Source of the DNA: Eledone cirrhosa
Lineage: Eukaryota
Direction: 5' to 3'
DNA: 64,000 bases
NCBI GenBank assembly: GCA_964016885.1
Contig: OZ024743.1
Coordinates: 279,868,001-279,932,000 of the forward strand
In this document: positions 1 through 64,000 of the stretch, piece by piece
Layout of the letters: every line of letters starts with the position of its first letter
Numbering within the stretch: the stretch's first letter is position 1
Position numbers and translations under genes: made by a program
Notes under the pieces: generated by a model
Databases searched by the model: none
What the model saw: only the letters and a program-made list of their open reading frames with translations
Told to the model about the DNA's origin: nothing

Positions 1-285
1 ATGGAAGCATCGTGGGGGTATCGTTGGGGTAGGTAATGTTTCTGTTGGAAGTAGAAAAGCAAGTTACAAATACACTTATTTGATCATTCCTTATCGTGGA
101 AACGATAGTCGGAGAAAATAAGCAATAACTCTCAATACAAAAAAGGATTGGTAAGCATACAGAGTACAGATTTACACGTTTAATACGTTTAAATCTTGTC
201 TCATTAAGTGAATAATGAGACTAACGCGTCGATAGTGAAATTTTACCCTGTCGCCCTGTTTGACTACGAACAATATATATATATA

Positions 286-469
286 GTAATAATAATAATA
301 ATAATAATAGTAATAATGATAAATTTGAATACTAAAATCCAAAGAGGGCTCGATAAGGATAAATATATATCAAATATATAAGTACCGTAGAGCAAATATT
401 TATTAAAATTACAGATTAAAGTTTAAGCAAAGAATCGCTGCTTTCACCCTTAACTGTTAATCTGTTATT

Positions 470-475
<6 letters not shown>
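286..475 (-). mobile_element. Family B TA-targeted HHR element, truncated copy with short inverted end
   Basis: Near-identical to 1756-1900; starts at (TA)n|GTAATAATAAT and ends with inverted TTAATCTGTTATTTAAATA|(TA)n. Confidence 0.75.
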
Positions 476-546
<71 letters not shown>

Positions 547-549
<3 letters not shown>

Positions 550-735
550 GAGTTAGAAACTCAAAGTAGTCTCTTACAATTAAATAGCTCTAAGAAAAAA
601 ACTTTGCCGAGCCGTGTAATATAATTGAATAAACAAGAGAGATGAACACTAATATAAACATACGTGTCCGAATACGATTCGGACACATGTATGTTTATAT
701 AAGTGTTCATCTCTCTTGTTTATTAATATTATATA
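547..735 (-). mobile_element. Family A retrozyme-like element, short fold-back copy
   Basis: Matches 15047-15180; ~45-bp hairpin arms (~628-673 / 677-724); flanked by (TA)n. Confidence 0.75.
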
Positions 736-938
736 TATATATTAGAAAGTGAGGTTTTTTTACAAAATGAAAAAAAAACGAAGTGTCCTACACGAGTGAA
801 AGTATAAGGAAAAAAGATGAAATCGAAAATGCAACTGGAGTCTTTTTTTGTTTTAAATATATTTATTTGGTTCCTTTACCGGTTTCGCAGTTCTTGTACT
901 TTTCAAAAGTAGAATTGAGATGGAGGGTTTGCGGTTTT

Positions 939-1021
<83 letters not shown>

Positions 1022-1375
1022 TATTTAAATATATATATATATATATGAATGTATATATAGTGTATTTTGCTGAAAATTTAAAGTAAGTGAGACTGTCACT
1101 ACTCTAAAACAATAGCATAAGATCTTCGAAATGCTTTTAATTAAGCATACAGTGTATTCGGAGCGCCAATTCTAAAATATATATATATATATATACAGTC
1201 GATCGACTTTCGCCAAATCGGACCAAGGAAACAATGTTTCCATTGGTCTTTCCAATTGCTAATACTCTCTATTGGTCGCAACTCGAGGTAGAAGGAGCAA
1301 CGTGAAAAAAAGTATCTTGCTGAAGGCATTGCCCGAATTCAATTCTCTCACCACTCAGCCACACGCCTTCACTGA

Positions 1376-1699
1376 TCTTGGTTGTCCATCGTAAACGATG
1401 ATGACATCTTCTTTATTTTAGTTCATGTCTGCCATGGGCACGAATTGGCTGTGGAGGCCGATCCTTGACTTGCAGATCCGGGGACAGTAGGGGCAGGGGA
1501 AGAGACCGGAGTCGCTTGGGGCAGCAGTTGGAGCCTTTCTCATCCTTTCAGAGGCCTCAGTGACATCTGCCCGTCTCTTTCTTCAAAAGAGTATTTGGTG
1601 CGTCTGGTAAGGGCTCGCCACTCAGCCCTGTCCTGAGCATGGGACTCGAGGTGATTTGGCGCGATACCAGTGTTGCTGATACTGAACTTCACGCCTTCC

Positions 1700-1703
<4 letters not shown>
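1376..1703 (-). mobile_element. RTE-clade LINE 3' fragment (degenerate)
   Basis: Minus-strand translation LESHAQDRAEWRAL... and FPCPYCPRICKSRIGLHSQ (C-terminal C2H2-like motif of RTE ORFs); 5' end abuts (TA)n. Confidence 0.7.
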
Positions 1704-1755
<52 letters not shown>

Positions 1756-1758
<3 letters not shown>

Positions 1759-2465
1759 ATAATAATAAAATTGAAGACTAAAATCCAAAGAGGGCTCGAT
1801 AAGGAAAATATATATCAAATATATAAGAACCGTAGAGCAAATATTTATTAAAATAACAGATTAAAGTTTAAGCAAAGAATCGCTGCTTTCACCCTTAACG
1901 GGATCTTCTGAAACTAACAAAGTCAATCTGTAAACGCAGAACTGGATATTTCAAAAAACGTTGCAACCGGAGGAAGACAGGAAGACGATACTTTGGTTCG
2001 TGGTAACGTTCGCTGGCAAAGAACGGGAAAAAACGAATAATACGTCATTAATAGGAGCGGTGAAAAACAATTACGCGCAAAGACAAAACCACGTTTATGG
2101 TATATTGTTCTCCACGCTCCACATATGACTTATTATCTTCGTTTTTTCGTTCATTGCCAGAGAACGTCTCTATGCACCACCTAAGAGAACATTAGTCTAC
2201 GACCTCTTTTATACCATAAACGTGGTTTTGTCTTTGCGCGTAATTGTTTTTCACCGCTCCTATTAATGACGTATTATTCGTTTTTTCCCGTTCTTTGCCA
2301 GCGAACGTTACCACGAACCAAAGTATCGTCTTCCTGTCTTCCTCCGGTTGCAACGTTTTTTGAAATATCCACTTCTGCGTTTACAGATTGACTTTGTTAG
2401 TTTCAGAAGATCCCGTTAAGGGTGAAAGCAGCGATTCTTTGCTTAAACTTTAATCTGTTATTTTA

Positions 2466-2473
<8 letters not shown>
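1756..2473. mobile_element. Family B HHR element with 264-bp inverted repeat
   Basis: Arms 1841-2104 and 2210-2473 are near-perfect reverse complements; (TA)n on both sides. Confidence 0.85.
2383..2458 (+). ncRNA. Type I hammerhead ribozyme, variant core (family B); mirror copy at 1856-1931 (-)
   Basis: Stem I AGTTT/AAACT plus bulged extension ACAGATTGA/TTAATCTGT; CAGAAGA; stem II CCC/GGG; GAAA; stem III AGCA/TGCT; cleavage triplet CUU. Confidence 0.65.
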
Positions 2474-2550
<77 letters not shown>

Positions 2551-2721
2551 TACACACACACATTTAGATACATAGATACATATGCACGTATACACACACC
2601 TGTATATATATATTCCCTCATATATATATATATGGGTGGGGTATGTATAAATTTGGTGACACGTATTTCTATGATTCAGTGCGATTTTCTTACTCCCTAT
2701 CTAATTATTTTCTACTCCCCG

Positions 2722-2819
<98 letters not shown>

Positions 2820-2864
2820 GTGACGAAACATAAGTCAATTGTATGAACTCATAATCCTTTATAT

Positions 2865-2920
2865 ACCGCTATATATATTTCGATGATAGCCATTGTATGG
2901 CTATGACCTCATCAGGCAGT
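2865..2920 (-). ncRNA. Minimal type I hammerhead ribozyme (PLE-type)
   Basis: Reverse complement: ACTGC-CTGATGA-GGTCATAGCCA tacaa TGGCTATCATC-GAAA-TATATA-TA-GCGGT; intact core, palindromic stem III, stem I pairs. Confidence 0.8.
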
Positions 2921-3081
2921 CAGTAAGTTCTTAGATATGCCAGCTCTGGGCTTTTGTGTTGATCGTTTTAGAGCCTTGGGACATATGTTTCGTCACTATT
3001 ATAACTCCGGAATTTATATCTTTATTGAGTTCTCCCTATCCGCATACTGAAGTACTGGATGTTAGCAACATTTTTTGGTTA

Positions 3082-3146
<65 letters not shown>

Positions 3147-3551
3147 GTTTGTATTTGTAAAGCCAAGACAATGCAGGTATTGACATAGAATAAAGAATGC
3201 AAATGCAAAAGATATTATTGACAATTAGTCTTTTACCTTAGATTTATTTAAATGTCTTTAATTTTCGAGATAATATCTCTTCTTCGGAGGGAAGTAAAGC
3301 GGTTAAACCAGTGTTCTAAATAGCTTGCCAAGTCATGCTGACAGGAAATGGTATAGGTTATCTGTTCTATCTCTAATGTCAAAGAGTTAAGGTTAGGTGG
3401 ATAAAGAGTAGTCTCCCTTTAAAAGTTTTTTATGTACATGCCTGTTTAAGTGCGTGGGAGAATGCGTGAATGTGTAAGGGGAGCTTCCAAAAGTAATGGT
3501 TGCATTTTTTAAGGGTATGTCAATATTTATTTATAAAACTGATCTATAATA

Positions 3552-3616
3552 TATTTTGTCTGATGAAAGCACACCATAATTTAACTTGGTGTCCTTGAAA
3601 TATGCATAATGAAATA
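3552..3616 (+). ncRNA. Minimal type I hammerhead ribozyme (PLE-type, family J)
   Basis: TATTTTGT-CTGATGA-AAGCACACCA...TGGTGTCCTT-GAAA-TATGCA-TA-ATGAAATA; stem I pairs with two G:U. Confidence 0.8.
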
Positions 3617-3656
3617 AATATGGTTTTATAAATATAGTTTCCATTTGTTAATATCG

Positions 3657-3710
<54 letters not shown>

Positions 3711-3714
<4 letters not shown>

Positions 3715-4346
3715 TAAACGGAATAGAAAATGCTGACAAATTGTTCACAGTGAAAAATAGTTTAATTAGGAATAAATGAGAATTAGTAATTGTATTGGTT
3801 AGTATTCAGTTTTGGTTTTAAGTTTTACCGGTTGCGCATTTCTAAATGCTTTTCAAAAATAATTTTGAGATAGAGCGTCCGTGATGTTTGCTCTGATTAG
3901 TTTTGGGAATTCTACCTATTTTTATGTTAAAAAAGTGGCTCCAACGCTATTAAAATTGGTAAAGAATGTAAGCACACATAGCTAGGTAGGTAACTAATTA
4001 AAGTTTAACTAGAATTTCAAATATAGATACCTTTTAAAATGATTAATCTCCTTTGTATATATTTCTTTAAGTAAGAAATATATTTCACCAATTAATCAGT
4101 AAATCACAGTAGTCAAATCCTGGATGGTCACCAAAGGAGAAGAAAATAACTATCTACGTTTACAAAGCAAATGCAAATCTGAGACTGACTCGAACCACGT
4201 GTTGCATTTTTAAAAACACATATAGTTATTTTCTTCTCCTTTGGTGACCATCCAGGATTTGACTACTGTGATTACTGATTAATTGGTGAAATATATTTCT
4301 TACTTAAAGAAATATATACAAAGGAGATTAATCATTTTAAAAGGTA

Positions 4347-4353
<7 letters not shown>
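3711..4353. mobile_element. Family C TA-flanked fold-back element with degenerate HHR
   Basis: Inverted arms 4021-4153 / 4222-4353; HHR-like fold at 4236-4326 lacking the CUGA box. Confidence 0.65.
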
Positions 4354-4392
<39 letters not shown>

Positions 4393-4395
<3 letters not shown>

Positions 4396-4425
4396 ATAAT
4401 AATAAATTTGAAGACTAATCTGTTA

Positions 4426-4432
<7 letters not shown>
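4393..4432. mobile_element. Family B micro-copy made of both termini only
   Basis: GTAATAATAATAAATTTGAAGACT joined to inverted AATCTGTTATTTAATA, inside (TA)n. Confidence 0.65.
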
Positions 4433-4482
<50 letters not shown>

Positions 4483-5146
4483 GTAAATTGTGTACACTCA
4501 TCTTTCTAAACACGGAACAGTCTCGTCAAATAGACAATTATTATTGCCCACATAACCATACACCTCACCACTTACCCGTCAACTCTTTAATTCAAATTTT
4601 CATCTAATATATATATACTTTATTTACGTTCGAAATTCATGTCTGATGAAAACATATTGAGTAATTGTTTAATAACGACCTTTCTGTACCTTCGATATAT
4701 GAATAACGGTATGGCCTAATGGAATAAAATGATGTTGAATATATAATACCGTCTCTATATATTTATATATGCGCGCGTGTGTATATCTGATACGTATGTA
4801 TATATAATTATACAGATACATTTACATATCAACATGCATAACTTGACATACGCAAATACCTACACACGACTAATTACAGAAATATTTCCATAAATAGCAA
4901 AACATCTATCTAGCCAGCATAACACACTTTTTCACCACTACGCAGACAGACATACCATAATTCTCCATCGCATGCACACACACGCATGCATACACACATA
5001 CACATACATACACAGTGTCACAAAATAGTGCTTACAAACACTCACACAAATACAACACTTAAAACATATACAATGCCGCTTACAAACAAACGCACTCACA
5101 CATACACACATACAATAGTGCTTACAAACACACACGCACACATACA

Positions 5147-5227
<81 letters not shown>

Positions 5228-5519
5228 ATGAACAAATTATAAATAAACACATATACATGCTTCACACTCACGCGAGTTCTTTCTTTCCCCTTGGGTTCGA
5301 AGAAATATGATTTATAGTTTGTTATAGGGTCAAAGTTATTGGTGAATGAAAAGGGTTTAGTTCGGCGAAATGTTGTATTGTGAAGCTGGCAATGTACGTT
5401 TTAATTTCCTCGGTAGGTTTGACGAACGGAAGTCCTAATCTTTGCCATCGAAAATGAGATGATCTTGGCTGGGTATATAGGGTGGTAAGTGGGGGAGATA
5501 CTGAGAGAGTGGGGATTAG

Positions 5520-5657
<138 letters not shown>

Positions 5658-5721
5658 CTATGGAAAGAGAACAATCAAGAAAGAAAAGAGAGGAAGTTAA
5701 ATAAAGGGGAGGTTAGCCGAG

Positions 5722-5752
<31 letters not shown>

Positions 5753-6519
5753 ACGGTAGTATGAAAGGAGATGATCTTTGGTAGGGAGGAAGATTGGTAG
5801 TGTAGGATGAAGACACAAAAAGATAGAATATAGCTAGAGAGAGAGAGGGGGAGAGAGAGGGGGAGAGAGAGAGTTGTGGAGAAGGTGAAATGGATGAAGA
5901 GAAGGGCTTATCTAGAAAAATGAACTTGATTGAAAGAGTTAACGGTAGCATTAATAGAGAAGGGGAAGAACTTATAGGGAGAGGGGGATAAAAGAAGAGA
6001 AGTTGGATAACGGAGTGGCAAGTGGGTGAAAGAATGAAATTAGATGATTTGGAATTGGTAGGTAGGTAAGTAGGGTAGGTAGGTAGGATTGTTAGTGAAG
6101 GGGGAACACACTGTAATAGAGAGAGAATAGGGAGAGAAAGAGAGGAAGAGTGGGAGAAGGGCGTTAACGAGAGAAGGCGGTGGTCATGTGTTGGGAAGCT
6201 CCATAGAGAGAGATAAATGCACTAAAAAAGACAAAGTATGGAGAATAAAGATAGAGAAGACAGAAAACGAGAGATAGAGTGAGAGAGTAAGGAGAGAATG
6301 CAAGAGAGAATAAGAAGAGAAAAGACAAGGAAGAGTAACGAAAGAGAAGGCAAGGGAGAGTAAGGGTACAGAGGAGGAGGTAGAGTAAGGAGAGAGATGG
6401 GGAGAGCGGAAGAGGAAATAGATAGAAGAGGAGACTGTGACACAGAAAAAAATAGTATAAAAAATGTTGTGTAATCGTTAGAAAGGGACATAATGAGAAA
6501 TATGTGAATGAATGTACGT

Positions 6520-6720
6520 GTGAGTAAATGTGTGTGAGTGTGTGTGTTAAGTTGTGAGTAAATGTATGTGTGTGTATGTGTGTTAAGTTGTGAGTAAATG
6601 TATGTGTGTAAGTGTGTTAAGTTGTGTATGTGTGTAAATGTGTTAAGTTGTGAGTAGATGTGTGTGTGTGTGTGTGTTAAGTTGTGAGTAAATGTGTGTG
6701 TGTAAGTGTGTTAAGTGGTG
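6520..6720. repeat. Degenerate TG-rich minisatellite (GTTAAGTTGTGAGTAAATGTGTG... units)
   Basis: About six imperfect units. Confidence 0.75.
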
Positions 6721-7671
6721 AGTATCAGTGTAAATATGCAAGTGAATGTGTGCGTATGTGTATGTCTGTGTGTGAATGTGTGTATATGTACGTTACATCA
6801 TGTGTGTATGTGTGTGTGTGTGTGAGTGTGTGTGGTTGAAGGTGCGTAAATGATGGGAGAATGAGTGTTTGAGTGAGTGTGTGTAAGTAAATGAATGTGG
6901 ATGTGTTATTTCGTGTTAAATTGTGTGTACGTGAATGATTGCATGTGTGTGTTTATGCGATTGAAGGTATGCGTTTGTTTCATAAACAAAAATATTGCAG
7001 AAACATTCTTGGAAGTCAGTACATATTCTACTTGTAGTTGTTGTTGGTGGTGGTGTTGATATAGTTGTTGTTGTTGGTAGTGGTGGTATAGTTGTTGATG
7101 TTAGTGGTGTTGGCGTAGTTGTGGTGGTTAATTAGCTCCATGTCAATACTGATCCAGAAGATCTATTATGAAAGGCATTCCAACCACGACCGTCCTACCA
7201 TTTTGACATACCTTAACCTATATCATCCAATGTCTGTCCTATCCTCTTTGAAGATATGAGGATGTGATTCGAGGGAGACGTAGCTGTTATTACTAGCATT
7301 GTTAACCCATGGGTAGGTGTTCCATCTCGTTGACTCGCTCATTCTTTCACTCGACGTATTCAAGTCATTTATGTAGGTGACCATCTTTCGTCATCTTATA
7401 CCCACGTGATGTAGATGAATACAGTGCTGTAACTAAATGAAAAGCCATGTCAGTGTACAGTGCTTCGAGCGATTACAAGAATTGAGCGGAATTCTCCACA
7501 CGATGGCGTATATTTCAAGATGCAGTTGGGGGTGGAGACAGGTTGTACAAACTCGAATGTCCTGCCGACTGTCACGGCTGGACCTCCACCTCCTGCTTTG
7601 ACATCCTATTGATTCCTCTAGTAGTGATTGCTTCTCGTTCTCTCTTTTATTTTTCTCAACTCTACCCATCT

Positions 7672-7746
<75 letters not shown>

Positions 7747-8756
7747 CTCTCTAATTGTCCCTTGTCACTATTTTATTCTACTCATGCTTTCTCTCTTTCT
7801 CACTCTCTCTCAAACAATTATCTCTTATTAAATTACTGTTTCTCCTGTTTCTCTCTGTCTCTCCTCTTCTGGTGCTCTCTTTTTCTCTCTCCTTTCTTTC
7901 ACCTTACTTTCAGGTCCTCTTTTACTATACTCTGTTATCAATATGTTCTAACGTTTTCCCTGTCTCTTCTTGCTTTCTCTTTCTCTCTTGCGCTTACTCC
8001 TACTATCTATCTGTCTTTCTAACACACCCTTCCTTATAAAATCTCTAATATAAGACAGAGTATATAAAGTGAAAGGTTCCCTCATTCTCATATAGCCAAT
8101 CAAATAATGGCATATCTGGATTTCCGAATCTATTGGCTATTCCTTCCCACATGTATCGTGGATATACTCAATATCTATCCAATAATAACAACAATAACAA
8201 CAACAACAACAGCAACAACGACGACGACGTGAATGTCGACGGCAGTTATAACTTTCTTCTATTAATGTGTGTTTTATGACTCAATCTTCTTTGATCAGAG
8301 TGTAAAATATTGAATTGTTTATGATATAACATATTTGTTTACGCTTGATACTACGAAAAGATCTTTGATGTTTAGTAAAGTCTTCAATCTATCAATTAAA
8401 ATTACCTTTTAATTATTCTTTAATCACATATTCACTTTATGAGTTAATATCAACGCCGGTTATTATCTTTATGAGTGGGGGAACATCTAGCAATGTAAAT
8501 ACTCATAATTATCTTCATTCACATTTTCTGTTGCAGGTGATGTAGAGCAAGAAATATAGCATCGATCGACAGCAGCGGAAACTCCGAAATAATTTTTAGA
8601 TCCTGGTTGATTTTCCATCACGTACAACAGTGAATGGTATTTGAAAAACTATCATCGTCACAATAGAATATTCACAGTCCATTTATGGAAGCCGTTGTTT
8701 TTAAAGTAATATGGGCACTACCATATGTGTTGTAGTAAGCCAAGAACTTTTTTATG

Positions 8757-9012
8757 TAACCCTTTCATCACCATATGAAAGGCATTGCCTATGTTTCAGA
8801 TAATTTTCAAAATAATCTACAATTTAGAACGATTTAATAAAACAACCAAATAGTTTCATTATTAAGCTGGTATTTTTGAACATAACGAAAACAAATCTTC
8901 TTACACAAAATTATGAGGTAAGACGATTAGACAAAGAAAACACTTAAAAGCAAAGAGCTTTATATCACAAAATCAGGTGCGGTTTCATGCGATGCGGTAT
9001 TAAAAGAGTTAA
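8757..9012. mobile_element. Possible piggyBac-type MITE
   Basis: TAACCCTTTCATCACC ... GGTATTAAAAGAGTTAA imperfect TIRs with TTAA-like ends. Confidence 0.35.
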
Positions 9013-9196
9013 GTAAAACAACACCCTATGTTTTGAGGACAAATCAATATTTAGATGACTAGGTCTTGTAAATAAAGGCAGGACAGACAAACTAGAATGG
9101 GAAAAGCTATAACATATAGATTGCGGTATATTTTCCAGCATTTTTGTTCAGTGTTCATATCCGATAATCTTCCTATCAACGGTATCGAGTTTGCTT

Positions 9197-11100
<1,904 letters not shown>

Positions 11101-11115
11101 TATATATATGTACGC

Positions 11116-11565
11116 ATATGTTGGTAGATATACTAATTCTCTGTATTTATCTCCAAATTATTTATTTGTTGAGCAAACCTGCCAAATCCGCTACTAATTC
11201 ATTGGTGTGGTAGTATGCTTCTGTCATCTTACCAACCCACTCCTTCCGACTAGCCTCAGTGTCACGTGATTGATTCTTTAGAATCTGCCATTTGACCAGA
11301 AGCAGCGAACTTTTTCAGTGCATGGAATCCAGTCCCCGCTAGCTGTTCCTTCCACCGAATTATTATTATTTTTATATGAGTCCCTAGTGTCCGCGCATTG
11401 CCTGGAGACTTAGCTGAGAATAGACTTCCTGATGACGTAAGGAATTCTCGATGGTTATATTACGTAACTATCTCTATCCCATTACAGAAACTAATTAGTT
11501 GGAGTAAAAATTTTAGTAAGTAAGTTAATTTTTAATTTTTTTTTTAATTTGTCTTATTTTACGTC

Positions 11566-11570
<5 letters not shown>
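11116..11570 (+). mobile_element. Family E HHR element, diverged partial monomer
   Basis: Homologous to the reverse complement of 20640-21080; CTGATGA at ~11429; ends ACGTCTTTCA|(TA)n. Confidence 0.75.
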
Positions 11571-11643
<73 letters not shown>

Positions 11644-11769
11644 GGGTGTATTTATATAGATATTAGACCTTTTAACTAAAATAACGTATTCGTACTGATA
11701 ATATTAGAAGTCGTTAGGAGATTATGATATCCTAAGGCGGGGAGTATACGATGAAGATATTTAATAATG

Positions 11770-12060
11770 GAAGAACGGACTGTTATGTGTGCGATGGTAG
11801 CACCTATTGTTGATTTCTATTGCCGCTATTACGCAAATATGTTTTTGTAGGAATTGGCTGATATTAATAGTTATTAATGCTGGATTTAAGGCTTGGAGAA
11901 AAAGGTATGATTATGTTATCGTAAGGGAAAGCTGGGATCAATAGTGTAGATAATGTAAAAGATGTGACAAGGATGATCATGAGCAATTTCTTCTGTTGAT
12001 AAAGGTGTTGCTCTGGGGTGACGCTCTGTGAGTGACATTCTGTTGTGTAGGCAGTACAAG
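11770..12060 (+). pseudogene. Highly decayed Penelope-like RT fragment
   Basis: Broken-frame residues resembling G-T-V-M-C-A-M-V-A-P...YANMFL*EL and AWRKRYDYVIV (cf. GTAMG..APxYANxFM and WxRYxDD). Confidence 0.4.
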
Positions 12061-12289
12061 TAATTTGAAATACCAGGTTTGTCACACATTGTGTCTTGTT
12101 TCTCTTTGAGGATTACATTATGGAGATATGTGTCTCTGGAATGTTCAACCACTTACCCATTAATTTCCCAAGTAGACTGTTCCGCCGATAGAACAACCGG
12201 AACATTCATCTTTGAAGCAGACAACAGTCCAATCCATTTCTTTGTTGTTGATGGATTTAGAATGCATGATATTTCACTAACTAAAGACT

Positions 12290-13150
12290 AGTTTTAAATT
12301 TCGCAGGAATCTATATCTTCAGTGGATCTATATTTTAGCCATTGTAATGGAAGTCAAGAAGAAAGATTAACAGGAAGGAAGCAAGGAAAAGGTTTTAGCA
12401 TTTGTAAATTGATTAACGAGAAAGTAATAACACTATAAATATAGGGAATGAAAGATGCGGTTTACAATTTCATATCGTTTAAAGGCTTGATCGGATCAGA
12501 GCTAAAACGCCTAATCGTATAAATCTGGACGAATATTATAGCAAGGTAATTGTTACTATTGGTTAAGTGATATTTAAGTCATGGCTTGAGGGATTTGGAA
12601 AGGAATTCTGTGGAATTTAAATTTATTTGAATCGAGAAGGATTTTGCAGAAATAACGAAAGGTGAACCATATTTTGTAGATGGGGTGATGCTCACAGAAT
12701 TATCTTAAAACATTGAGCATATTTACAGGAATTGGCACGGATAGATATAGCAAGCATCTAACTTTTAATACGGTATTTTGAAAGAGGACATGTCATAGCG
12801 GCGTTTTTGTCTTTTAAATAATTCCATTGCTCTAAGTTAGTATGTCCAAAAAGTATGGTTGTTGTAATCATTCTTGTTACTGTTATTGGGTAGTACATAT
12901 TAGTCTTGATTTTTTTTTTACATATGATGAAAGGCTTTCCAGGTTTAACCATTCCCTCATTTGTTCAGGAACACATAATCGAATACTAATCTTCTGCGCA
13001 TAGCGTTAGGATGTACTATTAAAGCTATTGCTATTATTGCCGTTGTTGTGGGTGTGGTTTCAGAGGAATATGGCTTTTATTTCTTGCAAGTCAAGTCAGC
13101 ATGTAGATAAGGATGCTCTTGCATTAACTTATAATATTGATACCATCCAC
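12290..13150 (-). pseudogene. Decayed Penelope-like element 3' half
   Basis: Minus strand YKLMQEHPYLH (cf. YxKPT..xQYLH), Cys-linker-like stretch near 12620-12680, terminal CTGAAGA...GAAA motif at ~12298-12321. Confidence 0.4.
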
Positions 13151-14641
13151 GAGCAGCGATTGATTATATCATTGTTGTCTCAATGACATGAAATATCCAA
13201 TTAAATAGAAAGAAAAGATATTAACGGATAAATAGCTATCTATCTATTCATTGAAACGCTGGGTTATATTGTAGCAATGTTATCGTTAATATTGATTTAT
13301 TACTTAAGATCAAAATAACAAAACGGATATGTGAGGTTCATTTGTTTTCCAAATGAATGCATCATGTAAGTATGTAAATTAGGCTAAAATACAACAAATA
13401 ATAAACTTCTACTTCAGTTTGGGCTCGAAACAGACACGCGAACTGGATTCGGCAGTGCCACTACAATTTTAATAATATATACACGTAAAGAGAAAAGGAA
13501 AACAGTTGCGCATTCGCTTCGCTGAGTTCTTTGGTAAAATCAGATTTTAAAAACCTATTTATAGCGGTCGCTTCTGAAATGCCGTCATACAACCATTTAT
13601 TTCTGTCAAGCAAACTGAAATTAACGCCATAAATAGTTGCTTTGATAATTCCCTCTAATGTCAAAGAAGCCCAGAAACTTATAATAACGGATTCCCAAAT
13701 GTTATATATGGGAGTCTTCTGTTTATTGCTGATGCTTCGATTGTTCAAAGAAAGCGGCATTGTCTTATGATGGAGAAAACAAGGAAAATCGGCCCACATC
13801 AAACAGATAACCTTTGTTCGGATTTTTCTCCTCAAACTATCACTACTATCACTACCATTACTGCTCTCAGAACCATAATGGAATCTTAACAAGCAAATGT
13901 AAAGTTCTTTAGAAAGGGACTCGGAAAATTTATTATTGATTATAATGAAAGCTATTGATCAGTGCCAAGTGGTTTACTATTCAGATGTAGGCTATTGATC
14001 GGTGCTATGCAAGGCTTTCTATTCAAGTGTAGAATATTGCTTACTTCTGAATAAGGCTATATATATTGAGGTTTAGTGCGCTATCATTCTCTATCCCTAT
14101 TCGGACCCAGCATGTCTCAGTGCATACTAAGTTCATTTCACAATGACTCGGTCCAGGATTCGATCCCAATGCGTGGCATCTTGTGCATGTATTATTTATC
14201 ATATCCTTGTAACTGAAATTGAGGAAAAGGAAAATATGAGGACGACCGTAGGATTGATTGAATCTCTACTTCTATGGCCCTAACCTTTTGACACACTGTG
14301 TCTCGGTGTTTATATCTGGGGATAGATTTAAGGGTATATGTGTTTGGGGAATACGTAGCCACTTCAGTTACACGCAAAATCTATGAGCATGTAGTTGAGG
14401 TAATCGAACAACTAAATACACTTCATCGAAACCTTCAGTAATGGATATAAAAGTGAGTTCGTTTTGCGTTTCTGGTAATGTTCTACACCGTGGGTGATGC
14501 ATTTATTTAAACCTTCGATTGAAATATATATTTCACCATATCTTGTTTCTCACTGTCCAATTATTAACAAAAGAAGTAAATCTAGATAATTGGGTAGTAA
14601 CAATCAGGGCGAAATTGCACTTTCAATTCCTTTATATATAT

Positions 14642-14822
14642 ATAGGAACAAGTATGACCCCGACGGCAGAGCTCAAGCCGTTTCGACGGCTGTTTATGGC
14701 GTCGAAACGGCTTGAGCTCTGCCGTCGGGGTCATACTTTTTCCTATTACCCACTCTACTACCCTAAGTATTGAGTACTTTGGTGCGTTATGGTCCATCTA
14801 GTTTCTTACCATAATTCCTTCG

Positions 14823-14826
<4 letters not shown>
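14642..14826 (+). mobile_element. Family F fold-back element with HHR 3' half
   Basis: 46-bp arms 14642-14687 / 14701-14746; GAAA-CGGC...GCCG-TC; TA at both ends; homologs at 24088-24215 and 58768-58930. Confidence 0.75.
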
Positions 14827-14863
<37 letters not shown>

Positions 14864-14865
14864 TA

Positions 14866-15035
14866 TTCCACCCCGCGCGTCCCTTTAGTCTATCTTATTT
14901 GTCATTCTTCTTCGGATGAAGGACTAGCGCCCGAAACGTTAAGACCCTCTTCGTGCCATTTCAGGCGTTAACCTAATATATTCCTACCATCTACTGTACC
15001 GATTGTGTTGTTAATTTCGTTTACCTTTTACACAT
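14866..15035 (+). mobile_element. PLE 3'-terminal fragment with degenerate minimal HHR
   Basis: CGGATGAAGGACTAGCGCCCGAAACGTTAAGA; similar motif at ~48764-48793; TA-flanked. Confidence 0.55.
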
Positions 15036-15046
15036 ATATATATATA

Positions 15047-15802
15047 GTGAGTTAGAAACTCAGAGTAGTCTCTTACAATTAAATAGCTCTAATAAAAAAG
15101 CTTATCCGAACCGTACAATATAATTGAATAAACAAGAGAGATGAGCACTAATATAAACATACATGTGTTCGAATCGTAAGGACCAAGTTTGATAGGGTGA
15201 AAAAATACTAACTACAGCAATATGGTTTGTCAGACTTAATATTTAAATATTAAATTAAGAAAGATAACAAACCCATATTGGGCAATCGCCTGGTAACAAC
15301 AAGACAGTTTTGGAGACTGTTTCGCAACATCTTATTAAGTAAAGTCCACTCTTTTCTCTGCTCCTCAGTAGTTGTTGAGAAATTAGTGATCCTTCCACTT
15401 CTAAAAATATTATAGACTGAATTGCATGCGATAAGAATTATCACACGTGTCTTCGGAACCCAGCATGTCTCGAATTCCATGCCGCTAAAAATAGCAGCCT
15501 GGCTAACAGGACATTACAATTAGCTCTACATGATGGAGCCAACAAATATATAGTGAGTTAGAAACTCAGAGTAGTCTCTTACAATTAAATAGCTCTAAGA
15601 AAAAATCTTTTCCGAGCCGTACAATATAATTGAATAAACAAGAGAGATGATCACTAATATAAACATACATGTGTTCGAATCGTAAGGACCAAGTTTGCTA
15701 GGATGAAAAAAAAAATTCAGTCTATAATATTTTTAGAAGTGGAAGGATCACTAATTTCTCAACAACTACTGAGGAGCAGAGAAAAGAGTGGACTTTACTT
15801 AA

Positions 15803-15804
<2 letters not shown>
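15047..15804 (-). mobile_element. Family A retrozyme-like element: 1.3 monomers (506-nt period) plus inverted segment
   Basis: 15047-15205 repeated at 15553-15712; 15715-15804 is the reverse complement of 15333-15422; TA at both ends. Confidence 0.9.
15295..15376 (-). ncRNA. Type I hammerhead ribozyme with canonical core (family A)
   Basis: AACAACTA-CTGAGGA-GCA...TGC-GAAA; stem III ACAGT/ACTGT; GUC triplet; then TTGTTGTT. Confidence 0.85.
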
Positions 15805-15838
<34 letters not shown>

Positions 15839-15839
<1 letters not shown>

Positions 15840-16532
15840 TGAAAAGGAAAAGAAAATGTGGGGCTGAGAATGAATGAGATTAAGACGAAATATCTGGTAG
15901 AGAACATTAAGAAGCCAGAGAAGATTACTAATGTAGGCGGGAAGCCGCTAGTATTGGTTGAGCACTTCCTGTATTCGCAAGCAAAGATTGGGAATACAGA
16001 AGATGATGTGGTCGAGAGGAACAGCAAAGCGTTGGCGGCGTGCCACAGTTTGAGATCGGTGTGGAAGTCAGACCTTCGTAAAGACCTGAAGATCCGTTTC
16101 TTCGTTGCTGTAGTGGAGTCTGTGCTGCTGTCCGGGTCTGAGACTTAGACACTGACCAAGAAACTCACTCAGATGGTGATTGGGTGCTACACGAGAATGC
16201 TGAGGATGGTTCTAAACAATAATCAGTAGGCACTGAAGATGAAGAACTCAGAGCTGTACGGGAGCTTCCCAAAATTCAGCCCGAAAGTAGTACAGAGGAG
16301 ACTGAGGATAGCTGGACATGCTCACCGACATTCAGGGTTGACACTGCACTCATTGTTCCTGTGGGAGCCCCTGCATGGACACACTGGAAGAGGGAGACCG
16401 CGGTTGACGTATGTTGATGCCCTAAGGACAGACACTGGTCTCCCGGAGACGCAGGACATGGCAGCGATGATGAGGGACAGAGACCGCTGGAGAGAACGCG
16501 TCCATGGATCTGGGGAATTTTACCCGCCCTAG
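15839..16532 (+). mobile_element. 5'-truncated RTE/RTE-X LINE 3' region (stop codons present)
   Basis: GLRMNEIKTK, VESVLLSGSET*TLTK, RRLRIAGH, GRGRPRLTYVD, DRDRWR motifs; flanked by TA. Confidence 0.85.
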
Positions 16533-16597
16533 ATATATATACATATATATGCGCGCGTGTGTAATCCTGTATATGACATAATCGTTTACTCTTTGTT

Positions 16598-16698
<101 letters not shown>

Positions 16699-16926
16699 TG
16701 TGTGTATGTATGCGTGTGTGTGTGTATGTGTGTGTGTGTGTGAAAAGAGTGAGAGGGAAATAGAGAGATAGAGAGACAAAGATGTGAGTGTGTCTGTTTG
16801 TGTGTATGTACATACGAATTAATGCTAACACATCGTCATAGCACTGACAAGCTGCTGAGTTGTTGCGCATTCAGTGATTAAACATCTCGTTTCAAAGAAA
16901 TAACATTGCACTGCCTAGGTTCTTCT

Positions 16927-17052
16927 GTGTATGTATGTATATATGTATTTATGTATGTATGTATGTATGTGTGGATGGATGGATATATGTATGTGTATGT
17001 GTATATGTATGTATATGTGTATGTATGTATGTGTATGTACCTACACACAAAC

Positions 17053-17086
<34 letters not shown>

Positions 17087-17539
17087 CTTCGTTACTGTAT
17101 GAGTATATATGTGTTTGATTGTGTGTGTATGTGGTGTACGTGTGGGTGTATGTGTGTGCGTGTGTCTGTATGTGTGTGTGAGCATGTGTCTCTACGTGTA
17201 TATGCGTGTGTGTGTGTCTGTGTGTGTGTGTGTGTGTGTTTCTGTATGTGTGTGTGAGCATGTGTGTCTATGTGTATAGGTGTGTGTGTATGTGTCTGTG
17301 TGTGTGTGTCTGTCTGTATGTGTGTGTGAACGTGTGTTTGTGTGTGTGTGTGTCTGTATGTGTGTGTGTATGTGTGTGTGTCTGTCTGTATGTGTGTGTG
17401 AACGTATGTTTGTGTGTGTGTGTGTGTCTGTATGTGTGTGTGAACGTGTGTATGTGTGTGTGTGTGTGTGTCTGTCTGTATGTGTGTGTGAACGTCTGTT
17501 TGTGTGTGTGTGTGTATGCATGTGTGTCTGAACGTGTGT

Positions 17540-17605
<66 letters not shown>

Positions 17606-17650
17606 GTGTGTGAACGTGTATCTGTGTTTGTGTGTGTATGTACATATATA
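16927..17650. repeat. Compound (TG)n/(TATG)n/(TCTG)n satellite
   Basis: Direct inspection. Confidence 0.9.
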
Positions 17651-18319
17651 TCACTATCAGAAATATCCACCTGAGACAAACGACAACTGCTGAAAGTGTT
17701 GAAGATTGTATATTGTACTTCAGAATCTATTATCAAAACAAAACGCTCGAAAGAAAGACAGAAGAAGAAAAACAACTATCTTTGGCGATCATTGATTAGA
17801 CGAGTGCCATCAATTCTTGGGACTTTGTCAACGTCACAATTTCTCTGGGGAAATTTCAAACGTTTCACAGCTAAAACCTCTTTGCCATTCTGTATTTTAT
17901 GATATCCTTCTTACTATCTTTTCCTAAAACTGTACCTATTATTGTTGTTGTTGGTGTCGAAATTATTTTTCATATTCTTAGTCTTTTGCTGCTACCCTCT
18001 CCCTAACTCTTTCTTCTTTTCTTTCTTCATTTTGTTTTCTTATTCTTTCCTCAATTTTATTCTTCTCATTGATTTAAGTTTCATTATTGTTGCTGTTGTT
18101 TTTTTGTTCAGCAGTAAAATTTGTAATCCTCAGTGCTGTTCTTATTATGTTTATTATAAACATCGTCAACATGGAGCCAACAAGAGAAGCGTCTACGTAA
18201 CCACTTGTACTGATAGAAATAGTAGCACATTTTCGATCATAATACTCTCTATCGTCTTGCAAAACCGAAAAGAAAGAACGCCATGGACAAATAAACATGA
18301 TTGAGAGAGAGAAAGAAAG

Positions 18320-18480
18320 GAAAATTCTATCTCAGTATTGAATTTGTACTTTAATTATCGACCTCGACATTATGAAAGGCAACGGTAACTATTGCGGGAT
18401 TTGAATTTAGACCAAAGTGAGCTGGCACAAATACCGAGGTATTTTTAATCCAACGTCCTAACATTTCTGCCAGTTTGTTT
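18320..18480 (-). mobile_element. tRNA-derived SINE (octopus-type), diverged
   Basis: GTACTTTAATTATCGACC...ATGAAAGGCAA...GGGATTTGAA matches the reverse complement of 43113-43300. Confidence 0.6.
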
Positions 18481-19146
18481 CCCTCCTAATGATTACAATC
18501 AATACAGTAAATTATAGATCATGTCGGTTGTATGGATGATTTATAACTTAACATGAGACAACACGTAATTTTAGATTCTATTATGAGCCTACTTGAATTC
18601 GGTTGTGAAAATTGGTATTAGATTAGAGATGAAATGTGTCAAATCTACTACAGTTGGGGGCAAATTAATCATAACTTAAAATATTAATGTAAATGAATAC
18701 ATTGAAGGCACATAATTATCGCAGAACAAGGAATATAAATAATTAGGTCAATTATAAAAGACAACATAAAACATACGGGAGAAAACTTGAGCATACTTAT
18801 TTGAGAATCAAACTAACATTTGGAAAGGAAATCAATACCATAGACAAGATTTTACGAAGAACTACATTAACAATCTCAGTCATAAAACACAACTTCGATG
18901 GAATGGACTTCCATTGGTTCGGACGATGAGCGTTCCGCTTGTTTGATCAAGGGAACAGCCTGCTCATAGAGATAACAGATATGTGGGTGAGTATTGCACA
19001 TATAACATCGATATAATAAATTGGGGATGCGCGAGATGAAAGTTTTCAATACATTCAATTCAACCAACTTAAAGTTGATTTACATAGAAATATGAAATAT
19101 ACCAGTCGTGTGAATATCGTTCACATGGAGTGTGCGTCTTTCCCTG

Positions 19147-19198
<52 letters not shown>

Positions 19199-19725
19199 CA
19201 ATGGAATCTACCTTTCGTGTTAGGGTCTATACCGTAGTTAGAACTGAATGTAATCCGATAGCAAGTAGTTCAGTGAGATTCAGAGATTGGTTCCGTGTTT
19301 CGCTGCGTCAATCCTTCAGATACAGAATGTAATATGTTAGATATTAGTTTAACAATGATGATAATAATAACAAAGGCAACGTATTTTACATATTTTTCTC
19401 ATTGTTTCACAATCGTTTCGGAGGGTTGATCATATTGATATATTGACTAATCTATAGCAGTTAGAGAACTGTATACTATTAAATATAATATATAAATTCG
19501 ATCATACCATCTTCTTCGGAGTGTCCGTACTGCAGTATGAGCTGAAAATCCGCTAAGGTGAAACCATTATTCTCGGTATGGTGAACTAACTGTTGTGTTA
19601 CCACTTCTACCTAACTCGTCTCAGTGATAATATCTGTAGTGCGCTACCACTACAGATATTATCTTCCACTGTTCTATCTCTCTATCTCTCTCTCTCTCTC
19701 TCTCTCGCTCTCTCTCTCTCTCTCC

Positions 19726-19792
<67 letters not shown>

Positions 19793-20074
19793 TACATTTA
19801 GCGAGAATCGCATTTCGGCGAGGAGAAATTAGGGAAACTCAAATTCTGAATTGTGTTGGCGAGCGCTCAATGGATATGAGTATACCAGAGCTTTAAACAT
19901 AAGTTAGAAAGACCATACAAAGCTGAGACGATGGTTAAGAAGCCATTAACTACCTAAGCCAAAAAAGCGAGCAAGCTAAGCGGGTGAAACAAAATAAGAT
20001 ATGATTGAAATATTTACCCGGACCATCGGGTATGATGGTATAATCCGATAGAGGGTTTCTGCGACACCTAAATC

Positions 20075-20267
20075 AATAATTGTTTCTACTATTGGCACAA
20101 GGCCAGCAAATACCCAGTATATTACTGGTACTTTATGTTATCGACGCTGTAAGGATGAAAGGCAAAGTTAACCTCGGCGGGATTTGAACTCAGAATGGCA
20201 AGGGCCGTAACTCTATGCGTCAAAGCATGGCGTCCGCCCCTCTACCGATACTGCCAATTCACCGCCC
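20075..20267 (-). mobile_element. tRNA-derived SINE (octopus-type)
   Basis: B-box GAGTTCAAATCCC, core GCCGAGGTTAACTTTGCCTTTCATCC and tail AGTAGAAACAATTATTA on the minus strand. Confidence 0.8.
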
Positions 20268-20291
20268 ACACCTAATAATACTGTCTGCTTA

Positions 20292-20341
<50 letters not shown>

Positions 20342-20348
<7 letters not shown>

Positions 20349-20454
20349 GTAGATATACTAATTCTTTATGTTATATATATATATATATATAACATAAAGA
20401 ATTAGTATATCTACCAACATATATATATATAACATAAAGAATTAGTATATCTAC

Positions 20455-20490
<36 letters not shown>

Positions 20491-21305
20491 CTCTTTATGT
20501 TATATATATATATATATAACATAAAGAATTAGTATATCTACCAACATATATATACAGATGCATACCTATGCTAGCAAATATATAGGTTTTGTCTTAGTAA
20601 CTTTGGGATTCAATGCAAGGGGATGCAGAACAATTATATGAGAGACGTAAAATAAGAAAATTATAAAAATTAACTTACTTACTAAAATTTCACTCCAACT
20701 AATTAGTTTCTGAAAGGGAATAAACATAGTTTCCGAATGGAACAACATGGAGAAAATCCTTTCGTCATCAGGAGTCTATTCTCAGCTAAGTTCCCAGGCA
20801 ATGCGTGGACACAGGGAAGTTATACAAAAATAATTCAGTGGATAGAAAAAAGCAAGCGAGGACTAAATTCCAGGACATTGAAAAAATCACTGCCTACTTG
20901 GTCGGTGGCAAATTCAAAAGAATCAATCACGTGACATTGAGGTTAATCAGTGAGGAGTGGGGTGCTAATAAGACAGTAGCATGACTATTACTATGAACCA
21001 TAGTAGTAGTTTTGGCAAATTTTTGCTCAACAAAATAATTTGGAGTTAATTATAAAGAATTAGTATATCTACCAACATATATATACAGATGCATACCTAT
21101 GCTAGCAAACATATAGGTTTTGTCTTAGTAACTTTGTGGTTCAATTCAAATGGGATGCAGTAAAATTATATGAAAGACGTAAAATAAGAAAATTATAAAA
21201 ATTAACTTACATTCGGAAACCATGTTTATTCCCTTTCAGAAACTAATTAGTTGGAGTGAAATTTTAGTAAGTAAGTTAATTTTTATAATCTTCTTATTTT
21301 ACGTC

Positions 21306-21310
<5 letters not shown>
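20342..21310 (-). mobile_element. Family E retrozyme-like element: 1.3 monomers (531-nt period), inverted segment and terminal stutters
   Basis: 20521-20680 repeated at 21052-21210; 21211-21310 inverted, ending ACGTCTTTCA|(TA)n. Confidence 0.85.
20718..20781 (-). ncRNA. Minimal type I hammerhead ribozyme (family E)
   Basis: GAATA gactc CTGATGA CGAA...TTCG GAAA CTATG TT TATTC. Confidence 0.65.
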
Positions 21311-21342
<32 letters not shown>

Positions 21343-21562
21343 TACATATATATATATATACACATACATATACAAACCTATGGTTTTTCATCTTCAATAT
21401 TCTTAATGTTCACAAATCCATGAACATTGCTTCATAGAAACTGGAGGACCTGAAAAGTTGAAAAGATACATTATGATCCTAATAAGCATAGTCACACTAC
21501 ATATGACTATGGCTACTCCTGTATTTACCAACAAATGTTGTTCCTGTATATATGAATATGTA

Positions 21563-21657
<95 letters not shown>

Positions 21658-21668
21658 ATATATATATA

Positions 21669-21717
21669 GTAATAATAATAAATTTGAAGAGTAAATTCCA
21701 AAGATGGCTCGATAAGG

Positions 21718-21725
<8 letters not shown>
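21669..21725 (-). mobile_element. Family B 3'-terminal fragment
   Basis: Matches 1756-1815; inside (TA)n. Confidence 0.7.
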
Positions 21726-21774
<49 letters not shown>

Positions 21775-21779
21775 TTCGG

Positions 21780-21860
<81 letters not shown>

Positions 21861-21900
21861 TGTAATAGTGAAGTAGTGGTTTATGATGTATATGTGTGTG

Positions 21901-22027
<127 letters not shown>

Positions 22028-22153
22028 ACACACACATATACATCATAAACCACTACTTAACTACTACATTTTCTGTGTATTATGGAACATGCATTTCCAC
22101 ATATATATCTCAATGTCTAACAAGATATCCATATATTTATCTCTCTTCCTGTT

Positions 22154-22198
<45 letters not shown>

Positions 22199-22231
22199 TT
22201 GTGTGTGTATATGTATATATGTATAGATGTG

Positions 22232-22315
<84 letters not shown>

Positions 22316-22646
22316 TTTTATATATATATATATGCATTTGATGGATGCGTGTGTGAAAGTGAGGAGACACGATAAGAAGAGTTTGATTGTTTTTATGTAC
22401 TTACCAGTATTATTTTTTTATATGATATACTATAGTCCTTAACTATATGGGGATTTTTTTTTCTAAACCTCGACCGAAACGCTCTCAGTCAGTGTCATAT
22501 AAAAATATGTATAATTATATGTGTATATGTGTTTGTGTGTGTTTGTAAGTTTATTGTTTCTCTTCTTATATGATTGCAGTTTGTAAAAAATTCTTTCTCA
22601 AAGAATATATTAATTTATTTATTTATGTCTATATGTGTGTATGAAG

Positions 22647-22723
<77 letters not shown>

Positions 22724-22842
22724 TATATACATACAAATATATATAAATGTTCGGGTCTTATTTTCAGAGTGGATAATTTTTTAGCAAAACCTATCATATG
22801 TTGTTTCTCATGTTATTTTTGTACATATATGTATCAGTTTTG

Positions 22843-22902
<60 letters not shown>

Positions 22903-23238
22903 GTTTTTTTTTTTATTGTTATAGTTTTCGGCTCTAGTGAGGATTGGTTTTCTTACACTTATTTAAAGTTATTTGTGTTGTTGTTGTTGTCGTCGTTGTT
23001 GAACTTGTGTTTTCACTTCTTTCTCGCAATTTTGCAACTTCTTTGGGTACGACCATTCATTTTCAGTTATATTATCGCTCTACGTATGGCAATAATCACT
23101 GTTTTTAAAAACACCTTTATATATATTTTTTTAAGCCTAACTTTGTATACAAATATCTCAATACAACGATATATTTAGTTCTCTGTGTATAGAATTACCT
23201 GGAAACGGATACATCTATCCCATTTGAATACCATTTTA

Positions 23239-23305
<67 letters not shown>

Positions 23306-23830
23306 AGAGAGAGAAAGGTAGAGAGGAGGGGGGGGGCGGAGAAAGAAAGAGTGAGAGAAAGATGAAAGATGTATATGTATATATTGATGGATAGATAGGT
23401 ACATAGATAGATACATAGATATGGTAGTGCTTATATTTGAAGTGATATCTATCTATATATATATACATACACACACATACATATATACATATATACATAC
23501 ATGAAAATATATATATATATAAATACATGATACACACACATATAAATGTTATATATATATGTGTTATATATATATATATATATGTGTGTATCATTTATAT
23601 ATATATATATGTATGTGTGTGTATGCACGTGTGTGTGTATGAGCGTCTGTGTGTGTGTGTGCGTGTGTGTGTGTGCGTGTGTGTGGGGATTTCAAATGTA
23701 TACATTTCAATGTAAATAACTATAACAGTAATCACCAATTATAAATAATAGTTGAGAAAATTTGGTAACATATCCCTGGGGACGGAAACACTTTCACAGT
23801 GGATGTATGCTATGAATATGTATGTGTGTG

Positions 23831-23924
<94 letters not shown>

Positions 23925-24227
23925 CAGTGTGTTTTAAAATATATCAAATTTGATCGCTCTTACATTATAGAGACATGGTCAATATTGGGCCTTGAAATTT
24001 TAGGTACCGCCATGTTCGTAGTATTAGCATATATAAATATACTATATATATACTTTATATACATTATATATATATATATATATATAACACAAAGAGGTGT
24101 AAGATACCAGAGTACTGAATACTTAGGGTAGTAGAGTGGGTACTAGGAAAAGAGTTGCGCTCCGGCGGTTCCGATAGCTATATCCGAACTAAGCCACTGG
24201 TGGGGGTCGGGATCCTATATATAGATA

Positions 24228-24447
24228 TACTCAGCTGCAGAAATATGTTGCGATGTCACAGCCAAGCAGTATATGCCTTAGCCTTTTCCTTGGTTGGACA
24301 ACATCGGTAGTATAGGATGGGAGACTCGTATATATGGGTAACTGTTAACTTTCCACAAATAACCTTGGCCGGACTTGTGACTCGGAGACGAACTTTCTAG
24401 GAGCAAATCCCATGGTCACTCCTGACGAAAGGGCTTTGTTTTTACCC
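24228..24447 (+). mobile_element. Second SINE family (cephalopod-type), partial
   Basis: Reverse-complement homolog at 43350-43598. Confidence 0.65.
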
Positions 24448-25394
24448 TTTTACACTATTAGGTGGACGAGAACACAGCCAAATGATACAATAAAATGAAG
24501 ACAATGTTAGTTTAGACCTTGATATTGAGGAAAAAGCTTTGTAACTTTTTTTATTTGTTTGTTTATTTGCTTTTATTTTTTATTATTTTTATTTCGGCAC
24601 ATTTCGAATATAATCTTCCTAATCTAAGTAAAACATCTAAATATCTTATATTTAAAGACATCGCGTCCCCTTTATTCTAATTATTGTGCACTATTTATCA
24701 ACATTCAATAATTAAAGCCGTTTTAACTGACTATCTTCATTATAAGACAAAACAAAATAGGTACTACGACATCGCACCACCTGTGACTGCAATTAATTCT
24801 TCGTGAATTCTTCTTCTATTATAAGAAATCCCATTCAGTGGAGAAGGTGACATACTCTGTGTTCGATTTCGGAAACAGATCATTTTCTTGGGGAAACGAA
24901 AGTTAAGAAATAAACACAGAAGAATTGAAACTGAGGAGATACAAATTTAAGAATGAAACTTTCATATGTGATAGATTCTTTCAGATAGAAAATACGGAGA
25001 TAATATTTAGAAAGAGAGATAAAAACGACGGAAGAAAGCAGTTTAGACAGGAATAAATACAAAGTTTATAAAACAATAAATTATTTAAAGAATATATGAA
25101 TGAATGAAAGAAAGAAAGAAGGAATGAAGAAAGACGGAATGAAGGAATGAAGGACTGAAGGAATGAAGGAAGGAATGAAAGATTGAATATATGAATGAAA
25201 GTAGAAAGAATAAATGAATGAATGAATTAAAGAAAGAAGGAATGAAGGAATGAAGGAATGATAGAATATATGAATGAAAGTAGAAAGAATAAATGAATGA
25301 ATGGAAGAAAGGAAAAAAGGAAGAAGAAACGAATGAATTTAAGTGTGACTGAAACGAATATCGCTTTTTTCTTCGTCGGATGAAAATCCATTGC

Positions 25395-26008
25395 CGTATC
25401 TGTTGTGACATTCTCAGTTCAAATTCCAGCAAAGTCAACTTTATTTTTCACCTCTCGGGGTCGAAAAAAATAAAGTACCAGTCAGAAAATGTTACCCAAT
25501 TTAATCGACTTTCCCGCGCTCTCCAAGCTGTTGACCATGTGGCTAAATCGGAAACTATTATTATTATTATTATTGCTAGGGTGGTGGATTGGCAGCATCG
25601 GTAGAGAGTCAGACACCTTGTTTCATGGCATAGAGTTACGGCCCTTTACGTTCTTACTTCAAATCATACCGAGGTTAGCTTTGCCTATCATCGTTACGGG
25701 GTCGATAAATTAAGTACCAGTAACGTACTGGTATCGATTCAATCGACTTTCCTCACCCCTTCAAAATGCTGGCCTTGTGCCTAAAGTAGAAAACAATTAT
25801 TATTATTGCTAGCGCAGTGGATTGGCAATATCAGTTGAGCGTCAGACACCATACTTTCCAGCATAGAGTTATGGCCCTTTGCGTTCGGAGTTCAAATCGC
25901 GCCGAGGTTAACTTTGCCTTTCATCCTTAAGGGGTCAATAAAATAAAGTACCAGCAATGCGCTAGGATAATTTCTGGCCTTGATCCAAAAAGTAGAAACA
26001 ATTATTAT
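25395..26008 (+). mobile_element. Three head-to-tail tRNA-derived SINE copies
   Basis: Core repeated at ~25395-25570, 25578-25805 and 25810-26008, each ending in an (ATT)n tail. Confidence 0.8.
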
Positions 26009-26399
26009 TGCTGTGGCTGTTGTTTATTTTATTACTATCTATTATTAGCATCAGCAGTGTTGTTATATGCATGGTGTCATGTCAGTTTAGTGCTATATAT
26101 TTCCTTCAGTACATGCACTGACGTAGTTCCTGGTGTTTGTACTAAATCTGGGGAGTTTATTACTTGTTTATTACCCGTAAGTTAACTTTCTCTTACATAC
26201 CATTACTACTTTATTTTGTGTTTACACTGTTTCATTGTTCCTATTTATGTGTACGTCTTTTTCATCTCGAAGAAAATGTTACCCAACGTATTCAACTATT
26301 ATTTATAGTTATCTACATTTCTGCATTCCTACAGCCCCACCACCAACCCTAGCTAACATATCTCAATATGTCCAATGTTGGCAGAGCAGTCAATTGCAT

Positions 26400-27070
26400 A
26401 GAACAGAGTCGGGTAACCTGTGCACAGAGAAGAAATGGACCATTCTAAAAATATATATCGAAACAAAAATATTGTCTAAATACGAGAGCAGACTTCTTTA
26501 ATCCCAACCACATATGCCCTTATATCCTAAAACACTGGAAACATCCGGACTAATAATGTCTCACGCAGACGACAGGCAATATTCCTTAACATACTTCACC
26601 TCTCTTTAGGATCACTCAGCTTCTATATACTCTTTAATTTAAAAAAAATCGCTAATTAACATTCAATAAGCCACCTAAGATATTCCCCTCTCTGCGTACT
26701 CCGCTCTCACTCCCCGTTCAGGCTTAACTCTATCTTTTTATGATTTGCCTATATAGTTTCCCAATATTCTTTTTAATAACCTCTATTTTAATTAACCCAT
26801 TACATCTCACTATACATAACACCATAGTTATTTCCTTCCATCCGCTCTCTTACACGAAACAAACTGTCCAAAACAGATTGTCCCTCTTCAAATTCTCTTC
26901 ATTACATACATAAGTATTGCCTCTTTATTTCGAGCTCTCTTATTAAATAGATATACGCGAACAGAACCATTCCAATGTGGCTGGAGTGAAGATTTGACAA
27001 AAGCAACTTGCCTAGGTCAATGAAACACGTGTATCCGGGAGCGTTATTCGTTAGGGCAAAAAATGACTGA
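26400..27070 (+). pseudogene. Penelope-like 3' end: GIY-YIG C-terminal remnant, 3' UTR and HHR
   Basis: NLCTEKKWTILK...KIL resembles PLE C-terminal LCxxEKxxI...LN; minimal HHR at 26981-27038; ends at (TA)n. Confidence 0.55.
26981..27038 (+). ncRNA. Minimal type I HHR with C3G substitution
   Basis: CTGGA-GTGAAGA-T TTGAC...GTCAA T-GAAA-CACGTG-TA-TCCGG. Confidence 0.65.
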
Positions 27071-27085
27071 ATATATATATATATA

Positions 27086-27120
27086 CTAGCTGAGCTACCC
27101 GGTGATTCCCGGGTATTTTA
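27086..27120 (-). mobile_element. Helitron 3' terminus
   Basis: Hairpin TACCCGG/CCGGGTA followed on the minus strand by CTAG|T. Confidence 0.6.
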
Positions 27121-27951
27121 CTAAAGTTACAATATTTGACCATTGAAATATGATTGCTGAATTCTAACTAAAGTAGGATTTATAGCAGAATATTTATTGC
27201 CGTTTGTTCAAAGCAAATCATGTAGATAAAAATATTATTAGTTTTGTCCAGTCGTGATTTTTTTGATATTGCTATTTTTTTTTTTTTTTTTTGCACAATC
27301 AGAACCTTTGAAATTCAAACAAAATGTGAAAGCTATTTTAAAAAGCATAAATAAAATAAAATAAAATATACATTTACCATTGGTTTATGAATGAATGAAG
27401 AATTTACTTACTCATTTCTGTAATGCAGGAAAGTTTATTTCAATGTGTGTAAGTGTGTTAAATATATACATATACACCAGGAATCAAAATCCCACTGTCA
27501 CTGTCTCCATCTCTGCCCATCTCCCCATCACTCACTATTATGAGTAAATGGGGGCCCACGCGCTGGCCGCCAAGCAGTCCCGGCGGTCGGAATAGAGGAT
27601 GGTCAGGGAGACGTGTTGTAAAATCCATTCCGGCCTGCGAGGCTCACCTCTGCGGGTAGCCAATACTGTGTCAACACTGGTGGTGAGTTAGGAGGTAGCC
27701 CTAGAGCCAAGGACGCCAGAAGTCTCCATTGCTATGGGTCTCAACAACAAACCTGTCGGAGGGCGACCGGTATTTGGAGAGCTTACACTCCTTGGCCCAA
27801 AGTGCGGCAGAGCCTGGGTTAATTAAAATGTTTACACTGTAGTTTTCACCAAATTTTATCTCTGTGGCAGTAGGATCTTGTTTGAGGGAAATGTGTTTTC
27901 TATTTCTTTTAGGTACATGTTTGGCTTCCATGACATACACACACACACATG

Positions 27952-28141
<190 letters not shown>

Positions 28142-29530
28142 CGCGTGCGTGTGTGCGTATGAACAATTGTGAAATATATGGTTAGGATTACTTTGGGACA
28201 CTCAGTATCATGCAAGTGAGAAATGAAGACCTGAAATGACAGTAAAGTAAGACAAACAGGACAACAGAGAGGAAATGGGGAGTAATGCTAACGAGGGGTA
28301 CCAAGAAAATGGATAAAATACATACTTCTGGTTTAAGAACGTAATTTCTTAAACGTTAGATGTGTTTAGTAACTATTTACATAAATATTGGTTGAACGAG
28401 GAATGAAACGATCGTGATGAATGGGCTAAGCAACAACAAAAAATGAAATAAAATGCAAAGAAAACAGAAAGAAAGAATGAATGAATGAATGATAAAATGT
28501 AGACTAGGAGAAAGAAAAACATGAAGGAAAATTAAAAACGAAAGAAAGAAGACACAGAAAAAAGAAAGATACATACAAATAAAAAAAAGCTAGATATAAA
28601 GATATGAAGCTAGATATAATAGATATGTAGATAGAAATCAAGAAATCAAGACAGAAACAGTGAATGAATGAATGAATGAAATTATATTGAAAAGGGAAAG
28701 TATTTAAAGAAAGAACGTCGGCAAATAAGAGAGATATAGCAAAGAATAGTCTTTAAAAAATGCTACACATACACAATCAAACAATGAAAAACCCATATAC
28801 ACACAAACACAAGTACACGCCTACACATACATACATACATACATACATACAAACACATACACACACTAAGGCAAACAGAATATAGAAACAAAGTATAGTA
28901 GTGAGCGGAAAAAGAGAAAAAAAATGGAAGAAAATACGACTAACCTACTGAGAATAAGAAGAAGACAAAAATAAGTGAAGTACTAAGAAAGAAAAAAAAC
29001 AAACGGCGGTAGAGAGACAACAACAGATAGTAAAGAAAAGACATTTGTAAGTCAGAAAACAAAGAGAAAAGCCGTAAGAAATCATTAAAGCAAATGGCAC
29101 ACCAAAGGATTGACGTAAAAATACAATAAAACTAAGAAAAGAATCTAATAAAAGACAATATTAAGGAGTTTTCAATGAAAGAAATAGATGAGAATGGCAA
29201 ATAAATAAATAGATAAATAAATAAATAGATTGATAAATAAATAAATAACTAAGTAAATACACAATATAGGTAGTTTCTTTAGTCATACTAGATTTCTTTA
29301 TAGAGTTCTATAGGATCTTATGTTTTCTTCTGAAAGTGGTGACAGCAACTATTATAGTACACTAAGTTACTTTACTATGGATACTAAGACATGATGGTTC
29401 ATTATGGGTGCATAGAGGGTTAAGAAGGCACACACACAGACACGCAGTATATATATATATATTTATATATATATATAGAAATAGGCACACACACACACCA
29501 TACAAATACACACATACACACACACACACA

Positions 29531-29625
<95 letters not shown>

Positions 29626-29799
29626 GTGCGCGTGTATGTGCGTATATATGTATATATATATATACTGCGTGTATCTGTGTGTGTATATTTAAAAGTATAT
29701 ACATATATAAAGGCATACATACATTCATACATACATACGTACGTACATACGTATGTATGTATGTATGGATGTATGTATGTATGTATGTATGTATGTATG

Positions 29800-29830
<31 letters not shown>

Positions 29831-30114
29831 TCTTTAAACATAAGAGCAATCAATGCGATCAGAGCAGAGATACAACAGATACAATAGATTTACATTGACA
29901 ATTCAACAGATATAAAAAACAGCAAATTTAAAGAATGAAAAGTAAATTTCATCGATGAAATAAAATGTGTTCATAAAATAAGGATTTAAGAAGAATATAA
30001 AAATATACATAGTAAAATCTATATCAAAGAGTGGAAAATATAAAATATAAAAATTAAAAAAAATACGCTTACAAAGCTTCATGAAGACGCATATATATGT
30101 AAGTACGTACGTAC

Positions 30115-30145
<31 letters not shown>

Positions 30146-30249
30146 TGTATGTATGTATGTATGTATGTATGTATGTATGTATGTATGTATGTATGTATGT
30201 ATTTATGTACGCATGTATGCATCGCTATATATTATACATATATGTATAC

Positions 30250-30360
<111 letters not shown>

Positions 30361-30374
30361 CACACACATAGGTA

Positions 30375-30501
<127 letters not shown>

Positions 30502-30526
30502 GTGACTAACTATATGTGTATATATA

Positions 30527-30629
<103 letters not shown>

Positions 30630-30944
30630 TATCACTTACACATATATACACATAGGACATATATTAAGACTTCTGGAATGTTTGTCTTTCTTAAGAAATA
30701 AATCTTTGTCACCGCATTGTTTCATCTTCGTTTTGGAGGTCTTCAGTATTTTTGTATATTTGATTTTCTTTCAAATTTAATTTCAATTTATTTTCTTGTC
30801 TTACATTCTCCGAGAAAGAAATAAAACATTTGATAATCAACTAGCTAGACGTTTTACACATGCACCTATTACACACATGCCAACATGCGAACATATACGT
30901 CTTTCACTGTTTAAAATTGTATGTGTGTGCGTGTGTATATATAT

Positions 30945-31293
30945 ATATCACATAAGAAAGGGAGAATCAGTGTTGCGACGAATAACATTTATTAGACATA
31001 TTACAATCGTTCCTCTGGCGACCAGCTCGAGGCACGATCGATGCAATGATCGAAGCTGACTCTGAAATCGCAAGATCCTCAGATACGTCTCGATTCTACG
31101 AAGCAGTGTTTCCAAATTTGGAAACTCTGCCTCAAACTGGTCGCCAGAGAAACGATTGTAATATGTCTAATAAATGTTATTCGTCGCAACATTGATTCTC
31201 CGTTTCTTATGTGATATTATACTCTGCTCTGTAAGATCCACGAGTGCTCAAACGGCCTGCCGCTTACGGGGGCTTTAAGCATCCCACAGCAAT

Positions 31294-31295
<2 letters not shown>
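30945..31295. mobile_element. TA-flanked fold-back element (family H)
   Basis: ~90-bp inverted arms 30945-31034 / 31128-31217. Confidence 0.7.
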
Positions 31296-31328
<33 letters not shown>

Positions 31329-31934
31329 ATGTGTGGTGTGCATGTGTTGGGGGTGAGTGTTTGTGAGTGTATTGCCGTCTCTTTCACTGAGTTATAAATT
31401 TGTTGCTGTTATCGTTGTCATTGTTGTAGTTGTTGTTGCTGCTGTTGTCGTTGTTTGATTTGAGTAGACAATCGTATCGCGAAGGGTTGATAGAAGGCAA
31501 TATGAATCATTTGGCACGCTGATATTTTCATAGAACAAAACCTGGTATCGGTTGTACGTCTTTATATGTATCTATACTTGTGAAACATATATATATTTCT
31601 TACATGTATTTGTAATACACTGCCCGATGGTATAATCAAAATTTGGCCGAAACGGACTGCTTTTTTTCTAACACCACGCTACCTGCCAATGCCTAACTTA
31701 CTACCCTCATGTTGATCGCCAATCACGTGATATTTATTCCATTTGAAATTTTCAATGATCGCGAACAAGGAAGAATGTTTCTGTCTTGAATTTTGTTTAT
31801 TGACCGAGAAAGTATCCCGATGATTTGAGATTTCTCGCAATACTCAAAGTATTGTTATTTTCTCAATGAAACTGCAGTAGGAGGGACATTAAAGTAAGTG
31901 AAGGATTTTTTCTTGTTTGCTTTTCCCAGATATG

Positions 31935-32075
<141 letters not shown>

Positions 32076-32081
32076 GTGCGT

Positions 32082-32206
<125 letters not shown>

Positions 32207-32539
32207 TCGCTGGAGCGGCCGTTAAAACAGCTAAATACTATTAAAGACACTGATTGGCAAACATGCTTCAAAGGACAAATACCAGCGATCAATGGTCAAC
32301 AGAGAGAGAGAATCCACAAGGTAGGTGGCAGGCAGATGAAATATAGAAATATTGAAAGAGGAGGATTACGAGCAGAAATGTTTTGGCGCACAGCAGTGAC
32401 CGGAAGAGGATATACAGAAAGACCAGTTTACACACACACACATCTTCACCCTTATCAGCTCTCAAACCAAGGTTTTTAAATTGATAATATGGTTTTAAGG
32501 TACTGATTGAGTCCATTGAATGCTCTCACTGGATCTTTA

Positions 32540-32760
32540 GATATATCCAGTTCACTCTGTAAAGTGTTTAGTGAAGTACAGGATAGATAAACCCAGTACA
32601 CTCTGCAAAGTAATTGGTGATGTACAGGATAGATACACCCAGTACACTCTGTAAAGTAGTTGGTGATGTACAGGATAGATACACCCAGTGCACTCTATAA
32701 ACTAGTTGGTGATGTACAGGATAGATACACCCAGTACACTCTGTAAAGTGGTTGGTGCTG
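32540..32760. repeat. 46-bp minisatellite, ~5 units
   Basis: Unit GATGTACAGGATAGATACACCCAGTACACTCTGTAAAGTAGTTGGT. Confidence 0.9.
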
Positions 32761-33194
32761 TAGATGATTGTGTTTGTGAGTGTGTATGGGTGTATGTGTA
32801 TGAGTGTGCATATGTATGGGTGTATGTGTGTGTAGGTATATGAATGTGTATGTGTATGAGTGTGTATGTGTGTGTGTGCATATGTGTATGAGTGTGTATG
32901 AGTGTGTGTTAAATTGATAATGTGGTTTTAAGGAACTGATTGAGTCCAATGAAAGCTCTCACTGGAACATTCATCTACCTCCATTTTATCTACAGAGACA
33001 GAGGCGATCCATAGCTGCTTTCGGGTGATACAGTCTTTTGTCTCTTTTCCAACGCACCGTCACACCTATGACCACGTTGTTTCCTTTACGCCTTTTTTAC
33101 TCAGGCGAGCGAGTGTGTGATTTGAGGGAAATTGATCACTGTTTCTAACAGTCTTCAGCTAATCTTAAGATGTCCAAACCATGGCTACGTGTTT

Positions 33195-33680
33195 CTGATA
33201 GAATCGGTAGAGCGTCAGACACCATGCTTTGCAGCATACAGTTATGCCCCTTTACGTTCTGAGTTCAAATCCCGCCAACGTTAGCTTTGCCTTTCATCCT
33301 TACGGAGTCGATAAAATAAAGCACCAGCAATGCACTGCGGCCGATTTAATCGACTTTGCCCCCCAAAAAAGAAAATTGCTGGCTTTGTGCCTATATGAAA
33401 AACCATTATTATTATTATTGTTGTTGTTGTTGCTGTTGTTGATGTTGTTGTTATAAAGCGGTGGATTAGCAACATCTGTAGAGCGCCAGACAACACGCTT
33501 TGTAGCATATAGCTCCGGCTGTTTACGTTTTGACTCCAAATATCCGCGGGGTAGCTTTTTCTTTCATCCTTACGATGTCGTTAAAACTAAGTATTATTAA
33601 CGCACTGGGCTCGATTTACTCAACTTTCCTCTTTCTTTCAAATTGCTTGCCTTGTTCTAAGAGTAGAAACAATTATTATA
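33195..33680 (+). mobile_element. Two tandem tRNA-derived SINE copies
   Basis: SINE core at 33195-33415 and 33457-33680. Confidence 0.8.
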
Positions 33681-35249
33681 AAGTGTAAATAAAATGTGTT
33701 TTTGAAATGCAAACTATATTATTTATTCTTTTATGGGCTGATTTTATATTTCAAGGCAACATCCAAAGAATTAATAAGGAAACTTCTTTACAATTCCTTC
33801 TCACTTTTCTTACTCTACAGAGTTTTGTTGTATAGTTTGAATCATCTGCAATTCTCAACTAGCTAAAAACCATATAACCCTATCTACTCTCACTCGTGTC
33901 CTTGATTGACCCAACTAAATAAAGACCCTCGCTCGCTTAGCACGCCTTACACACGAAGAATTGTCTGGCCACGTCATGGTCACAAACATTAGTTTGTTTC
34001 TATTTTCATGTATTCCCCGCTTCTCCGATTGTGTATGCGTCTCTAAAAGTAATGCTGACGAATTCCCATGGTTTGATGCAAGACAATTCAACCCTATCGT
34101 GTTCTGGATGAATGAACTTAAAGAAAGAATTCAAGTAAAAATTGGATACACCACCATGAAGAAAATCAATATCGATCAACGCTCAACCATTTATAAAAAG
34201 AAAATGGTGGGAAAGTTGTATAACGGCAAGTCACCAATATTCGACTTAATAGTTAGGTGAAGTTGTGAATGTTAAATAGAGCCTATTTCCTTATTCAGAA
34301 ACATAGCAATTGCAATAGCAATATAAATGCAGCTAACTGATTTGCCCAAATCTATGAGCACTCTTGCGATACATAAATAAACATCGACTTGGTAGAAAGC
34401 TCGACGCAATTTCAATGATTTTGATAAATGTTTTTGAGGAAGTTTTGTTAGTGTGTTAATTAAGTTTTGTATTATTGTTATTGCAAGACCCTAACAAGCG
34501 GTCTGAATATCATGTCCAACAAAGAGACGTGTGATGAGCAGGCAAGTGGAAAGAGGAAAATTTGTGGATCTCTAAATGAACATATAATTAATAAAACTGT
34601 GATGCTTGAAGCAAAAATAGAGCATAACATGATTGATAAAAATTTGATTTCATTATAAAAGACTCTCGACTAACATTGTCACATCAGTTATTTCACCTGC
34701 TCCACTAAAGTATATATACTGCGTTCGTTAGTGACACAGATGTAATAACAATGTATTGTCAAAAGAGCATCACATTGAAAACTGACAGGCATAATCTTGT
34801 GTATAATATGATCAGTACCATACAAATAAAATACTGCAAAATTAATAACTATTTGTCCTTCTCTTTGGATGTTTACATTAAGACTCAGTCGTAACGTTTT
34901 TAAAAAAAAGCCCGAAAGAGAATAACAGCGAGAATTGTTAACAAAAGCCGATAAGCATAGAAATCATTCTATAAGACCTGGTTAAAAAGCTAACTTTTAA
35001 CAGATAAATTTAAATACAATATCAGTGATCAGATCTTATATGTACGAAGATCGACCTTATTGCTATCCCAAAATAACAATGACGTAGAAAGGAATATATA
35101 AGCTGTATGTGTTTTCAATTTGTATTATAACGTTATCTCGACGTATTGGATATATATAGGACACGTTCACGGTTCGTAGATCTGGGGGACCACAAATGCC
35201 AGTAGATAACCAAAATGGAAAGAGCCCTCCTTTTGGATTATACTCCCTG

Positions 35250-38590
<3,341 letters not shown>

Positions 38591-38934
38591 CATGTATATA
38601 TTAGCTCTCTGCGTATATATATGCATATAACTAATAGCTGGAGTATGTGTAACTGTAGGTATGCGTGTAGCCAGATACAGGAAAACTATTTTTATACGTG
38701 TGATATATTTCTAATATATGCAGGAAATCACGTACAAGAACGTTATCTGAAAGTGCACGTCACTCGCACATACATTGACACTGACCATTTTTATTAAATG
38801 AAGCACAAACACACACCCACATACACATGCACGCACGCACACGTAAATCCGGTATATCATATGGTTGGTATGGTATGATTCCGTAACTCCGGATAGAATC
38901 GTAGGGGCGCCGTATTAGAGAGATAGAAAATAAG

Positions 38935-39082
38935 ATAGAGTAAATATCGACCCCAGTACTAGACTGATACTTTTTTTATCGACCTTAAAAGAATTAAAGA
39001 CAGAATTTGAACTCAGGGAGCAGAGAGACGTCACGAATACCATGAAGCATTCTATCCGACGTTCTAACGACTCTACCAAGCA
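38935..39082 (-). mobile_element. tRNA-derived SINE, diverged
   Basis: TTTTATCGACC...GAATTTGAACTCAG...CTCTACC matches the SINE reverse complement. Confidence 0.65.
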
Positions 39083-39392
39083 TATACTCTCGACAAAAAG
39101 AAACATAACACAAAAACACACATAACAGACATACTTAAAACAGAACCGCTGAGAGACATGCTGATACACAGACAGACATCCTCATCGTTTGTATAAACGA
39201 GTTAAGTATAACGAAGAAAATTATAAGATATAATTTGGTTTGTATTATTAGAAATACAAGCCCAATACATGGAGTTCACACACACACGTTAATCAGTAAG
39301 ATAAACGAATTCATGTGGGTATGATATTAATATATCACATTTCCCAGACCATGCATGGATTCTTATAGATATATATAGAAACACACACATAT

Positions 39393-39446
<54 letters not shown>

Positions 39447-39476
39447 ATATACATAGATACACACACACATACACAC

Positions 39477-39508
<32 letters not shown>

Positions 39509-39511
39509 ATG

Positions 39512-39566
<55 letters not shown>

Positions 39567-40004
39567 TCAAATATAGTACAAAGATCTTAGGCGTGGAAAC
39601 AGAAAGAAGGAAAACATCAGAGAGATGTTGGTCATTAGATATCCCCAAAGGATACTGTTTAGCATAATTCTGGAAAGTGTTTTATCACGATGGATTTCGC
39701 AATGCTAAATCTGGAAATCTCCAGGCAAAACACGAACGAAATTGTAACATTAACCAAATGAAATATATACCTGAGTGAAAAACAACGAGACCTTCGGAAT
39801 ATTGGTCAATCTCAATCAGAAATATACAAACATACACTGAATAATCGAATATTTATACCAGTTGTTAAACTGTATTCAAATCTAAAACCGGTAGAAAGAA
39901 CAGATTCTGGAGACTTTCTAGGCTGGCAAACAGTATCTTTCATTTGCCTGAAGAGAGGAAACGCAGTGAAAAGAAAGATGATCCCATGTGTGTAATATGG
40001 GGCC

Positions 40005-40405
40005 TGAAAATACGATCGTGAATACAAGCGGCCAAAATGATTTTCCTCCGAAGGATGTTTAGAGTAATATTACTCAATAAAGTGCGTAGCTCGGTGATCA
40101 GAGAGTGACTCCAGGTAGAGCTGCTACTTCTCCGAATTGAGAGATCACAGCTCCGATACTATAGGACTATGGTTAGAATGTCTCCGGAAAGAATAGCTGA
40201 ACAGATATTACGGGCAAACCTAATCTGCAGGAGACCCAGGCGTAGATCCCTGAGCAAGATGGTTCTATAACATTCATGAGTTTAACTGGTTACGCTTGTG
40301 GAACCAATTGGACACGGTTGCTTCTGACAATATCCACTGGAAGGAGTGTTTGAGGACTCTGCCTCCACGACCCTCTCAGGAATAAGTGGGTGGAAACGAA
40401 GAAAA
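40005..40405 (+). mobile_element. RTE (Expander/Rex3-like) 3' fragment
   Basis: IQAAKMIFLRR, KVRSSVIRE*LQVE, IERSQLR, RMSPER, RRPR, LPPRP. Confidence 0.8.
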
Positions 40406-40406
40406 T

Positions 40407-40479
<73 letters not shown>

Positions 40480-41428
40480 GGGTATTATATGAGAGATAAA
40501 TAGTAATGTTTACGTAAAATTACAATAATTATAGATTACGTCGGACAAGCTAGGCTGTAAACATCAAGAAACATTTCTTCAGCCTAAATACACACAGACG
40601 CACATATACACAAAGATATTTAGACGTATGCGCATACAATTGTGTTTGTGTATTGAAATGTTGGTGTGATTTATGTTTGTAAGTTTGGTGCGTGTCATAT
40701 GTTTGGTTGTGTTTTGTGTGTGTGCCTTCACATGTGTATGACTAAAACCTTTACACAGAGAAGATTTACAGATCGATACGTTTTAGGTAAATATATGTAT
40801 TGATTTACCAACTGATCGATTGATTGGTTTTCTTAGTCTGTTATTTATGTATATACGCATTTGGGTTCGTGTTTCTATATTGTGTTTGTGTGTGTGTATA
40901 TTGTGTGTGTATCGGTGTTTGCATATATGCATTTATGTGTGTATGTGTATGTGTACCTGTGTATCTGTGCGTGCGCGTTTGCACAGAGATATAATCAGAC
41001 TCACACAGATCGAAACTGAATTTTTTTCCACAAGATTTACCTAATTTATAACCGAAACATAAATTTGCTGCGAAATTATATTCTATGTTATATATATATA
41101 TATATATACATTTAGAACATGTAATCACTTACGATCGTTTCATCCTAACACAAGGCCGGATGACTCGGAGTATATAACAAAGGTTAAAACACAAATATAA
41201 TATCAGAAGTTTGTCATAAGAACATTTTGAGGACACATAATATGTGCTAGGACGAAATTATGGTAAGTGATTAAATATTCTAAACACTCCTTGATTGTTG
41301 TTTATAAAGTATTTTGGCTCTGTAATATACTTGTTATTTTCCATTGAGCTATTCTCGTACTTGTAATTGGATAATATTTAATATTATCCACATTTCTATA
41401 TACATGTATATATAATATATAATATATA

Positions 41429-41465
<37 letters not shown>

Positions 41466-41468
41466 GTG

Positions 41469-41568
<100 letters not shown>

Positions 41569-41610
41569 TGTGTGTGTGTGTATTAATACAAATTCATGTA
41601 TATCTATCTA

Positions 41611-41675
<65 letters not shown>

Positions 41676-41699
41676 ATTGATTCAAGTAAGTTGTATTGG

Positions 41700-41845
41700 G
41701 AAAATGGTTGGCAGAATCGATAAATCATCGGACACATAGCCAGACGGTATTTTTTCCGGCTTTCTACGTTCTCAGTTGAAGACCTGCGGAGATCAACTAT
41801 ATATTTCCTCTTTCCAATCGTATACTGGAATTGATTTAATTGGCT
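41700..41845 (+). mobile_element. tRNA-derived SINE, highly diverged
   Basis: TGGCAGAATCGATAAA head and TTTCTACGTTCTCAGTT B-box region. Confidence 0.5.
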
Positions 41846-41999
41846 GCGTATTTTTTCAACATGTAATAATCTAGTCTAATACAGTAAAACACAAATCTAC
41901 GCTCAATTGTGAATTCTCGATAAGAGCTGGATTGACCCTTTGATTGAAAGGTAGAGCCGTTATATGTAACCTGTTATTGCTGAAGGTACACAGTCTAAT

Positions 42000-42140
42000 G
42001 GGAAGGGTGTTGAACGTGCCATTCATAATCAAGGTGGAGCATGGGATTGTTGTACAAATCATTTCATTTCAGCTTGCTTCTGAAACCGGGATAAGCACTG
42101 GCCTGAAGAAACTCCGAGTATGAACAGACTTTACCTTTAA
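42000..42140 (+). mobile_element. Possible MetaSINE-type remnant
   Basis: TGCTTC-TGAAACCGGGATAAGC..GGCCTGA...CAGACTTTACCTTT resembles the Meta-SINE 3' region (recalled, not searched). Confidence 0.45.
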
Positions 42141-42953
42141 CTTTATTATTGACAACTTACATTAATTCCAGCTCAACATATCGCCCCCTCCCCCTACAAA
42201 AACAGCCACACACACACACACGCACACACACAGAGAGAGAGACACGTGCACATTTTATCAGTCACTCATGTACATACGCATTTTATAAATTTGGATGCTG
42301 TTAAAATTGTTAACAAAAAATGAGAAATGGGGTATAGAAAAGGAAAAGGTCCTTAATTCCTTGTTAGACATATGGGTACCAACTTGATACACGGGGCGGG
42401 GCGAGGATTGGGTATTCTAAATCTGGCAGTTAATTTCTTCCAAGGACACAGAGAGAGATTTGAACGGTCGCCACCAATACCATCGAAACACTGACCGCAG
42501 CGCTACACGCACGAGAGGATGATAATAACTAGTGGGAATGCTGTATTTTCTTATTCGTTGGCGATTGAACTCTTTACAGTCTCGTCGTTTAAGATTTCCA
42601 TTAATATAATTCGGCACCTGATTGTACAACACAATCATTTCGACACCTATTTTATATCATTTTTTAAGTGACACTGTAAATATTTATCTTTGAATTCCTT
42701 ATGGCTTTACGTGTTCATACTTTATACATATTTACTTGAAATCCGAGTTCGGTAACTATTGACTATCGATGATTTATTTATCAATTATTTCCTATGTGTG
42801 ACCTACTTGCCGTCTAAACCATGTAGATTTTTTTCAATAAGTTTTTATTGGAACACACGCCCATCCACACAAACACACTTACACAGTTACACACACATAC
42901 ACTTTCACACACACACACACACACTTTCACACACACACAAATATATATATATA

Positions 42954-43101
42954 TATTAAAATAACAGATTAAAATTTAAGCAAAGAATCGGTGCTTTCAC
43001 CCTTAACGGGATCTTCTGCTCTGGGGTTCTTATATATTTGATATATATTTATCCTTATCGAACCCTCTCTAGATTTTAGTCTTCACATTTATTATTATTA
43101 C
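42954..43101. mobile_element. Family B copy with non-overlapping inversion
   Basis: 42954-43018 is the inverted HHR-bearing segment; 43017-43101 is the 3' terminal segment; TA on both sides. Confidence 0.8.
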
Positions 43102-43112
43102 TATATATATAT

Positions 43113-43300
43113 AAGGGCGGGCGATTAGCAGTGTCGGTAGAGGGCTGACACCGTGCTTTGCAGAAAAGAGTTATAGTCTGAGTTCAAATCCCGCCGAGGT
43201 TAACTTTGCCTTTCATCCTTACGGGGCCGATAAAATAAAGCATCAGTAATAGAGTGGGATAATTTCCGGCCTTGTGCAAAAAGTAGAAACAATTATTATT
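43113..43300 (+). mobile_element. tRNA-derived SINE (octopus-type), full length
   Basis: A-box-like TAGCAGTGTCGGT, B-box GAGTTCAAATCCC, (ATT)n tail. Confidence 0.85.
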
Positions 43301-43302
43301 AC

Positions 43303-43343
<41 letters not shown>

Positions 43344-43349
43344 ATTTAG

Positions 43350-43598
43350 GGTAAAGGGTATCGAGCCCCTTCAATCACAAATTTCCTTGGGATTTACACA
43401 TAAAAAAGGTCCCATCCGAGGTGCAAATCCGGGCAAGTTTGATTGTGGAATATCAGCAGTCACCGATGCATACCAGTCTCCCGTCTCTATGCTACTAATG
43501 TTGTCTAGAGGAAAGGAAATGGCTGATAGAGTGACGCCGCCGCAACTCATTTCTACAGCTGGATAAAGTGTCTTACTCAATGACACAAACATCACCCC
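43350..43598 (-). mobile_element. Second SINE family copy
   Basis: Homologous to 24228-24447. Confidence 0.65.
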
Positions 43599-43619
43599 TA
43601 TATATATATAGAGAGAGAG

Positions 43620-43668
<49 letters not shown>

Positions 43669-43670
43669 TA

Positions 43671-43719
<49 letters not shown>

Positions 43720-43721
43720 GG

Positions 43722-44520
43722 CAGGGGCGTGATATAAGGCTGAATGTCATCACTTCATTTCCTTCGGGACTGATTTTTTCCGATAACCAACTTTCATGCT
43801 CTTTCGAACTTTCGATGTTTCAAACGTCAGAAAACAAAGTTTTGTTATGACCCCACATCTTTTTACGCTTCTCGTTTCACTCATGCTTCCACAGGTTTAT
43901 GGTACCCTCGATTCAGGTGTGCAATTCCTTATCAATGGAGGCCTTTTAAATCACCATGGCATTAAATTCAAAATACGTGACGTCTTTGCTGATAATATTA
44001 CAATTATGGCAACTTCTATTAAATAATCACAAGAGCTGGGTGTTTGATTCACTAATGAGAATGAATATTTCGTGCCCACCGTCAGCATTAAATAGACCGA
44101 ATTCGCTCATTAGACAAGACCCACAGGCAAACAAATCAGAGGTCTGATATAATTCCCTTACTACTCTCATCATCATATATGGCAAACAGATGAAATATGT
44201 ACAGACTTTCACATAATCAGGGAGTAGAAAGAACTTAATTCCCTGTCGTGATGATGAAATTCTCATTCGTATAGTTAAAGCTACAAATGGTTTAGGCCAT
44301 GATTATCATCATTTGTAGAAGAAACGAGGGACCTTAATAAAAGCAAACATTAATGTCAACCATAAATGTCTACCAAGTTTCAGTTCTTTTCTTATTACTC
44401 TTCGGTACCGATTGGAATCTCAATCAGATATTATTCAACTTTTAGAGCAATAAACATCAGAACTAAAGGGAAATTAGCAAGAAGCTGAACCCTCATACTT
44501 CGAAATCAATGGTACCATCC
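43722..44520 (+). pseudogene. Decayed Tc1-like transposon fragment
   Basis: RDDEILIRIVK and KGKLARS* resemble the Tc1 HTH region (RDDRxIxR; GRxARKKP). Confidence 0.4.
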
Positions 44521-44530
44521 CTTATTTTAA

Positions 44531-45503
<973 letters not shown>

Positions 45504-45506
45504 TAT

Positions 45507-45692
45507 ACAATATATTAATAAATGGAAACTATATTTATAAAGAATGCCTTGGTTGCCCTTGAAATATATATAATAAAATAATTATGGCTTTTTAAATATA
45601 GTTTCCATTTATTAATATATTGAATATTTACTCCAGTAACTTGTTGAGTGCTTTATATCAGTTATAAAATGTTTAAGCTTCTTGGAATCCCA
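45507..45692 (+). mobile_element. Family J fragment with 30-bp fold-back and HHR 3' half
   Basis: Homologous to 3585-3655; inverted arms ~45508-45537 / 45593-45622. Confidence 0.6.
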
Positions 45693-45738
<46 letters not shown>

Positions 45739-45784
45739 ATATATATATATATATACAGTATATATATATATGTGTGTGTGTATG

Positions 45785-45916
<132 letters not shown>

Positions 45917-47251
45917 TATATATATGTGTGTTTGTTTGTATGTGTGTGTGTGTGCATGTGAGTGTGGGTGTGTACGCACGCATTTCTGACCCGTTTGTCA
46001 ATTTCTTGTTCACTTAAATGTTAAATAATAATTTCATAGGAACTCAGATGTACATTTAACATATATGATTCATGTCCAGCATTTCCGTTTAAGCCATACA
46101 TGTCCTGCTTGCTTTATTCATGATGTTCTTGACTTTTGTAAATAATCTGTTCCCCAGCTCTGGAAATACAAAGACAATGTAGTATTCTTATTCATATTTG
46201 ATGTAAGATTGTTTTGGGTGTTTATCATACATTTACTCGTGAGTTGCAAGAAGAAAGACAAACCTTGTGTCAAATCGAAGACAGCGTTGTTTGTTGTCTA
46301 AATTGTTTTCTGTAGCCTTAGTTTGCTGTTCAAATAGGATGTCATAATTGATGTTTGGAGCACAAACATTGTTATTGTGGTTTTTGTCAGAAATATTCTG
46401 TCGATTGTGTTTGTAATATATTCGGTCGAGACACGCAAACAACCATCGCATATTTTGAATCTCTTTATTATTTGAATGTCCCGTGATATAATGCACAGTT
46501 TTCATAATAACCGAAATAATGATAAGTGATATGGTTTATAAATTTTTACATTATCTTAATGTTATTTCTTACCGCTTTAGAGGTTTCGTTTCTTTGTATT
46601 TGTGATATTTAACATGCATCCTTTCTTCGGTTTTGTATTTGCTTTTCGAGTAACATTTTTATGTATGTAGTAAATAGTCTTGGTTCCAATTTATCTTGGT
46701 CCCGGACAAAGGTTTCATATTAAATACGAAGCAGTGCCGATTTAAATCGCATATTTGACTTTCTAACCTGTCTGGTTCTATAGGTACCCGATGTAAATCT
46801 AATATGATCTACAAAGGCCATTGAATGTGGTCTTTCGCTTCTGTCAAGACAGATTGAAAATCGATTCCTTCATCAGACATGTTAACATAGCAATATTATA
46901 TGGGTTATTTCTCATAAGCATTTCATATTTGTCCACTGACTGGATTAATATACGCCTTAAGTGTGTGTATATATTAAGTTATCGCACATATGTGTAGTAC
47001 ATTTACACAGGGACAAAAAAATGTAAGCGATATAAATATATACACATAGATATATATGCGTATATATCTTGGAGGGGAGAGACAGAGATAGAGAGTGCCT
47101 ATACACACACACAAACACGCGCACGCGCACGCGCACGCGCACGCGCACGCACACACACACACACACACTAACACATATATATAGCGAGAGAGAGAGTAAG
47201 AGAGGGAGAGAAAGAGAGAGAATAAGAGAGAGAGAGAGAAGTAGAGAGAGA

Positions 47252-47537
47252 CATTTATTTATGCTTAGAAGATGTAGAAATTCTCGTTTAGAAAATCGGG
47301 TAAAATACCTCTATGGTCGGGTAAAAATGGCCAACAGCAACTACAAAGTATCAAACATATATATTTATATAAACTTAAATATGAGTTACCGCGGCAAATG
47401 CGTTGAAATGCTTAAAACATAGAGTAGTACAGTGTTGGACACTTTCTAGTGGCTGTTGGCATTTTTACCCGACCATAGGCGTATATTACCCGATTTTCTA
47501 AACGAGAATTTCTACATTTTCTAAGCATAAATAAATG
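47252..47537. repeat. ~105-bp inverted repeat extended outward by (GA)n/(TC)n
   Basis: Arms ~47252-47358 / 47433-47537. Confidence 0.85.
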
Positions 47538-47542
47538 TATTG

Positions 47543-47603
<61 letters not shown>

Positions 47604-48170
47604 TATCTCTCTCTCTCTCGCTCCCTCTCTCTCTCGCTCCCGCTCTCTCTCTCTCTCCCTCTCTCTCTTTTTCTTTATATATATATATAGAGAGAGAGAG
47701 GGGGGATAGCTAGATAGATAAATAGAGAGATAGATATGCGCATTTCTACATGTTTGTAGCATATACACGCATATAAACATAAATTGCTTCTAGCCTGTAT
47801 ATATTGGCTCAGTGTGAGTGACAAAAAGTGTACATAATATAATAAAACATAGTATGAGATCGATATGGAACAGTAATTTATTATAAATGCAACAAAAAAA
47901 TACCAAAGTAAGAAAATAAAAATAAACTTCCTGTGTATATTGTTGCGTAATTACGCATACTCTTGTGTGGAGCGTGTGAGTTTCCCCTCACCATATTCAT
48001 ATGTGTGTGCATGGATGACTGAGTGGCTATTCTTTCTGTTTCAGTAAACAAAATGGCAACAAAATTCAAATAGCTGGACACGTGTAATGTTGTACAACTT
48101 CCTGACTCGTACACTTCTTTTACACACCCGGATCTTTATATTGATCTTAATTAACCAAGTAGCAGCCTGG

Positions 48171-48298
<128 letters not shown>

Positions 48299-48377
48299 TG
48301 TCTGTGTGTGTGTCTGTATGTGTGTCTGTATCTGTGTGTTTCTGTGTGTGTATATATATTTACACACACACACATAT

Positions 48378-48409
<32 letters not shown>

Positions 48410-48443
48410 TTATATTTATATTTATAATATATATTTATATTTA

Positions 48444-48527
<84 letters not shown>

Positions 48528-48572
48528 GATATAGATATATATGTATATATATTTGTATGTATGTATATTTAC

Positions 48573-48640
<68 letters not shown>

Positions 48641-49562
48641 GGATTACTGTAAGATGGGCGACTAAACACGCATATTTCCCTTATTAAATATTTATTTTCG
48701 GTTTCTTCATCCTCTTTATCTCGTCTGATTTTCTATTTAAACTGTTATCACCCATTCTATCTTCCAATGAAGGACTAATGTCCGAAACGTTAAAAAGTTT
48801 TCCCTGCTATATCCAGCCATAAACTATATTCAGAAGAGATGTAAAAGGCATTTACAATATATCTAAACTCATAGAAGTCTCGCTGTGGTCATGTAACAGT
48901 TAACTAAGTAGCCGCGTGGGAGCCCCTCAAACAAGGGTTCGAGATTTTTTATCCATCGTCAGTTACTTTTACTTGCTCGGTAACGAAAAAATAATCTTTC
49001 GGTTGTTTACTTTTTGCGTATAAAACATCTGCTGGAGCTCCTCAATTTGTGCTTGACAAAATATAAGAATAAATAGATGAGCGATGTGTGTACAGAGGAA
49101 ATATTCACGCCGTGTAGAAAGAGAAGAAGGATCTGATGTTTCGTGTTAAACGCTTTAAAAGGTGGCGTAAGAAACGAATGATAGGAAACTGGGTAACAGA
49201 TGTGCTTTAAGTTGCTACATCCTGGAGAGCGAGCGTGTGTGAGAGAGAGAAAGAGGTAGGGCTGACAGGAAGAGAAGGAGTGAGAGTGCAGAAACAAACA
49301 GCAAGTAAGAGAATGAGTAACAGTAGGAGGAACATGACAGAAAGAGGAATAGTTGGAGACATAAAGAATCACGCTGATGACGATTACAGCGTCAATGACG
49401 ACGGGAACGAGAACGAGAACGAGAACGAGAACTGTGATGGTAGGGGGAGAAATGATTGCCATAGTTATGATGATGATAATGGTGGTGATGGGATTATATC
49501 GGTGACGTTATTAATGATGTCATTATTATAGTCGAAGACGACGATGATGAATATAATGGAGC

Positions 49563-49563
<1 letters not shown>

Positions 49564-49646
<83 letters not shown>

Positions 49647-49660
49647 GGAGGAGGAGGAGG
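49564..49660. repeat. (GAT)n-(GAG)n microsatellite
   Basis: Direct inspection. Confidence 0.95.
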
Positions 49661-50299
49661 ACATCGATGACGACGAAGAATATGAAAGAGGCAGACAGGG
49701 AGGCAGAAAGACAAGGAGCGGGGGTGGGGAGGAAAAAAACAATACCGTTGGCGCCATTAAACAGTTCCAACAACAACATAAATAAAACAAATAAATAAAC
49801 AAATAAAATTGAAATCAATGATTATCGTTTTTTAATATATTTTTAATGTTATTTTTGTTTTGATGCATGTTTCTCTTTTGTTAGTTGTTAATATTGGTTA
49901 TATTTATTTATTCCTTTAATTTGTAATTTAAGTTTTTTTCTGTGTGTTTTTCTATAAATAGAATTTCCGCTTCCTGTTGTAGCTTCCTATAACTTTACCA
50001 TACTGTAATCTATGGGATGGTGCAATGGAGTAATTTCCTGTTGTCGTCTCCAGGTAAGCATGAAGCATACATAAGACGTTTTCATTTCTTTATATTTTTA
50101 GGTGTCACATGAAAATAGTGTCGTGACGTTCATGCGTTTTCTAAGTTTCTTTGTTTTTCACCTGTTTTCAAAATGCATATTGTTTAAATTGTTGTTTACA
50201 AAGTGTAAATAGAGCGCCCTTAGCAAAGGCTATCCAAAATTTGCCCAAAAAAGCCACAAAGATTTTTAAAATGGAGACGAAATACCCTCCGTAATCGCA

Positions 50300-51830
50300 A
50301 AAGACTACAAAAATATTTAGCACGTACAAAACATGATTCACAATTCCAGCAAATCGCAAAAGACAATAACAACAATTTCACCGCCAACACCACTACAGAA
50401 ACAACCAACAAGGCCACTAGCAATAACAACAAAATCAACAACAATAACATCAGCAACAGCAAAATCAACAAAAATCGCATCAACAATAACAATATAAGCG
50501 ACAGCCACAGCAGCAATAGCAGAAACAATTACAACGACGATAAAATAGCTGTAGAAGCAATAATAGCAACGGCAATAACAACAGCAAAAACAATGACAAC
50601 AACATCAACATCATCAACAACGACAGCAACAACAACGACATCAACAACGACAGCAATCACAACAACAAAAAACACGCCAATAAGAAGAACGTCAGCAGCA
50701 GAAACAGTGATGGCAACAATAACAATTACGAAAGCCCGTTTGTAGCAACGGCTCCGAAAACTGGAAATGTTTCCTGTAGCCTTGAGAAGAGGAAAAGAAT
50801 GTTTGGCTAAGGAAGCCAAACTTGTAACAGTTGAGAAAACCAGGGCCAACACAAATGTTCTGACTGAGGTGTTGGTAGCGACGGAACAAAAAAAGAAAGC
50901 GTCGACATCAAATCCAAAAACCCACTGCTAGTCTCACAATTCCACATGGAGGCAGCTCTGAAGGGCTTGTCGCTAGACATACAAAACCTCGCAAGGGTGA
51001 AGCAGTTTGGGAGCATCTCAGTTCTCTTCAAAGGCGAAGCTCTTGCAAAGAAGAATGGTCTCATGTTAAACGGATCAATTCATAATGTTCATCTTTTACA
51101 TGGGAAAAACAGTGAAGATCCAAATTGCTGGGATCCGTCAGAATTAAACATCTAGTGAATTCTAACACGCATCAACCTGGAGAGAAGTGAAATTCCCCTG
51201 GGTGTAAAGAGAACGCGGAAAGAGAATTGGTTTGGAGTCAGTCTGGAAATACTCCTCCTGACCAAACTTCCCTTCTGTAGGTACTGACTCTTAAGCCACT
51301 ACTGCCGAAACTGGAAATATTGCGGAGCATTCCGCTCAAATCGAGACGTTGAGGTGCTGCTACGTCACATCGAGGTGGTTGGCACTTTCTTGGAAGAATA
51401 GGCAAAGTTGACAGAAACAAAGATGAACCAAGGAAAGTCGCTAAGCTTGCAGTTCGGGACTTAATGTGGAAAAAATATGTTGTTCAACAGCATCGTCGGA
51501 TGCTGGACGGACGGACTGAATTTACGTGGGGTTTGGTTTGGTCCAGACATCCAGGTGGAAAAGAACGTGGACGATGTAACAAACAGGGCCGTAAATATTG
51601 TGCTATCGGATGAAAGTGAGGCAATAGCGTGATTAATGGAAGATCGGGTTTATTTTAGGTTACTTTGCTAGGAATCTACCACAAAGATTTTTGGGGGTTT
51701 TTATTGTTTGCTTTTAACTAAGTTTTATAATTCAAAATTATTTTTCATGTAGCATTCGGCATGTCGGCAATGCACTGAAACCTGGGTATGCGCGTGTGTA
51801 TAGATGAGATATTACTAGTTGTGACCAGTA
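50300..51830 (+). pseudogene. Possible decayed L1/Tx1-like LINE remnant
   Basis: (AAC)n-rich leader followed by MEAALKGLSLDIQNLARVKQFGSISVLFKGEALAKK, reminiscent of an ORF1 RRM; weak. Confidence 0.3.
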
Positions 51831-52273
51831 AAACCAATTTTTAACTTAGTACTCTGTATGTGTGTGCGTGTATGTGTGTGTATATATGTGTGTGTATATG
51901 TGTGTGTGTGCATGCATGTGTGTGTACGTGGGTGTCTGTTGTTGCTAATTTTAAAACGTTTTTAACGTTTGTTCGTTGTTATATATCATTCATATAAATG
52001 TTTATTATTGTTCACTACTGCAAGGAAGGGAACTTCAGGTAGGACTTTAGGTGTAACCGTGGGACTTCACGTTTAAATAAATGCCAGTTAATACATCCCG
52101 CAGACGAAAACTTAAGTACACCGAAGGATATTTCAGGTTTAATACATATATAGTTACTCTCTAGCAAATAAACCTAATATAACTTCCCACGTTTGTCAGC
52201 AAGAACACACAAGTAAAAGCAAAGTAAGGAATATATCTTGTTTGGTCTTATCCTATCTCGTTAGTCTCCATAA

Positions 52274-52385
52274 ATCCCGCCGAGGTTAACTTTGCCTTTC
52301 ATCCTTATGGGGTCGATAAAATAAAGTACCAGTAATGCACTGAGTAATTGCTGGCCTTGTCCCAAAAGTAGAAACAATTAATAAT
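52274..52385 (+). mobile_element. 5'-truncated tRNA-derived SINE
   Basis: AATCCCGCCGAGGTTAACTTTGCCTTTCATCC...AGTAGAAACAATT. Confidence 0.8.
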
Positions 52386-53124
52386 ATATCTTTCTACTGA
52401 CATATAATAATTTTCATAATGAGTGTGATACCACTGAAGAAGTTATCTGCATATTAGGATTTAAGATATAATTACACTGCGGTGACTGACTTACTGCTGA
52501 TCTACAGATGGAATTGAAACCAGCAATGCATTGAACGATCAATGTTACAGTGAGGTCCTGCTAGTCTAGGTAAGACAATTCTAGCCAAGGGTATCTACTC
52601 ACAAATTGGATGGGGGGTGAGTGGGGGAGTGAATTCCATGACCATGGTAGTTTATAGTAACGTAGAAAGCGTTATTAAAATTGACACATGGATAAGGTAA
52701 TAGACAAATTGGAAGCCCTATAGCTGATTGCTCTCGAGTAACCTTCCGGCCATTATTTTCTCGTATAAAAGATTGTGTAAAAAGGAGACAGCGACCAAGT
52801 ATCATCATTTGGGGTTTTGTTTCTTATTTACCTCTCATATTCAACTACGATCGGTTCCGTTCATTGTTTATTTTCGTAATTGGTTACAAGTTCGTATTTC
52901 GTGGTTTCAAATATATTGCAGCTGTTTCGGAAATCTATCTCTTCAGCAAATTTCATTTGCCTAACTTTCAAAAATAAAACACGTTTTGTATAATATATTG
53001 CGAATAGACTAGATACTTATTAACATAGATATTTCCACTTCATACGGTAGAGAAACTCGTAAGTTCATTCACTTCAGAAAAGTATTTTCCCGGCATAACA
53101 TTCATGAAGTTTGATACAATAGAC

Positions 53125-53393
53125 AAGTGTTTCCAAAAGTGGATTTTGAGGAACACCAGCATTCCATAAACATTTCTGAAATCCCATAAGATAAGATTCT
53201 GTAAATAAAACTTAATAAAATTATTCTCATTTCTTTTATACGAATAAATTATTCCTCGGAAACCATTTTTGTTTCGTTTATCATCTTGTTAAAGTTAGGA
53301 TGGTTACGATATATCATAAAATATAACGTTGAGTTCCGAGAATTTTGAAAATTGTGTAAAGGTTCGGTGACAAAATAATTTTGGGAAACACTG
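53125..53393. mobile_element. hAT-Charlie-type MITE
   Basis: TIRs AAGTGTTTCCAAAA / TTTGGGAAACACTG. Confidence 0.55.
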
Positions 53394-54234
53394 CTAGAGA
53401 CCTACATCTTCTAACACGGACTTTTGCATAGACGAAATAGTTCTGTATTATATACACATATATAATTCTGCACCACGAAATGAAAAAAAAAAATTAAATT
53501 ATTGTTGTGTCGTAATAGAAGTAGAAAACCGAAAACCAAATTAACCTCCTTAGTAACTGTGCCATTATACACCATAAAAATATGATGCGAACGTCTTTCC
53601 ACTAGTTTACATATCAATAAAGCGTTTCTAAAATGTCCGTCCTGTCTCACCAGTCTGCAATGAGATTTGTGATGGCGGAATGAAAAGAAACGACGTAAAA
53701 AAAAAAATAAAACAAAAATAACATAAAATAAATTTAGCAAAGAAAGAAAGAAAAATACAAGGAAAGACAAGCTTCCCACAAAAATAAAATTACGTATGAA
53801 ATTTAACAAAAATTATAAGTGACATACAAGAATATACAATATAATATAACATAATATATAATATAATATTATATGAAATGTAGATTTTTATCAGAAATAG
53901 CGTTATAAGCAAACGGAGCATGAATCTCGTTAAATGATAACAAGATCGATAAATTAATCACATTTTGAAAACTGTGGATACACATGTGTATAATAACACA
54001 TCACTGTGTATGCCACAGCATGTGTATTTCAGCATATTTTCGGTGGTTTTATAAGAAATATGTATATGTATATAAACATTTCGTCAAATAACTATGTGAA
54101 TATATGTGTAGTTATTAGATATGTGTGTGTGTACACACGCATATATAAATATATAATATATAAATATATAAACAGTGAGTGTGTTCTGTTATTAATTCTG
54201 GCAATATTACGCAAATATGACCCTCCCCAAATAT

Positions 54235-54307
<73 letters not shown>

Positions 54308-54308
54308 C

Positions 54309-54400
<92 letters not shown>

Positions 54401-54678
54401 GTGTGTGTGTGTGTGCGTGCGCGCGCGGGCGTGTATGTGTGTGTGTGTGTGTGTGGGGGTCTGTTTTATGTGTGCTTATGTGAATGCGGAGAACGAGAAA
54501 GGGACAGAGAGATAGAAGGAGCTGAATAGATAATAATGAAGAGATTGAGAGAGTGGCACATACACAGAAAAATATTGAATCTGGGAGAGACAGTAAATGA
54601 TGGGCAGATATATCCAAATCTATATGCTAATGCATATATATTTAATCGTTAATAATTATATACTATACATATGTATAC

Positions 54679-54773
<95 letters not shown>

Positions 54774-54978
54774 TGTATGAATATCTGGGAACGTACACAT
54801 CTCTCACACACGTATATAACAACACATATATTCGTAATACCTTATATGTGTAATGGTATAGAAATCTGTATATATTAACGCCTACATATTCCAATATCAT
54901 TGTGCGTATATGTAAGAATAAAACATTTGTTATAAGAAAAATATGTATACATTATTCAATATAGGCATATATATAAAT

Positions 54979-55011
<33 letters not shown>

Positions 55012-55037
55012 AATATATATATAAATATATATATTTT

Positions 55038-55084
<47 letters not shown>

Positions 55085-55100
55085 ATATATATATATAAAG

Positions 55101-55220
<120 letters not shown>

Positions 55221-56145
55221 GAAGAAACTTTAGATTATAAATTTATACATTATCCGTGAGGCTGAAAACGAAGCAATTAAATGGACGAAAAATGATAATA
55301 CATATATTACGAATCTTTTTATGAATGTGTGTATATGGGTTTATCTGTCTGTCTCCATTCGTAAATATGGAAATTTGACAGTATGTGAGAGTGAGTGAAT
55401 GTGTGTATATATAAGTGTGTGTGTATGCATGCGTACGTACATGAATAAGTCAATATGAGTCGAAGTATCAATGCCTGTGTCCGCGGGCATGTATCTATTT
55501 GCGTATCTACGTGTTTGTGTGCCTAAATAAATGACTATAAGTGTAGGTCTGAGTATGTAGAAATGTTTATGTGTGTGCATGTGTATGTGTTTGTATGCAT
55601 GCTTGCCTTAAGCGAATGTCAATATGTGTGTGATTGTGTATAAGACTGAGAGAGAAGGGGTGGAATGTATGTGTGTGTGTTTATATGTGTGTGCGTGTAT
55701 GTGTACGTACGCATGCTTGCGTGAATAAGTGAATATTAATATATTCCCGTGTGTGCGTGCATGTGCGTGCATGTGTGTGTCTACGCCTGTATATGTGTGT
55801 GTGAGTTTATGTGCGCAAATGAATTCTTATATCTGAGAATGTATTCATTTCGAGAGATTATTTTTTTCTATGCGCCGGCGTGACGTTATATTCGTCATAT
55901 TCACATTGAAAAGAATGGAAATTTATTTAAAATTATGGTTAAAATTTATTCTAAGATGCAACAGGAATTATAAAATAGTCGGGAAAAACCTGCAATAAAT
56001 TGCAATTGGAACTATAGACTCTAATATTTCAAGATTCATTTTTTTCCAGCGTCTTAATATCAATTACCGCTACACTGCATGCCAAAAATAGATGAACATT
56101 AATAATCTTCTATACATACATACATACATACATACATACATACAT

Positions 56146-56218
<73 letters not shown>

Positions 56219-56449
56219 CAGACAGGCAGGCAGACGGGCATGCTGGCAAACAGACAAACAGAAAGAAAGACAGACAGAAAGACAAACAGACATACAGACA
56301 GTCAGACAGATAGAGAGACAGACATATTTACATACATACATGATGGCAGCTCCCTTACGCTCCAGTATATTCACCACTTGAAATTTTCAAACACTATTTT
56401 GCATCTTAGCACGGATGTGTCTTTTTAAGCCAGCAAGGGTCCAATATTT

Positions 56450-58130
56450 TCTGGTACAGAAATGGCCTTTGGCGACAAGAATCGATGACTAGTTGCAATG
56501 TACTTTCAAGTGCTACCTCAGGCCTCAGGCGGATTCAGAAAATATGCCACATTTATGTCAGATTTTTATACCCAGCGCACCAACGTATTAGCCTCATTAC
56601 GTAGCTTCTCTTCTGACTATTTAATCCAGCTTTGCTGAGGTAGTCTCTCCCACACTCTTTCCATATCAGCTCAACTTGTCCTTCTTCACATCATTTTTAA
56701 TCTTTCATAATTTCTTTGGGACATTTCAGAGTGTACTTTCTCTACCTATACAGCTTTCCTCCACAGTGTTTGATCATTAGCAGCTGGTTCTCAGTCCCCA
56801 ACAGAAATACTATCTTTCATCAGAAATGATTTGACACAGTCTTTGAAACTCATTATAGGTTTATGAGCTTGGCGTTTTCCATCTCTCGTCATAAAGGAGT
56901 TGTTTGGGTAACGTTCAGTCCTTCATTCTAACGATATGTTCCACCCATCGGCGATGGTATTGCAAGATAATCGACTCGTTACTATGACAGTGATTTCTTT
57001 CAAGGACTTCCACGTCATACACATGCATATTTCATCGTAGACCCAAGATTCGACGAAGGCACTGCTGATGAAACCGCCCCAGCTCTTTTAGATGCTTACA
57101 GTGAATAACCTACATCTCACACGTGTTCACTAGGGATGACAATACACAAGTCGCGTAGACCATACTCCCTTTTCCATATTCCCGACATCATCACTACTAG
57201 CTTTCCTGATTCCGGATGATATATCATTGTCAAGGGTGTACAGTACACTTAAAGTACTGCCAAGATACACAAACTTGTCCACCACCTGGAGCTTCGAACC
57301 ATGCATTCTTATATCTAGTTCTACATATGGTGTTCCTAGTGCTGGCTGGTACAGAGCCACAGTCTTCCTCAAGATGATTGTTAAACCAAACTCGGAACAC
57401 GCACTGCATATCTTCATGCGCGTGGGTAAACCGATCGCAGTCATCTGTGTACAGACATTCCCTCAACAGTGAGTACATGACCTTCGTATTGGTACCAAAG
57501 CATCTCATGTTGAAAATCTATCAAGATGTACGAAACCCTGTCAACGGTTTTTAAAGGCCATTACAAATGCCACTTCAAAGAACAATGAAAACAGTTTCGG
57601 TGCTGTTATGTACCTTGTTGGACCCCATTCCTTAGAACCATACGTTCCAACATCCATCCATCAATATTTACCCAGGTGTTCATGTTATCATGAAATTGAC
57701 GAGGGATTGCCAAGAATTTGTCCGGAATCAATCTGTCCAAGTATTTTCCAAAGAGATACTCTATTAATTATGTCAAATGCATTTGTAAAGTCAATAAACA
57801 CTTGAAGCACAGCTACACTTTGTTCCAAATACTTTTCATGAAGCTGCCTAGCAGGAAATATCATGTCCACTGTGCCACTGACCTGGAATTTTGAAAGAAC
57901 AGTGTTAGCAATGAGTAGCATAAGTCTGTTAAGCATAACCCTGAACAGAAACTTTCCAGCCACAGACAGCAGCACTACTCCTCTATAGTTACTAGTCATT
58001 GTTGTCGATTCATCATCCAATAGGATTCGGATGTTCCAGCGACGTATATTTATAATTGTAGTTGTATATTTTGTGACAGCCTTGGGCTGTGGTGTCACAG
58101 GAAACCTTCCGGGCCGGGCCTTTTCACTAC
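56450..58130 (-). mobile_element. Decayed, internally deleted RTE (BovB-like) LINE
   Basis: Minus strand WNIRILLD, SNYRGVVLLSVAGK, TVDMIF.ARQLHEK, FIDFTNAFD, LYTDDC, FGLTI, KFVYLGSTLS. Confidence 0.85.
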
Positions 58131-58257
58131 TTTTCTGATAAAGGATTAATGTACGAAACGTAACGACATGCTTCCTACAATATCAAGTGTTAAACTAATA
58201 CATTTCATCATTGTACCGTGCTGATAGCTTTGTTGTTTCTTATATATAATATATATA

Positions 58258-58754
<497 letters not shown>

Positions 58755-58767
58755 TATACGTATATAT

Positions 58768-58930
58768 AAAGAAGGAAGAGTGGTAAGGAACCAGATGGAC
58801 CATAACGCACCAGAGTACTCAATACTTAGGGTAGTAGAGTGGGTAATAGGAAAATGTTTGACCTCGACGGCAGAAATAGCCGTCCAAACGGCTTGAGTTC
58901 TGCCGTCGGGGTGAAACATTTTCCTATTAC
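58768..58930. mobile_element. Family F fold-back copy
   Basis: Reverse-complement homolog of 14701-14826 plus an inverted arm; TA on both sides. Confidence 0.75.
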
Positions 58931-59037
<107 letters not shown>

Positions 59038-59288
59038 TACATATATATATATATATTGAATTTCCATATAAATGACGAAATCAATACGGAAAGAAGAGCT
59101 TCGTTATTTCACTGCTTCCCTTCAAATCACCAGCACATCACTGCTGTTTTTCCTGTTATCTGACTTTCTTTTTGTCTTGTTTTGCTTTTACCACCTATTC
59201 CTATTTATATTTGCTTCCGGGTTTCTTAACATATCTTTGAAGTATAAATATATACATACATAGATGACATACATACATACGCACACAC

Positions 59289-60592
<1,304 letters not shown>

Positions 60593-60747
60593 GTATATAT
60601 GTATATATGTATATATATATATATTATTCTTTATATAATTTGCCTCTATTTTCTACTCATAACTATTTATATTACTGTAACAATTTGTGTTCATATTAAA
60701 GGAAAATTGACGTTAAACAGTGATTATGTTTATTATATATATATGTT

Positions 60748-60916
<169 letters not shown>

Positions 60917-61711
60917 CTGAGCTTGTGTGTTTATATGTGTGATTAATGTTGCTCCCATATTTGAACACTCTCTGCTATTGCAGTTGCACCTGCTGATGAT
61001 GATGTCGAGGATGATGATGATAATTCTTTGTTTTGTTTCTGATGCGGTTGTATTCCTGTTATTGTTATTAAAATGATCATGAAGCCTCACAAATTACATT
61101 AATTTGTTTCATTGAACAAACATTTGTTCCGATTTTAAGCATGAATCCAGTCTGTGCTGTTCTATGGAAATGAGTCGTACACCATCACAAAGGCGCTAGA
61201 GAAACAACTTAAGGTCTTTCAATCTTAGATCGTGAAAATCATGATTAACATTAGCAGAACAAACTATCAACAATCGTTATGTATGCGAGCAAACAAATAC
61301 CTGCACATTACGAATCACAGTGGTTTATTGGTAGTTATCTTTCATTGGATATTCTATTAGTAGCCATATAGATGTGATTCAGCAATACTGTCTGTACGTC
61401 CCTCAACAAGGTTAAAGACGCAGACACAGGCACTAAACAAACTCTGTGAAACATATTGATAGCTGCCTTAGTTATAACATTTGACTCAACGAGAGTGAAT
61501 AAGCGAAGTTACCATGAGATCTATTGCTGAGGTCACCCTACTTTTCTCAACACTAGGATGAGACACAACCGACTTAGTGGTGAAGACAGACTGAATGGAA
61601 CACGCATGCTCCTCCATGGCTTTTCAATCCACATCATTTTTAGACTTGGCCAACAGCAAATATTTATGTGCGTGTGTGTTGATTTGTGTGTGTGTATGTG
61701 TGTAGGTGTGG

Positions 61712-61790
<79 letters not shown>

Positions 61791-62611
61791 TGTGTGTGTG
61801 TGTATGCATGAGACTTAAATGCAAAACATGCTAAGATTTGTATTATGATTTCTTTTCATGTAAACTTACAACTTGTTTCCTCAGTATACCTAACAACATT
61901 ATATGATTATCTCTAATTATTTTGTACAAAATGTCTAACAACAGATGTGTTAATTCAGATATTTATGTTATCTATACTAGTGAACAGATTGTTGCGAAAA
62001 TTTGCAGTATTAGAGAAAATACTTTAATTTTAATGATGCCATCATTATTAATATTTTGTACTTTTCAAGAATATTTAGGCAATGTGGTTTCATGTGGTAA
62101 AAGTTCTTGAGATTTAATATACTATTAAGCGAATAAAGAAGTTTAACAGAAACGAGACATTAGTTACGTATTTAGTCAGCTTCAGAACACTACTGAATTA
62201 ACATTAATTGAGCCCACTGATCAGTTCAATTTTATGACTTTAGAAGAATATTTGGATGTTGATTAAAGAGTAGTTATTTTGTGGTGATTGATTGTCATAA
62301 GAAGTTTGTTTTGGTTGTATGCCTTCTCCAAAGTAACCATGAATCCAGTTGGTTTTGCATACACTGACTATCTCACTAAATCACAAGATTTAAACTGATT
62401 TTAACTCATCTAGTATGAGGATCGCTGCATGCGAAGCCGACATCACAATTTTATCGTAGTATGGTAAAACTTTTGCACACACTTCATGTATATGCCGTAG
62501 AAATTGTGAAGTGCATAACATTAAATTGATTAACTGTCTTTCTAATCGTTTATTTAGACAAATATGCACAGCTTAAATACTGCGCTCACATCTACACACC
62601 TACACAAACAC

Positions 62612-62697
<86 letters not shown>

Positions 62698-63149
62698 GAG
62701 AGAGAGAGGGAAAGTATATGCTCCATTCAACAAATTCCTCTTTTCAATATGTTTTTGGACATCACTGATACATTAAAATGAACTAAAATTAAGATTATAT
62801 GTCGAAGAAGATTGCGGATGATGGATTCGTTGTGAACACCATTCACACACCAAGTACTTATAAATGGGCTTTATTTTGTTCATTGCAAAACAAATACAAC
62901 CAGTGCACAATTGAAATGAATAGTTAATCCGTTTTTAAATAATATGTAGAGTAGAATCAGGTAACTTCCAGTTATTCAAGATGGTGGAAACGAAAATTGA
63001 AAAGGATGTGTTGTACTGGTGTGAAAATCATATACATCTTGTAATGAAGTGAATATGAAAAGTGAACACGACGGTATTGCTGATATGAGTTATTGAAGCA
63101 GCACTAGGTTGAGAATTGGAAATTTTTACTTGTCGATTTGTATTATGCC

Positions 63150-63480
63150 TCATTTTCAAAAATATGAGATCAATCACTTTTGAGTAGTAATCGTTCTTGC
63201 TTTTTTTTTTCTTGCAATATTTTTTGTATTCCTGCATAGACGAATGCACATTTTTAATCACGTTTCAACTACAATCAATGTTTGTAACGCCTTTGTGTAA
63301 AATTGCCAACGCACTCACAATTAAAGTGAATGCCTTTGTCAATTTCTTTAACTTCGATCGACTTTTCGACTAATTCTTCTTTTTAGTGCTTCCTCATCTT
63401 CTCACTCAAATGTAAAGCACATTCTGAAGACTTTGAACATCTTCGTCGAGGAATCCTAATAACTATTCAACGTATTCGAA
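63150..63480 (-). pseudogene. Tigger/pogo transposase C-terminal remnant
   Basis: ELTKAFTLIVSALAILHKGVTNIDCS*NVIKNVHSSMQEYKKYCKKKK resembles the Tigger C-terminus (LAxAF..IxxAL...DPNxER..KV...YxxIYxEKK). Confidence 0.5.
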
Positions 63481-63584
63481 CTCCGATTATTCAAGTATCT
63501 TTTATTTATTTATTTTTCTATAGCAAAGAAAAATGTTAATTTTGTATTTGTAAAGTTGTTAATGCGTATTTATTCTAGTTCTCT

Positions 63585-63720
63585 GTGTTATGAGTTCAAA
63601 TTTCAATGTGACTAATTTTGCTATTCAGCGTTACGGAGTTGGTAAAATGGAGTACCAGTCCAAAGCCACAGTCTAATCGCCCAATAAGATATTTTGTAGT
63701 GTTTATCCCAGTTCTCAGTG
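63585..63720 (+). mobile_element. Diverged tRNA-derived SINE fragment
   Basis: GAGTTCAAATTTC...GGTAAAATGGAGTACCAGT. Confidence 0.45.
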
Positions 63721-64000
63721 TTCAGAGTCATTGCGTAAGAGATTTAATCCGTCACCGGTCTAGTTTTTAGGTGTTTTAGTGGAGCCCAATCTGCATTCGA
63801 ATTCGCTAAGCAGTTTAAAGATAACGTCTTTCCTTCCTTCCGCCAATTTCGGAGACCCTGAAAAATGTATGCTTATGGTCACTAACGTTCCATTTATTTA
63901 TAAACTAAAACAAAAAATAAGATCACTAATGAGTTTTAAAATAATAATCAGTATACTATCCAAGCTATTTTGTTTTACAAATATCTATACATAATTGACT

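Follow-up and report, generated by a model that had tools for sequence, protein, structure and literature searches.

A 531-nt non-coding repeat with a predicted hammerhead ribozyme, probably copied into (TA)n microsatellites by a Penelope-like enzyme

Architecture of the repeat locus

The 64-kb stretch of Eledone cirrhosa DNA analyzed here (the window) is AT-rich, with many (CA)n, (CT)n and (TA)n tracts. Two of the (TA)n tracts (20302–20520 and 21310–21372) flank E1, a copy of repeat family E. Its main segment (20521–21210, minus strand) is 690 nt long and contains 1.30 units of a 531-nt monomer. The RNA sense is that of the minus strand, on which the segment is truncated at the 5′ end (21210) and has its 3′ end at 20521. 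The 531-nt period claimed in the original prediction is well defined, with 78 of 79 positions matching at an offset of 531 (next best offset, 38). Self-BLAST also recovered the predicted partial tandem of 1.3 units by aligning 20521–20678 with 21052–21210 at 94.3% identity over 159 columns. The upstream partial unit (21052–21210, minus strand) is thus a direct repeat resembling a pseudo-LTR. The overlapping units have nine differences in the 159 columns, eight of them inside 38 nt (P = 0.001 versus random placement).

The inverted segment described at this locus was likewise confirmed: self-BLAST aligned 21207/21210–21314 with 20742–20635 in inverted orientation (96.3% identity over 108 nt). 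The segment is a 5′-truncated piece of 105 nt (21210–21314, plus strand) that carries the 3′ half of the ribozyme, ends at a position that we call site 1 and has three differences over its length when the alignment starts at 21210. Read on the ribozyme strand, the locus consists of (TA)n, the outward-pointing 105-nt piece, 690 nt down to 20521 and (TA)n. On either side a 3′ end forms the outer boundary and abuts (TA)n, and the two 5′ ends meet at 21207–21210 over one exact base or three of four shared bases. The apex of the inversion is not on a TA run.

The terminal ~34 nt of the main segment (20521–20554, minus strand) are tail-like and extend from an internal 9-nt TA run to the main 3′ end. 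Three extra copies of this stretch, which the first reading had overlooked, lie within the left (TA)n tract, one inverted (20336–20369) and two direct (20394–20427 and 20434–20467). They agree at all 25 of the 25 bases compared, carry the GT of the junction, which is absent from the read-through unit, and are therefore probably local or artefactual; we read them as later DNA-level slippage and fold-back or as an assembly artefact. A 22-bp RNA hairpin predicted at 20533–20582 (minus strand) ends 12 nt before the main 3′ end. Its stability is confined to the sense strand (z −3.7 versus 0.0), and it has no stable equivalent fold in the diverged copy E3 (z 0.0). The whole monomer is 34% GC and folds better in the sense (z −4.3) than in the antisense (z −2.2) orientation. 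We also identified a dispersed SINE-like repeat of ~200 nt, 70–89% identical between copies (20069–20267, 25456–26012, 33200–33627, 43115–43303 and 52272–52388), one copy of which adjoins the E1 tract on its left.

The longest stop-to-stop frame lying wholly inside the E unit has 75 codons' worth of sequence (75 aa). The E reading frames had no Pfam match and no detectable coding remnant, and two of them had no protein relatives, in a search that for one frame covered proteins of 41–132 aa. Nor did the 64-kb window contain an autonomous partner of E. We searched 190 of the 216 filtered window frames of at least 55 aa, together with seven short E frames; the 26 omitted frames were of low complexity or inside an RTE-like element. 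None of the frames searched had a GIY-YIG or PLE-type match, and the same set gave two RVT_1 matches, of which one was significant and the other weak, plus three weak unrelated ones. The RTE-like element is a broken LINE at 35800–38242 with endonuclease-like and reverse transcriptase (RT) frames split by stops. Of the best 120 listed among 428 matches to its RT frame (37133–37852), the named ones with the highest identity are two Octopus sinensis proteins (90% over 52–59% of the query). A second RT fragment is located at 57691–58182 (minus strand). E shows neither of the usual marks of a tRNA-derived SINE or a LINE-mobilized element, a tRNA-like head and a LINE-like 3′ tail. E has no tail of its own, and no tRNA genes were detected in the window, in a search that a decayed head would escape.

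Dispersed copies of the family

Two further copies were assigned to family E. E2 (11110–11574, plus strand; 11116–11574 by self-BLAST) is a single 5′-truncated copy, 77.9% identical to E1, that has the tail, body and a complete ribozyme fold (11424–11505) and ends at site 1 in a (TA)35 tract. It is 13 nt longer than the corresponding E1 span. E3 (31535–31937, plus strand) is a diverged copy (~60% identity) with the spacer, tail region, body and ribozyme, and was detected as two weak colinear matches at 31.7–31.9 kb when the window was searched with an E profile. Its upstream part aligns with E1 at ~60% over 286 columns (score 80 versus a shuffle maximum of 58, n = 300), and the ribozyme and downstream part scored 53 against a shuffle maximum of 42 (n = 500). 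The comparison of E3 with E2 alone was not significant (43 versus a shuffle maximum of 49). Between common anchors, E3 is 81 nt shorter than E1.

These copies uphold the view of E as a mobilized family and not a local duplication, with sequences at 78% and ~60% identity crossing the tandem junctions. E2 covers the tail-to-body and ribozyme-to-site-1 adjacencies, and E3 covers the spacer-to-tail one. The two copies span these adjacencies, which makes the circular arrangement characteristic of the family apart from the ~45 nt after site 1, a stretch present in no other copy; the period of 531 nt was measured at one locus only. The E insertions are in microsatellite or AT-rich DNA and lack a clear target-site duplication. 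An inverted 5′-truncated copy next to the 5′ end is present at one of the three E loci.

A predicted type I hammerhead fold on the distal GAAAC

The original prediction placed the hammerhead at 20718–20781, and this fold did not withstand analysis: it has no helix I beside C3 and fails a type I descriptor. It paired CUGAUGA (20771–20765) with the first GAAAC (20733–20729), a motif missing from both other copies, and when forced it lies 15.5 kcal/mol above the minimum-energy fold. Over E1, E2 and E3, 24 of 32 cells were paired and one pair had changed on both sides, a result equaled or exceeded by 338 of 500 shuffles. By contrast, the type I descriptor, which gave four matches in the window versus 0.17 per shuffled window, matched a complete E2 fold built on the next, distal GAAAC. 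The equivalent fold in E1 (20692–20775, minus strand) pairs CUGAUGA with the GAAAC at 20710–20706, and is not among the four matches because its helix I lacks one base present in E2. Its 6-bp helix II closes a 54-nt domain with an inner hairpin, helix III is palindromic, and the predicted cut falls between 20697 and 20696. For this distal fold, 38 of 41 cells were paired over the three copies, with both partners altered in four pairs; 5 of 500 shuffles reached this level. The count involves three related sequences, two of which were used to derive the structure, and it is support, not proof, for the distal fold. We regard this fold as the supported prediction for the type I hammerhead of family E.

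Energetically, the active fold lies 5.7 kcal/mol (E1, with a one-base slip) and 7.1 kcal/mol (E2) above the minimum; the cost is 4.6–9.8 kcal/mol in family A, a second hammerhead family in the window. Around the distal GAAAC, a 21-nt block is shared without a difference by E1, E2 and the inverted piece of E1, and it had no exact match in bacterial or archaeal genomes. Rfam models identified no family at gathering score across the 64-kb window; at E ≤ 10 over E1 and E2 there was no hammerhead model among the matches, which were chance ones of miRNA or snoRNA type. In E3, whose core is CCGAUGA (31817–31823), the distal fold is kept, the sequence of helix II has changed and helix I has decayed to three of five pairs. 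A covariance model of the distal fold built from E1 and E2 scored E3 at 22.1 bits (E 0.04), and one with the originally proposed fold scored it at 19.9 bits (E 0.08), which is little separation.

The distal-fold model alone also found a match at 58508–58601 (E 0.63, not significant by itself). This match is in E4 (58396–58674, minus strand), a short element between two (TA)n tracts that has the E ribozyme design (core 58587–58581). Local scores of E4 against the E copies were 39–49 and were exceeded by 0–10 of 200 shuffles, leaving its membership of family E uncertain. In the 5′ part of E4, a 14-nt stretch (58643–58657) equals the E1 sequence at the predicted cut, which may be chance. Both E3 and E4 (31.5–31.9 and 58.4–58.7 kb) share the ribozyme design of E1 and had been overlooked in the first reading.

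All four elements have one extra base after A9, a 5–6-bp helix II closing 44–54 nt and one extra base before GAAA. Furthermore, helix III is a perfect palindrome in four of four elements, in three different sequences of 8–10 nt. A descriptor of this E-type design gave five matches in the window (one of them in another element, F) versus two in 200 shuffled windows; as it was designed after E1–E4 were known, the result measures specificity and is not an independent discovery. The E1 locus has one complete ribozyme, with none in the tandem part and a 3′ half in the inverted piece, and no E copy is flawless.

Several of these features are those of hammerheads from Penelope-like elements (PLEs), in which an extra base follows A9, helix II is long and helix III is a palindrome of a kind that suits dimers (PMC4209133). 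E resembles such variants in all three, with its 6-bp helix II, and in a 4–5-bp helix I. The G10.1–C11.1 pair of PLE-type hammerheads is kept in E1 and E2 and is replaced by U–A in E3 and C–G in E4. Unlike the variants described, E has a helix II that closes a 44–54-nt domain with an inner hairpin, and the extra base before GAAA. The palindromic helix III predicts, on structural grounds, that the E hammerhead would cleave as a dimer, as in other PLE-type hammerheads.

Insertion ends and (TA)n targets

In its read-through form, site 1 is an ATATA run (20635–20639, minus strand) 57 nt after the predicted cut. The earlier claim that the inverted piece and E2 (ending at 11570–11574) share a junction was borne out, as both end at ACGTCTTTC/ATATA, where the five bases ATATA belong equally to element and (TA)n tract. 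Site 1 is also the end used by E3. The distance from cut to TA is 57 nt in the read-through unit, the inverted piece and E3, and 69 nt in E2, which has 12 extra bases in this stretch, mostly a T run. The main 3′ end of E1 (site 2) lies 176 nt from the predicted cut, ~119 nt from site 1 and at the end of the 34-nt terminal block; the end of E4 lies at +121.

Alternating TA runs of at least 5 nt occur only four times in the monomer, and the site 1 junction is on one of them. Thus, the match between E1 and E2 alone could be one-in-four luck if priming relied on microhomology. That E3, ~40% diverged, ends equally far from the cut favors a preferred start site. As far as sequence can tell, this points to a defined start of reverse transcription and against local duplication. 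Element ends were within 5 nt of a (TA)≥5 tract in 15 of 18 cases against a background of 1.8%, a count that is partly circular because some ends of families D and F were set by eye beside tracts. For nine ends in families E, A and B, of which the E1-inverted and E2 ends are the same site, a read-through comparison copy was available. Six of these nine, all scored by eye, overlap the tract by 3–7 nt, which is expected at 9–12% of random positions. The remaining three have a 1–2-nt insertion (two ends) or a 1-nt overlap.

Family A and the question of a common enzyme

Family A occupies four loci (59329–60457, or A59; 15040–15804, or A15; 9198–9956; and 541–734) whose main 3′ ends are at a homologous position. 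Like E, it has a partial tandem and an inverted piece in (TA)n, a type I hammerhead and an upstream CACGTG motif. Its hammerhead has a long helix III and a 36–42-nt helix II domain. Its periods are 506 and 554 nt, the latter including an internal 37-nt duplication; in A59 this duplicates the 3′ strand of helix III.

The claim that E has no obvious similarity to A agrees with our comparisons. The best local score was 30 against a shuffle maximum of 31, and profile searches in both directions returned nothing at E ≤ 10. A register-anchored comparison was not significant either (sum 291.5 versus 246 ± 22 for shuffles, maximum 318.5), and in its background test E1 was exceeded by 9 and E2 by 208 of 1070 windows. 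A 15–18-nt match between E1 and A59 just after the main end site, in the top 0.2% of window pairs, was rejected because it is absent in the other five of six pairs. No significant alignment connects the families, which may be independent, yet both have a long-loop-II hammerhead and an upstream CACGTG.

In families E, A and B, the CACGTG palindrome precedes the ribozyme by 48–166 nt, at 20928–20933 (E1), 11263 (E2), 31724 (E3), 59997, 15444, 10992 and 10228. Six of its 15 occurrences in the window are inside the 5.2 kb of hammerhead families defined at that time (0.35 expected), for a motif chosen after the fact, and a seventh is in E3. The palindrome is possibly an internal promoter element. 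The family A locus at 9198–9956 has CATGTG, the CpG-decay form.

A shared size constraint, also proposed originally, found no support. Three periods only are measurable (506, 531 and 554 nt), and the 81-nt deficit of E3 implies a unit of ~450 nt, giving a range of about 450–554 nt in the window; published animal monomers span 51–972 bp (bioRxiv 10.64898/2026.07.22.740005). The accompanying proposal of a common mobilizing enzyme stands for a class of enzyme, since the layout is a PLE signature (PMC8557442), and not for one shared enzyme. A single protein acting on E and A is not established because the cut-to-end distances differ (57 and 176 nt in E versus 263–267 nt in A) and so does helix III, a long, monomer-competent hairpin in A versus a palindrome in E.

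A probable non-autonomous Penelope-like element

E combines a regular period, a partial tandem, an inverted piece, outer 3′ ends at (TA)n and ragged 5′ ends with the lack of a detectable coding remnant, and its three dispersed copies have a covarying ribozyme fold. This is the known PLE layout, and E likely adds a family to a known class of elements. PLE insertions are described as partial tandems with an adjacent inverted 5′-truncated copy and a 30–40-bp tail, a layout presented as the signature of all endonuclease-bearing PLE clades (PMC8557442). According to the same source, canonical and Hydra clades carry hammerheads, (TA)n tracts serve as targets, there are non-autonomous partners and what the hammerhead does is unclear. 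E shares with the endonuclease-bearing PLEs (Penelope/Poseidon, Neptune, Nematis and Hydra) and their non-autonomous derivatives, such as MRC1 (Chlamydomonas) and Chlamys-N4, a pseudo-LTR formed by the partial tandem, an inverted 5′-truncated copy beside it and a hammerhead in the repeat; its terminal block of ~34 nt is tail-like, but the two end sites in use are ~119 nt apart. It differs from them in having no ORF and a unit of only 531 nt. The (TA)n targets of E are those of the Hydra and Naiad clades (PMC8557442). Naiads are an unlikely source, since they have no hammerheads and only remnants in cephalopods. In Octopus vulgaris, 190 Penelope-like families make up 6.8% of the genome and 31 have been recently active (PMC13282606); the supplement of that study does not mention ribozymes.

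Taken together, E is probably a non-coding repeat copied into (TA)n microsatellites by the RT and GIY-YIG endonuclease of an autonomous PLE, and comparison with known systems makes a PLE-class enzyme the likely agent. On AT-rich DNA, a purified PLE protein nicked each of the two strands and extended both, and it reverse-transcribed uncut RNA from fixed internal sites downstream of its hammerhead (PMC11167929). E is similar to PAc, a Poseidon element of Anolis carolinensis, in its internal start sites, a stem-loop near the start, the use of both strands and an uncut template. By contrast, the start sites of PAc are 30–40 apart, versus ~119 nt between the E end sites, and PAc primed without homology, whereas six of nine checkable E, A and B ends overlap (TA)n. 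This overlap, the lack of an autonomous partner in the window, the single E period, the flaws in every ribozyme copy, the extra base before GAAA and the end of E4 at +121 instead of +57 speak against a PLE.

We infer the enzyme, the cleavage and the following order of events. Transcription of a tandem donor locus would yield an RNA longer than one unit, and the PLE protein would nick both strands of a (TA)n tract. Downstream of the ribozyme, at a preferred internal site (+57 or +176), each nick would then prime reverse transcription, probably aided by 3–7 nt of TA pairing, with site 1 used for the inverted piece, E2 and E3 and site 2 for the main segment. One cDNA would extend 690 nt, passing through a complete, uncut ribozyme and on into the upstream unit; the second would extend 105 nt across the predicted cut site, implying a template uncut there. 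Joining of the two cDNA 3′ ends head to head over 1–4 nt of microhomology at 21207–21210 would produce the inversion. Slippage and fold-back of the DNA at the self-complementary (TA)n may have added the extra 34-nt terminal copies later.

The partial tandem could also come from a rolling-circle retrozyme, in which the ribozyme would cut multimers into single units, a ligase of the host would seal these into 531-nt circles, and the enzyme of a PLE or LINE would copy more than one round (PMC7229834; PMC4209133). Such a cycle would account for copying across a re-ligated cut site. E shares with metazoan non-LTR retrozymes a non-coding unit of low GC content (<45%), one type I hammerhead per unit, a self-paired monomer (PMC7229834) and a size inside their 51–972-bp range, and retrozymes have themselves been linked to PLE pseudo-LTRs (PMC7229834; bioRxiv 10.64898/2026.07.22.740005). 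We consider this origin unlikely. One circle should give identical overlaps, and the clustering of eight of nine differences is easier to reconcile with a tandem donor whose units differed slightly, although later gene conversion could mimic it. Furthermore, no locus has two complete ribozymes: with 1.3 units and one complete ribozyme, E1 lacks the pair that identifies an active retrozyme locus, and E2 and E3 are each under one unit. E also exceeds the 170–400 nt of the circles demonstrated so far, and its inverted pieces and (TA)n targeting are not among the retrozyme features that we found described.

Twin priming makes 5′ inversions in L1, and a microsatellite-targeting LINE (R4/Dong, Tx1 or RTE type) could have mobilized E and inverted it in this way. 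The gap between the main and inverted pieces of A15 fits twin priming, these LINE groups were recently active in O. vulgaris (PMC13282606), and the window has an RTE-like copy at about 35.8–38.2 kb. A LINE is nonetheless quite improbable, for E shows no similarity to the RTE-like element by self-BLAST or profile search, has no poly(A) or simple-repeat tail of its own, ends at positions internal to the read-through unit and forms a partial tandem. In addition, the inverted and main pieces of A59 overlap by 159 nt, which we take to be more than one RNA primed twice easily gives. Duplication and fold-back of one linear repeat at (TA)n, which is self-complementary, or its misassembly, would explain the three identical terminal copies with their junction GT. 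As an account of the whole locus it is very improbable: E2 and E3 cross the cyclic adjacencies (except the ~45 nt after site 1), the apex is not a TA run, the pieces differ by 3–6%, and family A has the same layout at 15 and 59 kb. The inverted arms, the insertion at TA and the many palindromic inserts in the window would suit a non-autonomous DNA transposon (MITE/foldback or Helitron-type) with an incidental hammerhead, an explanation that we find barely credible when arm lengths and inner junctions vary by locus, E2 and E3 have no inverted arm, the ends are not fixed on both sides (those of E1 are at two different sites) and the fold of the ribozyme covaries across ~40% divergence.

Within the PLE interpretation, the main segments stop short of the upstream predicted cut by 17 nt (E1), 26 nt (A59) and 97 nt (A15), and none goes beyond it, a regularity of three loci noticed after the fact. 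This would fit a 5′ end that is set by ribozyme cleavage or by a transcription start close by. It is conceivable, if rather doubtful, that the upstream hammerhead cuts, in family E as a dimer, and sets the template's 5′ end while the internal one stays uncut, as the inverted pieces of E1 and A59, which cross the cut site, would need, and that reverse transcription starts a fixed distance downstream with TA pairing. Insert length would then be at most one period plus the cut-to-end distance, accounting for the 1.3 units. The role of PLE hammerheads would also become countable from genomes, with E as a variant that has a structured 44–54-nt helix II domain.

Other hammerhead-bearing elements in the window

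At least four lineages with hammerheads (E, A, B and F) lie in (TA)n within this one 64-kb window, and the host genome should yield thousands of junctions between hammerhead repeats and (TA)n. The distributions of 5′ and 3′ ends relative to the predicted cut could address the role of the hammerhead in endonuclease-bearing PLEs and how their tandem and inverted insertions form. We found no published description of cephalopod hammerhead repeats, and a consensus may already exist in TE libraries.

Family B (10055–11106) has 435-nt inverted arms flanking a microsatellite, with a compact type I hammerhead in each arm (core at 11040) and one defect per arm. Its CACGTG is 48 nt upstream of the hammerhead and is followed by a TATA-like run, and the family joins E2 via a 5-unit TA tract. 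Element F (2821–3085), between (TA)n tracts, has a complete type I hammerhead (2864–2921, minus strand) with a palindromic helix III, and an inverted piece that starts near 2984. To the right of another (TA)n tract, a minimal PLE-type hammerhead-like motif (14909–14943; GAAACGUU) has the core CGGAUGA, with one change. A weak type I descriptor match in AT-rich sequence (3554–3614) may be chance, with 0.17 expected per window. Near-perfect palindromic inserts also lie in or beside (TA)n at 1756–2473, 4021–4353, 14633–14830, 30940–31221, 47181–47606 and 58750–58935. No hammerhead was found in these six, which are probably head-to-head insertions of other families.
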